Source: Candidatus Bathyarchaeota archaeon (GTDB lineage: Archaea; Thermoproteota; Bathyarchaeia; Bathyarchaeales; Bathycorpusculaceae). From it: a stretch of 64,000 nt of DNA. The DNA is taken from contig CAWDYC010000007.1 of assembly GCA_963806535.1 (NCBI GenBank), positions 160,001 through 224,000 of the forward strand, given 5' to 3'. Each line of letters opens with the position of its first letter. Position 1 is the first letter of the stretch. The notes beneath the pieces were generated by a model. The model saw only the letters and a list, made by a program, of their open reading frames with translations. It searched no databases and was not told the origin of the DNA. Below, one piece after another: positions 1 through 64,000 of this stretch. The position numbers were made by a program, and so were the translations under genes.

Positions 1-676
1 AGCGCTGAGAAGTACTTAATAAAAGAATATGGTTATCAACAATAGTATAGTTTCCTCCTGCTTTGCAAACAAATCTCAATTCAAATAAACAGTTTTGGAA
101 CACTTTTTTCTCCAAGAATTCCCGCGCCTGATTTTCATCTTTGGGTAACTCAACAATTTGTTTTATTATCACTCCTCTTTCCATTGCACATTCAAGTGTG
201 GTCTCGTAATATTGCCAAAACTGAAGAAACCTTTTCCAAGTTTGCATAAGTTCAATCTGCGACTTGGCTTCTTCAAAATACTTTTGAACTCTGTTCAATG
301 TACGATTTTTGTTTAAGGTCATAAGAATTTCATGTTTAATTTCAAGACCCGATTTTTTTTGCGGAATACAATCGACGAGTGTCTTGATTTCTGTTTCAAG
401 TTTTGAGATTTCTTGCCGCCGCTGTTTTACCAATATTGGCGCTACTTCTTTCAAAGGAACCGCCATATACTCCCCGCTCTCAAGTTTTTTCTCAACAAAG
501 CCCATTTTCCCAAGTGATTGCAATATTTCATATAAATGGGTCCTGTGAATTTTTGAGATCCGTGAAATATGCGTTACTCTAGAAGGACCGCTAGAAATTA
601 GTGCCAGAAAAACTTTGGCCTGTGACAACGTCAGTCCTAAACTAGTTAGTATTTGCTCGTCAGTTTGATTAGCCAA
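1..676 (-). CDS. TrmB-family transcriptional regulator (3' end runs off the window)
   Basis: Hand translation from TTG at 676 gives LANQTDEQILTSLGLTLSQAKVFLALISSGPSRVTHISRISKIHRTHLYEILQSLGKMGFVEK, a typical TrmB wHTH. The frame is open to base 1. Not in the ORF track. Confidence 0.85.
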   Translation of the reverse strand, partial: MANQTDEQILTSLGLTLSQAKVFLALISSGPSRVTHISRISKIHRTHLYEILQSLGKMGFVEKKLESGEYMAVPLKEVAPILVKQRRQEISKLETEIKTLVDCIPQKKSGLEIKHEILMTLNKNRTLNRVQKYFEEAKSQIELMQTWKRFLQFWQYYETTLECAMERGVIIKQIVELPKDENQAREFLEKKVFQNCLFELRFVCKAGGNYTIVDNHILLLSTSQR

Positions 677-879
677 AGCAAAGCATCTTCTTATTCAAAC
701 TGCTGTTCAAAACTCATTTTTACGGCTTTCCCCAAATCTTTTCCAAATATAGCTTTTGCCCTGTTCGCTTGTGCGTGCCTTTTGCACGTTACATCATCTT
801 AAAAGCGCATCTATTCTTGACGTCTTCAAACTCTCATCGATTGAGAGCTCAAAAGCGACGTTAATACAGAGGCATCAGA

Positions 880-1827
880 TTGCCACTACCGTTCTATAGA
901 ACCCTAAAACAAATTAATCAGAAAGGCTTCGTCGGGACAGCTTCCATGGTCCTTGCGTTATCGTTGAGGAGTATCATTAAGCATCTAAATGCAGTTCCTG
1001 AAAAAACCATTGTGGAAGTTAATAAGTCCAAAATGCTTCTCCTTCCAAAAAAACGCGGCATACATTATGAACTATTTTTCTACAAAAAAAGAGAGCCTAT
1101 TTGCACCGATTATCTAATGCACTCAGGTGCCCTCAAAGAAGGAAGCGTTGTCTTGGACATTGGAGCCAATATTGGTTATTACGTATTGATTGAATCCCAG
1201 CTCATAGGAGAAGGCGGAAAAATCTATGCTGTTGAGCCTGTTCACAGCAATTTTGAATTACTTAATGAAAACTTGCAACTTAATAATTTGCACAATGTTA
1301 GTACGTTCAACTTTGCTTTTGGCGAAAAAACTACAAAATCGAAAATTTACATTTCTGATAAGTCTAATTTGTGCTCTATGAATAGACAAGGGGCAGGCGG
1401 CAGAATCGTCGGTGCTGAGAAAGTTGAAGTTTTTACTGTTGATGATTTCTTGAAAGATAAGGTTGCTCCAAACTTTATTCGCATGGATGTGGAAGGCTAT
1501 GAATATGAAATAATCAAGGGGATGCCAAAGACCCTTAGCGGCAACATAAAAATGCTTATAGAACTGCATCCTTGGCCTCCTTTCCTTGATTCTGCCAAAA
1601 TGAGCGAAATACTTGATATTCTAGAGCAAAATCAATTTACAGTAAAATTTGCAGTTTTCGAAGATAAGGTTGAAGAAAACGAAGTCGTTAAGCTTCTCCT
1701 CAAGAAAGCTGGAAGTAAGCTGCCTCTCATTGCCTCGAACATATCCATTCAGGATCTAAGAAAATTACTTGCGGACAACATAAGATTAGCAAGCCCAAAT
1801 GTGCTATTTGTAAAAAAGGCGTCTTGA
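880..1827 (+). CDS. FkbM-family SAM methyltransferase
   Basis: VLDIGANIGYY, AVEP and FIRMDVEGYE motifs. Confidence 0.9.
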   Translation: MPLPFYRTLKQINQKGFVGTASMVLALSLRSIIKHLNAVPEKTIVEVNKSKMLLLPKKRGIHYELFFYKKREPICTDYLMHSGALKEGSVVLDIGANIGYYVLIESQLIGEGGKIYAVEPVHSNFELLNENLQLNNLHNVSTFNFAFGEKTTKSKIYISDKSNLCSMNRQGAGGRIVGAEKVEVFTVDDFLKDKVAPNFIRMDVEGYEYEIIKGMPKTLSGNIKMLIELHPWPPFLDSAKMSEILDILEQNQFTVKFAVFEDKVEENEVVKLLLKKAGSKLPLIASNISIQDLRKLLADNIRLASPNVLFVKKAS

Positions 1828-1993
1828 CTTTTCAAAATACTTTTGTATCGTTCTTACATTTTCCAGATAATTAGATTATCAAAGATACTCTAGCTTCAAT
1901 ATTGAAACGATTGTTTATTGTAATTATAACTTCTTACTACACATGGATTAATCATTAACTATTGGCAGAAAATTAATATCGGACGCTTGAGCC

Positions 1994-2236
1994 ATGGTTT
2001 TAGGAAATGTTGGTGTATTAAAATTGAGTTTTGGACCAAAAGTCTTTAGCGGTGTTCAAGAAATGTTGGTCTTAGCGCTAATGCTTGTTTCTGTTTTTGC
2101 GATTTTCTATGTTAACATAGACGTCACATACAAGATAGGCATGATAGTCATAGTGTTCGCAGTAGTCTTCCTGACTACATTAGCCACCCAAATGCTAAAG
2201 CAGCAAGCGGAAATCAAGAAAGCTGCTGCAGCGTAA
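1994..2236 (+). CDS. small two-TM membrane protein
   Basis: Two hydrophobic stretches; start codon uncertain. Confidence 0.6.
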   Translation: MVLGNVGVLKLSFGPKVFSGVQEMLVLALMLVSVFAIFYVNIDVTYKIGMIVIVFAVVFLTTLATQMLKQQAEIKKAAAA

Positions 2237-2296
2237 AACCGTTCTTTTCACTTTCACTGCACCCTCCCCTGTTCGCCTATGTCGTTTCAGCGCTGC

Positions 2297-2338
2297 TTTA
2301 AATAGCGTCAAAATCGCATTTTGCATTGTTCATGAACA
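2297..2338 (+). promoter_or_regulatory. TATA box plus 12-bp palindrome near the predicted transcription start of the RadA-like operon
   Basis: TTTAAATA at 2297-2304; perfect palindrome TGTTCATGAACA at 2327-2338; ATG at 2353. Confidence 0.45.
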
Positions 2339-2352
2339 GGGAGAATAAGAGA

Positions 2353-3072
2353 ATGTCTCAAAATTTAATTGTTAAACCTACAATGGCTCAACCATTATTT
2401 TCATTAAACATGCCAGACGTAGACGAGCTTTTCCCCGGTTTTACACCAGGCGACTTCGCAGTCCTTTATGGGTCACCATCGGTTATCTCATTAACTTCTT
2501 TACTCTGCGTCCGAGCTCAATTGCCAGCACAGCTTGGCGGCTTAGGAAGCAACGTTGTCTTTATCGACGGCGGAAACACATTTAAACTCTACAAAATTGC
2601 CCGTTTAGCCCAACTGCATCATCTTAATCCAAGACAAGCGCTTGAACGAATCTTTATTTCAAGAGCATTCACAGCTTACCAGTTAACTTCGCTCATACTT
2701 GATAAACTGGAAGAAACCGTACAAAAATATAATGCGAAACTTGTAGTCATTTCAGACATAGCAGGATTCTTCTTAGACGATGATATTCCCAATGAAGAAG
2801 CCCAAAAAGTCTACAGCCAAATAATCAATTACCTCTCAAGTTTCGCAAAAAAACACCAGATTATCTTAATCGCAACTTATCTTCCAGACTCTGAAAATGG
2901 AAGAAACAGTTTACTCCAAGAAGTAACCTGCTCAAAAGCAAAAACAGTACTGTACTTCAGCAAAACCACTTACACGCGAGAAATAACCTTAGAGAAACAT
3001 CCATCCTTTGTTTTAGGCACCGCAGAACTTCCCTCAGAAAATTTGAAACTAACCGACTTCATGGGCGCTTAA
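2353..3072 (+). CDS. inactivated RadA/Rad51-like protein (PolB2-operon type)
   Basis: RecA-fold motifs VFIDGGNTF, ISRAFTAYQL and LVVISDI; Walker A degenerate (LYGSPSVISLT, no GKT). Confidence 0.8.
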   Translation: MSQNLIVKPTMAQPLFSLNMPDVDELFPGFTPGDFAVLYGSPSVISLTSLLCVRAQLPAQLGGLGSNVVFIDGGNTFKLYKIARLAQLHHLNPRQALERIFISRAFTAYQLTSLILDKLEETVQKYNAKLVVISDIAGFFLDDDIPNEEAQKVYSQIINYLSSFAKKHQIILIATYLPDSENGRNSLLQEVTCSKAKTVLYFSKTTYTREITLEKHPSFVLGTAELPSENLKLTDFMGA

Positions 3073-3073
3073 C

Positions 3074-3343
3074 GTGGGAAAAACAGTTGAATCCTACCGC
3101 TTGGCAATAGAAGATGAAATACGTCGCTGGGACGGTTTCGCAAAAACACTCCGAAAAGAAGACAGAGAAGCCTTCAACATACTAATAAATGCATGCAGAA
3201 ATTATGCATCAGCTGGAAGCAATGCAACTCAACCTTTACCTCTTGAACCAATGATAATTTCAATGCTTGTCTCACAGCAGGTCCGCTTGCAGAGGCAACA
3301 GAAGGAAATAGATGATCTCAAGCAAAATCAACACATTGGCTAA
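3074..3343 (+). CDS. small helical protein of the PolB2-associated (PPB2/arCOG07300-like) type
   Basis: MGKTVESYRLAIEDEIRRWDGFAKTLRKEDREAF signature; starts 1 nt after the RadA-like stop. Confidence 0.7.
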   Translation: MGKTVESYRLAIEDEIRRWDGFAKTLRKEDREAFNILINACRNYASAGSNATQPLPLEPMIISMLVSQQVRLQRQQKEIDDLKQNQHIG

Positions 3344-3405
3344 TTGTGTTAGAAGATGGCTCCTTTACGTTTACTTTCTGAGATTAAAAAATGAAGAGTT
3401 TGAGA

Positions 3406-4188
3406 CTAAAACTCTTCAAGAAGCTTATCAAAAAGCATCTTACATTTACTAATTTCTTCCATAGATGTGTTATGTGCAAGCTCTAATGTAATCGGACCAT
3501 CGTAACCACATTCATGTAGTCGAGTTAGGAATGCGATTAGGTCATGTTTTGCCTTAGTGAAAGGCTTATGGGCCTTATCAGCCATGTGAACGTTACAAAC
3601 TCGCTTGCCATACTTGTCCAAAAGATTGTCAACCTGCCTTGTTTCCAACGCATGGCAAAGATCAAAGGTTATCCCCATGCGACCATCGTCAATCACACCC
3701 AAAACTTCTTCCAGCAACTCAACGTTTTTGCCAAAACCCGTTGAAGTATAGGACAAATTCTCCAAAGCCAACTTGATGCCCAAGCTTTTCGCAAATGGCT
3801 TGATTTCTTTATTAAAAATTTCATCCAAACACTTTTCACGAGCAACCGGAGACAGCTTTTTCGCAATATTCGAGTGCACAGTCATTAGAGGCGCTCCCAA
3901 TGCATTGGCGCATTCAAGAGATATTTTGCCGTAATAAACAGCTTGGTGAACCTCGATTGGATCTTTTACATGTAGGCTAGCTGAGTGAAGTGTTAGACAC
4001 TTAAGCCCAGAAGCCTGCAGTGCTTTTTGTTCACGATAAACATCGGTGTCACGTTCTTTCTTGATGGATTTCATGTTGAACTCAATGTTTTCAAAGCCAA
4101 GATGTTTAACCATGGCAAAATTTTCTTTTATACCGAGCTTGCTGAAAATTCCGTTAGACAAACTTAACTTCATACATCTGGCCTTCAA
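3406..4188 (-). CDS. sugar phosphate isomerase/epimerase (AP endonuclease 2 TIM barrel)
   Basis: LALEN, ITFDLCHA, NVHMAD and GYDGPITLE metal-binding motifs. Confidence 0.85.
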   Translation of the reverse strand: MKARCMKLSLSNGIFSKLGIKENFAMVKHLGFENIEFNMKSIKKERDTDVYREQKALQASGLKCLTLHSASLHVKDPIEVHQAVYYGKISLECANALGAPLMTVHSNIAKKLSPVAREKCLDEIFNKEIKPFAKSLGIKLALENLSYTSTGFGKNVELLEEVLGVIDDGRMGITFDLCHALETRQVDNLLDKYGKRVCNVHMADKAHKPFTKAKHDLIAFLTRLHECGYDGPITLELAHNTSMEEISKCKMLFDKLLEEF

Positions 4189-4236
4189 ATTTTTAGTATT
4201 AATATTTTAAATTACTCTGCGAGATAAACGCGACGG

Positions 4237-4686
4237 TTACCGCGTTTTCTCTAAGAAAACTAAATTCACGTTAGCCGCTGGCTTCTCGACTTTAAACTTT
4301 GTGTAGCCAAGCTTTTCATACAAACGAATATTCTTAATGCTTTTTTCACCTGTAAAAAGCTCAAATCTGCTACATGAAAACAACCGTTCTATTTCCATCA
4401 GAAGCTTGGTTGCGATGCCTCGATTCTGGAAATCGGGATGAACCATTAGCCTGCCAATATGACACGTATTGTCTTTTTGTGATATTCTCACTGAGCCGAT
4501 GATTTTTCCTTCAGCAATTACCTTCAAAAAAACATGCGTCTTAAACTTGGCTTTCAATTCTTCTAGGGTTTCAACTAAGGGAGGAATCTGAAAATCACCA
4601 TGTATTTTTGCCTCGCTTTTATAAGCAAGCTTTTGAAGTAACAGAATTTCTTCAGCATCGTTGATTTTTGCTGTTTCGATATTCAT
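4237..4686 (-). CDS. GNAT N-acetyltransferase
   Basis: LMVHPDFQNRGIATKLL and NIRLYEKLGY. Confidence 0.9.
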   Translation of the reverse strand: MNIETAKINDAEEILLLQKLAYKSEAKIHGDFQIPPLVETLEELKAKFKTHVFLKVIAEGKIIGSVRISQKDNTCHIGRLMVHPDFQNRGIATKLLMEIERLFSCSRFELFTGEKSIKNIRLYEKLGYTKFKVEKPAANVNLVFLEKTR

Positions 4687-4729
4687 TTACTTCCACTTGC
4701 TTGTTAAGCAGCCGAGAAAGGTAAAAGGT

Positions 4730-4837
4730 TTAGCTTTCTTCTTGCTCTCGGATTTTCTTGATATGTGCATCGTGTTGTGGGCTGCTTGCTTCATCCATGG
4801 CAGGTCTAAATTGTTTCTTAGTTTTTCTTTGAGTCAT
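4730..4837 (-). CDS. putative 35-aa small protein
   Basis: Hand translation MTQRKTKKQFRPAMDEASSPQHDAHIKKIREQEES*; fills the gap upstream of the GNAT gene. Confidence 0.35.
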   Translation of the reverse strand: MTQRKTKKQFRPAMDEASSPQHDAHIKKIREQEES

Positions 4838-4952
4838 AAGTAAGGTTGAGTATTTTGCAGGGAATTAATCTTTTGTTGAATCCAACTGTTTCTTCATTCC
4901 GTTGCAAAATGTTAATCTCTACAAACACAAATTACTCTGCTTGAGTGAGACA

Positions 4953-5243
4953 ATGCAAATAAAAGTCCGCTTTTTCACAAGCCTCAGAGAAATCGTGGAT
5001 AAAAGAGAAGAACTCCTAAATTTCAATGAAAACGAAGTTACCGTTGACTATGTTCTCAAAACCCTTACAGAAAAATATGGTAAACCATTCAAGGAATACG
5101 TCTACGATAGCAAAACAGCTCAGCCAAAGGCTTTTTTGCAGTTTCTCGTTAATGGAAACAGCACATCAACACTAAAAGGATTAGAAACCGAGCTTAAAGA
5201 GGGCGATGTATTGGCTATTTTGCCACCAGTAGGCGGCGGCTAA
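4953..5243 (+). CDS. MoaD/ThiS-family ubiquitin-like sulfur carrier (SAMP-like)
   Basis: Beta-grasp pattern; C-terminal LKEGDVLAILPPVGGG. Confidence 0.9.
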   Translation: MQIKVRFFTSLREIVDKREELLNFNENEVTVDYVLKTLTEKYGKPFKEYVYDSKTAQPKAFLQFLVNGNSTSTLKGLETELKEGDVLAILPPVGGG

Positions 5244-5266
5244 CTCTAGATACTGAATTCACTATT

Positions 5267-5365
5267 AAGAAGAAGGAGGATATGGTGCCCCTGCCAATTG
5301 TCCTTCTTCTTCTCTCAGAGAAAAACAACACCCAGTGCTAGCACCAACTGTTGTTGTTCTAAATT
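5267..5365. repeat. dispersed double-hairpin repeat, copy 1
   Basis: Hairpins AGAAGAAGGAGGA..TCCTTCTTCTTCT and AAACAACA..TGTTGTTGTTCT; the reverse complement aligns with 36966-37058. Confidence 0.75.
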
Positions 5366-5393
5366 GAGAAGACCTAAAACAAAAAATTGTTCC

Positions 5394-7181
5394 TTACATT
5401 ACGCCTGCCCAGAAAGGAATCTTCTTTCGCATCATCGTAATGTATTCTTTGAGCACTTCTTGTTCGTCAGCCGTTAAATCATCCGCATGAGCCTTCTGCA
5501 ACGCTTGCGCATCTTTCTCAGGCACCTTCACAAAAAGCACATCCCGCTCAAAAATATGTCTGCCCGCAATTGGCTTATCCATCGAAATGGCCACTTCCAT
5601 ACCGACTTTCGCTTCAGGCACTGCTTTTCCTTTATCCTGAATTTGGTCAATTTCGCCTAAGTCGCTGCCGTCTTCAGCTCGCATAAGTCCGTATTTTGGT
5701 TTTAGTCTGCCACCCATTATTTCCACGCCGACAACCAGAGGCTTCGCCCTATGGAAAATACAGTTTGGCAAAACCCTAACTTTTCCTGGCTTAACAAGAG
5801 CTTCAAACTCCTCTTCACTCTTTGATTCACGCTTGTTTTTAGCCCATTGAATGTAGGCGTCTATGAGATTGTAAATTATTGGTTGGTTAAAAATTGGGAT
5901 GTTGTTGGCTGTGGCTTCTTCTTGTGCATCAGGCAAAGTTTTAACTCCGAATGCTAAGATTGCGCCAACCAATGGTTCACGCGTCTTAACCACTGAAGCC
6001 TCTATAACGTCGCGTTTGCTAATGTCGCCGACATCTGCAATTCGCACTTGCACGTTGTTTGCTTTCAAAATTTCAGCCATTGCCTCAAGCGAGCCAAGCG
6101 TATCAGCTTTAACTATAACGCCCTCAATCTCTTTTTTAATTCTGATTCTGCCTATTTCTTCAGTGATAAGCTTGCAATACTTTGCAGGATCTTCGCCGGT
6201 AGGCACAGAAAAAAGTGGCGCTCCAGCTAAAGCACCTTCCAAATCAGGGGCAACTATCTTAACACCCGCACTGGCAAAGACACATTCAACTGAAGTGAAC
6301 TTGTCCCGTGGATCCCGCATTTCATCCAAAGGTTTAGGTACTAAAATGGCACGTACACGAGCTGAAATTGGCCCATTTTTGCCGCCCACGACGATCAAAT
6401 CGTCTTTATGCAATGTACCGTCATAAACAATTGCGTTTAATGTTAAGCCTAAACCTGGTTCTTCTTTTACTTCCAGCACTGAGCCTTTAGCTGCACCTTC
6501 GGTTGTCTGCAGTCGTTTTGTGAGAAACTGTTGAGTTAACCCAACTAAAACCATAACTAGCTCAGATAAGCCCTCTCCAGTTTTGGCACTAGTTGGTACT
6601 AAAGCTATGTTCTGTGTGAAATCTCGAATGTGGTCAAAGCGATCAGTTTTAAATTGTAAACGGGAAAACTCGCCCATAACAACGTATAAACGGTTATCCA
6701 ACGCCTCACGAACAAAGCTAGATTGGGAAGCATAAGACTTTAAAAACGGCGCTCCCTGCTCAGCAACCCATCCGGGAATTCGATCTATCTTGTTAACAGC
6801 AACGATAAATGGGGTCTTGCGAGCTTTTAAAATTTCTATGCATTCATAAGTTTGAGCTTCAAAACCCTTCAAAACATCAACGACGAGAATTGCTATGTCG
6901 GCTACGCTTCCGCCTCTACGCCGAAGATTGGTAAATGCTTCGTGTCCAGGCGTGTCAACAATTAGTAAGCCAGGGATTTCTATGCCGGTCTTAAAGTTGC
7001 CCATGTATGGTCCGATTAACTGCTTGAGTGTTTCAACTGGGAAGAAGCTGGCGCCAATGTGCTGGGTCATGCCTCCTGCTTCACGCGCTTGCACACTCGT
7101 TTTTCTTAGTTCATCAAGAACGGATGTTTTTCCCGCATCTACGTGACCTAGGACGCATACTATTGGTTGACGAGTGGGCAT
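5394..7181 (-). CDS. infB: translation initiation factor aIF5B/IF-2
   Basis: RQPIVCVLGHVDAGKT, DTPGHEAFTNLRRRGG and NKID. Confidence 0.97.
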   Translation of the reverse strand: MPTRQPIVCVLGHVDAGKTSVLDELRKTSVQAREAGGMTQHIGASFFPVETLKQLIGPYMGNFKTGIEIPGLLIVDTPGHEAFTNLRRRGGSVADIAILVVDVLKGFEAQTYECIEILKARKTPFIVAVNKIDRIPGWVAEQGAPFLKSYASQSSFVREALDNRLYVVMGEFSRLQFKTDRFDHIRDFTQNIALVPTSAKTGEGLSELVMVLVGLTQQFLTKRLQTTEGAAKGSVLEVKEEPGLGLTLNAIVYDGTLHKDDLIVVGGKNGPISARVRAILVPKPLDEMRDPRDKFTSVECVFASAGVKIVAPDLEGALAGAPLFSVPTGEDPAKYCKLITEEIGRIRIKKEIEGVIVKADTLGSLEAMAEILKANNVQVRIADVGDISKRDVIEASVVKTREPLVGAILAFGVKTLPDAQEEATANNIPIFNQPIIYNLIDAYIQWAKNKRESKSEEEFEALVKPGKVRVLPNCIFHRAKPLVVGVEIMGGRLKPKYGLMRAEDGSDLGEIDQIQDKGKAVPEAKVGMEVAISMDKPIAGRHIFERDVLFVKVPEKDAQALQKAHADDLTADEQEVLKEYITMMRKKIPFWAGVM

Positions 7182-7283
7182 ATTTTATTTCACTTCCGAT
7201 AAATATTCAATGTGACTAAATGATTTTTTGGTTAATAAATGATGATGGAAGCATTTTTATTATTAGATCATGTTCTGGGTTAA

Positions 7284-7613
7284 TTGGTGGAAAAGTTGGT
7301 TTATTGCACAAAATGTGGTTCGCCTTTGAAGGATGATGATTTGTTTTGCCTCAACTGTGGTGCGCGAGTCGCCAAGATAACTACCGACGAATTTACCGTT
7401 TCTAGTGGAGATTTAGTTGACCGTGTCAAAGAGCTGCTTCATGAGGGAAATGTTACACGGGTCCTTGTTAAAAATGAAACAGGCAAGACATTGCTTGAGA
7501 TTCCTGCGACCGTAGGCGTTGTAGGTGTAGTGTTAGCCCCTTGGTTAGCGGCTTTAGGTGTTATTGCTGCCTTAGTCACTAACTGCCGCATTGTTGTTGA
7601 AAGAAGAGAGTAA
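7284..7613 (+). CDS. zinc-ribbon plus DUF4342-like protein
   Basis: CxxC..CxxC N-terminus; VKELLHEGNVTRV..LEIPATVGVVG..APWLAALG. Confidence 0.75.
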   Translation: MVEKLVYCTKCGSPLKDDDLFCLNCGARVAKITTDEFTVSSGDLVDRVKELLHEGNVTRVLVKNETGKTLLEIPATVGVVGVVLAPWLAALGVIAALVTNCRIVVERRE

Positions 7614-7615
7614 GT

Positions 7616-7816
7616 TTATTCAGGCGGCTTAACAAGAAGCAAAAACAAACCAATAATCAGCATAATTAAGCTTATTACACCGAAGAATACGGTGAATGCG
7701 CCTAGCCCGCTTGTTGTTGCTGTGAAGTAAAGCATTACTGCGCCAATTACAATTAGTAGTACTCCAAAGAATTTTTCGGCAAGCGAGACCCAGAATGTGT
7801 CGCCTTCGTCACTCAT
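7616..7816 (-). CDS. small two-TM membrane protein
   Basis: Likely start MSDEGDT; two TM helices. Confidence 0.65.
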   Translation of the reverse strand: MSDEGDTFWVSLAEKFFGVLLIVIGAVMLYFTATTSGLGAFTVFFGVISLIMLIIGLFLLLVKPPE

Positions 7817-8081
7817 TGTTTTCGCCCTTCTCTCCTTGTTATTGGCTACAATAAACATGATGGGTTATTTTAAATTATTTGTTGTAAACAAGAATCTATT
7901 CAGACTAAATGCGGATTACGCTGCTTGCTTGCGATTTCTGAAATTTGTTTGTTTCAGAGATTGTTTCATCCTAATACAAAGCAAGTTTTCAAAAATAATC
8001 TACAGGTGACTTATGAAATAAACTACGAAAGGATTCTAACTAAAAATAAAAAATTAAAAAGAAAAATTAAAAAGGGAAAGT

Positions 8082-9734
8082 TTATTCTTCGCCCATTCCG
8101 CCCGGCATTCCGCCGCCTGGGCCACCTGGACCGCCTTTTGGAGCTTTGCTTGTGATTACGTCATCTATGCGTAGTATCATTGCTGCTGATTCTGCTGCTG
8201 ATTTGATAGCTTGTTCTTTGACAACGATTGGTTCTATTACTCCGTTTGCGATGCTGTCTTGTAATTTGCCTGTGAAGACGTTGATTCCAAGGTTTTTGCC
8301 TTCAGCTGCGTCGTGTTTTGAGCGAAGTTCAACAAGGATGTCTATTGGCTCGAGTCCTGCGTTTTCTGCGAGTGTGCGTGGAATTACTTCTACTGCGTCC
8401 GCGAATGCTTCAACAGCTAATTGTTCTCTTCCGCCGACTTTTGTTGCGTACTTTCGCAGTTCTTTAGCTATTTCGACTTCTACTGCTCCGCCGCCTGGAA
8501 CGATTTTGTTGTTTTCAATTACATCTGAAACTACTGATAATGAATCGGTCATTGCTCTTTCTGCTTCGTCAACCATGCGTTCAAGTCCTGCTCGGATGAG
8601 TATGGCTACGCTGTGTGGGTCTTTGCATTTTTCGACGAAGATCATTTTGTCGTCGCCGATTTTGCGTTCTTCAACTAAGCCTGCAAAGCCAAGGTCTGCT
8701 GCTTTGAAATCATCTAAGTCGCTGCTTATTCTTGCGCCTGTTGCTCTTGCGAGTTTTTCCATGTCTGATTCTTTTACGCGTCGTGCTGCCATGATGCCTT
8801 CTTTGGCTAGAAAGTGCTGAACCATGTCGTCTATGCCTTTTTGGCAGAAAACTATGTTTGCGCCTGAGGCTTTGACTTTTGTAACCATTTTTTGCATCAT
8901 ATCGTTTTCTTGGTCTAGGAACGCTTTCATTTGTGATGGATCTTTAATGCGGATTTCAGCGGTAATTTCTGTTTTCTCTATTTCCAACGCTGAATCTAAA
9001 AGCGCAATTTTCGCGTTTTCCTTTTTCTTTGGCATTCCTGGATTAACGACTTCTTTGTCGATGATTATTCCTTGGATTAATTGGGTTTCAAGCAAACTTT
9101 TGCCTGTTTTCTTGATCATTTGAATGTTGTCTATATCAGCTATGGTTTTATCGCCGCGTTGTTCTGCGATTTGCATTACTGCATCTATGGATATTTCTGC
9201 TAGGTGCTCTCTTGCTGCGCCGACTGCTTTGCTGCTCATTGATGTTAATGCAACTTTAAGGAGTGTTTTGCGGTCCTTTATGTCAAGTGGAACTGCTAAT
9301 TTGTTTATGATTTCGATTGCTTTCTGTGATGCTTTGCGGTAGCCGCTGACTAGAATTATTGGGTGAATGTTTTGGTCTAGGAGTTCTTCAGCTTTTTTGA
9401 GAAGTTCACTTGCGAGAACTACTGCTGTTGTTGTTCCGTCGCCGACCATGTCGTCTTGTGTTTTTGCTATTTCAACCATCATTTTTGCTGCGGGGTGTTC
9501 AACGTCGATTTCTTTCAGGATCGCTGCGCCATCGTTTGTTATTGTTATGTCGCCTAGGCTGTCAATTAGCATTTTGTCCATGCCTTTTGGGCCTAAAGTT
9601 GTTTTTAGTACCTCGCCGATTACTCGTGCGGCCATAATGTTGTTTCTTTGGGCTTCTTTGCCTCTACTTCGAGTTGTTCCTTCTTTAAGAATCAAGACTG
9701 GCTGTCCTGAACCTGTTGTTGTTAAATACGCCAT
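8082..9734 (-). CDS. ths: thermosome (group II chaperonin) subunit
   Basis: [25 protein letters not shown] and a GGM-type tail. Confidence 0.97.
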
Positions 9735-9848
9735 ATGTTATCACATTCTTTAATAGAACTTTATTTAATTCGGAAATAAGCAAAAAGTCTACGGAAATAT
9801 AAACTTTTACCTTTAAAATAGGCGGCTTATGTTATTTGTTTACGGTGT

Positions 9849-10115
9849 TTAAATCCAAGCTGTCTCAATTTCTTTTATTTGTCTAAACTTATCTATTTTG
9901 TCTGCGGTTTCAGGATCTGGGTAAGCACCTATCATATCCCAGATTGATTTTTTTGGTTTGAGGAGTATGCCCTCTTTTGTGTCGATTACTGCAAGCTTTG
10001 TTCCTTCTTCTATTTTGTATTTTTTGCGCAGTTTAACAGGAATAGTGGTTTGTCCTTTTTTGGTGACTACAACTTCAACTTCTTGGGCTTGATTCTGCGT
10101 AACTTCGATTTCCAA
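9849..10115 (-). CDS. AbrB/MazE/SpoVT-family DNA-binding protein
   Basis: VTKKGQTTIPVKLRKKYKIEEG. Confidence 0.85.
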   Translation of the reverse strand: MEIEVTQNQAQEVEVVVTKKGQTTIPVKLRKKYKIEEGTKLAVIDTKEGILLKPKKSIWDMIGAYPDPETADKIDKFRQIKEIETAWI

Positions 10116-10242
10116 CTTTTAACGCCGTATTACTTTTAGAGTGGTATTACCTTTAAGTATCGCGGAGAAACGCCTGATCTATCCTCAGGCAATTACAAAG
10201 GCTTTTTAGCTGAACACCATCCATGTTTAATTGTGACTGACC

Positions 10243-10785
10243 ATGAGCCTACTTGAAAATAGCGATTTCATAATGCAAAAGAAAATCCTCTCAGCCCGCG
10301 AACACTACGACTTTCTAGATTTAAAAGGCAACAATCTGGGTGAGGCAGACGGAAACTTCATTCAAGTTCCACCTAAATTTATGGTCATCGATACTCATGG
10401 CGTGGAGCTGATGCATTTGCAAGGCAAGACATTCTCGTTTCACAGAGAATTCACCATATATGACTCAAATGGAGAAGAGTTGGGAACGATAAAACGCAAG
10501 ATCGCCAAGCTGGTAGGCGAAGAATTCTGGGTGGAAAAAAACGGTACTGAATTCATGCGCATCTATGGAGACTTCACCGAGCACGAATATCAAATGGAAT
10601 TGGATGGAACAACAGTTGCAAGCATCCACAAGAAATGGGTAACTCTTCGAGACCAAATGGGAGTATCAATAACGGGAAATGTTGATCACCGGATAGTTAT
10701 CGGAGCCGTAATAGTGATAGAGCATATAGAAGTTACGGAGAGGCAATCTTCCTCAGGTTCATGGAATAACAATGTTCGATTTTAA
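10243..10785 (+). CDS. LURP-one/scramblase (Tubby C-terminal-like) protein
   Basis: Repeated beta pattern; IYGDFTEHEYQM and VASIHKKWVTLRD. Confidence 0.75.
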   Translation: MSLLENSDFIMQKKILSAREHYDFLDLKGNNLGEADGNFIQVPPKFMVIDTHGVELMHLQGKTFSFHREFTIYDSNGEELGTIKRKIAKLVGEEFWVEKNGTEFMRIYGDFTEHEYQMELDGTTVASIHKKWVTLRDQMGVSITGNVDHRIVIGAVIVIEHIEVTERQSSSGSWNNNVRF

Positions 10786-10801
10786 GAAACCAAGATTTAG
10801 A

Positions 10802-11140
10802 TTATTTTTTACGTATGTTGCATTGCATGACTTTTGGGCAAATTAGACATTCGTCCTCGCTCAGTATGCTTCCGCCAGGTGCATGTAGTAGTCCGCTGAA
10901 ATGGGCACATTTGGCTGGTGAATCAAAAACAGTTGGGTATTCGGTCGGTTTGATGCTGATTATTTTTGCGTTGTCAGTTCTTATCTCGAGTTTTGACATG
11001 CAGTATGGGCAAGCGTAATGTTCTTGTCTCGGAATTACAGAGTTATCTGTGATAACTGTTGGCTTGTCGAATTGTTTTTCGCAGCCTATGTATGGGCATT
11101 TTAGCTTTTCTTCGTGGTGATGCCCCCCGAAAAGTTGCAT
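10802..11140 (-). CDS. Cys-rich putative zinc-binding protein
   Basis: CPYxxC, CPYC, CAHFSGLL and ECLICPKVMQC. Confidence 0.65.
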   Translation of the reverse strand: MQLFGGHHHEEKLKCPYIGCEKQFDKPTVITDNSVIPRQEHYACPYCMSKLEIRTDNAKIISIKPTEYPTVFDSPAKCAHFSGLLHAPGGSILSEDECLICPKVMQCNIRKK

Positions 11141-11420
11141 GTCAGTCGCCTCCTTAACGCATTTAACATCGAGTGTAGCAATATTTAATAAACCTTGCCA
11201 CTAAGCAACAAACTTCACTCATTAGCACAACACAACTACAATAACAAACAATATACATATTCGACAAATGTAGAACCAATTAAATACTACCCAAACGTTA
11301 TCACATCTTCGAGAAGTATAACTCATTGTTTGCTCAACTATTCTTAATATTTATGAACAAATCTCAACCACCCTTATATTGTTTAGCGACTAATTAGTAT
11401 CAAAAAAGATTGGTGGAAAA

Positions 11421-11486
11421 ATGGAAAAAACAACAACCCCGAAAAAAACCGCTCCAAAAGAGCACATCTACTTCCCACACGTGTAG
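11421..11486 (+). CDS. putative 21-aa peptide
   Basis: MEKTTTPKKTAPKEHIYFPHV*, preceded by a GGTGG Shine-Dalgarno-like motif. Confidence 0.35.
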   Translation: MEKTTTPKKTAPKEHIYFPHV

Positions 11487-11494
11487 GTGAAAAA

Positions 11495-11608
11495 ATGATT
11501 GAAGAAACAACATTACCTTTACTCGTCCTGTGCACAAGCTCGCTAGTGGCAGCCTATGCTTATTACAACATAAAATACCGAAAATTCATCAAAGAACAAG
11601 CAGCCTAA
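11495..11608 (+). CDS. putative 37-aa single-TM microprotein
   Basis: MIEETTLPLLVLCTSSLVAAYAYYNIKYRKFIKEQAA*, preceded by AGGTGA; basic residues follow the TM. Confidence 0.5.
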   Translation: MIEETTLPLLVLCTSSLVAAYAYYNIKYRKFIKEQAA

Positions 11609-11739
11609 CCGCCACTAAAACAAAATAAAGAGGTGACCAAAACTTCGAATAACCTGTTAAAAAAAATCTGCCGATATGCCCTAAACCTATTTTCTCCTAA
11701 AGTGTCTCTCTTTTTTTGTAAATAAATTTTAAAATTAAA

Positions 11740-11816
11740 TGGAGCCCCGAGCGGGCTTTGCTCCCGCGGCCTGCTGCTTACGAGGCAGCCGCTCTACTGG
11801 GCTGAGCCATCGAGGC
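11740..11816 (-). tRNA. tRNA-Thr(CGT) with atypical D and T loops
   Basis: Cloverleaf with acceptor GCCTCGA/TCGGGGC, anticodon arm GCTGC-CTCGTAA-GCAGC, U73 and encoded CCA; TTTAAA about 30 nt upstream. Confidence 0.85.
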
Positions 11817-12010
11817 ATTGTACTTGCTAATCAGTGAAGAGCAAGTTTTTAAATGTTTTACAGCGCTAAACCATGTTAAAAGTATCAATGCCTTTAAGCA
11901 AAAGCACCTATTGATGGTAAAAATTGCATGCAAATTCCAGCTTAAGCGTCTATTTTAAAAGCTTTAGGTGACCTAATATTTAGTCTGTGTTTTTTAAGGA
12001 GCATGGTTGA

Positions 12011-13042
12011 ATGGGTAACGATAAAACTGGAAGCGACGGGTATTCAAGCGAAAAAAGCACTGATTTGGGCGAACGCAAAATAATCGAGGTTCTTTCAAAC
12101 TACTTTGAAACCATGCCTAATTTGCCTGTTCCCTTCGGAGACGACGTTGCTGCAGTAAATTTGGATCAAAAACAAGTTGCAGTTTTAAAAACTGACATGC
12201 TTGTCGGCAAAACCGATATACCACGAAACATGAGTTTATGGCAAGCAGCTCGCAAAGCAGTTATAATGACCGTTAGCGATTTTGCCTCCAAAGGCGCTCA
12301 ACCAACAGCAGTTCTTGTAGCGCTTGGCTTGCCAAGAGATATTATGCGTAAAGACATTGAAGAAATTGCCCGCGGATTAAATGCTGGAGCACGTGAATAT
12401 GGAGCTTACATTATAGGCGGCGATACTGGTGAAGCTTCAGACCTGATTATTTCCATTTCACTCTTCGGAACTGCTGAAAAAACATCGTTAATGTTGCGCA
12501 GTGGAGCTAAGCCAGGCGACATTTTGGCCGTTACAGGATTTTTCGGCAAATCTGCTTCGGGTTTACGGTTGCTTTCAGACACCTACTCTATATCTCCAAA
12601 TCTTAGTGAAGTATTATTAAATGCGGTTTGCATGCCTAAAGCTAAGCTGAAAGAGGGGTTGGCGCTTAGCCACTCAGGAGCAGTCTCAGCTTCTATTGAT
12701 TCCAGCGATGGTTTAGCTTGGAGTTTGTATGAAATTGGGAAAATGAGCAATGTCGGTTTCACTGTTAACAGCGTCCCAGTTGCCGACGAAGTCAGGAGAT
12801 TTGCAGAGTTTAACCATTTGGATCCTTTAGAGTTGGCCCTTCACGGCGGGGAAGAATATGAGCTTGTACTTACAATTAATCCAAAAAAATGGGTGGATGC
12901 CGAAACTGCTGTGGAATTGGTTGGCGGACGTCTTTTGCCGATAGGTAAAGTTACAAAAGACAGGCAGGTGCTTTTGGATGTTGACGGCCAGAAACGTGTC
13001 ATTGAAGCACGGGGCTGGGAGCACTTTAAGAGCAAGATTTAG
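12011..13042 (+). CDS. thiL: thiamine-monophosphate kinase
   Basis: GDDVAA, KTDML, SDFASKGA, IIGGDT, RSGAKPGD, IDSSDGL and GGEEYEL. Confidence 0.93.
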   Translation: MGNDKTGSDGYSSEKSTDLGERKIIEVLSNYFETMPNLPVPFGDDVAAVNLDQKQVAVLKTDMLVGKTDIPRNMSLWQAARKAVIMTVSDFASKGAQPTAVLVALGLPRDIMRKDIEEIARGLNAGAREYGAYIIGGDTGEASDLIISISLFGTAEKTSLMLRSGAKPGDILAVTGFFGKSASGLRLLSDTYSISPNLSEVLLNAVCMPKAKLKEGLALSHSGAVSASIDSSDGLAWSLYEIGKMSNVGFTVNSVPVADEVRRFAEFNHLDPLELALHGGEEYELVLTINPKKWVDAETAVELVGGRLLPIGKVTKDRQVLLDVDGQKRVIEARGWEHFKSKI

Positions 13043-13604
13043 GTTGGCGATCAAGTAGATAATTGATTATTGTAATACATGACGCAGCCAAGTAGGGTTG
13101 CTTGCCTAAACTGATTTTTTCGCCATAACGTAGAGCAAACAGTTCTGCTTTTTTAGGCAACCCCACGTGATCTCCGAGAACGAAAACCGCATCCTCCGAA
13201 AGATCTGTTTCAGTTATGTCTTTTCCGCCTTCTTCCAAGACATATACTTTGTGCGTTTGAGCTTCCGTTTTAAGCAATGCTTCAAAGCTCGATTTATCTA
13301 CGCCAATACCAGGGTGAGGCTTACCAGCGATTACTTTTCTCAGGATTTGCTGCCACGTATCTACATCCGTTCGCACGTCGTAGACTGTGTTGCCGTCGAT
13401 TCGAATGTGACGGGGTGGGTTCGGTGGGCCATTCAAAACTGCATGGAACGTTACATCTCTTCGAATTCCATGGGAAAGGAACAGACTAGTAACGATACAT
13501 TCGTAAACTATGTCCAACCTTCCAGCATCATGCAGATTGTTAAATGATGAGTTGGTTTTTCCCATTCGTGAGAAGAGGATGAATTCACGAGCCAAATTTT
13601 TCAC
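13026..13604 (-). CDS. trmY: tRNA (pseudouridine54-N1)-methyltransferase (SPOUT)
   Basis: AGRLDIV, LFLSHGIRRDV, FVLGDHVGL and ISLG..YLAASCI. Confidence 0.9.
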   Translation of the reverse strand: MKNLAREFILFSRMGKTNSSFNNLHDAGRLDIVYECIVTSLFLSHGIRRDVTFHAVLNGPPNPPRHIRIDGNTVYDVRTDVDTWQQILRKVIAGKPHPGIGVDKSSFEALLKTEAQTHKVYVLEEGGKDITETDLSEDAVFVLGDHVGLPKKAELFALRYGEKISLGKQPYLAASCITIINYLLDRQPKSCS

Positions 13605-13779
13605 TGGTTAGGTGTATGGTATGTTTGCTTTAAAGTGCTTTCCTGCTATTTTGATTCGACAAATGAGAGATTCGGTAAAGCACCCAGGCTGTAGTCAAAT
13701 GTTGTTTGACAACTATGAAAAGTAAGATTGGAGACTTGAAAATGGGTAGCTTGAATACTTGAAAAAAATTTGCATTATT

Positions 13780-14178
13780 TTAAAGTAAAATTCTTTTTAT
13801 TATCGAAGCGTGATTTGCACTTTTTTCCATAAACACGCTTATTGTATTATCATTTACGCTTAAACAAAGCACTTTGATATTTTCGCCTTCAAGTAATACG
13901 CTCTCTGTTGCGCCTAGATCGAACTGTTTTGCTATCTCTAGGCTGGATTCATGAATTTCAGAAGTCAGCATTGCGTACTGAATTATGTTTTCAGAATCTG
14001 CTATGTCAATTACTGCTAAAGTATCGCTTCTAATTATGTAGCCTATAACACCTTTGAGCTTACGTATTTCCGCCAAGCTTGCGCTTAGGTTTTCGAAAGC
14101 AGAGTTTTCTTCGCTAACTGTTGTTACCTCTATTTTATGTGTGAATGCTGTTTCAGCGTTTGTTTTTTGTTTCAACAA
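13780..14178 (-). CDS. Roadblock/LC7-domain protein
   Basis: LAEIRKLKGVIGYII..FDLGATESVLLEGEN..ISVFM pattern. Confidence 0.65.
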   Translation of the reverse strand: MLKQKTNAETAFTHKIEVTTVSEENSAFENLSASLAEIRKLKGVIGYIIRSDTLAVIDIADSENIIQYAMLTSEIHESSLEIAKQFDLGATESVLLEGENIKVLCLSVNDNTISVFMEKSANHASIIKRILL

Positions 14179-14194
14179 TTTTTTTGTCCCATAA

Positions 14195-14986
14195 TTAGGT
14201 TATAATTGGTTTAACAATTACGAGATTTCCCTTGCTTGTTTGGAGGGTTTGAAGGATTTTTTCTGGAATTTGTATTACGCCGCGGGAATTGCCCTTTGCT
14301 TCTTTTACGGCTTTGAATTTGCAGTTTGTTGTTTTTCCTTCTAAAGTTTCGATATGTATCTCTGTGATTTTTTTGTTACCATATAAATCGATCCACTTGG
14401 CGATTACATCACTGTTCACCCGCACAGTATCAGGGGCTACAAGCATTCCTCCGATTTTTTCTACCATAAACTGGTTAACAGGCGGTTCTGGAAGAGGCGG
14501 CTCAGAACTAAACGTTACCGACTCCTCAGAAATTGACTCTTCAAGTTGCGGCTCTGGAGTTGGCAAAACCACTTCCTCAATCGGTTTATCTTCTGGCTCA
14601 ACAGCTTGAGGCAACCCGTTTTCTGAAAGTTCATCAACAAGCCCCAAAACGGTAGGAACAATAACACAGGTTAAACTTGTTACGGTTTTTTCATCTGCGC
14701 TACGAGAATAAACTGTTGCTAAATAACGGCTATTAATGCATGTAATGCTTAATTGGCGGTCGACACCGTGCATAGTTACAGTTTTGACGCCACCTATGAT
14801 TCCAGCTTTGGAAGAAATTCGATTGAAGGCAGTGACCAAATTTTTGCTCTGCTCATCAACTGTAACTCCATCTGAAGCAACAATTTCGCCGTCCGATTTG
14901 AATATGAATGCATTTGTTATTTCTGGACTTATGTCTTTGAATTCACCTATGATTGTTTGCAATGCATTAGCGTGCGCTTCAGTCAC
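14195..14986 (-). CDS. Roadblock-like N-domain, acidic Pro-rich linker and a C-terminal beta domain
   Basis: N-terminus ITNAFIFKSDGEIVA; linker EPEDKPIEE..EPPLPEPP; C-terminus GVIQIPEKILQTLQTSKGNLVIVKP. Confidence 0.6.
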   Translation of the reverse strand: MTEAHANALQTIIGEFKDISPEITNAFIFKSDGEIVASDGVTVDEQSKNLVTAFNRISSKAGIIGGVKTVTMHGVDRQLSITCINSRYLATVYSRSADEKTVTSLTCVIVPTVLGLVDELSENGLPQAVEPEDKPIEEVVLPTPEPQLEESISEESVTFSSEPPLPEPPVNQFMVEKIGGMLVAPDTVRVNSDVIAKWIDLYGNKKITEIHIETLEGKTTNCKFKAVKEAKGNSRGVIQIPEKILQTLQTSKGNLVIVKPIIT

Positions 14987-15009
14987 TTTTTGCTCCTTCT
15001 AGCTCGAGG

Positions 15010-15435
15010 CTAAGTTATTTTGAATAATATTCTCTCCGGAATACCTTCATCTTCCAAGACAAGGTATCTGAGACCCTCAGTGTCGCCGAGTTGATCAAGC
15101 CACTTTAATGCTTCACGAACTTTCTGCAAAACGAGAAGCCTTTCTTGGTGGCTGCGGACGACAGATTCTATGGCCGTTAACTCATGAAATGCAGTGGCAT
15201 CTAAAATGATGTTTAAGGTGCCTACCGTTACTTCGCTTGGGTTTTCAGCGCTGGTTTTTTTGCCTGCAAGCTTCATGACGACCTCGCGGACTTTTCTTGA
15301 TTTTTCCGCCAAAGTACGGATTTCATCTAAACGCCGCAGGTATTCCCCTAGTACACTTTTGGTTTCCGAAAGCTGAGTCTCTAAGGCTTCAGCTATTGCT
15401 TGGGCTGAATTGTATTCTTTTATTTGTGTTACCAT
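15010..15435 (-). CDS. conserved hypothetical coiled-coil protein
   Basis: 141-aa helical ORF with a GGAG ribosome-binding motif, co-oriented with its neighbours. Confidence 0.7.
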   Translation of the reverse strand: MVTQIKEYNSAQAIAEALETQLSETKSVLGEYLRRLDEIRTLAEKSRKVREVVMKLAGKKTSAENPSEVTVGTLNIILDATAFHELTAIESVVRSHQERLLVLQKVREALKWLDQLGDTEGLRYLVLEDEGIPERILFKIT

Positions 15436-15537
15436 GATTTTTTACTCCTTAAATTTTTTTAATAAGAGAAAGAGGAAAATTGGGTGAATTTTTCTTCACC
15501 TTACCCCCAAATTTCTAGACTAATCGATAAGTTTCGA

Positions 15538-16008
15538 TTATGGTGCACTGTAAGCTATTGAAGCGGTAAGTGTATTGCCTTTTGCAGTTGACATCTTTAA
15601 CTTGTATTGTGCGCCATCGGCTAATAGTTGGGTTGTTGCAGTGCTATGGCTGTAAGTGTAATGGTAAAGGTTTCTGACTGCCCTTTAGGAATCGTGAATA
15701 GCATGCTGGCGTTCCGATGTCATAGCCAGTTAATGCACATTGTTTCCATCAATAGTTGCTGTTTGAGCTGATTGTTACTGTAGCACCGCCTGTATTTCTG
15801 CGCTGACTACTGATATGTGAGTAGCGTCGGTCAGCTTGTCGCGTTTATTGATACTTGTTCTGCGTTTCCCATGAGTCCGATGGTCATTCCGCCCATCCAT
15901 GCTGCGACGACAACGCTAACTGCGACTGTGACTGCGATGAGTATGATTGAGGCGACTACTGGGCTGAGGGCTTTTGAATTTTTCTTAAATTTTTCTAATG
16001 TAGTTCAT
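15538..16008 (-). CDS. archaeal type IV pilin / class III signal peptide protein (several indels)
   Basis: Hand translation FKKNSKA|LSPVVASIILIAVTVAVSVVVAAWMGG, then RNTGGATVTI and KLKMSTAKGNT; AGGAGG upstream; missed by the ORF track because of frameshifts. Confidence 0.85.
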
Positions 16009-16159
16009 TTTTTTGTTTAACCTCCTTTGAAGGTTAGATGAAACACTTTCGCTCATTCTCACCTAATAAATATTACGTCTTACGACACAATACTATTTAT
16101 ATGTAGAACACAAATACAAATAAAAAAAACAAGAAAAAACAAAACTAAAAAAAGAATAT

Positions 16160-16504
16160 TTAAGTGCTAATCTCGTCGAATAAACCGAGAAGAAGATTTG
16201 CTACTTTTTCGCCGAATTCAGTTTTCACATAATACTTCTTCAGAGGATCAATTCGTTCGCTTTTAGCTAAACCTAAAGATTCGATTTCAATCATTCTTGC
16301 TCTAAAAGTTCCGTCGCTTAGCGTAAGCTTATTTTTACGCATAAAGTCTTTTGCGTCTTTCCATTTACCTCGACCAGTATGAAGCAGTAGCAAACAATCA
16401 ATAGCATGATCTTTCTCGAGCATTGCTTTAATTGCGGACATCTTTGGATCCGTTAGGACATGTTTAATTTTTTCTTCTTCTACATTCTTCACCATTTCAA
16501 CCAC
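16160..16504 (-). CDS. winged-helix protein
   Basis: LSDGTFRARMIEIESLGLA..YYVKTEFGEKVA. Confidence 0.7.
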   Translation of the reverse strand: MVEMVKNVEEEKIKHVLTDPKMSAIKAMLEKDHAIDCLLLLHTGRGKWKDAKDFMRKNKLTLSDGTFRARMIEIESLGLAKSERIDPLKKYYVKTEFGEKVANLLLGLFDEIST

Positions 16505-16766
16505 TCCTTTCCTTTTTATTTAGAATTAAAAATTCGTCTGCGCTTTTAAACCAGTATTACGAATTGCGAAACATATCTGCAGACGTCTTCCTCCCGAATC
16601 AGTAATTAAACAGAACCTCTTTATAAATAATACCAAACAAGCGCAAAAAATGGTACACAACTGCCATTATTAGTGCCAAAAATGGAATTGGAATCATTAG
16701 GAAGCTAAAAAATTTGAAATTAAATTGCAGCAAAACTCTTGAGGCGAGGATAGTCATCTGGTTACA

Positions 16767-17423
16767 ATGAAAAGATTTAACATACGAAGTCGCGTAATAC
16801 CCAATCAGATTAGTACTTCAAGAGGCAAAAAAGTGGCTGCTTTCAGCGAAACCGAATATGAAATTCCAACATGGAACCAAATATATGACATGCTGCTTCA
16901 TCAAGCCCAAAAAATTCAAACGGACGATTACAGACCAGACATTATCATCGGAGTTGCACGTGGGGGAATAGTGCCTTCGCGAATTTTGTCAGACCTTCTA
17001 GAAACAACGGATTTCGCCACAATTCAAATAGAATATTATGACGGCATAAACCAAACAAGAAAAGAGCCGTTCATGAAACAATGTCTAAATGCTCAGCTGA
17101 CTGACAAAAAAACGCTCTTAGTAGATGACATCTCTGACAGCGGTAGCAGTCTGCAGCTTGCAAAAAAACATTTGGAGCGGCAAGAGGCAAAAGAAACCAA
17201 AATCGCAACGCTCTACGCAAAACCCGAAACCATAACAAAACCAGACTATTATGAAAAGCTAACAAGTTATTGGGTAGTTTTTCCTTGGGATGCAAAAGAG
17301 ACTGTGAGAAAAATAATTGAAAAACAAGCAGGAAAAAGCATTACTAACAAAGAAATCGCAAAACTTGTAAAAGCAGGAATGCCAAAAAAGTTAGCTGAAG
17401 AGTTTCTTAAAGATATGGAGTAG
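16767..17423 (+). CDS. type I (purine-like) phosphoribosyltransferase
   Basis: IIGVARGG, LLVDDISDSGSSL and WVVFPWD; true start probably downstream. Confidence 0.9.
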   Translation: MKRFNIRSRVIPNQISTSRGKKVAAFSETEYEIPTWNQIYDMLLHQAQKIQTDDYRPDIIIGVARGGIVPSRILSDLLETTDFATIQIEYYDGINQTRKEPFMKQCLNAQLTDKKTLLVDDISDSGSSLQLAKKHLERQEAKETKIATLYAKPETITKPDYYEKLTSYWVVFPWDAKETVRKIIEKQAGKSITNKEIAKLVKAGMPKKLAEEFLKDME

Positions 17424-17433
17424 GAGCTTCAAA

Positions 17434-18001
17434 GTGCTATATTGCCTTTTAGAATATGGTAAATGGATGGAAATAACAGGGTACAGGAACATAGCGTTCA
17501 CCAAAGCGGAAGAGTTTCTGAAAGCTAACCGAAAAGAAACCAAGCAAAACGTTGAAATGCAATTTTTCGATGCAGAATTAATCGCTAGCCAAAAGCATTT
17601 GTACTTTGCCGCCTTAAACGCGTTGCAAGCCTTCCAAAACAAAACAAACATTTCAAAAAGCCCAGCCATGGAAACTATGCTTTATGCTTCAGCACAACGG
17701 CAAATACAAAGAGCCATCCAACGCTGCGGCATAAAACCAGAAACCAAAAATATGGCAGTTTTAATAATTGGCGAAAAACCAAGCTCCAATTCAATCCGTT
17801 CTTAAGGCAATCAGTGACTGTGTTGGCGTGGAGCCGGATGAGAAAGTTCTTGAAATGTCAAAGACCAAGGAAAAGAAAATCATCAAAACCTTCCAAATTA
17901 CAGATGAAGAGTTAAAGACAATTATTAAAAATGATGACCGTGAAGCGGCGGTAGTTAACTTGGTTATTGAGCGAGTTGCCTTGCTTTCAACCCAAATTTA
18001 A
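17434..18001 (+). CDS. cgi121: KEOPS subunit Cgi121 (frameshift near 17780)
   Basis: QFFDAELIAS.KHLYFAA..A and ETMLYASAQRQIQRAI; two overlapping ORFs. Confidence 0.85.
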
Positions 18002-18525
18002 AGCATTTTCTCTTTAATAACCGCCAAAATGTCGCTGGGTTTTAGCAATGATACGCCTGTTAAGGCTCCAAGAACTTCAATAAGCAATATTTTGTCTGGG
18101 TTTTCAAGGTCTGCTTTGCGTTTGATATCGCCTGCGGCTGCCTCGATAATGTCTTTTGAATGTAGTGTTGTAAAACGTTTTTCAACTGTAACTCGGAAAG
18201 TTTCTTGCTCACCGATTCTAGCGGCTAACTCTTGGGATACCCGCTTTATTTCTTCCAAATCCGTTGGTACAACCCGTTCAATAGGCAAAATTCTCAGGGC
18301 ATAGCGGAACTCATATGGGCGTTCATTCAGGATGGCACGCAACTTCTCTATTGCGACACAGGGATCCAATGTTGTTTTGCCAACGATTAAGCCTCTGACT
18401 TTGGTTTTGCTTACTTGCGCTTCAGCATCGCCTAATTGTTCCTTGAGCAGGTAGAGCAGTTCGTTGCACATTGGACGTTCGTTTCCACGTGAAGTTGTAG
18501 CTACAAGGTTAAAGTCATTAATCAT
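17998..18525 (-). CDS. THUMP-domain RNA-binding protein
   Basis: ETFRVTVEKR and ADLENPDKILLIEVLG. Confidence 0.9.
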   Translation of the reverse strand: MINDFNLVATTSRGNERPMCNELLYLLKEQLGDAEAQVSKTKVRGLIVGKTTLDPCVAIEKLRAILNERPYEFRYALRILPIERVVPTDLEEIKRVSQELAARIGEQETFRVTVEKRFTTLHSKDIIEAAAGDIKRKADLENPDKILLIEVLGALTGVSLLKPSDILAVIKEKML

Positions 18526-18609
18526 AATAGTACTCTCAGAAGGGAAAATGCAGACAGGTTATTTTTGCCTTTACCTTCAGACAAATATAAAAGATAATGC
18601 TAGCCTTTT

Positions 18610-18740
18610 GGGTCAGCGTTATTTGACGATTTCTCACAGCTTAGGGCTCGAAGCCGTCGCCTCACATCATCCCGAGCTGAGAAAAGTGTTTTTGGGCGAA
18701 ATTTATCTATTGTGATGACTCGCCAAGGAACTTTGGGTTT
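18610..18740. ncRNA. candidate structured small RNA (two hairpins)
   Basis: GC-richer intergenic stretch; hairpins at 18630-18684 and 18692-18726; C-box-like RTGATG words. Confidence 0.3.
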
Positions 18741-18791
18741 GATATTTTAGCGATCGGTATTACTTAAAAAAAGTTAGCTGTTGCGTCACTT

Positions 18792-19358
18792 TTACTTTAC
18801 TAATAGATTTACGAAATCTGTTGCTCGTGTGTTGAGGTCTTCTTTGTCGCCGATTTTGACAACTATAGCGTTTGATAAAGAACCGTTGTTTGAGAGTGCT
18901 GGTACCGAGCTTTTTATCATATCTATGTCGCTCTGCGAGGTTGCGCCTTGACCGCTTCCGAACACGCCGACCTTGGTTCCTGAATCAGGCTTCAAGTTTT
19001 TTAAATCATCTTTAACTGAAGCGGTTGGTGAACCTGCATAGACTGGTCCGCCGACGACTATGATTTTGTATCCTGTTGTGCTAGTTGCCGCATGGCTTTT
19101 TATGCCGGCTAAAGTAACTGTGTAGCTTTGTGCTTGTAGGTCGCTGGCAACTTTGTCAGCTACAGTTTTTGAAGTTCCTGATAGCCCTGGATCATAGACT
19201 ACTAAGGCTTTTCCTACGGAGGTTCCTGTTGCCGTAAGGGTTTGCGATCCAGTTGCTGTATATGCTGCGAGATCTAGAAATATCAGTGCTGCAAAAGCAA
19301 CAAAAATAATTATTATTATAGCGACTATTGCCAAGATTATTTTGAATATTTTTCTCAT
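18792..19358 (-). CDS. membrane-anchored flavodoxin-like protein
   Basis: N-terminal TM; ALVVYDPGLSGTSKTVA and IVVGGPVYAG. Confidence 0.8.
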   Translation of the reverse strand: MRKIFKIILAIVAIIIIIFVAFAALIFLDLAAYTATGSQTLTATGTSVGKALVVYDPGLSGTSKTVADKVASDLQAQSYTVTLAGIKSHAATSTTGYKIIVVGGPVYAGSPTASVKDDLKNLKPDSGTKVGVFGSGQGATSQSDIDMIKSSVPALSNNGSLSNAIVVKIGDKEDLNTRATDFVNLLVK

Positions 19359-19599
19359 TTTTGCCCCTTCTCTTTTTGGATGGAGTTATTGTTTTACTCT
19401 GCATAAAAAACTATCTCGAACAAAAAACCGCAATTATTGAGAGAGGACCTTGAAAAAATTAGTAGAAAAATCAGTTGCACCCTATATGATTTATTTCAAA
19501 AGTTCACTCAGGATTAACGACAGTTGACGAATCTAAATGTTTTAAACTCCCGTAACGATACGTAGCATAAAAGCGTTTTATGTGAGGTGAAAAATACAC

Positions 19600-19668
19600 A
19601 TGATATTCGAAGAAGAAGATGAATGGGAAGAAGGCGAAGATGAAGAGTGGGAAGAAGAAGAATGGTAA
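19600..19668 (+). CDS. putative 22-aa acidic Trp-repeat micropeptide
   Basis: MIFEEEDEWEEGEDEEWEEEEW*; GAGGTGA at 19584-19590; TTTAAA near 19541. Confidence 0.55.
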   Translation: MIFEEEDEWEEGEDEEWEEEEW

Positions 19669-20072
19669 TCTAATCACTAAGCACATTTCTTAATATTTTT
19701 CTTTAATTGAGTATTTGCCCAAAGATTTAGCGTTATTTTTTGAGAGAGCCAAAAAAAACCAACAACATATCTAAATACATTTTTTCTTTTTCTTTTTTCT
19801 CATTCTTAATTAAATCTAAGGTCAAAGAACGTTAAGTGGCTGGCGCTTAAGCTTTTTTTTAGGTGACCACCGGTTCATAGAACCATGTTCACCCATGTTG
19901 AAACCAGTAACACAAAAAACAACAAAAGGTATCACTCGGCGCAACAGACAAATTCGCCTATCAAGTGAAGCATTATTCAACGCCAACTGAAATTATTAAT
20001 CCACGAAAAATCGTCTTTGATTTCTGGTTTACATTTATAACTTACTTGTTATCATCTTTAGGACGTTTAGCC

Positions 20073-21913
20073 ATGACACGAATTGCCGTACTTAATGAAG
20101 ATAAATGCAAAGTCAAAAAATGCAATTCACTCTGCGTTAACTTCTGCCCTATGGTAAGAAGCCGAGTGGAAGCCATCAGAGTTGAAGGAAACAAAGCAGT
20201 TATAGCAGAAACACTTTGCAGTGGCTGCGGCATCTGCGTCAAAAAATGTCCTTTCAAAGCCATAAGCATCGTTAACCTTCCCGACGAGTTGGAAAAGGAT
20301 TGTAGTCACCGTTTTAGCGCAAACAGCTTCAAACTTTTCCGTTTACCCATGCCTTCACCAGGAACAGTGTTGGGTTTGCTTGGGCAAAACGGCATCGGAA
20401 AAACGACTACGCTTAAAGTGTTTTCAGGAGAAATCAAACCAAACCTCGGCAAATATGATGATCCGCCTGATTGGCCCGAAATTATTCAGTATTATCGTGG
20501 TTCAAGCCTTCAAGATTACTTCCAGAAGATGAGTGAGAAAAAACTCAAAGTCAGCAGCAAACCCCAGTATGTCGATAAAATTCCTAAGGCGATTACTGGT
20601 AAAGTCGGTGATTTGCTGGAAAAAGTTGATGAAAGAAAACAACTCGACTCTCTTGCTGAAGTGTTTGAGCTCAAAAATATTTGGGACAGACCATTAGATG
20701 TGCTAAGCGGCGGAGAACTTCAACGCGTGGCGGTTGCAGCAGCACTTAGCCGCGACGCTGACGTTTACCTTTTTGATGAACCATCAAGCTATTTGGACGT
20801 GAAGCAGAGGCTTGTTGTCGCAAAAACAATACGCGGCCTCAAAGAACAGCAAAAAACCATAATTGTCGCTGAACATGACTTAGCCATAATCGATTACCTC
20901 TCTGATCAAATCTGCCTCTTCTACGGGGAACCAGGCGTTTACGGCGTCGTTTCACACGTTCATGGCGTCAGAACAGGCATCAACATTTACCTGCAAGGTT
21001 ACATTCCAGACGAAAACATAATGTTCCGCAAAGAATCCATCGTTTTCCACGAGAAACCTCCAACTGCAGGCACCAACCTCGGCGAACCATTGTTGAAATG
21101 GGACAACATGACGAAAACTTTCAAAGGCTTCAAACTAGCCATTGAGCCAGGCGAAATTTTACGCGGCGAAATCATTGGCATTCTTGGACCCAACGGAATT
21201 GGAAAAACTACTTTCGTAAAAATTCTTGCAGGTCTTGAGGAAACTGATGATAAACGGAAACTTGGTGAATTAACTGTCAGCTACAAACCGCAGTACATCG
21301 CACCTGACTACGCGGGTACAGTTGCTGAGCTTCTAATGAATGTCGCAAAAGACAACTTCACATCTAGCTGGTACAAAACCGAAATTGCTCAGCCACTGAG
21401 ACTTCAGGTTCTAATGGATAGAAATGTTATGGAGCTCAGCGGTGGTGAACTTCAAAAAGTTGCCATAGCCGCTTGCCTGAGCCGAAAAACCGACTTGTTC
21501 CTGCTTGACGAGCCCAGCGCTTACTTGGACGTTGAAGAACGGCTGAACATGGCTAAAACACTTCGGCGAGTAGTTGAAGCTCACGGTATACCAGCCTTCG
21601 TAGTTGAACACGATGTGGTAACGCAAGATTTCATTGCCGACCGACTTGATGGTTTTTAATGGTGAACCAGGAGTAAGTGGTTTGGCTCATCCACCAACGA
21701 GCCTAAGAAAAGGCATGAATACGTTCCTGAAAGAAATGAACATCACATTCCGACGGGACCCAGCAACCATGCGACCTCGAGTAAACAAGGAAGTCTTCAC
21801 AAATGGATATGTTCCAAAAAGGCATCGGCGAATACTACTATACGAAAACCGCTAAGATAGAAAAGGCAGAAAAAGAAGAAAAGAAACCAACCGCCAAAAT
21901 AACAATTTTCTAG
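20073..21913 (+). CDS. rli: ribosome recycling ATPase ABCE1/RLI (two frameshifts, near 21650 and 21795)
   Basis: N-terminal 2x4Fe-4S motifs, two GxNGIGKTT Walker A, LSGGELQ, then FRRDP..RPRVNK and GEYYY after frame repair. Confidence 0.95.
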
Positions 21914-21924
21914 GCCCAATAAAC

Positions 21925-22152
21925 TGTGCACATTACGCCGACAACTATCGCAACACAACAACCTCTGACTGTGCCAGCTGCACTTGGGGCAACGGAAGCC
22001 AAGGCAACTACTGGAGCAACTACACAGGCACCGACGTTAACGGAGACGGAATCGGGGATACACCGTACTCAATCGGTTTCGGTTTCATGATAATTATCCG
22101 TTAATAGCACCCTATGACATTACGCTGCAAATCCCAACTGCGCCTTCCTAAG
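21925..22152 (+). pseudogene. C-terminal remnant of a NosD/CASH beta-helix surface protein
   Basis: GNYWSNYTGTDVNGDGIGDTPYSI..DNYPL motif with no start codon or N-terminal part. Confidence 0.7.
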
Positions 22153-22472
22153 AACACGCCACTTAGCTCCAAAATTTCTCAAGATATACACATTTAAAGC
22201 AAAAGTTACCATTTTCAAGCAATTGCCCATTTCTTAAAACTACACTTTTCTACGCATAGTTTTCTTTAGAAAGATTGGAAAATAACAAGCTGATTTTTGG
22301 TTTCATGATCATTTTTTTACATATTTATGTCTAAACTTACCATTCAGGCATGTTACTGCGCATTTTTCTCAATGAACGTTTTAAACGCAGATTGCAGTTA
22401 ACTTAAAGAACAAGCAGCAAATATACTAAGCACTCGCAAGAACAAAAAAGGGGAAAGTGGTGTAAGCAGCAA

Positions 22473-23999
22473 GTGGCTCAAGCAACCTTTGAAGAAATTA
22501 GCGCTTCTGATTTTTTCTACAGGAACAGAGACATTGCAGGCTTAACGAATCCTTCACGCGCTGTATTCGTTGCTATTCGAGAAATTGTAGAAAATTCTTT
22601 GGATGCAGCGGAGAGCCAAAGGATTCCACCTGACATTTATGTTCGTTTATCTTACGAGGGAGAAGCTACCAAAGAAACTCAAATCTATAAGCTTCGTGTC
22701 GAAGACAACGGCAGCGGAATTCAACCTCGGTTTATACCCTCTGCTTTCGGCCAAGTGCTCTATGGCAGCAAATACAAACTCAAACAAACAAGAGGCACAT
22801 TTGGCTTAGGCGGAAAAATGGCTGTTCTCTATGGGCAAGTCACCACTCACCAGGCAGTTTACGTGACCTCATCCACAGGGCAAGAAAAAATTTACAGTTT
22901 CAAATTAATGATTGACATCCAAAGAAACCGCCCAATAATTCTTGACCGCAAAGTCTTAATTAACAAGGATAATTGGCGTGGAACCATCGTTGAGTTTTCT
23001 CTTGAAGGCGATTATCTTAGGGCGATGCCTAAAATTCTTGATTATTTCAAGCAGACGGCTATGGTTAATCCATATGCTAATTTGACATTTGTTGACCCCA
23101 AAGGCAGGCTCTACAAGTTTACCCGTGCAACCACTGAGATGCCTGAGCCGCCGACAGAAATATTGCCACATCCATACGGCGTAGACGTAGAACTTTTGCA
23201 GCGGCTTATCCAGATTACTCCTTACAATAATATGTCAGATTTTCTGAAGGGTTCTTTTCACAGAGTCGGCGAAATCACAGCACAAAAATTCTTGGAATTC
23301 AGCCAATTAAGCCCAAGCAAGAATCCAAAGAAGCTTTCCCATGAAGAAATAGTGCGGTTAATGCAGAACCTAAAGAAGTACAAGGATTTCTTGCCTCCAG
23401 ACGCCAGCTGCCTCTCACCGTTAGGCGAAGATCTGCTCAGGACTGGTGTCATGAAAGAGTTAAACCCTGAGTACCTTGTGGTTCACCAGCGTAAACCATC
23501 CACTTATGCAGGTCACCCATTCATCGTTGAAATGGCAATTGCATATGGCGGCGGAGTACCCAAACGAGGCACTTTTGTCATTTATCGTTTCGCCAACAAA
23601 ATCCCCCTTCTTTACGATGAAGCAAGCGATGTTTCCTATCGAGTAATTTCAGCCATGAACTGGCGACGCTACAAAGTGGCACCTGACATGCCTATCGCTA
23701 TAGTTGTTCACATTTGCAGCACAAAAGTGCCCTACAAAACGGTTGGAAAAGAATTCATTGCTGACCGTCCCGAAGTGCGACGTGAAGAGGCAAATGCTCT
23801 GCGTGAAGTTGCCCGTCAGCTTCAACATTTCCTGTCACGTCAAGAACACGTGCACATGGAAAAGAAACGTCTGGGAATTTTCAGCAAGTACCTGCCTAAA
23901 ATCGCACAGTTCTCGGCAATATTGGCTGGAGAAAAGCGTATTCCAGATATCGATAAACTATTGAAGAGTGTGCAGAAGTATGGCGCAGAAGAAAGCTAA
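22473..23999 (+). CDS. top6B: DNA topoisomerase VI subunit B
   Basis: EIVENSLDA, VEDNGSGI, QTRGTFGLGG and RFANKIPLLYD. Confidence 0.96.
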   Translation: MAQATFEEISASDFFYRNRDIAGLTNPSRAVFVAIREIVENSLDAAESQRIPPDIYVRLSYEGEATKETQIYKLRVEDNGSGIQPRFIPSAFGQVLYGSKYKLKQTRGTFGLGGKMAVLYGQVTTHQAVYVTSSTGQEKIYSFKLMIDIQRNRPIILDRKVLINKDNWRGTIVEFSLEGDYLRAMPKILDYFKQTAMVNPYANLTFVDPKGRLYKFTRATTEMPEPPTEILPHPYGVDVELLQRLIQITPYNNMSDFLKGSFHRVGEITAQKFLEFSQLSPSKNPKKLSHEEIVRLMQNLKKYKDFLPPDASCLSPLGEDLLRTGVMKELNPEYLVVHQRKPSTYAGHPFIVEMAIAYGGGVPKRGTFVIYRFANKIPLLYDEASDVSYRVISAMNWRRYKVAPDMPIAIVVHICSTKVPYKTVGKEFIADRPEVRREEANALREVARQLQHFLSRQEHVHMEKKRLGIFSKYLPKIAQFSAILAGEKRIPDIDKLLKSVQKYGAEES

Positions 24000-25063
24000 G
24001 ATAATTGAAAAGCAAAACGAAGTCATTAATGGTCTTCACGAATTTGGGACCAGAATTTACAAGCAGCTAGATCAAGGTGTTTTTCCAACAATAGATATGC
24101 CGAGTCGCTCGACTGAAAACATCAATTATGACCCCACACTTCGACAGTATATTCTTGGAGAAAAGAACGTTAGCCGAAGCGCACGAAACATTCGCCACAT
24201 TAAACCATTCACGCAGCTTGCATGGACAGCAATGTTTAGTAACGAGCTTACAACTCAACGAAAAACCAGCACGCTAAGAGATGTCTATTACTCTGCGCAA
24301 GCCTACGAGATGACCTTTACAGACCAACAAGAATCTAACAACATCATAACCGATTTGGAAACGTTAACAGGTTTTGCCCGAGAAGACTTTCATATTTTTC
24401 CAGAAGAACGCAGCGCAATTTTTGGCGACTTAGATATCGGCTACACTGTTCCTGGTTATGAAGGCAAAACTTTGAATTTAACCAGGCATCCAGACGGCGT
24501 ATTGATTGGTCCAGCCTTAACTTCAGCCGAGTTAATGAGCACCAGAGCAGACAAAGTAATCGCCATCGAGAAAGGCGCACTTTTTACAAGATTTATCGAA
24601 GAAAATGTGCACAATAAACATCACGCTTTGCTGATTTCCTGCGGTGGACAAGCTCCAAGACAAACCCGCAGTTTCATAAGACGCCTACATGACGAGTTGA
24701 ATCTGCCAGTTTACATTTTGACTGATGGTGACCCATGGGGAATGCACATTGCACAAGTCATTATTTCTGGCTCAGCCAACGCAGCGCACCTAAGAGAACT
24801 AAATACGCCTGACGCAGTTTGGAGCGGAGTGTGGGCAAGCGACATAATTGAGTACAAACTGCCAACGGACCCCTTAGACGAAGTTGACATTAAGACGACT
24901 CTACGAGTTACAGAAAGACCCACGTTATCAAAATGACCCAATCTGGCAAAAAGAAATAAAATTATTTCTAAAAATAAAGAGAAAGGCTGAACAGGAAGCT
25001 TTCAGCCGATACGGTTTAACCTACATTGTTGACGAATATTTACCTACGAAATTAAAGAGCTAA
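23980..25063 (+). CDS. top6A: DNA topoisomerase VI subunit A (frameshift near 24895)
   Basis: TLRDVYY, IAIEKGA and LTDGDPWG; C-terminus [15 protein letters not shown] in the shifted frame. Confidence 0.95.
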
Positions 25064-25129
25064 ATCTAATCATCGATTCTCTTCTATCAATTGTTGACAA
25101 ACTATTGTTTTCTGCTTCAACAAGTTTTG

Positions 25130-25321
25130 TTATTTTTTGAGTTCTTGTTGTTTTTTTCCGCATTCAGGACAAAATTTCACTGAGGCTGAAATTCGATTCT
25201 GACATTTCGGACAGATTTTAAGCAGAATTGGTTGATGAAGAGCTGTACCGCAGAAGTTGCAGTAATTAGAAAATGAAGCAACTTGTGATCCACAATTTGG
25301 GCATCTTACATATTGTGTCAT
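25130..25321 (-). CDS. double zinc-ribbon protein
   Basis: Four CxxC pairs; likely start MTQYVRC. Confidence 0.75.
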   Translation of the reverse strand: MTQYVRCPNCGSQVASFSNYCNFCGTALHQPILLKICPKCQNRISASVKFCPECGKKQQELKK

Positions 25322-25450
25322 AAATTGGAACCGGAAGCATAATAAAAGCGGAAAGGATAATTTCACACCATATTGGATAATGCCACACCTTGCTTTTTTC
25401 TCTTTTGTTATCACTAGAATGACTGTCACTTCAGCTAATACGTTTCGTTC

Positions 25451-25504
25451 AAGAAAAAGAGCAACAATCGATGTCAACAGCGACTGTTGGTGTTCTTCTA
25501 AATT
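25451..25504. repeat. degenerate half copy of the dispersed hairpin repeat
   Basis: AAGAAAAAGAGCAACA..CTGTTGGTGTTCTTCTAAATT resembles 5318-5365. Confidence 0.45.
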
Positions 25505-25575
25505 GACTATCTGGACAAAACACTTATGCCTATGAAGAACAATACTTAATGTTAATTAAATTTAAAGCGAGGAAG

Positions 25576-25825
25576 ATGCACTTTTAGCCCAAAAAAACGA
25601 GCCCCAAGAAATGCCAAAAGCAGAGGCCGAGGCATTAATTACCCATTTGAAATTGGAGACGAATACGAAGTGGATGTTGTAGAAATGAGTCCGAACGGCG
25701 AGGGTATCGCTAAAATCAAGGGCTTTCCAGTATTCATCGGCAACGCAAAAGCCAACGAACATCTAAAAGTTAGAATAACGAAAATAATTAGTGGCTGTGC
25801 AGACGCCGAAATAATCCCTCAATAA
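25576..25825 (+). CDS. single TRAM-domain RNA-binding protein (probable indel near the start)
   Basis: Hand translation YPFEIGDEYEVDVVEMSPNGEGIAKIKGFPVFIGNAKANEHLKVRITKI; not in the ORF track. Confidence 0.85.
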
Positions 25826-25867
25826 ACTTTAATTTTCTTTAAGTTAAAAACCTGGTTTTGAGGAGAG

Positions 25868-25943
25868 TGGTGCGGTCACCGGGATTTGAACCCGGGTCAT
25901 CAGCTTGGGAAGCTGATGTCCTACCAAGCTAGACTACGACCGC
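25868..25943 (-). tRNA. tRNA-Gly(CCC)
   Basis: GCGGTCG acceptor, TCAGC-TTCCCAA-GCTGA anticodon arm, GGTTCAAATCC T arm and encoded CCA. Confidence 0.97.
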
Positions 25944-26067
25944 AAACATTTTTGTGTTTAGGCTTGTTTATTTTTGGCTTAGCCAGATATATTGGTTCTT
26001 ATCATCAATATGGTTACTGCTGTTTTTTGTAGATTTTTAAGATGAAAAATAGTTACAATTCTCTTAC

Positions 26068-26182
26068 AGCACTTGGCGTTGTTCTTCTGTGATAGAAGAA
26101 GGACGGCTGGAAATAGCACATCCTACTTCTTCTCTGCTTCAGAAAGAAGAAGAAACCTCTTGAGGGCACACTTCTTCTTCTT
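26068..26182. repeat. dispersed double-hairpin repeat, copy 2, with an extra GAAGAAG/CTTCTTC hairpin
   Basis: 26-nt exact match AGAAGAAGGACGGCTGGAAATAGCAC between 26094-26119 and 37014-37039. Confidence 0.75.
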
Positions 26183-26275
26183 ACTTCAAAAAAAACTATT
26201 TCTTCCTTTTTCAGGCTAAACAAGCATAAGCGTTATCTCTAACTAACCAGAAAGATTACCGAGGAGAAAACAGCT

Positions 26276-27389
26276 GTGCCTAAAAATTACACTTACACAG
26301 ATGCAGGCGTAAACCGCAAACAACGAGTTGAATCAAAAAAGGCGCTAAAAAACCTGAAAGAGACTTACAGGTACAGCCGTTTTGGCGGCGTCATGCATCT
26401 GCCTTACGGCAACATTTTTCCAATCTCAGAAAACTTGTTTTTAGACCTTGAAATCGAAGGAGTAGGCACCAAAGTTCTCTTAGCGCAATTAGCCCAGAAA
26501 TATGACACAATAGGCATTGATGCGGTTGCAATGGTTGTTAACGATGTAATTCGATCAGGAGCTAAACCACTTGCAATTGCAGACAACATTCACGCTCAAG
26601 AAAGCAACCCCGAGCTTGTAAAAGAGTGGCTGAAAGGAATTATTCAAGGCGCAGCCGAATCTGAATGCCCAGTTACCAATGGAGAAACAGGTGACGTATC
26701 TGAAATAATAAAGGGCTTAACCGAAAAAGTTGGATTCGACATGGTTGTGGCTTCAGTGGGGCAGGTTGAAAGAAAAGAGATCATAACTGGAGAAAACATC
26801 AAGCCGGGTGACCCAATCATCGGTTTGGCCAGTAGCGGATTGCATAGTAATGGCATAACAATGGCAAGAAAAATCCTCTTCAAACAATGGGGAGGAAAAT
26901 ACTTACCTAACGATAAACCAGCAGGCTTAGATCGCGAAATAGTTCTTGAAGCTCTTGAACCCACAAAAATCTACGTTAAACCCTTACTCAAACTTGCCAG
27001 CGAAGTAAAAGTCAAAGCAGCCGTCCACATAACAGGTGATGCATACATGAAATTCAACAACCTTGCAACAGTCTCGCCAGGAATAGGTTTCGAATTCAAC
27101 AACTTCAAACCCCAACCCATTTTCGGCTTAATTCAAAAAACAGCTAGCGAAATTAGGATTCACTGTCACTGATGAGGAAATGTTCAAAACTTTTAACATG
27201 GGCTGGGGATTCGGTATAATCGTTGACAAAACAGAAATCGACAAAGCCATGAACACGCTTGAGCAAGACAGCATAAAACCTGAGGTAATAGGCAAAGTAA
27301 CCGACAAACAGACAGTGGAAATAAAATATCAAGAACAAAAAGATGGTTTTAACGTAAAGTTTTGCTTTTTTTATGACGAAAGTGTTTAA
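26276..27389 (+). CDS. purM: AIR synthetase (frameshift near 27165; 3' end uncertain)
   Basis: YTDAGV, EGVGTK, NGETG, SSGLHSNG, HITG and MFKTFNMGWG. Confidence 0.93.
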
Positions 27390-27415
27390 ATCCTGTTGCT
27401 TAATTTAAAGGCTCT

Positions 27416-27667
27416 ATGAAATACTGCGCTAAAATAGAGGTCAGTCTTAAACCAGGCCATAGCAACCCTGAAGGAGAAACAACCGCCCATTTACTAAAAG
27501 AACTCGGCTACAAAGTAGAAACAGTTGACGTGAGCAAACTTTATACTGTCACTCTTGAGGCATCATCAGTTAAAGAAGCCAAGGCAAAAGCAGAAGACAT
27601 GAGCAAACGTCTTTTAGCAAACCCAACCAAAGACAATTACACCATAAATGTTGAGGAGCAGAAATGA
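27416..27667 (+). CDS. purS: FGAM synthase subunit PurS
   Basis: VSLKPG..NPEG and RLLANP. Confidence 0.93.
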   Translation: MKYCAKIEVSLKPGHSNPEGETTAHLLKELGYKVETVDVSKLYTVTLEASSVKEAKAKAEDMSKRLLANPTKDNYTINVEEQK

Positions 27668-30047
27668 ACGCTAACCTCTACATCCACCGCAAAGCAGACT
27701 ATACACTCTACGAAGCGGATTTAGCCAAAGCCACAGACCAACAGCTAATCGAAATCAGCAATGAGTTAGCTTTGGGTCTTAAGCTTAGATGAAATGAAAA
27801 GTATTCAAACCTACTTCAAAGCGGAAGACAGAAACCCAACAGATGTTGAATTGCAAACCATCAGTCAAACATGGTCAGAACACTGCTACCACAAAACCTT
27901 CAAAGGAAAAATTCTCTTAGACGGTAAAGAAATCGACAGTTTATTCAAAACCTACATTGCAAAAGCAACAAAAGAAATCAAAGCGCCATGGTGTTTTAGC
28001 GTCTTTGAAGATAACGCAGGTATTGTAAAATTTGATAAAGGGCTATGGTATCGCAGCGAAAGTTGAAACCCACAATCACCCATCTGCCGTTGAACCTTTC
28101 GGCGGGGCAGCTACAGGTGTTGGCGGCGTAATTCGAGATATCCTTGGAGTGTGGGCTGACCCAATAGCTTGCACAGATGTTTTAGGTTTCGGACCATTAG
28201 ATTACGATTATAACAAGTTGCCTGCAGGTGTTAAACATCCAAAATACGTCTACATGGGTGTCACTGCGGGCATCAGCGCTTATGGAAACAACATGGGCAT
28301 CCCAACCGTTAACGGAGCCATATACTTTGACGAAAGCTACACAGGCAACGTCACCGTATACTGTGGATGCATTGGTCTTTTACCACTAAACAAATTTACA
28401 AAAAACGCAAAACCAGAACACATAATTGTTATTGCAGGAGGCAAAACAGGACGTGACGGTATTCACGGTGTAACTTTCGCCTCAGCTGAATTAACTGAGA
28501 AATCGGAAGAAATTTCTCGACCAGCCGTCCAAATTGCCGACCCAATCGAAGAAGAGAAGGTCAAACGGGCAATCGTTGAAATCCGCGATTTGCAATTGGC
28601 TTCTGCAACAACTGACCTTGGCGGAGGCGGCTTATCCTCAGCCATCGGCGAAACTGCAGAAAAATTCGATTGCGGAGTAACCATTGAACTTGCTAAGGTG
28701 CCGTTGAAGTATCAGGGTTTGGCTCCTTGGGAAATTTACATTTCAGAATCACAGGAAAGAATGCTCATAACCGTGCCCCCAGAAAACCTGGAACGAGTTA
28801 TGGCAGTTTTTGAAAAAGAAGACGTAGAAGCCACAGCGATAGGCAAACTAACCACAGAACGCCGCCTACAGCTGAACTTTAACGGCGAAAAAGTTGCCGA
28901 TATGGATATGGCTTTTCTGTTTACTCCATGCAAAAGCATGAAAGTTGCAACCATTGAAAAGCAAACTTGCACTGAACCACAGTTTCCTGAACCACAGAAC
29001 CTAACAGAAACTCTTATGCAGCTTCTTTCTGCACCAAATATTGCAAGTAAAGAAAGCGTCATCCGCACTTATGACCATGAAGTCAAAGGCAACACAGCCC
29101 TTAAGCCGCTGCAGGGAGAGTACGCTGGACCAAACGATGCTGCTGTGCTAAAACCGCTGGATGATTCATGGAAAGGCTTGGCAATTTCTTGCGGTATGAA
29201 CCCGAATTATGGAAAGATTGATGCTTACTGGATGGCTGCTTCAGCAATTGACGAGGCAGTTAGAAACAACATTGCCGTGGGCGGCAGAAGAATTGCTCTG
29301 CTGGATAATTTTACATGGGGGAATCCTGAGAAGCCAGAACGCCTCGGCTCATTAGTAAGAGCCTGTGAAGCATGCTACGACTTTGCAACTGCTTTTAGGA
29401 CACCGTTTATCTCGGGAAAAGACAGCCTCTACAACGAGTCTCCACTTGGTCCAGTCACACCGACACTTCTAATCACCGCAGTAGGCGTAATTCCAAACCT
29501 TCAATCAACAACCTCTATGGATTTGAAAGCACCAGGCAACCTACTCTACATCATCGGAGAAACGTTCAATGAACTTGGCGGTTCAGAATACTACAAACTC
29601 AAAGGCTACTTAGGCGCAAGCGTACCCAAAGTCAAAGGTGCAAAAGCCAAACGCACATTCAAAGCAGTAACCAAAGCCATCGATTTAGGCTTAATCAAAT
29701 CTTGCCATGACCTCTCTGAAGGAGGATTAGCTGTGGCGGCGGCAGAGATGGCGTTTGCAGGCGGCTATGGGTTGGAGCTGGATTTAGGTAAAGTCCCTGG
29801 CAAAGAGTTAGAGCGCAATGATTTTGTGTTGTTTTCTGAATCAAACAGCCGCTTCCTTTTGGAAGTCGCAGAAAATGATAAGAAAGAATTTGAGGCTTTG
29901 ATGAAAGGCAAAGGCTGTGCCCTAATTGGGAAAGTAACCAAAGAAGAGAAACTGCTTATTCATGGATTAAACCAAAAAATAGTGGTCGATGCTTCACTTG
30001 CCGAACTACGACACGCTTGGAAGAAAACGTTAAGCGGAGAATCCTAA
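27664..30047 (+). CDS. purL: FGAM synthase subunit PurL (frameshifts near 27780 and 28035)
   Basis: QTWSEHCYHKTF, KVETHNHPSAVEPFGGAATGVGG, SESQERM and SGKDSLYNE. Confidence 0.95.
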
Positions 30048-30869
30048 ATGAATCAGCAAGAAATCAAAGTTTGCGTTATGCGTGTCGGCGGAACCAACTG
30101 CGATGCAGAGACTCAGCGGGCTTTTCTTGAGTTAGGCGTTCAAGCGGAAACTTTGCATGTTAACGAATTAATAAAACGCAGAAACCTGTTGGATTATCAG
30201 GTTCTTGGTTTTTCCAGGTGGCTTCTCATTTGGAGATTACGTACGTTCAGGCGTGATTTTTGCAAGACATCTCTCAGCCAAATTGGGCAAAGAAATGGAA
30301 ACGTTCATTGACGAAGGCAGACCAATTCTGGGCATTTGCAACGGCTTCCAAATAATGGTTGAATATGGTTTGCTCCCGGGCTTGGAAGGAGTGAGCACCT
30401 ATCCCGAAGCAACATTAACCAATAATGAACCAGCTGGGTTCAAATGCAAATGGATTTACCTGAAACAGGAAAATAAAGGAAAATGTATTTTTACAAACAA
30501 AATTCCAGTGGGCAAAGTGCTTCAAGATGCCTATTGCCCATGGAGAAGGCAGATTATTGTTTCCCAAGGAAAAAGAAAAGGAAATACTTTCAAAACTAAT
30601 TGATAATGACATGGTTGTTTTCCGTTACTGCGACAAAAACGGCAACATCAGCAAACGGCGAATACCCAGCTAACCCGAACGGCTCAACCTTTGACATTGC
30701 AGGCATATGCAACAAGGAAGGAAACATTTTCGGTTTAATGCCTCACCCAGAGAGGGCAATGTACTGGTGGCAACAACCCAATTGGACCCGCGAGCAACAG
30801 ATGCTACAGTACGGCGACGGAAAACTAATTTTCCAAAGCATAATTGATAATCTAATAAAGAAATGCTAA
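30048..30869 (+). CDS. purQ: FGAM synthase glutaminase PurQ (frameshifts)
   Basis: [27 protein letters not shown] and GLMPHPER across three ORFs. Confidence 0.95.
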
Positions 30870-31766
30870 ATCCTTAGCATAAGGCAAGCCTGCACGGGCA
30901 CCCATCGCCGTAACGCTTCTTGAAGCCACAAAATTCGCTATCTGTCCACATTCGTAGAGGCTTTTTTTGTTGATTAAGCCATAGAGGAAACCTGCGCAGA
31001 AAGCGTCGCCAGCACCTGTCGTGTCGACTGCTTTAACTTTGAAGGGTTCTACTTTGAGCTGTTCTTCACCGTCTGTGACGTAGCAGCCTTTGTCGCCAAG
31101 TTTAACTGCGACAATTTTAACGCCTAACCCAATCATTAAATCGGCGCCTTTGCGGTAATCTGTTTCGCCAGTTAAAAGTTCAAGTTCAAAAGCGTTAGGC
31201 ATCAAAACGTAAGTGCTGCGGATTATTGGTTCTATCGCTGCAAATCCTTTCTGTGCATACACCGAGCCTGGGTCAAAGCTGATTTTAACTTCGTTGGGCA
31301 ATGCGGCTAAGAGTTTTTTTTGTGCGCGAAAAGATTTTTCTCCAACAAATGAGGAGAAATGCACAAATTTTGTTTGAGAAAGATAGCCGTAATTGATTTC
31401 TCGGGGTTCGATTGTGTCGTTGACGCCTGAGTTGATGTATAGTGCTCTTGCACCTTTCTTGTCTACGAAGCCCATTACTGAACCGCTTTTGCCTTTCGTT
31501 GCCTGAATGATGCCGCTGGTGTCGACGCCTTCTTTGCTGAAACAGTCAATTTGCAGTTTGCCTTCTCGGTCGTTGGCTACTTTTCCTATGAAACCTGTTT
31601 TGCAGCCTAGCCTTGCCAATCCAACTATCGTGTTTGCTGCTGAGCCACCGCAGGCTTCAGTGTAATCTTCGATGAAGCTTTCTTCTTCTGCTCCTGCAAG
31701 CTTTTGCACTTTGAATAGCATGTCAACGTTGAGTGCGCCAAAACCGACTACATCAAATTTCGTCAT
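30852..31766 (-). CDS. PfkB/ribokinase-family kinase (EhaT-like)
   Basis: GGSAANT, SFDPG and [10 protein letters not shown]; ATGA overlap with the upstream formyltransferase gene. Confidence 0.9.
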
Positions 31767-32678
31767 TGAAACAATTCCTTTAATGGGATTTTATATTCAC
31801 CTAGTTTACCGCCGTAGTTACCAGCGGAAACCTTCACTACACCATCGATGCTTAAAACGGCTTCGATACCAACTTTAGTAGCTTTTTTAACTACGTCTAA
31901 TGAGACACCATCATAGACTATTTCCGCTATGTACTCCACTCCTTCGGGAACAAGAGATTCTTTGCCAAGCCGTTTCTTAAGAGAAGGACAATAAAGATGA
32001 TTGGTTGTTGGACCGATCTTGGGAAAATGCGTTTCTGGCTTAGAGCCTGCAGAGCACACATCAAATGGCGTAACAACACCCTCGACATTGTGAATTGCGG
32101 CTAAGGCTTTTTCTCCTGCCAAGTTTCAGAGCTTGTTTGTTTCTGCACATAACCCAGAAGTTGCCGCCCATAACGCCCTCGACCATAACCAAGATAACGC
32201 TCAATAATGAAATCTGGAACCATCAAGGGAACAACGATGACTTCTCGTTCATGACGTGTTTCAATCCATTCATAACCATCGCCACAGTGACCAACAGTCT
32301 CCATCATATCTAATTTGCCTTCAGCATTTGGCAACGCATCGTAAACAGCGGTGAAAGGCTTAACCAAGAATGTCTTGGCGGATGCGGTAGGAAAGTTCAG
32401 TTTCAAACTTTTTTAGCGATTGCTCGAAGGTTTTTTTCGGGTTTATTTCTCCCCAGAACTGCAGTATTGCACCTGACGTTTGTCAATCGTTTCCTGCTGG
32501 AAACAGATATTTTTCCACTCCGCCTTCGGTTCTGCCGATAACAACAGATGGCGTCGCGGTTGAGTCTTCAGCAGCTTTTCGTAATGTTTCGTCATTTTCT
32601 GCCGTAATGATTACTCTGCAGAAGAGCCCAGTGAACGCTTCAGCGAAACGTATCTTCAATTTCTGCTTTTTTTGGCAT
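31763..32678 (-). CDS. formylmethanofuran:H4MPT formyltransferase paralogue (EhaS/Ftr-II type; several indels)
   Basis: Reconstructed [59 protein letters not shown] and [10 protein letters not shown]; TAATG overlap with the upstream gene. Confidence 0.88.
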
Positions 32679-33762
32679 TATCCAAGTCTCCCAATGGCTA
32701 CTCCTCGAACTTTTTTTCTAAATTCGCTACTTTCTTTGGCGACTGATTCCATATTTTGAGCTGTTACTATTTGAGCTTTAGGCAAAGCATTAGGATACAC
32801 AGCTGAAAGCTGTTTAAGCAAAACAGGATCCACTTCGCTATATTCGAGTGCTGGAAAACCCCAAGACTGCAGAGCGTTGATTGCAACTTCTTTCCCAAAC
32901 TTAGAGAACAAATCTGCAATAACTGCAGTTACCAGGTTGCTTTCTGAGAGAACAGCCACTTCTGCATTCTTGACTGCATAGCTGTTACCGTTGAAAGATA
33001 CTGTTAAGCCGCCGTTGTCACGGACCAGTTTGAAGGCTTCAACATCTGTTATGCTGTCGCCTACATACATTACATCTGCTAAATCTGCGCCCAAACGCTT
33101 CACCACATCTCGGATTGCCTCAGCTTTTTGTTCCCCGCCAACCGTCACCACATCAATTAGGAATTTTCCAACAAACATTCTTGGGAATTTCGCTCCAGAA
33201 AATCTCGTCCAAACGCTGAATAACAGCTTGGTCACTGTGCGAAAAATCTTCAATTGCTCGTTGCAGCTTTGGGAATTTCAATTAAATGCATTTGTGAGAT
33301 TTCTTGAGCAATTTTTCTTAGTTGGTCTTTTTCTTGCGGAGTGATAGCGCATTTGTCGAGGCTGACTTTGGTGCAGTACGTGTTTTTGTATGGGAATTCG
33401 ATGGCTTTGCAAAGGGCTTTGATATAGTGTTGGTAACTGGTGCTGACAATGAAAGCTTCAGCTATGGCTTGCACGTGGTGCAGGGTGTTTCTGCTGTTAG
33501 CGATTAAAATAATGTTGTTCTCGGAAAACGCATCCATCTGCCTATCAGTTACACCGTACGCTTTAAAGAAAGGCAAAATAAGCTTCAAAGTGCTTCCTGC
33601 AGAGTAACCGGGTTTTCGCAGAATATCTGCCAGCACATCATCATATTTGCTGATGTTAGCGAAAAGTGCGTCGCCGTTTGGAATAAAATTTGCAGCTAAC
33701 TCAAACGCGTTGTCGTTTTTTGAGATTGGTCCTTCACAGTCAGATATGAAGATGCGCTTCAC
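32678..33762 (-). CDS. HAD-like hydrolase, EhaR/COG4030 type (frameshift near 33255)
   Basis: FISDCEGPISKNDNAFEL, ISKYDD, IVSTSY, YVGDSITD and SFNGN; GTGA overlap with the purD stop. Confidence 0.85.
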
Positions 33763-35174
33763 ACTTTGTGCCTCAAATTCTCCATGTGTTTTACGCTTTT
33801 TGCAATGTGCTGTTTTGAGGCGATGTCTGTTCGGTTCCATAATGCGCCGCCTGTTATTGCTTTGGCGCCTTCTTGGCTGATTTGGCGGGCTTCCTCAATG
33901 CTTTTGCCGATGCCTAAAATTCCTATTGCACGAGATTTTAAGGCGTAGTTTTTGCCGTTTTTTGTTTCCATTGAACCGGGGTAAATTCGGATGTTTTTGC
34001 CGTATTTTTTGGTTAATGCGTAAGCTTTTGAGAGGTCAACTGGCGAGTTAAGTGCTGATTTGTCGACTTGTCTGGGGAACACTTCTGCGTAGCCGCCATA
34101 GTCGGGCGGAACCTTGTAGGTTAAGACTGATGCTGCCTTTTCCAATTCGACAGTTGCCAAATTTCCTTCAATCATTCGGAAGCATAAGTCGACAAAGTCG
34201 CCTTTGATTAGATGCAAGAAGGTTAATTATTTCTGGGTCTCCAGGTCGACTGTTGTTTTCGAGAACTTTGATGCCCTTGCCAGTGTGCATAAATGCTAAG
34301 TAAAGAGGTACACCTCTTAGCGCGGAGGCATCTTTGATTTTTGCGCTCCAACCCTTGAAAATTTTGTTAGCTAACAAAAGCTCCTGTTCACGTTCTGCGG
34401 CGGTCAAGAAAGGTAATTTGTCGTCAGTGTCTTTGTATGAGCCCATTCCGCCTGTGTTTGGACCTTTATCATCGTCGAAAGCGCGTTTGTAGTCACGTGT
34501 ATCGGGCAACGGAATGAAGTGTTTGCCGTCGCAGAAAGCCATGAAACTTGATTCTTCTCCGTCAATCTTTTCCTCAATAATGACTGAGCCATATTGGAAG
34601 TTGGACATGAAATGCTCAAAAAGTTGTTCTCGATTGGCAAAGTGGTCTCCCCAGACGCCAACACCTTTTCCCAGAGCGGGCTTATCGGGCTTAACTACAG
34701 CCTGATTATCTAATTCATCTAGCCAACGGTAAACATCGGCTTTAACGTCTGCAGCCTTTGTAATCGGCTGGGTTAAAAACTTTGAAGCGTGGATTAGCTT
34801 CTGGTGCAATCTCATCAAAAAGCACTCGCTGCTCAACTTTGCTGACTTCTATAGCGTACTGTTGCTTTGGACAAATAACAGGTATACCTGTGCGTTTCTC
34901 AACTTGGTCGCGGACGCCTTCAATTATGGGTTTTTCTGAGCCGACTAAAGCAAAACTGATTTTGTCTCTTGTTTGCCTCTGCGAATTTGCAGATTTCCTC
35001 CACATCCAAGTTCGGGATGACAACGTGTTTGGCAGCTTTTTCCGCGTTGAATGGGTTGCGTTGTTTGTCAGCGATGTAGAGTTCAACTTGATATTTTTTG
35101 CTTTGCAGAAGCGCATCAACCATAGCGACTTCTCTTGCACCATAAGAAACAACCAGTACACCTATTTTTTCCAT
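33759..35174 (-). CDS. purD: phosphoribosylamine-glycine ligase (several frameshifts)
   Basis: SYGARE, LGKGV, IEEKIDGEE, DYKRAFDDDKGPNTGGMGSY and NSRPGDPE. Confidence 0.93.
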
Positions 35175-35235
35175 TAGAGACACACCCTTATGCAAAGAAA
35201 ATAGAAGGGTTGCTTAATTTGCTTTGCCACCGCAG

Positions 35236-36718
35236 TTACGGCTGAACTTCTTCCGACTCATAGATTCTTGATTTTTCTTGATATCCAGCTAAGAATCTTT
35301 GTTTCATTGCGTCAGCCATTTTTTGTGCGCAAGGCGTTGGATACTCTCCGTTGATGCAGGCTAAGCAAAGTTGGTCTTTTGTTTGACCTGTTGCTTTCAC
35401 TAATGCTTCAATGGATTGGTAGCATACGCCGTCTGCACCTATGATTTTAGCTATTCCTTCTGCATCATGTCTTGAACCGACAAGTTGCCCATACGTTGAC
35501 ATGTCAATTCCGTATAAGCATGGACCGATAATTCGTGGAAAAGTAACAAAGACGTAGACTTTTTTGGCGCCTGCCTTTCGCAATTTATCAATTATTACTT
35601 TGGTTGTGTCTCCTCTAACTATGCTGTCTTCAGTTACGATAACTCGTTTTCCATCAACTTTGGAGCCTAAAATGTTAATTTTCTTATCAATAGTGGAAAA
35701 GCGCTCGACGTTTAGCAGAATGAAAGCTCGCTCTGTAACATAGCGGTGCCGTCTTGACGCCCGTTCCCATCTCAAACCAGACGCTTCATGAACACCCATC
35801 GCTGAGTCGTCTCCTGTTTCAGGCACTGAAAGAATAATGTCACTTTCCTTTACGACTTCAGGATTTTCTTTTACGATGTTTCTTCCGAAATCTTCTCGAA
35901 TTTCATAAACGTATTTGCCGTTGAACCTTGAATCAGGCCTTGCAAAATAAGCATATTCAAAAGCGCAGAAAGCTGGGCGAGGATTTTGTATAATTTGGAT
36001 GCGTTTGAAGCCGTCTTTTGAAACGGTTACGAGTTCGCCTGGTTTTAATTCAAAATCTCTTACAAAACTGTTCATGTCCAAGCCTACAGTTTCAGAGGAA
36101 AAAGCAAAAGTTTTAGCAACTGGGTCATGCCCAGCGCATAACGGTTTTATTCCATGTGGGTCTTTGAAAGCGAAAAAGTCGCCTTCTCCAGTTATGCCTG
36201 TTACGGAGAATGCGCCGTCTAAACTTTCCATAACCTCTTTGGCTGCAGACGGCAGGTCTTTGCCTTGTTTTAGGGCTAAGAGCATTTTGTTACATACAAT
36301 GTCAGAATCGCAGCTGTAAGTAAAATCTGGAAAGTTTTGAGTACATTTCTTTTTTCAGCGGCAGGGTGTTAACGATGTTGCCGTTAAATGAGAGAGCAAG
36401 TTTTATGCCATTTACTTGGGCAACGACTGGTTGGGTGCCCTCTATTATGGAGACATCGTCGCATTTGCCTGAGGTTGTGTACCTTACGTTGCCGATGCCT
36501 ATTGATCCAGGCAGACGGCCAAACCATTCTTTTATGGCGTCATTTTTTACTTTAGGAACTAAATCCAAGTTTTTGTAGGTAAAAAATTGTTTATCACTAT
36601 AAGTAAGAAATCCGTGCGATTGGTGCCCTCGATGGTTTTGAGCACGTAACCCCCAATAAACATATGGAAAGACAGGTTGATTTTCATAGTTTATTGCGCC
36701 AAAGATACCACAGCCCAT
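35236..36718 (-). CDS. purF: amidophosphoribosyltransferase (frameshift near 36320)
   Basis: MGCGIFG, NHRG, GNVRYTT, CAFEYAYFARPDS, DSIVRGDT, PCLYGID and LCLAC. Confidence 0.95.
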
Positions 36719-36965
36719 TTTGGTTCCTTCCCGCGTAATTATGCATGTACTTACAGAAGGGGTTTATCAGCTTTTTGTACATATTTTAGCTAAAAACATG
36801 GGATTTTTGACATAATACAACTTAAACTACAAGAAAAGAATCTTGCACAATTTGAAAAGTATTTAGCTATCGAAAACTTCCGCTTTTGTTTAAGTTTGTT
36901 AATTTTTTTGTTTTGCTGATTTCGTTGATAAAACAGGGACAGAATTTTGGATTTAATTTAGAAAG

Positions 36966-37058
36966 TAGAACAACAACAGTTGGTGTTAGCATTGGGTGTT
37001 GTTCTTCTCTGAAAGAAGAAGGACGGCTGGAAATAGCACTGTCCTCCTTCTTCTCTGC
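36966..37058. repeat. dispersed double-hairpin repeat, copy 3
   Basis: Hairpins AGAACAACA..TGTTGTTCT and AGAAGAAGGA..TCCTCCTTCTTCT; homologous to copies 1 and 2. Confidence 0.78.
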
Positions 37059-37075
37059 GTGGAAAAGAGTCGTTG

Positions 37076-37474
37076 TTATTTTTGCTTGTATTCGAGTATG
37101 CCGAAGTGGTTGCCTTCAGGATCCAGCGCCAGCGCCCACCAGCCTAAGCCTGGAATCTCCATCTTTGGCACAACAATTTTGCCGCCTAAAGCCTCAATTT
37201 TCTTGCTGTATTCTTCAACTGATTCAACCGAAATATAGTTTGTTGGCTTAGCCATATCAGGCATTGAAGAGTCTTTTCTCAGGTATAATCCGCCGTTTAC
37301 TCCAGGACGAATAGGCATCATTGTTTTTTCATCCACAGGAACGGTTCCTAACAAATAATATTCGGTTGGTCCAGGGTATTTTTCTATTGTCCAGCCAAAC
37401 AAATCACCATAGAATTTCTTCAGTTTTTCTGCATCGTTGGCTGGAATTTCAAAATGCACAATTGTATGATCCAA
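37076..37474 (-). CDS. VOC/glyoxalase-family protein
   Basis: IVHFEIPAND..KFYGDLFGW and DPEGNHFGI. Confidence 0.9.
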   Translation of the reverse strand: MDHTIVHFEIPANDAEKLKKFYGDLFGWTIEKYPGPTEYYLLGTVPVDEKTMMPIRPGVNGGLYLRKDSSMPDMAKPTNYISVESVEEYSKKIEALGGKIVVPKMEIPGLGWWALALDPEGNHFGILEYKQK

Positions 37475-37745
37475 AAAATCACCACTAATTCAATTCTAAG
37501 CGAAAATAAAAAGTTTAAGGATCGCCTCTTCCGAGGAGAATCCATTAATTTATTGTTGATTAAGCTTGCTGCACCATTACAATGATTTTATTTTAAGTAT
37601 CTTCCTTGTTCAGCCAAAAGTACTTTGCCAACGGTATTTGTGGCCCAGAAAGGTGGAGTTGGGGTAGCACATGTCTTGCTTTTCTCACCTGCTTATCTAA
37701 TGGTGCATGATCTATCGTGGGAACTAATAGAACTGCGGGTTAGAC

Positions 37746-37781
37746 GCATTCATCCTGCCGCTAACGCGGCAGGTATTCTGC
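37746..37781. mobile_element. IS200/IS605-family end-like hairpin remnant
   Basis: GCATTCATCCTGCCGCTAACGCGGCAGGTATTCTGC, with a perfect stem CCTGCCGC/GCGGCAGG in the TTCATCC..TATTC context typical of these ends; no tnpA/tnpB nearby. Confidence 0.5.
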
Positions 37782-37873
37782 TAGGTTTTTTATAAAAACC
37801 TGATTGAAGCTTAAATTTTATAATTCAAACTGAATGCAGAATCGAAATAAAAAATTAAAGAAGAAAAGAAAAT

Positions 37874-37984
37874 TTATAGTTGCCATTTCTCAATGAGATA
37901 CTTGGGTATCTCACTAATGTCTCGCGGACCAACGAGGACTTTCCAGCCGCTGAGTTCTTCGATTTCGCCGCTGATGCGCGCTGC
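37874..37984 (-). repeat. diverged duplicate of the cdhE 3' end
   Basis: Aligns with 39205-39315; encodes ARISGEIEELSGWKVLVGPRDISEIPKYLIEKWQL*. Confidence 0.9.
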
Positions 37985-37986
37985 GA

Positions 37987-38003
37987 ACGTACGTCCCATA
38001 AGT
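37987..38003. repeat. 17-bp palindromic motif just beyond the ATPase stop
   Basis: ACGTACGTCCCATAAGT, 2 mismatches to 39089-39105. Confidence 0.65.
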
Positions 38004-38005
38004 AC

Positions 38006-39085
38006 TTACACCCTTTCCGCGCCTGCTAGGAGCAGCGAGCGAAGCATCGGGTCTTCAACGCGATACCGCCCTTTTTCTTCATGAATTAACATGCCAGCTC
38101 TAAGGTTCTTGATTATTCTGGCAACAGTAGAATCATTAACTATTGCGCCCTTAGCCAAGCACACGGCAGTCTTAATTTCTGTCCAACTAGATGGTTTGAC
38201 CATTTGCTTAAGCGCTGCAAGGTACGCTGAACGGTCTCGGTTCTGGAAGAAATGGTCAAGCTCATCAGCAACAACTCGAGAGGCTTCTACAATAGTTTCC
38301 TCAATGGCTCGTTCATATGGAAGACGTTGAACACACACCTTATTTCCGTATAGAGTTAGCCATCCTGGAATACCGTCTAAGCATTCAACCGCATTGTTTA
38401 TCCTAGAGCTGGAAATTTCAAATGCACATTGAGAGAATCCTTTCTTAAGAAATTCCTTGGATTGCTCTTCAATAAAGGGATGTACTTCTAAGATGGCGGG
38501 CGAACGACCATAAAGGGGCGAGGTGGAATCAGGCTCTAAAAGTGTTTTCATTAAACCAAATATCGACCCTGTAAAAACAAATGTTAAATTGCTGTGAGTA
38601 TTGAATAAGTTTGCTAAAATTCTCAGTAAACGCCCAGAAATGGGAGCGAGTTCCTGAACTTCATCGAGTTCGATTACGTATTGCTCCTTTTGCCTTCCCA
38701 AAGCATCAAGCAAGTCCCAAAGAGTTGCCATTGGTTTTTTAGATAGAGTAATACTTATTCCGTTTGAGCCAAAGGTTGCACCATCAATGCGTACATTTTT
38801 GATTTTAGCAATAATACTTTTTTCTTCATTCAATGCTCGGGCTAAGGCGCTAAGAAAGTCATTTGTTCCTTTTGCCCCCCAAAGGTTAACATAAACGACT
38901 TTTATGTTTTGACGCATTAAAGTGGCGCCGACGGCTTTTAGTAAACTTGTTTTGCCAACCATTCTTGGACCTTGGACGGCAACCCATCTTTTTGCCTGTA
39001 ATAAGCGAACAAGGGTTGCGAGTTCTTGGTCGCGACCAAAAAGTTCTTTTGGTGATTCCTTTGGTTTTAAGTCAAACAACGACAT
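38006..39085 (-). CDS. archaeal AAA-type ATPase with C-terminal wHTH (ATPase_2-like)
   Basis: MSLFDLKPK..LFGRDQE, GPRMVGKTS, IELDEVQEL, VFTGS, SPLYGR, LDGIPGWL and YRVEDPM. Confidence 0.9.
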   Translation of the reverse strand: MSLFDLKPKESPKELFGRDQELATLVRLLQAKRWVAVQGPRMVGKTSLLKAVGATLMRQNIKVVYVNLWGAKGTNDFLSALARALNEEKSIIAKIKNVRIDGATFGSNGISITLSKKPMATLWDLLDALGRQKEQYVIELDEVQELAPISGRLLRILANLFNTHSNLTFVFTGSIFGLMKTLLEPDSTSPLYGRSPAILEVHPFIEEQSKEFLKKGFSQCAFEISSSRINNAVECLDGIPGWLTLYGNKVCVQRLPYERAIEETIVEASRVVADELDHFFQNRDRSAYLAALKQMVKPSSWTEIKTAVCLAKGAIVNDSTVARIIKNLRAGMLIHEEKGRYRVEDPMLRSLLLAGAERV

Positions 39086-39088
39086 TTT

Positions 39089-39123
39089 ACTTACGCCCCA
39101 TAAGTTACTTATGCCCCGTAAGT
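39089..39123. repeat. tandem 17-bp palindromic motifs immediately before the ATPase start
   Basis: ACTTACGCCCCATAAGT (39089-39105) and ACTTATGCCCCGTAAGT (39107-39123). Confidence 0.8.
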
Positions 39124-39204
39124 AAAAAGCATTACTCCAAAATCCACAGTAAAGGTAATTTTCCAAAAATATTGAAAAATATTAAAAAGAAGAAAGGGTA
39201 TGGC

Positions 39205-40640
39205 TTATGGTTGCCATTTCTCTATGAGATACTTGGGTATCTCACTGCTGTCTCGTGGTCCAACCAGGACTTTCCAGCCGCTGAGTTCTTCGATTTCGCC
39301 GCTGATTCGTGATGCTTTGCCTGGGATGATGATTTTGCGGTGTTTGACTTTGCTTTCGATGCCTGATGCTTTGATTGCGTCTGCGACTCGTTCTGCTGTT
39401 AGTTTGCGTCCTGCGACTCCGCTGTCGATTGCTGAGCCTTCTGTTTCGACTACGATTAGGTATGCGTTGAGTTTGTTGCTTTCTATGTCTGAGGCTACTG
39501 TGTAGTAGGTTAATGCAAAGTTTGTTGTGAACATTACTGGTGAGTTTTCGTCTGGTGTGCCGTACACTTTGAGTCCTGGAGCAACTGCGACTGGTTTGCG
39601 TGGGTCAGTGTAGATGTTTTGGCGTAGCACTGTTGTTGGTAGTAGTGCCCATCCGTCGTCGCCGTGCATTACAAGTACATCTGCGTAGCGGACAACAAGC
39701 ATTGAGGCTATGTATGCTTCTCGCCATTTGATCAGGTCTTCAGCTGTTTCGCCTTTGTCTACCCAAGCAACCATTGGTACACCCAACAAGGGTAAGCCAG
39801 CTAGTTCTTCGCCGCCTTTGGTTGCTGCTCTGCGCAGCATTGTGAAGTTGTTTATTGTGTCTGCTAAGCCTTCGTTTATGAATGTGCCTGGGTCTAAGAA
39901 CTATGTCTTTTACGCCGTAAGTCATCAGGGTTTTTGCAAGGAAACAAGTGCGGTTAGGTCGTTTGGTGCAGATGCAACTAGTGGGCAATCGTACATTATG
40001 GCGAGTTCTGCCATGTCTTTCCAGTTGGTTGCAGTTTGCCGCGTAGAGTAGTGGTCTTGCTTTTGGCGCTGCCATTAAACCTGCTTCAGCTATTGCTGGG
40101 TTCAGGGTGCAAAGTATCATTGGCAGCTTGGTGGTTTCTGAAACTTTTTTGACGGCTGCTTTGAATTTGTCTGCGTCTTCTGATGTGCATCTGACAGCTA
40201 TCATGTCCAGTTTTAAGTGTGTTGCCGATGTATTCGAAGCTAAAGTTATCTGTCTTTTGTACTCGCGTGACAACTTCTTGCTCTGACATTTCGTCGGTTA
40301 CGTCGATTGCGATGGCTGTTGGGTTTTTGTATGTGAATTCATGGCGGTACATGACAAGTTTTCCGCCGATTTTCTTTGCTTTGTCGCCAACGCCAACAAT
40401 GACTTCTTTGACTGCTGGCTTTAGCAGTTCTTTGAGTTTAGCGTATGATTTCTCGTTTTCTTTCTTTAGCAGCGGTTTGCAACTGTCGAGTTCTAATTCG
40501 CGGTTGACAATTTTTGTGGCAAATGCCATGCAGTTGTCTACGCCGCATTCTTTGCAGTTAATTTTTGGAAGCAGCTTGTAAATGTCTATGGGGCTTAATT
40601 CTTTTAATCCAGCTTTCTTTTTCTCGCTCATCTCAACCAT
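39205..40640 (-). CDS. cdhE: corrinoid Fe-S protein large subunit (frameshifts)
   Basis: LPKINCKECGVDNCMAFA, LRQNIYTDPRKP and TTNFALTYYTV. Confidence 0.95.
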
Positions 40641-40645
40641 GCTCC

Positions 40646-41881
40646 TTAAGCTTTTACTGTTACCCAACTTGCGTATTTTGCTGGGTCAGCTTTTTTGCCG
40701 CTTGTCAGGTAGTTTGTGACGTCTTTGAGTGTTTTTACGGCTGCTGGGTGCATCATCATGAATAAGTCAACGCCAGCAAGCAACAGTGTAAGTGCAGTTG
40801 TTACTTCCCAAAGTGGACCTCTTAGCTCGCGTGGTTCCCATTCAGCAGACATTTTTAGCCATGCTTCACGGGCTGCCCAAGCGTTTGTTGTTCCAGAGGA
40901 CATTGGTTGTGCTAGTTCTGAGTCGCCCATTAAGCCGCCTATTCTTGCGCGTTCCATGTTTGTGAATGCGTAGTCTAAGCCGTAGCCTAATGCTGCTGTG
41001 GTTAAGTCCATAACGATGTCTTCTTTGCCAAGGTAATCGTATAGGCGCCTGTTCAGTTCGCGTGCTAGGTTCAGGTCCATTGGTGTGAATGATAATGCTG
41101 CATGACCGTTTTTCTTAACGTATTTTGCGCATCGTTCAACGTCCATGTCGCGTGTAATTGAGCTGATTAGGAAGCGTTCACCTGGGAAAGCGTTACAGAT
41201 TGCTTCGAAAACGTCTGCGTCTTTAACTGGGTCACCGCATCCACCGATTACGAGTGGAACATCAACGGCTTGCAGGATTTTTTCAACGGTTTTTACTGCG
41301 TCTTTTGGTGTAGCATCTTTGAGTAAGGGGTCAATGCTGATTAAGTGGACTGTAACCATGTCTGCGCCGAATTTTTCGACTGCAAGTTTTGCCCATGCTG
41401 CTGGGTCGCCAACGACGTCTTTAACGTGCATCTTGACGGCTTTGCTTAATGGGACTTCCATGTCGAAAACGTCAAGTGTGATTACTGGTTTGTGGGTTAT
41501 TGGTCGCTCAAAAGTGTAGAAAGCAGGAGAAACTTCTCCGCCTATGGTGAGTGATTTTCCGCGTGTGCCGCCGTCTTTTCTTGTTGCCCCAAGTGTTACT
41601 TCAGAGATTTTGTTTGGGTAAGTTTCGATTGGTGGTAGGAAAGGCACTTGTAGCATTGAAAGTGGTTTTCCGCCTGCTACTGCGCCTGGAAGCTTTAGTT
41701 TGGGCATTATTTGCCCAGCCATGCCGGGTTCAAAGATTATTTCTAAGTCTTTGACGTCCATTTGGAAGTCTTCCAGCTCGATTTGCTGGAATTTTGCGAG
41801 CGCTTCAAGTAAGTCGTCGCTTAGTTTTAGTCCTTCAACGTCTTTCTTTTTGTCTGTGTCGTTTTGGGGCGTAGAAATCAC
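40646..41881 (-). CDS. cdhD: corrinoid Fe-S protein small subunit
   Basis: TTAALGYGLDY, TNAWAAREAW, LRGPLWE and MMMHP. Confidence 0.95.
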   Translation of the reverse strand: MISTPQNDTDKKKDVEGLKLSDDLLEALAKFQQIELEDFQMDVKDLEIIFEPGMAGQIMPKLKLPGAVAGGKPLSMLQVPFLPPIETYPNKISEVTLGATRKDGGTRGKSLTIGGEVSPAFYTFERPITHKPVITLDVFDMEVPLSKAVKMHVKDVVGDPAAWAKLAVEKFGADMVTVHLISIDPLLKDATPKDAVKTVEKILQAVDVPLVIGGCGDPVKDADVFEAICNAFPGERFLISSITRDMDVERCAKYVKKNGHAALSFTPMDLNLARELNRRLYDYLGKEDIVMDLTTAALGYGLDYAFTNMERARIGGLMGDSELAQPMSSGTTNAWAAREAWLKMSAEWEPRELRGPLWEVTTALTLLLAGVDLFMMMHPAAVKTLKDVTNYLTSGKKADPAKYASWVTVKA

Positions 41882-43290
41882 CGTTTGTCTTTGTCGTTTT
41901 TGACTGTTGTTATGATGACTTTGTTAGCGTAGATTTTTGCGTCTTTAAGTATGATTTTGAATCCGCCGGCCATTATTGGCAGTGTTCCTGCTGTTGCAAC
42001 TGGCATCATTGTGCCTGCTGCTTCTTCGTTAACTTGGACTGCTTGTGCTTCTCGTGCTGGTGCTTCTTCTGCTTCCCATCTTGCAACTACTGGGTGATTC
42101 TTAGCTTTCAGGAATGTTTTGAGTTCTTCTACGTTCTTTGCGTCTTCTTCAGTCGCTATTTTGTCAACTAAGTCTTTGGGTATGAAGTCTTTTACTTTTT
42201 CTTTGACTTCTTTAGGTACCCAAACTATGCGGTTCCATCCACCGTCTGCTGCGAAGAATTTCTTGCTTCTCATGTATTCGATGGACATTCCGTGGAATCC
42301 GTCGATTTGTCTTCCGCCTGCTGCTGAGTCTGCGATGGTGCTGAAGGGTAAGCCGTTTACGGCTGCTCCTTTGAAGCTTCTGTTTACTACTGCTAATCCG
42401 TCGACTTCTGGGACATAGAATGTTACTGCTTCGAAGCATCCGCATGAAGTGTGTGGGTGATCAAATGCTGTGTAGAGCCAAACTTGGTTAACTTCGCCCA
42501 TTGTGCGTTTCTTGGCGGCTTCGTTGACGCCTGAGAATTCACCTTTTTCTTCGTTGATCATTTCGCCTCTTGGAATTGCGAAGACTGGACCTTTCGGGTC
42601 GATGCTTGCTGAGGCTTTGCCGTCAAACCAGCTGATTGCACCGCAGTTGCTGTATCTTTGAGGTGTAATGATGCAGACGTGGCTTGGTGCGAATGATTGA
42701 CATAGAGCACAGCCATAGAATGTGTCGACTTCTGAGTCTTTGAGACCTCTGGCTTTTGCGTCGCGTGATTCATATGCTTGCATTGCTTCAGGGGTCATTT
42801 CCTCTAGTTTTGCTGGGTCGGTTATGAAGGTAATTTGTACTTTCTCAATAATTGGCAGTTCACTCTTGAATAAGCGGTAGAGAACTTTGCCGATTGGTTC
42901 AAAACTGTTTAAGCCTTTTTGGAATGATTTTTTGCCTATGCGTATCCAGATGTCATAGCGCTGGTTTAGGTGCATGAAGCCTTCGATGTAGTTTAGGTAG
43001 CCGTGAATACGCCTTTCAATGACACCTTCGAGGCCTTGGTCGAGTTTTGCGCCTGCAGCTTCAACGAGGATGCCGAATGGGTATGCACCGCCTTCTTTTA
43101 GGTCTTTTAGGTCTGGGCCGATGATGGTGATTTTTCCATCTTCGACTTCATTCATGGGTTTTACTTTTGCTAGTTCAAACTTTTGTTTGACTGTGGGTCC
43201 GCCGAGTTCTACTTGCATGTCATTTCTTCGGATACGTTCGCCTTCGAATATTACGCCAACTTCAACAGGTATATCTTTAAACATTGACAT
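41878..43290 (-). CDS. cdhC: acetyl-CoA synthase beta subunit
   Basis: FEGERIR, GCALCQSFAPSHVC and HTSCGCFE. Confidence 0.97.
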   Translation of the reverse strand: MSMFKDIPVEVGVIFEGERIRRNDMQVELGGPTVKQKFELAKVKPMNEVEDGKITIIGPDLKDLKEGGAYPFGILVEAAGAKLDQGLEGVIERRIHGYLNYIEGFMHLNQRYDIWIRIGKKSFQKGLNSFEPIGKVLYRLFKSELPIIEKVQITFITDPAKLEEMTPEAMQAYESRDAKARGLKDSEVDTFYGCALCQSFAPSHVCIITPQRYSNCGAISWFDGKASASIDPKGPVFAIPRGEMINEEKGEFSGVNEAAKKRTMGEVNQVWLYTAFDHPHTSCGCFEAVTFYVPEVDGLAVVNRSFKGAAVNGLPFSTIADSAAGGRQIDGFHGMSIEYMRSKKFFAADGGWNRIVWVPKEVKEKVKDFIPKDLVDKIATEEDAKNVEELKTFLKAKNHPVVARWEAEEAPAREAQAVQVNEEAAGTMMPVATAGTLPIMAGGFKIILKDAKIYANKVIITTVKNDKDKR

Positions 43291-43293
43291 TTT

Positions 43294-43836
43294 TTAATTT
43301 CCTCCATTAAATTTTGAGGTCATTACTTTGAGATTTGCAGCCCATTCTTCAAGGGTTGCATTTGGGAAAGACCAGCTTGCATGAACATGGAACAGGTTGT
43401 CAAGAGTCATGGTTTTGAGGTCTGGTGCAAAATGTTTGAGTCCACAGAGCATCAATGATTCAACATAGTAAGGTAACCCGACAAACATAACTAGGTCTGG
43501 GTGCCCTTTACCGTCTAAGCCTTGCCAGGTTGGATCAACTACTAGGTTGCCAATTTCCATTGCATTCATGAATGCCGCTGGTTGGTATCCGCGTTTTATG
43601 AATTCGCCAACCATGTGGGCTGTTGCTACAACGGGAACTTTGGAAGCGTTAGCGAAGTCAATTAGATATTCGATTAATTGTTTGCCTTCCATGTACCTTT
43701 CAGTCGCGTTGCTTCCCACAATAAGAAGGGGACGTTGGGCTTTTTTGATCATTGCTACTGCTATCTCGGGTTTTTGAATTGGGTTTGCTTTTTTAGTTGA
43801 GGCTATTTCTGCACATTGCCATGGTTCACAGGACAT
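43294..43836 (-). CDS. cdhB: CODH/ACS epsilon subunit
   Basis: IKKAQRPLLIVG, WQGLDGKG and ASWSFPN. Confidence 0.93.
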   Translation of the reverse strand: MSCEPWQCAEIASTKKANPIQKPEIAVAMIKKAQRPLLIVGSNATERYMEGKQLIEYLIDFANASKVPVVATAHMVGEFIKRGYQPAAFMNAMEIGNLVVDPTWQGLDGKGHPDLVMFVGLPYYVESLMLCGLKHFAPDLKTMTLDNLFHVHASWSFPNATLEEWAANLKVMTSKFNGGN

Positions 43837-46201
43837 AGTTTATCTCTCCATTTACTCCTTCATTTTTCGGACCATTCTTGGAAGCAAGTGTTGGGTCCGG
43901 AATTACTGTTTCTTTCCAGTCGTGTGCTTCAAGTATCTTCGTGAATTCGTCTTTCATGGTCATTGGGACATCAGCCATTGTTCTCACGAATAGATGCAAG
44001 TCATTTGGCATAACTCCTAAGTATCGTTTGCTTAAGTCAACGTAGTGGCTTAGTTTTATGCTGCGTCCTTTCCATGTGTCGTTTGGTCTAATGCAAAGTT
44101 TTGCGATTGCAACCATACATTCCTCTTTGGTTTCAACTGAGTTGAAGAGGTGTTCTGGTGCTGGTCCGACTCTAACTTTGTCGCCTGTACGTGCATCGTA
44201 AACTTCAAAGTCTTCTGGTTTGTCTTCTCTGCCAAGGAGCATACGACGATACTTTACTCCGTGTGGACCGACGAGGACTGGTATCCCTAAGCGCCAGAAT
44301 CCTGCTGCGATTGATGCTGCTTTCTGGGAGTATGCGCCCCAAGCTAAGCCGACTGCACCTAAGCGGTTGTGGATGTAATCTGCGATTTCTTCATAGTTGC
44401 CTCTTAATGGGCGTTTGGCGAAGATGTTTGCTACTTTGATAGCTGCACCTGCAATATGGCTGTTTGAAACACATGAGCCTACGTTTAGGACTCCTCCAGC
44501 TTCGAATCCGCCTGGGAATTCTTCGTAGAGGGTTTTGCCTTCGCTGTTGCGGTAGCTGCCTGCAGACATTGCTGAGCATCCTGACAATGCAACGATGTAC
44601 CGTCTGCTTGCGAATTCTCTGCAAATGTCATAGACGTCTTTGCCGCCTTTTGGATAGTTACTACATCCTACTACTGCTACAATTCCCGGAATTTCTCCAA
44701 GGACGATTGGGCTGCCGACGTTGCGGATTTCGACATCTGAAACTGCGCCTCTGCCCACTCGGCATAGGTTGTCTTCGCAGAGCATGGCTTTTTCGCCTGC
44801 TTTAATGATTAGGCTGTGTATCATGATTTTTTGTGGGCACGCTTCTTCGCATCTTCCGCATCCGATACAGGTCTCATATAGGTCGGTTAATAGGGATAGG
44901 TCACCTTTTGCTGCTGCTTTCATGGCTGCTGGAATAGCGTAGTCTTGCGGACAATTACGTTGACAAGACTTGCATTGAGTGCAGGTCTTTGCAATCTGCT
45001 GAAGTTCTTCTAAACTTGGAAGAACGTTCTTTTTCTTGCGGATTGGAGCGACTTTTTGGGCAACGCGAACTGCGACTTCGCCGACTTTTTCGGCGTCGAG
45101 AATTAGTACGCCTTTGACCTTACCGCTTACGAGGTCAGCAACAATTTCGTCTGCTGGGTCGTTAGTGCGGTTCTTGAAACCCACACAGTTCTTTTCTGAT
45201 GCTGCGATGACTGGTGTGTTAACTTTAGTGGCTTCGTCATAGACATCTGTTCGGATACATTGTTCGTCGAGTACAACTACGTCTGCTAAGCCTGCACGTA
45301 TGAACCTTAACTCCCAGCTTATTGGACCGACTATTTTTGCACGATTATAGTATCGAGTCGTATCAAGAGCAGTACAGCATAAACCCACAATCTCAATTTT
45401 GTCATCGACTTTGTTGTCTTTTGCGTAATCGATGATTCCGACTGAGGGCATAACGTTGTGGCCGATGCACATAATAACGGGTTTGGTTCTGTCAACGCTT
45501 GCGATGCCTAATTTAACGAGTGGCGCTTCCGGGTCTGCTTTTGGAAAGCCTAAGGCGGAGATTTGTGCGATATCACCGACTTCCATGCCTACATGGTCAA
45601 TCATGCCAACGTGAAAAGCTTTTGATTCAAAGTCTAAATTGTTGCTTTCTTGACCGGTGTGTCCTACCGCAAGGATTTGTGTGATTTGTTCTTCGGTATA
45701 AGTTAAAATATCATCTAAGTCGCCGAGTGTTTCAGGCTTTATACCAGTAACAAGACGACTAACCGGGGCTTCAACTTTTACGTTTAATCCGCCGACGTCT
45801 AAGGGGTATCTTCGGCCATATTTTTCAATTAAGGAGTGAAGAAGGTGACGTGAGTGGGCTGTGTGACAGGCTGCTCCAATTGCACAAGCTAACATCACAA
45901 TACGAGATGATTGAGTTGCGATGTCTATACCACATGCACCGCGTTTTCCAGCTGTCAAATCGCATTTTCCAAAAGTGCAAAGACAACAAAGATCACAATC
46001 AGGCATGTAGAAGGGTTTGTACTTGTTGAGAAGCTTCATGTCCCAGTCCCGAAGGGCAGTCATGGAGGGCATTGGTGTTGGACCCATGGGCTCAGTATAG
46101 TTATCGTTAATAACCTTGCCAATGGATAATTCAAAGTTTTTAATTTGACCATTACTGGTCTTCATTTCGTCTATTTTTACATGGACGTTTTTAGTTGTCA
46201 A
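43826..46201 (-). CDS. cdhA: CO dehydrogenase alpha subunit (probable indel in the last codons)
   Basis: CDLCCLCTFGKC, GHNV, GLCCT, two extra 4Fe-4S motifs, GCS, GSCVSNSH and WGAYSQKA. Confidence 0.97.
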   Translation of the reverse strand: MTTKNVHVKIDEMKTSNGQIKNFELSIGKVINDNYTEPMGPTPMPSMTALRDWDMKLLNKYKPFYMPDCDLCCLCTFGKCDLTAGKRGACGIDIATQSSRIVMLACAIGAACHTAHSRHLLHSLIEKYGRRYPLDVGGLNVKVEAPVSRLVTGIKPETLGDLDDILTYTEEQITQILAVGHTGQESNNLDFESKAFHVGMIDHVGMEVGDIAQISALGFPKADPEAPLVKLGIASVDRTKPVIMCIGHNVMPSVGIIDYAKDNKVDDKIEIVGLCCTALDTTRYYNRAKIVGPISWELRFIRAGLADVVVLDEQCIRTDVYDEATKVNTPVIAASEKNCVGFKNRTNDPADEIVADLVSGKVKGVLILDAEKVGEVAVRVAQKVAPIRKKKNVLPSLEELQQIAKTCTQCKSCQRNCPQDYAIPAAMKAAAKGDLSLLTDLYETCIGCGRCEEACPQKIMIHSLIIKAGEKAMLCEDNLCRVGRGAVSDVEIRNVGSPIVLGEIPGIVAVVGCSNYPKGGKDVYDICREFASRRYIVALSGCSAMSAGSYRNSEGKTLYEEFPGGFEAGGVLNVGSCVSNSHIAGAAIKVANIFAKRPLRGNYEEIADYIHNRLGAVGLAWGAYSQKAASIAAGFWRLGIPVLVGPHGVKYRRMLLGREDKPEDFEVYDARTGDKVRVGPAPEHLFNSVETKEECMVAIAKLCIRPNDTWKGRSIKLSHYVDLSKRYLGVMPNDLHLFVRTMADVPMTMKDEFTKILEAHDWKETVIPDPTLASKNGPKNEGVNGEINYVL

Positions 46202-46338
46202 ATTGGAAACCTCTGTAAAGGTTTACGTGTATGCTGCATTACAATCTTTTTAAACCTTTCCAGATTTCTTAGGCAAAAGTCACGGTGTAGATATAGAAAT
46301 GCAATGATTCTTAAAAAATAATGTAAAAAAGGCGTGGA

Positions 46339-47103
46339 CTATAGGTAACCCAAAGTCTTCAGTATTTCCTTCACTGAGAGGTATGCTTTGTTGTCTTTTG
46401 GCAAGTCAATCAAGGATTTCCCGTTAAGTACATAATCATCTAATTGTTCGTCGTCAGCGATTTTTCCTAAGTATTTGAATTTTAAGTCAGTTTCAGCCTG
46501 TTTGCCAAGTTCTGTGGGAAAACGGTAGCCACCGACCAAGTAAAAGTTATCATATTTCATGTCAACTTCTTTAACTATTCTAACAGCACGTTTTACGTGG
46601 TCAAGAGACTTCTTTGAGTGATCAAGAATGTCGAATATGTCACTGACTGTTGAAGTGATACGTCTGTTGAGGTTTTCTAGTCCTGCTGGCGAATCAATGA
46701 GTATGTATTTGTAATTCTTTGTCAACGATTCTAAAGCCCCTTTCAAAGCGGAATTTGGCATACAGTAGCAGCCTTCAACCCATTTTGTTCCGACTGAAAG
46801 GAAATCAAAATTCTTGCTTTCATACAAGCCTTTTTCCCAAATTCTGCTTTCAATTCGCTCCGTTGGGGGAACGCCGACTGTTGTGCCACCCTGCTCAATG
46901 AAGGTGCTTACCAAGAGTTCGGCGATAGTTGATTTTCCAGCCTCTTTCAAGTCTACTCCGATCATTTCAGCAAGATTCTGATCTGGATCAGCATCAACCA
47001 ACAGCAAGGGTGATTGATTGGTTTCGATAAATGCCTTTGCCATTAAGGCTGTGAAACTTGATTTACCTGTTCCACCACGTCCAACTGTTACAAGAGTTTT
47101 CAT
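46339..47103 (-). CDS. CooC/AcsF-type nickel-insertion ATPase
   Basis: GRGGTGKS, VDADPD and GCYC. Confidence 0.9.
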   Translation of the reverse strand: MKTLVTVGRGGTGKSSFTALMAKAFIETNQSPLLLVDADPDQNLAEMIGVDLKEAGKSTIAELLVSTFIEQGGTTVGVPPTERIESRIWEKGLYESKNFDFLSVGTKWVEGCYCMPNSALKGALESLTKNYKYILIDSPAGLENLNRRITSTVSDIFDILDHSKKSLDHVKRAVRIVKEVDMKYDNFYLVGGYRFPTELGKQAETDLKFKYLGKIADDEQLDDYVLNGKSLIDLPKDNKAYLSVKEILKTLGYL

Positions 47104-47122
47104 TTAATAAAACCTCAAAGTC

Positions 47123-47911
47123 TTATGCTGTTTTCTTAATCAAAAGCTCACATATATCATCTATGGTCTTAACTGCTAAGATTTCTTTGTTTTTAAGCGG
47201 GGTTACGCCAAGCATATCAGCCTCGATAACCTTTTGATCGTAAGGTACAAAGGAAAGCAGGGAAAGCCCGTTTTTGTCTGCAAAGCTTTGAATTGCCTCT
47301 TTTTGAGTGTCATTCATCACTCTGTTTCCGATGAGGTAGAGCTGTTTCATTCCAGCCTGTGACGCCAGGTCATGAATATGTTTGGCAATTTCAAGTGATT
47401 TCAAATTGGAATCCGCGACGATGAGTAATGCGTCGACTTGTCTCGCGGTTCCTCTTCCGATGTGTTCTACACCTGCCTCTAAGTCCATAACAACAGCTTC
47501 ATTCCGCTCAACCACAAGGTGCCTTAGCAATGCGCGGATGACCGCGTTTGGGGCACACATGCAGCCTGCCTCCATAGCCTGTACCGTGCCCATAACAATC
47601 AAGTTTACTCCCATCGGAGTGGCTATAGAGTAGTCTCTAACGATGTCATCAACAGTGAAATTCAAATTATAAACACTATTGTAACCTGTGCTTGTTTTAG
47701 ACTCTACTAGAGGCTTATTCTCTGTAATGGGCACTATTTTGCGGGTTTCCTGAGCCGACAACCCCAGAGTCAAACCTAAGTTCGGAGATGAATCAGCGTC
47801 TATCGCGATAGTTTTTAATCCGCGTTCAACAAAACCGCGTGCTAAACCGCCTGCAATCAAGGTTTTGCCAACGCCGCCTTTACCAGAAACTGCTACCTTC
47901 ATTCGATTCAC
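47123..47911 (-). CDS. cooC: CooC nickel-insertion ATPase
   Basis: SGKGGVGKT, IDADS, GCMC and MDLEAGVEH. Confidence 0.92.
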   Translation of the reverse strand: MNRMKVAVSGKGGVGKTLIAGGLARGFVERGLKTIAIDADSSPNLGLTLGLSAQETRKIVPITENKPLVESKTSTGYNSVYNLNFTVDDIVRDYSIATPMGVNLIVMGTVQAMEAGCMCAPNAVIRALLRHLVVERNEAVVMDLEAGVEHIGRGTARQVDALLIVADSNLKSLEIAKHIHDLASQAGMKQLYLIGNRVMNDTQKEAIQSFADKNGLSLLSFVPYDQKVIEADMLGVTPLKNKEILAVKTIDDICELLIKKTA

Positions 47912-48057
47912 GTACTTAAATAAATTTAAGTAAACATTAATTTACGTTTCTTTAAAATTAAAAAATTCAATTCAATTCTATACATAAATTTTTAAGTCTT
48001 TAGCTTTTACTTGATACTGGTCATTACCAAGAGAACTTTTTTCGCCAAAATTAGGAG

Positions 48058-48351
48058 GTGAATTATTTGTTATATGAAGCAACTCACACTCATCCTGCCA
48101 CTCAATGTCCCCTGTTGAGTTCAGAAGGTAAAGCAATGCTTAAGCAACTATTCAGCGCCGGCAACATCAAAAAATCAGGAATCAATTTAGTTGCAGCCTA
48201 CATGAGCTGCCCAGCAGACACATCAGCTGACCATAAAGGTTTTTTCACGATAGAGGCAGATAACCCGACAACAGTTTCAAAATACTTCGGTCAAATGGCA
48301 GTTGAAGTAAGACCAGTGCAACCCTTAAGCGAAGTAGCAAAAAAATTATAG
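48058..48351 (+). CDS. hypothetical protein (His/Cys motif HTHPATQCP)
   Basis: 97-aa ORF with an AGGAGG upstream. Confidence 0.65.
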   Translation: MNYLLYEATHTHPATQCPLLSSEGKAMLKQLFSAGNIKKSGINLVAAYMSCPADTSADHKGFFTIEADNPTTVSKYFGQMAVEVRPVQPLSEVAKKL

Positions 48352-48443
48352 AAACAAAACACATCAAGGATTCTGAACCATAGCTTTCCGAATTCAAGTC
48401 GCATAAGCGCTGATATTCCTACATAATCCCCTATTTTAATCCC

Positions 48444-48773
48444 TTATCCGTATGTAATGCGCTCAAATACTTCTTTTCTTAGAGTATTTACAAGTTCAGG
48501 TGTTAAGGCATCAACGACCGTGTATATTCTGGCGTCAACAATTGAGTACATACGTTTAGTTCCATCCTTTCTGCATCGCACTATTCCAGAATCTTTTAAG
48601 ATTTTCAGGTGACGTGAAACGAGCGGTTGAATAAGATTCAGATGAGGAATTATCTGACAAACGCATTTTTCGCCATCGCGCAGATAAAATATTATTTCTA
48701 ACCTAATTGGATCTGCAAGTGAATGGAAAACCGTGGAAATGAATCTGTTTTGATTGTCTGCTTTGGAAGCCAT
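48444..48773 (-). CDS. ArsR/SmtB-family regulator
   Basis: FHSLADPIRLEI, EKCVCQI and VSRHLKILKDSG. Confidence 0.92.
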   Translation of the reverse strand: MASKADNQNRFISTVFHSLADPIRLEIIFYLRDGEKCVCQIIPHLNLIQPLVSRHLKILKDSGIVRCRKDGTKRMYSIVDARIYTVVDALTPELVNTLRKEVFERITYG

Positions 48774-48940
48774 GATTTCCCTAAAATCATAACTATATTT
48801 AAAATTTGCTATTTTTTTAAGTATTAATATGTTAGAGAATCGAATAGTCAACAAATTAGTCGTATATCACAGTAGTAAAGAAAAATGAGTCACTGAAAAT
48901 ATATCAAAATATAAATATAACAATATAGTCTTTTTTCTGC

Positions 48941-50263
48941 ATGAAGAAAGCAAACCGTGCCCTAAAACTTCTCATTATTTTTATTTTGTCATTATCAGCA
49001 TTCTCTGGCATGCTATTATCTCAAGTCTCGATAGTATCTGCTAATTCCTCCGACAATTGGTCAATGTTTCACCATGATCTAGTTCATTCAGGCTATTCAA
49101 CCAGTACATCAACAGCAACCTCTTCCACTTTACTTTGGAACTTTACAACCAACAGTGTAGTTTCGGCGTCTCCAGCAGTTGTTGATGGGCGCGTTTACAT
49201 CGGCTCTGATGGCGGAGTCGCCTACTGCCTTGACGCGTCAACTGGCGCCGAAATATGGAACTATACATCCCAAGCCACAACTAATGCTCATTTCGGGGAA
49301 GGTTCAGCAATAGGCTCTTCAATGGCGGTCGCCGAAGGCAAAGTATACTTCGGATGTTACGACCGAAACGTCTACTGTCTCGATGCTTCCACAGGTAACA
49401 AAATTTGGAATTATACAACAGGAAACACCGTTGAATCCTGTCCATCCATCTCTAACGGTTATGTGTACGTTGGTTCTTGGGACGGAAACGTCTATTGTCT
49501 AGATGCTTTAACAGGAAGCAAGATTTGGAACTACACAACTGGAAGCCAAGTAGAATCGTCCCCATCTATTGTAGACGGCAAAGTCTATGTTGGATCAGTC
49601 GACAGTTATGTTTACTGTTTGGACGCGTCTACTGGCGACAAAATCTGGAGTTACAAAACAGGGAATCTTGTGCAATCTACTCCGGCAGTTGTTGATGGGC
49701 GTGTTTACATTGGCTCCGAAGATATGTACGTCTACTGTCTTGATGCTGCGACTGGAGTACAATTATGGAATTTCTCAGCCTCAGGATGGGTTGACTCATC
49801 CCCAGCAGTAGTCAATGGTTATGTTTATGTCGGATGCGCCGTTGTGGACCCGGCTCAAAATGATCTTCCTTCAAACCTTTACTGCCTTAAAGCGTCGACC
49901 GGTGAGAAAGTTTGGAATTATACTATGAAGGGAGGGGCTAGTTTTTCATCTCCTGCAGTTGCAAACGGCTACGTGTACATGGGTGATTGGGCTCACAATG
50001 TATATTGCCTTGACGCATCAACGGGCGCTGAAGTGTGGACCTTTGAGACCCAAAACCATGTGAATTCTTCTCCTGCTATTGCAGATGGCAACGTCTACGT
50101 GGGGTCTTGGGATCATATTGTTTACGCCTTCGGCAACGCTAAAGAGGAAGTTTCGCCGTCAGGTTCGCTGTCTACAGAAAGCATTTACCTCATAGTTGTA
50201 ATAATCGCTGCCTTATGTGTCATCGTCGGAGCCATTCTATTGTTAAGACAAAGAAAACACTGA
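48941..50263 (+). CDS. PQQ-like beta-propeller repeat surface protein
   Basis: Signal peptide, WSMFHHD, eight SSPAV..VYVGS.D..VYCLDASTG..W repeats and a C-terminal TM with basic tail. Confidence 0.92.
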   Translation: MKKANRALKLLIIFILSLSAFSGMLLSQVSIVSANSSDNWSMFHHDLVHSGYSTSTSTATSSTLLWNFTTNSVVSASPAVVDGRVYIGSDGGVAYCLDASTGAEIWNYTSQATTNAHFGEGSAIGSSMAVAEGKVYFGCYDRNVYCLDASTGNKIWNYTTGNTVESCPSISNGYVYVGSWDGNVYCLDALTGSKIWNYTTGSQVESSPSIVDGKVYVGSVDSYVYCLDASTGDKIWSYKTGNLVQSTPAVVDGRVYIGSEDMYVYCLDAATGVQLWNFSASGWVDSSPAVVNGYVYVGCAVVDPAQNDLPSNLYCLKASTGEKVWNYTMKGGASFSSPAVANGYVYMGDWAHNVYCLDASTGAEVWTFETQNHVNSSPAIADGNVYVGSWDHIVYAFGNAKEEVSPSGSLSTESIYLIVVIIAALCVIVGAILLLRQRKH

Positions 50264-50422
50264 TTTTCCTAATTTCCTAACGCCAATGTATCTTTTTTAA
50301 GGAATGAATTCCCTATAATTGACGAGCACAATGGTGTTAGCAGCTTGAAAAATATCAATAACAATATTTAAATATTGTTAATGTGCTAAATGAATTTAGA
50401 TAACCCCAGTAAGTGACAATTT

Positions 50423-50707
50423 ATGTCTGAAGAAACATATGAAGGAGTTCCTCGAACCAAAATAACTTGGGACCCAAAGATAGACTACGACAAATGTATT
50501 ACTTGTGGAAAATGCGTAGATTTCTGCCACATGGGCACTTACAAATTTGAAGACAAAGATGGCAAAAAAAGAACGGTCGTTAACCCCAATACATGCATCG
50601 TGCTCTGTAGAGGTTGTGAAGACATTTGTCCTGTCGATGCCATCACACATCCCTCAGAAGAGGAAACTCAAAAGATAATTGGCAAATTGCAAAAAGCCAA
50701 AGCTTAA
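50423..50707 (+). CDS. 4Fe-4S ferredoxin
   Basis: CITCGKCVDFC and CIVLCRGCEDICP. Confidence 0.9.
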   Translation: MSEETYEGVPRTKITWDPKIDYDKCITCGKCVDFCHMGTYKFEDKDGKKRTVVNPNTCIVLCRGCEDICPVDAITHPSEEETQKIIGKLQKAKA

Positions 50708-50738
50708 CCAAGTCGTCAAATACCATCCGTCATCAAAA

Positions 50739-51185
50739 TTAGAGAAGTCCAAAAATGTGGATCAAGGCACCGTTAACTATGGAAATGACCCATATAATGA
50801 AAGTGGGCATCATCCACTTCTTCCATAGTGCACAGGTCATTTTTGAAGGACCTTTCCGTAACCATGCAGTAACTAGAATGATACCTAAAACCTCTGCCGC
50901 TGTCCCCAAAACCACATGAGACCACACAGTTATAGAAGCCGAGAACGAAAGCCCGTCAAATTCATTAACACCTCCCAGAAAAGTTGGAATCATCACTAAG
51001 AAGATAAGAATAGTATGAAGAATTAGCGCAGCTAAAGTTGAGTAGCCATGACGGATAAAATTTTTTTGGCCACTTGGTCCCCTTGACAAGGGAAGACCTA
51101 AAATTAACAGAAACAAAATCGCGATCTGAATAGACAAGCTAACATTGCCCACAGGATCAAGAGCCATAGCTACAATGCTAAACAA
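50739..51185 (-). CDS. four-TM membrane protein (DUF420-like, conserved His)
   Basis: Four hydrophobic helices with His residues. Confidence 0.7.
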   Translation of the reverse strand: MFSIVAMALDPVGNVSLSIQIAILFLLILGLPLSRGPSGQKNFIRHGYSTLAALILHTILIFLVMIPTFLGGVNEFDGLSFSASITVWSHVVLGTAAEVLGIILVTAWLRKGPSKMTCALWKKWMMPTFIIWVISIVNGALIHIFGLL

Positions 51186-51813
51186 TTAAATGAACCTCCA
51201 ACTCTTCAAACCAAAAAAGAGCGAGCAATTTCAATTAGCAACAGTTCCTGAACTATAAAGGTTATTCCTTAGGCAAGGGCATAAACTTTTTTCCAAATTC
51301 AGCAATTGAAAATAAAGGTCACACCGATAAGCGTGCCATAATTAGGTTGACTCTTTTCTGATTATTTACGTTTTACGCTAAGCTCTGGGTCAGCAAGCGT
51401 TGTGAAGATCCCCAAGCCAAACTATACATTTTCCCAGCAAACGTTTGTCATTGTTTCTCTATCCTAACCGAATGTTTCTTAACAAATTTTTCAAGTCGAC
51501 TAATCGTAATATTACTTATTCTTAGGATCTATTTCGAGGTAATTATATGATAGATAACGTTGAGGCTGTCTGAGTAAGTCATAGGTGTTTCTTGGCTAAT
51601 ATCCCATGATTCCAATTCACAAGAAACGTTTTTTATCACTTCAATTAGATACTCTAATCGTTATGCTTTAACATGCAACTTCACCGGATCAAGTAAAACT
51701 TTGAATTTACGGCTTATGTAACGTTAGGCTCTCTTGCTTAAGGATACCTGTTCAGGGCAAAAATAACAAATACTTGAGCCTTAATTTTTTCACTAGCATT
51801 TGAATTGGTTAGT

Positions 51814-52030
51814 TTGGATAGAAATCAAACCTCCGATGACTTCAGCACTCTATCAATAGATGAAACTTTGAGCCGATTGCAGAGCAATCCAACGATAGGT
51901 TTCATGCAAACAGAAGTAAAACAGAGAATCGAATGATATAGGCAGAATGGGCTTCTATCAGACATAGCAAACTTGGCGGTTTTCTTGGCAAGCGACGAAT
52001 CCAACTACATAACAGGTCAATGCATTACAC
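51814..52030 (+). pseudogene. fused remnants of a P-type ATPase N-terminus and an SDR C-terminus
   Basis: FSTLSIDETLSRLQSNPTIGFMQTEVKQRIE*, then GRMG..DIANLAVF and LASDESNYITGQCI. Confidence 0.6.
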
Positions 52031-54452
52031 TCAGTCAAATGGTTTGCGTATAAGGCGAGTTTTTATCTGATCATTAAATAACAGTCCAAAAACAAAGAAC
52101 CATGCCAATGCTAAAGCCACGTACACAGGCGGTATTGGTGATAATCCAGGTATTCCTGTAATTGAGATAATCGACGAAATTAGTATGTCCGCAATTACTG
52201 CAATTAAAAGGGGTCGGCTCGGTTTTGACTCCCAGAAATTGCCCCTTTCCCGCACAACAAAAATTGTGAATAACCCGCCGAAAAGTAACATGTCAAACGA
52301 GAAAGTATTCAATGCTGCACTATTTGATAGCCCCAAGTAGTTAAGTCCCAAATAAAGCAGACCCAAAGACTCAATGACGCTTGCAACTCCTAGTATTGCT
52401 GCTCCTTTAACAAGAGGCGTAATATTCCATGTTTCAGGTTTTTCCGATGGACGTACATTATCTGTTGAAAGCGAGATAGTGACAAAGTCCACCAAGAAAA
52501 GCAATAGAACCACTTGGAAGGCACCTACAACGAACAATCCGGTTAGTAGAAATGCAACGATAACAAACAAGACTACCTGGAAAGTTTTTACAATCTTATT
52601 AAAAATCCAAGTCAATATCCGCTGATAAATCATTCTGCCAGTAACAACTAAATTTACCACGTTGGACAAGCCTTCTTCAGTTAAAACAACACTGGCTGAA
52701 CCCTTCGCCACATCAGTAGCATTACTTACGGCTATTCCAACCTCAGCCTGCTTTAACGCGGCAGCGTCGTTTATTCCGTCGCCAGTCATTCCAACAACAT
52801 GCTTTTCCGCCTGCAACCCTTTGACAATCCGGTACTTGCCTTCTGGATAAATTTCAGCAAAACCGTCGCTTTTATCAACGACTTCAGCTGCAACAATAGC
52901 ATCCTGGCTTCTAGTGTTCTCAACATCAGCCATGCGCGTAACTTTATCGCCTAAACCCACTTCTTGCGCTATCTGCTTTGCAATAGGCAGCGAATCACCG
53001 GTCAGCATTTTAACCGAAATTCCCAGAGATCGAAGCTTAGCAATCAGTTTTGCAGAATCCTTCCGTGGTTTATCATAAAGCCCCACTAAACCAACTATCT
53101 CCATTGCAGACGCTTCTTTGCCAATTGCCACAGCTATAACCCTGTAGCCTTTATTAGCCAAAACATCGACTTTCTGCTCAATGGTTTCTTTTTCATCTTC
53201 TTTGGTGCAGCAGGCCTGCACTACTGCTGAAACAGCACCTTTTATAACTCTAAATGTTTCACCTTTCTTCTCAACTATCGCTTCCGTTTTGCGCGTGGAA
53301 GGGTCAAAGGGGATAAATTTCTTCTGCTCATATTCGTCTGACTTTAATTTCTTATCTTCAAGGGCACCAAAGAATGCTAGATCAATTGGATCCTGATTCG
53401 CTTTTTGGGAAGCTAAAGCGCCAAATATGAGAGCATCATCTTTCGTGTAACTATTCATCTCTACAATGTCGGCTATTGACAGCTTATTTTCAGTAATAGT
53501 TCCAGTTTTATCAGCGCACAACACATCCATAAGCGCAGCATCTTCAGACGCACTAAGCCTAGTAACTAAAACGCCCTTTCGTGCGAGTTCAAAGGAGCCC
53601 AAAGCCATAGTAATCGTAAACATGGTTGGCAAAGCTACTGGAATTGCAGACACAAGCAAGACCAGCGCCAGGGACACTACATCTAAGAGGTTTACTCCTC
53701 GAACCCAAGAAACAACAGCGGTAATAACAAGCAAGGAAACAACCAAAACAAGAAGCCACTTCATGAGGCTGGAAATAACCTCTTCCATATGCAGCTTAGG
53801 CTTGGCCAACTGAACAAGCTGTGTCGTCTTGCCAAAATACGTGTGAACACCCGTGGCAGTAACAACACCTGTAACCTCACCCTTTCTAACAAGCGACCCA
53901 GAGTAAACAACATCACCAGTCTTTTTGTCAATAGGAAGGGATTCGCCGGTTATGGCTGACTGATCAACTGTTGCTTCAGAATCAACTATCTTAAAATCCG
54001 CAGGAACAAAGTCACCTAATCTAACCCTGATGACATCGCCAGGTACAACTTCAGCAGCATTTAATGTCTGCCACAGTCCATCCCGTAAGACACGCGTCTT
54101 TAGCTGCAGTTTCTGCTTGAGGGCTCCAACAGCTCGTGTAGCTTGCCGTTCTTGGATAAATCCTAAAATGGCGTTTACAAGCAGCAAGGCTGTTATTATG
54201 TAGAGGTCCAAGTATTTGCCTAAAACTAAAGACAGCACAATGGCTACTTCAAGCATCCAGGCCGTTAAGCCCCAGAACTTCTTTGCAAAAGTTATTGCCG
54301 AATTTGCCTGTTTCTCCGCTACTTCATTGCGCCCATATTGTTTTTGCCTTTCTTTGACCCTGATCAGAACTTAAGCCATTTGCAACATCAACATTTAAGG
54401 CATCATCTGCTTGTTTCTTCGATTTATCGGCATCTGATCCTTTTGCGGTCAT
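52031..54452 (-). CDS. plasma-membrane proton-efflux P-type ATPase (P3A; frameshift near 54360)
   Basis: DQSAITGES, IPVALP, CADKTGT, KGA, MLTGD and MTGDGINDA; N-terminus YGRNEV..KKFWG upstream of the listed ORF. Confidence 0.93.
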
Positions 54453-54509
54453 TTTTTTGATCTATCCAGTTAAATGAAAGATAAACAAACTTTGGATCAG
54501 CTGCATACC

Positions 54510-55095
54510 CTACAATTGAACTGTCCGCTTGCAAACTAATTCATAATGGTATGGTCCTGCATCCGTCTGTTTTACAACAGTAAAGCCGCTCTCTGAAAGG
54601 ATCCGCTTAGCCTCATCTTCGGATAGGCGACTTTTTAGTGGTGGTCCATGTTCTGTTTTAATTTTTTTCCAGTCTACATCAATGATGTATGCTGTGAGTT
54701 TAGATATGCGTTTAACTTCTTGAAAGAAAGTTTTCCTGTCATCTACTTCGTGAAGAACGTTCGCGAAAAGGACAAGGTCGACAGATTCTTTAGGAATCCC
54801 AGTATGACACACATCGCTATTGACAATTTTAATTACTTTTGGATTCACTCCCGACTTGGCAATGTTTTCCTTCAAGCTGTCCAGCATATTCTGATCACTA
54901 TCAACAGCATACACGAGACCTTTTTCTCCAGTTATCTGAGCCATTGGTATAGTAAAGAAGCCCAGGTCCTGAGCCTAGGTCAGCCATCGTCATTCCTTTT
55001 GTGGCATCTGCGCATTTTAAAATGGTTTCAGGATTATGCCATTGCTTTCTTTCTTCGGACATTAAGAACTTGGCACGGTCGGTATGATTTTCCAT
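54510..55095 (-). CDS. class I SAM methyltransferase (frameshift near 54955)
   Basis: ADLGSGPG, VYAVD, VLHE and DWKK..GPP. Confidence 0.88.
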
Positions 55096-55291
55096 TGCTA
55101 ACTCCTCATTTGCTTATGCGAAAATCAATTCCAGTATTAATGTGCGCTGGTTCAAAAATTCTTTAGCAAGGGAAAGCAAATAAAGAAGGCATTGTTAAGC
55201 ATGTTTTCTCTTCGCAACTTCATTTCACCAAGCATGTAAAAGAAGCTTGGTTTGCATTAAAAAAATGAAATTGTATCCTGGTTGTTGAAAA

Positions 55292-55486
55292 TCAGTTACT
55301 TTTTAACTTTATAGCATTAGCTGGACATTTTGCTATGCAATCGCCACATCCATGACAAAACTTTGGCTCAACAAAGTTTGGGTCGTTATTGTCGATGCGG
55401 AAAATTGCTTTAGCATGACATGCCTTTGCTGCCTGACACTCAATACATCGTAAGCATCTGTTTGGTTCAATGAAGGCCTTATGCAT
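55292..55486 (-). CDS. 4Fe-4S ferredoxin
   Basis: CLRCIECQAAKAC and CHGCGDCIAKCP. Confidence 0.88.
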   Translation of the reverse strand: MHKAFIEPNRCLRCIECQAAKACHAKAIFRIDNNDPNFVEPKFCHGCGDCIAKCPANAIKLKSN

Positions 55487-55613
55487 AGCCCTCACTTGGA
55501 AGGTTTCCACAACGCCTTATTGCGATTTACGACCCGACTGACTACAGCAAACGCCGAAATTCCTAGTAAGCTAACAAGCAACAAAAGCTTAATCACGTTA
55601 AACTCCCCCGAGG

Positions 55614-56108
55614 CTATACTACCTCTTTTGGGTTTTTTGGTTTTCTTGGTCGCCATGTTAAAGCACTATAGATCGTAAACACTAAGAGAGCCACAAACAC
55701 TGCTGCTTTGATGGCCGTGAAATCTACGATGGCTGAGTAGAGTGCGAATGCTGCGGGGAATCCTCCGATGTATAGTGTGAAAAATATTGCTGTGGGCAGT
55801 TTGTAGTTGTATTTGTAGTCTTTAAAGATGCGTCTGCCAAAGTACAAGGCTGCCAAGCGCCCCATGCCATGAGTGCATTTTATGCAATTGTAGCATGGAC
55901 GTAGGCAACCCAGAAGGTGAAGTACACCATAAATCAAGATAAGTGTTAGGATAAAAAACACAATACCTGTTGTGAAATCATATAGCAGAAAAGCCACTGA
56001 ATCAAGAACAATCCATAGGAAAAGCGCTAGGTTACCAAAGAGAACTAGTTTTTCTGGGAAGAAAATTGGGCGACCGTTTTTTGGTTCTGTCATGACAGCC
56101 TCTTCCAA
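55614..56108 (-). CDS. four-TM membrane protein with a Cys cluster
   Basis: CLRPCYNCIKC between TM helices. Confidence 0.65.
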   Translation of the reverse strand: MEEAVMTEPKNGRPIFFPEKLVLFGNLALFLWIVLDSVAFLLYDFTTGIVFFILTLILIYGVLHLLGCLRPCYNCIKCTHGMGRLAALYFGRRIFKDYKYNYKLPTAIFFTLYIGGFPAAFALYSAIVDFTAIKAAVFVALLVFTIYSALTWRPRKPKNPKEVV

Positions 56109-56261
56109 GTGATTGACATATAAGGTTTTTTTAGCACAACAAATTCGCGCGCGTGCAATAAGCTGTTCCAGCGGATAGCCAGGAGGTTGCCGCCAGCAAA
56201 CCGTGATTTTACCGCTTCTATTTTTTCTTCAACACTCGTCATGTGCTATCCTCTGTGGCTG

Positions 56262-56672
56262 CTATCCCAGATACCGTTTGATCATCGCTTCGATATGCGC
56301 TTTGGGGTAAGCGCCAACTAATCTCTCAACTTCTTTGCCATGATTGAAGATGATTATAGTTGGAATGCTCATTATTCCAAAGCTGCTCGGCACTACTTGA
56401 TTCTCGTCAACGTTCATTTTTCCAAACGCTGCTTTACCGGTATATTCAGCTGATAGTGCCTCAATTATGGGTCCTACCATTCGGCATGGGCCACACCAAG
56501 GAGCCCAAAAGTCCACCACCAGTAATTCATTTGCTGAGACTGCTCCTGAAAAGTTGCTATCAGTCAGAATTATTGGCGGTTTTGCAACTGGTGTTTGACC
56601 TTTTTTGGCGGCGTCTAGCATTGCTTGAATTTTTCTGAGTCTTATTTGTTCTAATTCATTTTCCTGATACAT
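56262..56672 (-). CDS. trxA: thioredoxin
   Basis: DFWAPWCGPC and SIPT. Confidence 0.95.
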   Translation of the reverse strand: MYQENELEQIRLRKIQAMLDAAKKGQTPVAKPPIILTDSNFSGAVSANELLVVDFWAPWCGPCRMVGPIIEALSAEYTGKAAFGKMNVDENQVVPSSFGIMSIPTIIIFNHGKEVERLVGAYPKAHIEAMIKRYLG

Positions 56673-56922
56673 GCATTAAATACCTCATTTTCTTCGCGAT
56701 CGGATTTTAAGCTTGTTTTTGAGCGTTTAACCTTGCTACCCAGACCTTGCAGGTTGGAGAGTGGTCACATAGCTCTTCGGGAATACCGCGTGGACATTCA
56801 ATTTTTTTCTGCATCACTATACTTCCTATGCTGTACCATTGCATCTCGCTTCCAAATATATCTTACGGTATTGTCAATACCAAACAATACCATTTATATG
56901 TAAGATTTGATAATCACTTCTT

Positions 56923-57306
56923 ATGGAAAGCATTAACCTACTAACAAAAAAGGGCGCCTCCTGCACCGACTTACTTACATGCCTATACAACCTAAAACCC
57001 TCAGACCTTGAAGTCCTCCTTGCGCTGGCAAAAAATGAAAACGCTACGCTTGACCAAATCGCAAAAATAGTGCAGAAGGATCGAAGCTCAGTACACCGCT
57101 GCCTTTCTAAGCTTGTAAGCATAAATTTAGTAAACAGGCAGTCAAAATCTCTCAAAGGCGGCGGATACTACCACACTTACGCTATGCTTGACCCAGCAAC
57201 AATTAAGAAGCATGCACTCGAGCGAGTAAAAGAAATCACTGAAAGCCTTGAAGCACTTGTAGACAGCTTCGAATCAGATCTCCAAAAACACTTAAAACAA
57301 GCGTAA
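56923..57306 (+). CDS. TrmB-like HTH transcriptional regulator
   Basis: DLLTCLYNL..DRSSVHRCLSKL..GGGYYHTY. Confidence 0.85.
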   Translation: MESINLLTKKGASCTDLLTCLYNLKPSDLEVLLALAKNENATLDQIAKIVQKDRSSVHRCLSKLVSINLVNRQSKSLKGGGYYHTYAMLDPATIKKHALERVKEITESLEALVDSFESDLQKHLKQA

Positions 57307-57359
57307 AAAACATAAGTCAAGGAAAAGAAAATAAAGAAAGAACATAACGGTGAGAGCAA

Positions 57360-57740
57360 ATGGAATGTGAACGCTGCAAATCATCTATAAATGAAGGAGA
57401 ATCCTATGACCTCAACGGACAAGTTTTATGCGAAGATTGCTACATGTATGAAACTAACCCTCCAAAAGCTTGTGACCCCATGGCTGTGTCATCAGCCTTA
57501 TCTGTGCGAAAGCAATTAGGCCAATCAGGAAGTTCAGGCTTAACTGAGTTACAGCAAAAAATCTACAACACCATAGAGAAATACGGCAAAATTACAAAAG
57601 AAGACTTGATCAAGACCCTAAACATCAAACCAGAGCAGTTAGAGCAAGAATTTGCTTTCTTTAGGCATTGCGAACTACTCCGAGCCTTTAGAGAAGACGG
57701 CAAAATTTACTTTACAAAATGGGAAACAAAAAGCGCTTGA
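57360..57740 (+). CDS. zinc-binding plus winged-helix conserved protein
   Basis: CERC..LCEDCYM..CDPMAV..LTELQ..RHCEL. Confidence 0.75.
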   Translation: MECERCKSSINEGESYDLNGQVLCEDCYMYETNPPKACDPMAVSSALSVRKQLGQSGSSGLTELQQKIYNTIEKYGKITKEDLIKTLNIKPEQLEQEFAFFRHCELLRAFREDGKIYFTKWETKSA

Positions 57741-57796
57741 AATTTTAGCACTTAGAAAAAGGCTCGCAACTATCTAACCAATGCAATCAAGATGAT

Positions 57797-58153
57797 CTAA
57801 CGTGATAACTTCAATTCCGAAATTCTTTTTTGGACTATGTCCGCCAACTTTTCTTGGAGGCTTTCTTCTGGAATTTTCTTGTCTAATTTGTCAATTATTC
57901 GGGCGAGTTCCTCATCGCCGACTGTAGTTCTTAACCACTTCTGGAAGTCACCGCGGTCAAAGTGAAATTTGATCGATTGTGTATCAATGCTTCCCATGTC
58001 TCTTAAGAATGAGCAAAGGGACAATGCTGTTTCACCGGTATAATGGCCATCTGGCATGAAAAAATGGAAGCCTTGAGCATAAGGAACTGGCCTCAGAATT
58101 TTCTGAGCCGCTTCTGCATTGCAACTATTTTGAGTGTTATCCAAATTGACCAC
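57797..58153 (-). CDS. DUF5752-like protein
   Basis: GFHFF..YTG.TA.SL and SIKFHFDRGDFQKW. Confidence 0.75.
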   Translation of the reverse strand: MVNLDNTQNSCNAEAAQKILRPVPYAQGFHFFMPDGHYTGETALSLCSFLRDMGSIDTQSIKFHFDRGDFQKWLRTTVGDEELARIIDKLDKKIPEESLQEKLADIVQKRISELKLSR

Positions 58154-58161
58154 CCACAGAA

Positions 58162-58698
58162 TTAGAGCAGCTTACCTATGCGCCTTGAGTCATCTTTTAC
58201 GACTTGCAATTGTTCAGCAGTGGGTTTTCCTCTGACATCGCCTAATCTACCCAAAGTGCTATGTTCAAGTGAGCCGTGGAATTCGCTTAAAACGTACCAT
58301 TCATCGATAACATTGAAACCTATGTGCTCAAAATATTGTCGTATATCTTTGCCAACTGGAGTTGCCTCGTCAATTCCTGTATGTGGTCCAGAGTAAGTTA
58401 CGAAGACTATCGCGTTTTTCCCTGGAACTTTTGGAGCTGAAGGCTTGATTTTACCATTTTGTCGATATTCAGCGAATTTTTTCTTAAGAAAGTTTGTCAC
58501 TGGTTCAGGAGGATGCCAAGAGTACGACGGACAACCTACGCAAACTAAATCATAGTCAAAATAATCAAGCGCTTCTGCTTCCTCAGGCTTCTTAATTGTT
58601 ACTTGAATGCTCGCTTCTTCTAAGCCCTGTTTGATTGCATTAGCCACTTTTTCAGTGTTACCTGTCTTAGACCAGTAAATTACCAGAGCAGTCTTCAT
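58162..58698 (-). CDS. flavodoxin
   Basis: IYWSKTGNTEKVA and VGCPSY. Confidence 0.9.
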   Translation of the reverse strand: MKTALVIYWSKTGNTEKVANAIKQGLEEASIQVTIKKPEEAEALDYFDYDLVCVGCPSYSWHPPEPVTNFLKKKFAEYRQNGKIKPSAPKVPGKNAIVFVTYSGPHTGIDEATPVGKDIRQYFEHIGFNVIDEWYVLSEFHGSLEHSTLGRLGDVRGKPTAEQLQVVKDDSRRIGKLL

Positions 58699-58716
58699 TT
58701 GTAGGTCCTTAGGCGT

Positions 58717-59145
58717 CTATTCCGTTTTTCCTTCAAATTCAACCTTGACTGGCGTTGGTTCTTTAAAGATAAACAACACAGGACAATTTGCTTCGGTTCT
58801 TCTCCAAGCAGCCTCTAGCAGTTCTTTCCTTGCATCAGAGGAAGCATTGACTTTCATAGTAACACCGCTTATAATCGGTGAATCCGGCGATTTGTCAGCT
58901 TCAGCAGTAACTTCAACCATCTTGAGTTTAATGTTACTTTTCTTGCAAACGTCAGCAAAGATTGTCACGCCGCAGTCAGCTAACGCCATCAAGCTTAGTT
59001 CAAGTGCTGTTGGACCACAGTCTGTTCCTCCTGCAGCAGTCGAAAGGTCACATTCAATGCTGTGGTTTCTTTGATTGTCGACCTTAGAACGAACGTTTTC
59101 AATCCATATTGCTTTGGCCTTAATTTTGGGCATAATTTTCACCAT
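58717..59145 (-). CDS. OsmC-family protein
   Basis: GGTDCGPTALEL..ALADC and NCPV. Confidence 0.9.
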   Translation of the reverse strand: MVKIMPKIKAKAIWIENVRSKVDNQRNHSIECDLSTAAGGTDCGPTALELSLMALADCGVTIFADVCKKSNIKLKMVEVTAEADKSPDSPIISGVTMKVNASSDARKELLEAAWRRTEANCPVLFIFKEPTPVKVEFEGKTE

Positions 59146-59645
59146 TTAGTTTGGGTACTAAACAATATTAATATCTTGCGTTTACAAAATAAACGAAATA
59201 AAACAGGAGATAATCTAAATGTTGCGCTTATAAACCTTGACGAAAATAAAATTTGTAATCTATTATTAAGCTTAGGCAAATGATCTGAAAATAAGCGCAA
59301 GTATTGACTCCACTAGAATAAAACAAATAATAAACGGTTATTCAGTTTTATCCTTCTCGACGGTTTAGGATTATTTGTCCTTGCCATGATTGGAGTTTTA
59401 ATTTAGAAACTGGCGAATATGAGGATGCGCCGTTAATGAAGCTGGTAAGTTACGAGTGGAAAATTAAGGCAGGCAAAATCTGGGTAAAGTTTGAGGATGA
59501 GGATCAATGAGTGATGTTTTAAACAAAGTGTTTACTGAAAGTTAGGATTTAATTTTAAGGCAATGAATTTTACATATTTTTCTCTATTAGATAAATACCT
59601 AAATTACAGTGCAATCTTGTAAAAGAAGAAAGAAGGATCACCTGA

Positions 59646-60146
59646 TTGAATAGCATAACATACAATCCTATCGGGATAGTGCACTCCCCTTTTAAGGAAC
59701 CAAAGGGCGTGCCTATTCAGACAACCGCATCAAAGGGCATTAGAGGGACAATAGAAGTAAACCCAGAATATACTGAAGGTTTAAAGGACATAGAAGGCTT
59801 CTCACACCTTTTTCTTCTTTACCATTTCAGTTTGGTTAAGAGATCGTCTTTGACTGTCAAACCATTTCTAGATGATAAACTCCATGGAGTGTTCGCTACC
59901 CGCTCACCATCTAGACCCAATGCAATCGGCCTATCCATAGTCCGCCTAACAAGAATCGAAAACAATATTCTATACATCCAAGATGTGGACATCGTAGACG
60001 ATACCCCACTGTTGGACATTAAACCTTACGTTCCCAAGTTTGATTACCGAAAAACAAGTAAAATAGGCTGGTTTAGAGGCAAACTTGACAAACTCGTAGA
60101 GGCAAAAGATGACGGCAGATTCTGCAGCACGAATAATCGAGACTGA
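59646..60146 (+). CDS. tsaA: tRNA m6t6A37 methyltransferase TrmO/TsaA
   Basis: PIGIVHSPF, GVFATRSPSRPNAIGLS and TPLLDIKPY. Confidence 0.93.
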   Translation: MNSITYNPIGIVHSPFKEPKGVPIQTTASKGIRGTIEVNPEYTEGLKDIEGFSHLFLLYHFSLVKRSSLTVKPFLDDKLHGVFATRSPSRPNAIGLSIVRLTRIENNILYIQDVDIVDDTPLLDIKPYVPKFDYRKTSKIGWFRGKLDKLVEAKDDGRFCSTNNRD

Positions 60147-60222
60147 AGCGTCTATTTGTAATAAGCCACAGAGCCAAACTTTTTACCGATATCAAAATGG
60201 TTTTTAATCATAAATATAGCTG

Positions 60223-60438
60223 TCATTTAAGACAGGGATTTTTTTCTTCGCTTTGCAATGCTCTATCCACTATCGTAGAGTACATTTGAGTTACTTGTTT
60301 TCGTTTTATGCACTGTCTTAATAATTTTTGAGCGGTCTCACTCCAGTCTACTTCAGAGTATTTGCTCATTTCTTTTTCCAATTCATCATCTATAGTTACA
60401 ATCAATTGACGAGTCAAATCATTGCATCTCCAATCCAA
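60223..60438 (-). CDS. small ribbon-helix-helix-like protein
   Basis: LIVTIDDELEKEMSKYSEVDWSE. Confidence 0.6.
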   Translation of the reverse strand: MDWRCNDLTRQLIVTIDDELEKEMSKYSEVDWSETAQKLLRQCIKRKQVTQMYSTIVDRALQSEEKNPCLK

Positions 60439-60514
60439 ATAGGTGAAGACAGCACAAAATTAGTCTTGTGGTAAAGACGAATTATAGAAAAGGCAATTCA
60501 AGAGATCTCGGTAA

Positions 60515-60958
60515 TCATTCGACTTCGTTAGTAATAATCATTATTGAGAAGTTGATTTGTTTAACCGGCTTGTTTGCCTTTAACCCCTCAATTAAGCCTT
60601 TCAAGCGCTTAGCTGGGCCTTTGATTACCATGACCTCAAGACAACTATTTTTTGTCAGATGTGAATGAAGATAAGCTGTTATCATATTTCTAAATTCATG
60701 ATGAAGCGTGGACAATTCTTCGTTCTTATCTCTCCTTTCATAAAGAATCGTGACTGTGGCGATTATGTTACCCTTGAGTTTGCCGAGTTCTTTGTACTCA
60801 ATTAAGTAAGTGCGGATGGCTTGCCTTACCACTTCTGATCGCGCTGCTGATCTCTCTTTGTCAAGAATGGCGTCTAAATCTTTAAGCAAATCATTAGGCA
60901 ATGAAACGCTAATTATGCTCACATGCTCACCAATTTTCACTACTTTCACGCTGCTCAA
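60515..60958 (-). CDS. nikR: NikR-like nickel-responsive regulator
   Basis: RHH ISVSLP..RSEVVRQAIR; LHHE..LHSHL..CLEV nickel-ligand pattern. Confidence 0.85.
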   Translation of the reverse strand: MSSVKVVKIGEHVSIISVSLPNDLLKDLDAILDKERSAARSEVVRQAIRTYLIEYKELGKLKGNIIATVTILYERRDKNEELSTLHHEFRNMITAYLHSHLTKNSCLEVMVIKGPAKRLKGLIEGLKANKPVKQINFSIMIITNEVE

Positions 60959-61814
60959 GAATAGTAGACAGCTTTTTCCACATAGTTATTATTTCGTCCG
61001 CTATGCCGCTTTTAGGAGCATATTCAACTATGGTTTTTCCATTAATCATGGCTTGAGTAACCTCAGCGCTAAAAGGGATAATGCCCAAAACGTCAATTCT
61101 CTTTTCTTTGCAAAAATTCAAAATCTTGTTAGTATTACCCGTGTTTATATCGTACATGTTTATGCAAACAAACGGAACAACATTGAAGTGATCAAGAAGT
61201 GTCAAAACCCTTTCAAGGTCATGGATTCCTGAAAGAGTAGGCTCCGTGACCACTAGTGCTGCATCTACCCCTGTGATTGAAGCAATAACGGAACAGCCAA
61301 TTCCAGGCGAACCGTCGATAATAATCAAATCGCAGTTTTCTTTTTCGGCTAACATTTTGGCGTTTTGCCGAACTATTGTAACGAGTTTTCCAGAATTGGA
61401 TTCACCGGGATTAAGCTTGGCATGTGACATGAAGCCATATTTCGTTTTTGAAATGAAAGCTTTTCCAGAGATTCTAGGAGCCAAAGTTATGGCACCGATT
61501 GGGCAAACAAATTTACAGACACCGCAGCCCTCACAGGCAATAAGGTCAACATCCAAACCATTCGTTATAGCACTAAAATTGCATTTTTCCTTGCATATAC
61601 CACAATGGCTGCATTTTGTTTTGTCAATGACAGCTACCTTTGAACCTATGAAATCCTGCGTTTTAATTATCTCGGGATGGAGAAGTATGTGAAGGTCAGA
61701 CGCGTCTACGTCGCAATCTGTCACAACCGCTTTTTTTGCTAGTACAGCGAAAGAGGCTGTGATCGACGTTTTGCCAGTGCCACCTTTTCCACTTAAAATC
61801 GTTAGCTGCTTCAT
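60927..61814 (-). CDS. MinD-superfamily P-loop ATPase with 4Fe-4S insert (COG1149 type)
   Basis: SGKGGTGKT, DCDVDA, two CxxCxxCxxxC motifs and DGSPGIGC. Confidence 0.9.
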   Translation of the reverse strand: MKQLTILSGKGGTGKTSITASFAVLAKKAVVTDCDVDASDLHILLHPEIIKTQDFIGSKVAVIDKTKCSHCGICKEKCNFSAITNGLDVDLIACEGCGVCKFVCPIGAITLAPRISGKAFISKTKYGFMSHAKLNPGESNSGKLVTIVRQNAKMLAEKENCDLIIIDGSPGIGCSVIASITGVDAALVVTEPTLSGIHDLERVLTLLDHFNVVPFVCINMYDINTGNTNKILNFCKEKRIDVLGIIPFSAEVTQAMINGKTIVEYAPKSGIADEIITMWKKLSTILEQRESSENW

Positions 61815-62647
61815 TTTTTGATTAACCTCGCTATTTCACTGTGGAGCGCCCTAAACTTCTCGTCCCATTCAGGCATTTCCGTTATGAAGGGGATGCCTCT
61901 TGAATAGAGCTCGGCTATTCTTCTTTGATAAGGAATTTCCATGAGTATGCGGATATTCTCTTTTTTGCAGTAAGCATACACTTTTTTGTCACCTATACCT
62001 GCACGATTGACAATCACACCAATAGGAACCGCAATCTTTCGCAAAACCTCAACAGCTATCTTCAGATCATGCAAACCAAAAGGCGTGGGCTCCGTCACAA
62101 GAATACAAAAATCGCTACCTTTTACGGCCTCAACAAACGGACACGAAGTTCCTGGGGGAGAATCAATAATCACTTCACTTTTTAGATCAATTTGTTTTTT
62201 AACCGCCTTAATAACTGGCACAGCCATGGGCTTGCCGACTTCTAGTTCTCCATACACGAGGTTCAAATCATCAATTGAGCTAAAGTTTAAGGTTCCAATC
62301 TTGTGTTTTTCTTCAGTTATAGCTTTTTTGGGGCAAACTAGTGCGCAGCCACCACAACTGTGGCAGAGCTCAGGGAAAACAAGAAGTTGGTCTTTAAGAG
62401 CGAAGAGCGCGTTGTACTTGCAGAACTTAGCGCATTCGCTACAGTAATCACACAATCCCAACTCTATTCTGGGAACCGTGGTGTAAACGGGTTTTGTCCT
62501 AATCAGATTTGACTGCAAAAACAAATATGCGTTTGGTTCTTCCACGTCGCAATCTAAGAGCTGACAGCGTCCGATAGAAAGCGCCATGTTTACGGCTAGA
62601 GATGTTTTTCCTGTGCCTCCTTTGCCGCTTGCAATCGCCACAATCAT
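61811..62647 (-). CDS. MinD-superfamily P-loop ATPase with 4Fe-4S insert (COG1149 type)
   Basis: SGKGGTGKT, DCDVEEPN, DSPPGTSCP and TEPTPFGLHDL. Confidence 0.9.
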   Translation of the reverse strand: MIVAIASGKGGTGKTSLAVNMALSIGRCQLLDCDVEEPNAYLFLQSNLIRTKPVYTTVPRIELGLCDYCSECAKFCKYNALFALKDQLLVFPELCHSCGGCALVCPKKAITEEKHKIGTLNFSSIDDLNLVYGELEVGKPMAVPVIKAVKKQIDLKSEVIIDSPPGTSCPFVEAVKGSDFCILVTEPTPFGLHDLKIAVEVLRKIAVPIGVIVNRAGIGDKKVYAYCKKENIRILMEIPYQRRIAELYSRGIPFITEMPEWDEKFRALHSEIARLIKK

Positions 62648-62695
62648 CTCATAATCACCTATTCGTCAAAAAAAGTTCAAGGGGAATTTGATTTT

Positions 62696-63088
62696 TCATG
62701 TTTCAGCAACAGCCTTCTTCAGAGTCTTTATAGCTATTTCAGCGCATTCCTCTTTTGTTTCTGGTAAGCCTCCAAGTGCCTTCAATATGTCATCTTCCGT
62801 AAGCTTCTTCACGGTACTAAGAGAGTGCCCTTTAATTATCAGGGTCAAAGCGGACATTGCAGACGATGAACCAGGGCAACCGTAACAGAGAAATTTGGCG
62901 TCTTTAATGATTTCGCCGTTTAATTTTATGTACAACCGTATTAAGTCACCTGAGTTTCCAAGAAAGACCGCGTTTGCATCGGGGCTTTCAATTACGCCCA
63001 TGTTTACATCGTTTTGATATAACTCAATAGCTCTGTCTGAATAACCTAATTCGATGAGCTGTTTGGCTTCTAATTTTTTGTCAGTCAT
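62696..63088 (-). CDS. IscU/NifU-N-like protein
   Basis: GDLIRLYIK..IKDAKF.CYGC..GGLPE.KEECA. Confidence 0.85.
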   Translation of the reverse strand: MTDKKLEAKQLIELGYSDRAIELYQNDVNMGVIESPDANAVFLGNSGDLIRLYIKLNGEIIKDAKFLCYGCPGSSSAMSALTLIIKGHSLSTVKKLTEDDILKALGGLPETKEECAEIAIKTLKKAVAET

Positions 63089-63112
63089 TTTATATCGCCA
63101 GAAGAATCAAGA

Positions 63113-63535
63113 TTAATGATGATGGTGTTCTTCATGATCGTGATGCGCAGCATTCGGGCAGCCTTCTGTTAATTCTTCCAGTTTACCCTGCTTGTATGCT
63201 TCAACGACTTCTTTGACTGTGTTTGCGTTTGCTTTTAGCACTTCAATGCCTGCGTTTTGGAACGCCATTATTCCGCGGGGTCCCATGCCATGAACTACTA
63301 TAGCTGTAGGTTGAAGTTTGGTAAGTTGGTCATGGGGTGATCCTGTTCCTCCAACATGTTCGCTAACGTTTGTGACTGCATTCACGTTTGTAAGTTCGCC
63401 TTTACTGTCAATCTCAACAACTGTGAAATAGGGTGCTCTTCCAAAATGTTCTGCCAATGGAGCGTTTATGCCTTCTTGATTGTCTGTAGGAATTATTATT
63501 TTATTTGTCAATTTTTCACCTCCGATGCTCGCCAA
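63113..63535 (-). CDS. NifB/NifX-family cofactor-binding protein with His-rich tail
   Basis: HFGRAPYF, GMGPRG and C-terminal HHDHEEHHHH. Confidence 0.9.
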   Translation of the reverse strand: MASIGGEKLTNKIIIPTDNQEGINAPLAEHFGRAPYFTVVEIDSKGELTNVNAVTNVSEHVGGTGSPHDQLTKLQPTAIVVHGMGPRGIMAFQNAGIEVLKANANTVKEVVEAYKQGKLEELTEGCPNAAHHDHEEHHHH

Positions 63536-63581
63536 GTTTTTTGTTGATTATCCTCAAACTGATAGACCATATGGTTGGTGT

Positions 63582-63962
63582 TCATTGGCCCTGACCTCTT
63601 ACAGCGCCGAAATGGCCTCCAACAGTGGAAACGCTAGTTTTCTTTAATTCGCCTCTCTTGAACTTCTCAACGACTTCTCTAATAGTTCCAGAAGCATCTG
63701 TCATTATTTCTATGCCTGCCGCCGATAATGCCCTGAAAGCGTTAGGTCCGACATTCCCAGTTATCAGCACTTTTGCGCCTTTGTTTGCGATTGTTTGTGC
63801 TGCATAGATTCCTGCGCCTTCCCTTGTGCCTGCCGCCAAGTTTGGAATGGCTTCAAACTGCATAGTTTCGGTATCTATAATTATCAGATAAGCGCATCTG
63901 GCGAATCGAGGGTCTAATTGGGCTTCCAAACTGTTTGAAGTTGAGCTTAAACATACTTTCAT
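63582..63962 (-). CDS. NifB/NifX-family cofactor-binding protein
   Basis: LDPRFARC, GAGI and ITGNVGPNAF. Confidence 0.9.
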   Translation of the reverse strand: MKVCLSSTSNSLEAQLDPRFARCAYLIIIDTETMQFEAIPNLAAGTREGAGIYAAQTIANKGAKVLITGNVGPNAFRALSAAGIEIMTDASGTIREVVEKFKRGELKKTSVSTVGGHFGAVRGQGQ

Positions 63963-64000
63963 TTTTTATTCTCCCTTGTCTTAATTAGTAATTATCTATC

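What the first reader, a model, noticed from the sequence alone, without database searches (positions are those of the whole stretch)
30852..36718. EhaR-EhaS-EhaT module inside the purine operon: candidate non-PurN/PurT GAR formylation system
Seen: purF and purD are followed by a HAD hydrolase, an Ftr paralogue and a PfkB kinase. The last four genes are joined by overlapping stop/start codons (GTGA at 33759-62, TAATG at 32676-80, ATGA at 31763-66). They converge on purM-purS-purL-purQ. The 11-kb cluster therefore holds steps 1, 2, 4 and 5 of de novo purine synthesis. Step 3 (GAR to FGAR) is the only gap, and a formyltransferase sits right there. Knowledge, from recall: the same triad forms the unexplained tail (ehaR, ehaS, ehaT) of the Methanothermobacter eha hydrogenase operon, and several H4MPT-using archaea lack recognisable PurN/PurT. 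The Ftr here carries ATPSVVIGR and RIRQDILVKPFT rather than the canonical Ftr TSVIMCPAEAG and RIGQCVLT-type motifs, so it looks like a separate subfamily. No hydrogenase genes are present in the window. Inference: EhaS formylates the primary amine of GAR, which resembles the aminomethyl acceptor of methanofuran, using formyl-H4MPT or formyl-MFR. This may run as a detour in which EhaR dephosphorylates GAR, EhaS formylates the riboside and EhaT re-phosphorylates it to FGAR.
Basis: partly seen in the sequence, partly recalled or inferred. Interest (0 to 1): 0.93.

Follow-up and report, generated by a model that had tools for sequence, protein, structure and literature searches.

The report
Candidate third GAR formylation system
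A phosphatase, a formyltransferase paralogue and a ribokinase-like kinase sit inside the purine operon of archaea that lack both known enzymes for step 3 of purine synthesis, and they probably carry out that step.

Summary
The gene order is real: purF-purD-EhaR(HAD)-Ftr2(EhaS)-EhaT(PfkB) on the minus strand converges on purM-purS-purL-purQ. In this Bathyarchaeia assembly every one of these genes except the kinase and purS is broken by one-base insertions. Relatives and outside contigs lack them, so they are most likely assembly errors.

- The genome (91.75% complete) has no PurN or PurT. It has a separate canonical Ftr, FwdA and two PurP.
- purD lies beside EhaR in 67 of 67 Bathyarchaeia loci, and Ftr2 follows in 60 of 69.
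- Among 29 sampled Bathyarchaeia, 24 have EhaR+Ftr2 and 2 have EhaR plus a divergent PurN' placed right after purD. Two have a PurT-like gene and neither EhaR nor EhaT. One has no purD and none of these.
- Two Asgard genomes carry purF-purD-EhaR-Ftr2-EhaT-purL-purQ on one strand.
- PurN'-EhaR fusion proteins exist.

Against: canonical PurN co-occurs in 3 of 12 Asgard genomes, Ftr2 is often unlinked there, and nothing is biochemically shown.

I put 0.65 on Ftr2 being the step-3 formyltransferase and 0.4 on the phosphatase/kinase riboside detour. My searches found no paper that makes this link.

The parts
26276..27172 (+). purM (AIR synthetase, step 5). The frame as assembled is 298 aa and is probably cut short.
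   Evidence: The best PDB matches are phosphoribosylformylglycinamidine cyclo-ligases, E 1e-49.
27416..27667 (+). purS (83 aa)
   Evidence: PDB matches are MTH169, MJ1593 and PurS, E 8e-13.
27794..30047 (+). purL (step 4), broken near 28037 by a one-base insertion
   Evidence: 97% identical over 669 aa to the intact 793-aa gene of G013. The indel is listed.
30048..30869 (+). purQ (step 4, glutaminase subunit), in three frames
   Evidence: The pieces match the intact 271-aa purQ of G013 at 81-89%. Insertions lie at 30207, 30521 and 30650.
30852..31766 (-). EhaT-like PfkB/ribokinase-family kinase, 304 aa. It is the only intact gene of the five on the minus strand. Its ATG overlaps the Ftr2 stop (ATGA).
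   Evidence: Pfam PfkB 180.6 bits. Ribokinase TIGR02152 scores 172 bits, below its cut-off of 299.65. The GAGDAF motif is at 30999-31016. The nearest solved structures are ribokinases.
31763..32678 (-). Ftr2 (EhaS-like paralogue of formylmethanofuran:H4MPT formyltransferase), in at least three frames as assembled
   Evidence: FTR and FTR_C domains are found on the pieces. The intact 302-aa orthologue in G013 scores NF002554 337.7 bits (over its cut-off) and TIGR03119 241 bits (below 292.6). It falls in the Ftr2 clade.
32678..33762 (-). EhaR-like HAD-superfamily protein (about 360 aa), with two one-base insertions near 33180 and 33254. Its GTG start overlaps the purD stop (GTGA).
   Evidence: HAD Pfam matches. 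Homologues are named 'energy-converting hydrogenase A subunit R' by JGI. It matches PDB 1Y8A (AF1437) at E 5.5e-31. DCEGP is at 33727-33741.
33759..35174 (-). purD (GAR synthetase, step 2), in four frames as assembled
   Evidence: GARS_N, GARS_A and GARS_C are found on the pieces. The pieces are 89-95% identical to the intact 475-aa frame of G013.
35236..36718 (-). purF (amidophosphoribosyltransferase, step 1), broken near 36341
   Evidence: TIGR01134 matches both pieces. The pieces are 96-98% identical to the intact 493-aa gene of G013.

Best explanation
EhaR-Ftr2-EhaT is a purine-pathway module that turns GAR into FGAR (step 3) in organisms that have neither PurN nor PurT.

Proposed course:
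1. PurD makes GAR.
2. EhaR, a HAD-type phosphatase translationally coupled to purD, removes the 5'-phosphate.
3. Ftr2, a paralogue of formylmethanofuran:H4MPT formyltransferase, moves a formyl group from formyl-methanofuran or N5-formyl-H4MPT onto the glycinamide amine of the riboside.
4. EhaT, a ribokinase-type kinase, restores the 5'-phosphate to give FGAR for PurLQS.

The net cost is one ATP, the same as PurT. The two irreversible steps would pull a near-isoenergetic amide-to-amide formyl transfer in one direction.

Shown here: gene identities, synteny, phyletic pattern, replacement in place, and fusion proteins. Inferred: every catalytic step, the donor, the acceptor and the order of the steps.

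My odds: Ftr2 is the step-3 formyltransferase in some form, 0.65. The full detour as written, 0.4.
For: 1. The gap is real. The genome is 91.75% complete. It has no PurN, no PurT (best 38.2 bits against a cut-off of 502) and no PurH. It does have FwdA at 800 bits, a canonical Ftr1 and two PurP. C1 units are therefore on MFR/H4MPT, and the second formylation step is covered.

2. Synteny in Bathyarchaeia. purF-purD-EhaR-Ftr2-PfkB is found in 10 of 10 relatives, contiguous in 9. Over 80 species loci, purD lies within 3 kb upstream of EhaR in 67 of 67 loci with enough flank, and directly adjacent in 62. Ftr2 lies downstream in 60 of 69, and Ftr2+PfkB in 57 of 69.

3. Phyletic pattern in 29 Bathyarchaeia of a 201-genome phylum sample.
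- 24 have EhaR+Ftr2 and no PurN/PurT.
- 2 (G065, G096) have EhaR and EhaT but no Ftr2. A divergent PurN' sits immediately after purF-purD, where the triad sits elsewhere.
- 2 (G032, G140) have a full-length PurT-like gene (239-245 bits) and neither EhaR, Ftr2 nor EhaT.
- 1 (G025, 98% complete) has no purD and none of them.
- EhaR was found in 0 of 172 other Thermoproteota.

4. Independent phylum. In 121 Asgard genomes, 20 have EhaR and all 20 have an Ftr2-type gene. Four have Ftr2 only, none has EhaR only and 97 have neither. Two genomes carry purF-purD-EhaR-Ftr2-EhaT-purL-purQ on one strand, which puts the triad at the pathway position of step 3. Three more carry purQ-purL-purF-purD-EhaR-EhaT-purE-purB-purM-purP.

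5. Fusion proteins. PurN'-EhaR fusions fall in 3 clusters (P0188, P0271, P0272; 2+11+33 member sequences). The N-domain is 53% identical to the Bathyarchaeial PurN'. After AF1437, its best solved relatives are GAR transformylases.

6. Enzyme features.
- Ftr2 is a separate clade from Ftr1 (100/100).
- Ftr2 keeps the Glu of the EIV motif that aligns with solved Ftrs.
- EhaR keeps HAD motifs III and IV (K213, GDSITD).
- EhaT keeps GAGD.

7. Literature.
- GAR formyltransferase is unidentified in Archaeoglobi, Methanobacteriales and M. kandleri (Brown 2011, PMC3261824, passages).
- Ftr2 occurs in ANME-1, Archaeoglobales, M. kandleri and Methanothermobacter, and ANME-1 lacks PurN and PurT (Chadwick 2022, PMC9012536, passages).
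- Those authors do not connect the two observations in the passages I saw.
Against: - No enzyme activity, metabolite or mutant phenotype is known.
- Exclusion is imperfect. Canonical PurN (214-223 bits) co-occurs with EhaR and Ftr2 in 3 of 12 Asgard genomes, and PurN fragments appear in a fourth. Chadwick 2022 reports Ftr2 in ANME-2a/2b, which have PurN.
- Ftr2 is unlinked to pur genes in 8 of the 10 Asgard genomes whose Ftr2 context I read. It is not near EhaR in 9 of 69 Bathyarchaeia loci.
- Four Asgard genomes have an Ftr2-type gene but no EhaR at E<=1e-20.
- In Methanothermobacter the triad is cotranscribed with a hydrogenase, not with pur genes (Kaster 2011).
- Formate is regarded as the purine C1 source in Methanothermobacter (PMC10579436, passages). 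Brown 2011 calls the labelling data inconsistent and doubts formyl-H4MPT as a donor. An ATP/formate ligase is therefore still possible.
- EhaR and EhaT also accompany PurN', next to FolD. There the donor would be activated 10-formyl-H4F, so the thermodynamic rationale for the detour does not generalise.
- EhaR's motif I is DxE, not DxD.
- A dephosphorylate/rephosphorylate detour has no precedent that I know of in de novo purine synthesis.
- Several Thermoproteota families lack PurN, PurT and EhaR alike. I did not test them for purD.
Confidence: 0.4

Rival explanations
1. Ftr2 formylates GAR itself, the 5'-phosphate form, and is the missing step-3 enzyme. EhaR and EhaT do something else in the same pathway. 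Examples are clearing or recycling dephosphorylated intermediates, supplying ribose 5-phosphate, or controlling flux.
For: All the synteny, phyletic and replacement evidence fits this reading equally well. Ftr2 stands apart from EhaR-EhaT in Asgard types B and C. It avoids an ATP-wasting detour.
Against: EhaR and EhaT travel with the transferase-type enzymes (Ftr2 or PurN') and are both missing from the PurT-type genomes. EhaR is fused to PurN'. A phosphatase and a 5-OH-type kinase flanking the transferase are most simply read as consecutive steps on one riboside.
Confidence: 0.25
2. Step 3 is done by a still unrecognised formate- and ATP-dependent ligase, for instance one of the two tandem PurP paralogues. 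The triad has another purine-associated role.
For: Two PurP genes lie in tandem on C5. Formate is held to be the purine C1 source in Methanothermobacter. Brown 2011 raises a formate-using unknown enzyme.
Against: Methanobacteriales lack PurN/PurT but have a single PurP (Brown 2011, passages). PurP duplication also occurs in PurT-bearing Sulfolobales. This reading does not explain the replacement of the triad by PurN' in place, nor the co-loss with purD.
Confidence: 0.12
3. The triad belongs to MFR/H4MPT one-carbon or cofactor metabolism, or is an accessory of Eha hydrogenase. Its place beside pur genes reflects co-regulation only.
For: The genes are cotranscribed with eha in Methanothermobacter. 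Ftr2 is a close structural relative of a C1-pathway enzyme. Ftr2 is unlinked in many Asgard genomes.
Against: There is no hydrogenase in the window or next to the module. The module is lost together with purD while Ftr1 stays (G025). EhaR/EhaT persist with PurN' and FolD where Ftr2 is gone. EhaR-EhaT sit inside an 11-gene purine operon.
Confidence: 0.06
4. In this particular genome the cluster is a set of decaying pseudogenes, and the organism imports purines.
For: As assembled, purF, purD, EhaR, Ftr2, purQ and purL all carry frame breaks.
Against: The breaks are almost all +1 insertions (18 against 2 deletions). They are spread over the whole assembly. They are absent from G013 and from contigs of 4 other runs at 7 shared sites. 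Protein identity to G013 stays at 81-98% on both sides of the breaks.
Confidence: 0.03

Closest known systems
PurN (10-formyl-H4F:GAR transformylase)
   Same: Same proposed pathway step. A divergent PurN' occupies the triad's place after purF-purD in two Bathyarchaeia genomes and is fused to EhaR in other organisms.
   Different: The fold is unrelated to Ftr2 and the enzyme depends on folate. No PurN is found in this genome. Canonical PurN needs no phosphatase or kinase partner.
PurT (formate- and ATP-dependent GAR transformylase)
   Same: Same step and the same net ATP cost as the proposed detour. It excludes EhaR, Ftr2 and EhaT within the sampled Bathyarchaeia.
   Different: It is an ATP-grasp ligase that uses free formate. 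It is absent here.
Canonical Ftr / FhcD (formylmethanofuran:H4MPT formyltransferase)
   Same: Same two-domain architecture (FTR + FTR_C). Matches solved Ftrs at E 5e-52 to 1e-47. The Glu of the EIV motif is conserved.
   Different: Only 35-43% identical to the Ftr1 of the same genomes. It forms a separate clade with 100/100 support and scores below the TIGR03119 equivalog cut-off. It has different motifs ([21 protein letters not shown]) and a short insertion, and it is linked to pur genes rather than C1 genes.
EhaR-EhaS-EhaT at the end of the Methanothermobacter eha operon
   Same: The same three families in the same order. Homologues of the HAD protein carry the EhaR name. [quoted passage not shown]
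   Different: Here, and in Asgard archaea, they lie in purine operons with no hydrogenase. I could not fetch Methanothermobacter DNA, so orthology rests on source names and on the literature.
Riboside kinases of the PfkB family (ribokinase; adenosine kinase, which phosphorylates AICA riboside - recalled, from no call)
   Same: EhaT is nearest to ribokinases and also matches an adenosine kinase among solved structures. It has the GAGD motif.
   Different: It scores below every NCBIfam equivalog cut-off, and its substrate is unknown.

Membership tests
Ftr family (Pfam FTR + FTR_C; NCBIfam NF002554 subfamily) | Both domains present, and score over the subfamily cut-off | tested here: met
   The intact orthologue in G013 scores FTR 147 bits, FTR_C 185 bits and NF002554 337.7 bits against a cut-off of 297. 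The window's pieces carry both domains.
Canonical Ftr (TIGR03119 equivalog, fhcD/ftr) | Score over the equivalog cut-off, and orthology to the C1-pathway Ftr | tested here: not met
   It scores 241.4 bits against a cut-off of 292.6. It is 35-43% identical to the Ftr1 of the same genomes. Ftr2 and Ftr1 are split by one branch with 100/100 support.
Ftr family | Conserved active-site Glu. Its role as a protonated oxyanion stabiliser is stated for FhcD Glu252 in PMC6926001; the equivalence of positions is my own reading of the alignment. | tested here: met
   E251 is invariant in 11 of 11 Ftr2 sequences. It aligns with the Glu of YEIVING in 1M5H and 1M5S.
EhaR ('energy-converting hydrogenase A subunit R') | Sequence homology to proteins that carry that name | tested here: met
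   JGI gives the name to many hits of 59-62% identity. An Atlas cluster named EhaR comes from Methanobacteriota.
EhaR as a hydrogenase subunit | Encoded with, or part of, an Eha hydrogenase | tested here: not met
   The only Complex1_49kDa match in the genome is on C8. The neighbours in 90 Bathyarchaeia loci and in the Asgard loci are pur genes.
HAD-superfamily phosphatase | Motifs I (DxD), II (S/T), III (K) and IV (GDxxxD) | tested here: inconclusive
   Motif I reads DxEGP, with Glu in place of the second Asp. STSY, K213 and GDSITD are conserved. Pfam HAD matches are at or just over their cut-offs. Activity was not tested.
PfkB / ribokinase family | PfkB domain and the GAGD anion-hole motif | tested here: met
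   PfkB scores 180.6 bits, and GAGDAF is at 30999-31016.
Ribokinase proper (TIGR02152 equivalog) | Score over the equivalog cut-off | tested here: not met
   It scores 172.3 bits against a cut-off of 299.65.
GAR transformylase (by function) | Forms FGAR from GAR | not testable with these tools
   Only genomic context supports it: position between purD and purL, exclusion of PurT, and replacement by PurN'.

The most novel reading that the evidence does not exclude
Step 3 of purine synthesis runs in many archaea, and probably some bacteria, through a riboside bypass. A dedicated phosphatase (EhaR) and kinase (EhaT) bracket an interchangeable formyltransferase: Ftr2 on MFR/H4MPT-bound formate, or PurN' on folate. 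This would fill the gap left open since the first methanogen genomes for Methanobacteriales, Archaeoglobi, Methanopyrus, ANME-1, Bathyarchaeia and part of the Asgard archaea. It would also explain why ehaRST rides on the operon of the anaplerotic hydrogenase Eha: the hydrogenase refills the formyl-methanofuran that purine synthesis drains.
Probability: 0.35. Interest if true: 0.92.

Novelty: new variant of a known kind. Interest (0 to 1): 0.85.

Why it matters
The enzyme for GAR formylation is a named, unfilled hole in archaeal metabolism. Brown 2011 lists seven species without it, and Chadwick 2022 repeats the point for ANME-1, Archaeoglobales and Methanobacteriales. This finding gives a concrete three-gene candidate with clear, cheap tests.

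If it is right:
- It adds a third, unrelated enzyme family for a universal reaction.
- It links anabolic C1 supply directly to the methanofuran/H4MPT pool.
- It reassigns three 'hydrogenase subunits'.
- It corrects automatic annotations that call Ftr2 a methanogenesis or Wood-Ljungdahl enzyme and so inflate inferred C1 pathways in MAGs.
- It improves metabolic models of methanogens, ANME, Bathyarchaeia and Asgard archaea.

Tried and rejected
- Complex prediction on two copies of Ftr2 plus EhaR, both as alignments, gave no verdict (score 0.00; controls not run). I draw nothing from it.
- ATP-grasp-EhaR fusions. P0215 and P0227 have a weak PurT-like stretch (33 bits), which looked like a third fusion type. 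The one locus I found (L122) has a restriction methylase, a UvrD helicase, a SIR2-domain protein and AcnX around it, and no pur gene or kinase. I do not use these fusions as support.
- Phosphate loop of PurN'. I compared the N-terminal loop of PurN' (GWFSxGRDxAAR) with canonical SGxGSN to see whether a phosphate site is lost. The loop differs but keeps two Arg. The role of that loop in binding GAR phosphate is recalled only, so I draw no conclusion.
- Thermodynamic pull. I considered that low-energy formyl donors are the reason for the detour. EhaR/EhaT also accompany PurN' next to FolD, so this is at best part of the answer.
- Other phyla. The genome-contig scan returned only Bathyarchaeia-labelled records, plus one labelled Thorarchaeota. 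The genome search can be centred only on handles I already had. I therefore could not examine Methanobacteriota, Archaeoglobi, ANME-1, Thermoplasmatota or Thermodesulfobacteriota genomes. For those I rely on passages of papers and on source names.
- Stand-alone Ftr2. Its neighbours in Asgard genomes gave no purine-related Pfam match.
- Sequencing runs. The runs found hold only about 0.1 of the sampled words. I used them solely for the indel check and make no claim about habitat.
- Literature. None of the following searches found a paper proposing Ftr2/EhaS for GAR formylation or a riboside route in microbes: ehaS/ehaT/ehaR; purine/archaea/GAR/formyltransferase/PurT; Ftr2/formyltransferase/purine; Bathyarchaeota/purine/formylmethanofuran; glycinamide ribonucleotide/methanofuran/H4MPT; AF1437; glycinamide riboside and variants. 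Subscription journals are mostly not held.
- Supplements. Brown 2011 Additional file 1, Chadwick 2022 S2 Data and the Adam 2022 supplement may list or discuss these genes.

Full report
What is in the window. On the minus strand, 36718 to 30852 holds purF, purD, a HAD-type gene, a paralogue of formylmethanofuran:H4MPT formyltransferase (FTR + FTR_C) and a PfkB kinase. They converge on purM, purS, purL and purQ on the plus strand.

The Ftr paralogue is in at least three frames, the HAD gene in two, purD in four, purF in two and purQ in three, and purL is cut near its start. One of the quoted motifs, RIRQDILVKPFT, is split by an extra base.

Are the breaks real? Against the closest relative (G013, proteins 81-98% identical), positions 28000-36800 carry 18 one-base insertions in the window and only 2 one-base deletions. 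Contigs from four other metagenome runs, all from relatives at about 88-99% likeness, lack the extra base at 7 of the same sites. All 10 relatives examined have intact genes of normal length. Long ORFs cover 0.61 of the window against 0.69-0.89 of the relatives' loci, and other contigs of the assembly look the same. I read this as an assembly with systematic +1 errors, not as gene decay. All functional work was done on the separate pieces or on intact orthologues.

Who it is and what else the genome has. Source names of close homologues place the organism in Bathyarchaeia. The genome is 2.95 Mb in 12 contigs and 91.75% complete.
- It has no PurN by NCBIfam or Pfam.
- It has no PurT; the best ATP-grasp hit scores 38 bits against a cut-off of 502.
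- It has no PurH.
- It has a canonical Ftr on another contig, FwdA at 800 bits and two tandem PurP.
- Its only group-4 hydrogenase large subunit is on contig C8.

One-carbon units are therefore carried on methanofuran/H4MPT. The second purine formylation is covered by PurP, and step 3 has no known enzyme.

The three genes.
- The HAD protein is the family that JGI names 'energy-converting hydrogenase A subunit R'. An Atlas cluster of that name comes from Methanobacteriota. Its solved relative is the uncharacterised AF1437 of Archaeoglobus fulgidus (1Y8A, E 5.5e-31). It keeps HAD motifs II-IV, but motif I reads DxEGP.
- The Ftr paralogue (Ftr2) passes the Ftr subfamily model but not the equivalog model. 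It keeps the Glu of the EIV motif. It is only 35-43% identical to the Ftr1 of the same genomes.
- In a tree of 38 sequences (21 Ftr2 and 17 Ftr1, from Bathyarchaeia and Asgard archaea) the two are split by one branch with 100/100 support, and both phyla appear on each side. The labels came from synteny and BLAST, so the tree confirms a bipartition rather than discovering one.
- The kinase is ribokinase-like but below every equivalog cut-off.
- Kaster 2011 (PMC3087415, passages) states that EhaS and EhaT of Methanothermobacter were annotated as Ftr and ribokinase and are cotranscribed with eha.

Synteny in Bathyarchaeia. purF-purD-EhaR-Ftr2-PfkB is present in 10 of 10 relatives from 7 families. 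It is contiguous in 9, and purL-purQ converge within the locus in 8. In 80 species-level loci, purD lies within 3 kb upstream of EhaR in 67 of 67 with enough flank, and directly adjacent in 62. Ftr2 follows in 60 of 69, and Ftr2 plus the kinase in 57 of 69. I searched five genomes whose EhaR locus has no Ftr2 beside it. They have 3, 2, 2, 1 and 0 Ftr-family matches elsewhere, and no PurN or PurT.

Phyletic pattern. In an even sample of 201 Thermoproteota genomes at least 85% complete, EhaR is found in 26 of the 29 Bathyarchaeia and in 0 of 172 others. Crossing this with PurN, PurT, Ftr2, purD and EhaT gives four groups:
- 24 genomes, counting the window's own, have EhaR and Ftr2 and neither PurN nor PurT.
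- 2 genomes (family f13) have EhaR and EhaT but no Ftr2.
- 2 genomes (family f12, genus g24) have a full-length PurT-like gene (239-245 bits) and no EhaR, no Ftr2 and no EhaT. A sister genus in the same family carries the full purF-purD-EhaR-Ftr2-EhaT cluster (L128).
- 1 genome (98% complete) has no purD and none of the others, although it keeps Ftr1.

The kin are not independent, and the counts are small.

Replacement in place, and fusion. In the two f13 genomes a divergent PurN-like gene (PurN', 278-299 aa, TIGR00639 73-77 bits against a cut-off of 150) sits immediately after purF-purD, exactly where the triad sits in the other lineages. EhaR and EhaT lie together elsewhere, with EhaT overlapping folD. 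The same PurN' (53% identity over 255 aa) forms the N-terminal half of proteins whose C-terminal half is EhaR. These fall in three 90%-identity clusters with 2, 11 and 33 member sequences. After AF1437, the nearest solved relatives of that half are GAR transformylases. PurN' is a large family whose named members come from Thermoplasmata, Aerophobetes, Thermodesulfobacteriota and other bacteria, and named EhaR homologues come from Aerophobetes and Thermodesulfobacteria too (an Atlas cluster adds Thermoplasmatota). In four cases a PurN' hit and an EhaR hit report the same longest-contig length (33498, 5265, 17967, 9711). This hints that they share a contig, which I could not check.

Independent phylum. 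In 121 Asgard genomes, 20 have EhaR and all 20 also have an Ftr2-type gene. Four have Ftr2 only, none has EhaR only and 97 have neither. I read the EhaR locus of 12 of them:
- Two genomes carry purF-purD-EhaR-Ftr2-EhaT-purL-purQ on one strand. The gene order follows the pathway, with the triad at step 3.
- Four small genomes carry purQ-purL-purF-(purD)-EhaR-EhaT-purE-purB-purM-purP. The purD gene is present in 3 of the 4. I named the genes from purE onward by Pfam in one of them (L143). Ftr2 lies elsewhere in the two I checked.
- Five of six larger genomes have purD, a HEAT-repeat gene and a divergent EhaR in a row. Again Ftr2 lies elsewhere.

None of the 12 has PurT. Three of the six larger genomes also have a canonical PurN, and a fourth has PurN fragments.

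Reading. The phosphatase and the kinase behave as purine-operon genes in two phyla. They travel with a transferase-type formyltransferase (Ftr2 or PurN'), vanish together where PurT is present, and vanish with purD. Ftr2 and PurN' occupy the same slot after purD. The simplest account is that the module performs GAR to FGAR.

A phosphatase and a furanose-5-OH-type kinase on either side of the transferase, and a phosphatase fused to it, suggest that the transferase works on the dephosphorylated riboside. It costs one ATP, like PurT. With formyl-MFR or N5-formyl-H4MPT as donor it would give direction to a near-isoenergetic transfer: PMC6926001 gives +4.4 kJ/mol for formyl-H4MPT to methylofuran. 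The same pair also accompanies PurN' beside FolD, so energetics cannot be the whole reason. I hold the detour at 0.4 and the broader claim, that Ftr2 is the step-3 enzyme, at 0.65.

The eha linkage in Methanobacteriales fits. Eha is described as an anaplerotic hydrogenase that feeds CO2 reduction to formyl-methanofuran (Adam 2022, PMC9635834, abstract and passages). A biosynthetic drain on that pool could sensibly be co-expressed with it. This is inference.

Literature.
- Brown 2011 (PMC3261824, passages) could not find purN or purT in two Archaeoglobi, four species it calls Methanomicrobiales (those it names are Methanobacteriales) and M. kandleri.
- Chadwick 2022 (PMC9012536, passages) places Ftr2 in ANME-1, ANME-2a/2b, Archaeoglobales, M. 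kandleri and Methanothermobacter. It notes separately that ANME-1, Archaeoglobales and Methanobacteriales lack both PurN and PurT and must have an unidentified enzyme. The two statements are not connected in the passages I saw.
- Seven searches found no paper making the link (listed under Tried and rejected).

What counts against it.
- There are no biochemical data.
- Canonical PurN co-occurs in some Asgard genomes, and Ftr2 and PurN are both reported in ANME-2a/2b.
- Ftr2 is often unlinked to pur genes outside Bathyarchaeia.
- Four Asgard genomes have Ftr2 without a detectable EhaR.
- Formate is regarded as the purine C1 source in Methanothermobacter, and formyl-H4MPT has been doubted as a donor.
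- Motif I of EhaR is unusual.
- ATP-grasp-EhaR fusions sit in a context unrelated to purines.
- Several Thermoproteota families lack all the candidates and were not tested for purD.

I could not reach genomes of Methanobacteriota, Halobacteriota, Thermoplasmatota or the bacterial carriers.

Noticed in passing
L124:2798-3634 (-), L126:7922-8821 (-); proteins P0188, P0271, P0272, P0389-P0508: PurN' is a distinct PurN-like subfamily of about 270-300 aa. Its N-terminal loop reads GWFSxGRDxAAR where canonical PurN has SGxGSN, and it has two insertions. The NxHP and DxGP motifs are kept. It scores 73-77 bits against TIGR00639 (cut-off 150) but is named PurN by JGI. It is found in archaea and bacteria and is fused to EhaR in three clusters.
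   Followed up: partly
L122:10001-12895 (+); proteins P0215, P0227: Proteins of 899-964 aa join a divergent PurT/PurK-like ATP-grasp domain to an EhaR domain. The one locus found lies among a restriction methylase, a UvrD helicase, a SIR2-domain protein and AcnX, with no pur genes. Their function is unexplained.
   Followed up: partly
purD of L033, L027, L124 and L128, compared with G032:C2:189455-190804 and G140:C1:22788-24137: PurD scores 223-258 bits against TIGR00877 (cut-off 288) in the four EhaR-bearing genomes whose purD I scored (L033, L027, L124, L128). It scores 370-376 bits in the two PurT-type Bathyarchaeia. This could be a partner-specific PurD subfamily, or simply lateral origin of the PurT-type set.
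   Followed up: no
whole assembly G000 (contigs C1-C12); window 1-64000: ORFs of at least 150 aa cover only 0.44-0.78 of the first 200 kb of each contig. This fits frame-breaking +1 insertions throughout the assembly. Gene calls and pseudogene counts from this genome will be unreliable.
   Followed up: partly
G000:C5:192407-194046 (+): Two PurP (formate-dependent AICAR formyltransferase family) genes lie in tandem. No PurH is present. The role of the second copy is unknown.
   Followed up: no
L143:3714-16096 (+), with the same order in L142 and L146: Small Asgard genomes (1.3-1.4 Mb) hold an 11-gene purine operon: purQ-purL-purF-purD-EhaR-EhaT-purE-purB-purM-purP-GATase. The genes from purE onward were named by Pfam only in L143.
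   Followed up: partly
L139:9126-9611 (+), and the same position in L137, L138, L140 and L141: In larger Asgard genomes a HEAT-repeat protein of 160-166 aa is conserved between purD and a divergent EhaR. The HEAT assignment was tested only in L139.
   Followed up: no
L123:4384-6292 (-), L125:4721-6635 (-): In Bathyarchaeia family f13 the EhaT-like kinase overlaps folD (334.9 bits for the L123 gene). This ties the phosphatase/kinase pair to a folate-type formyl supply in those genomes.
   Followed up: partly
window 30851/30852 compared with L027:8417-8647: G013 has 249 bp between the ends of purQ and the kinase gene. The window lacks these, so the two convergent genes overlap by 18 bp (30852-30869).
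   Followed up: no
PMC3087415, sections 18 and 19: Kaster 2011 calls the Ftr-like eha gene EhaS in one passage and EhaT in another. Brown 2011 writes 'Methanomicrobiales' where the species it lists are Methanobacteriales. Both slips can mislead text mining.
   Followed up: no
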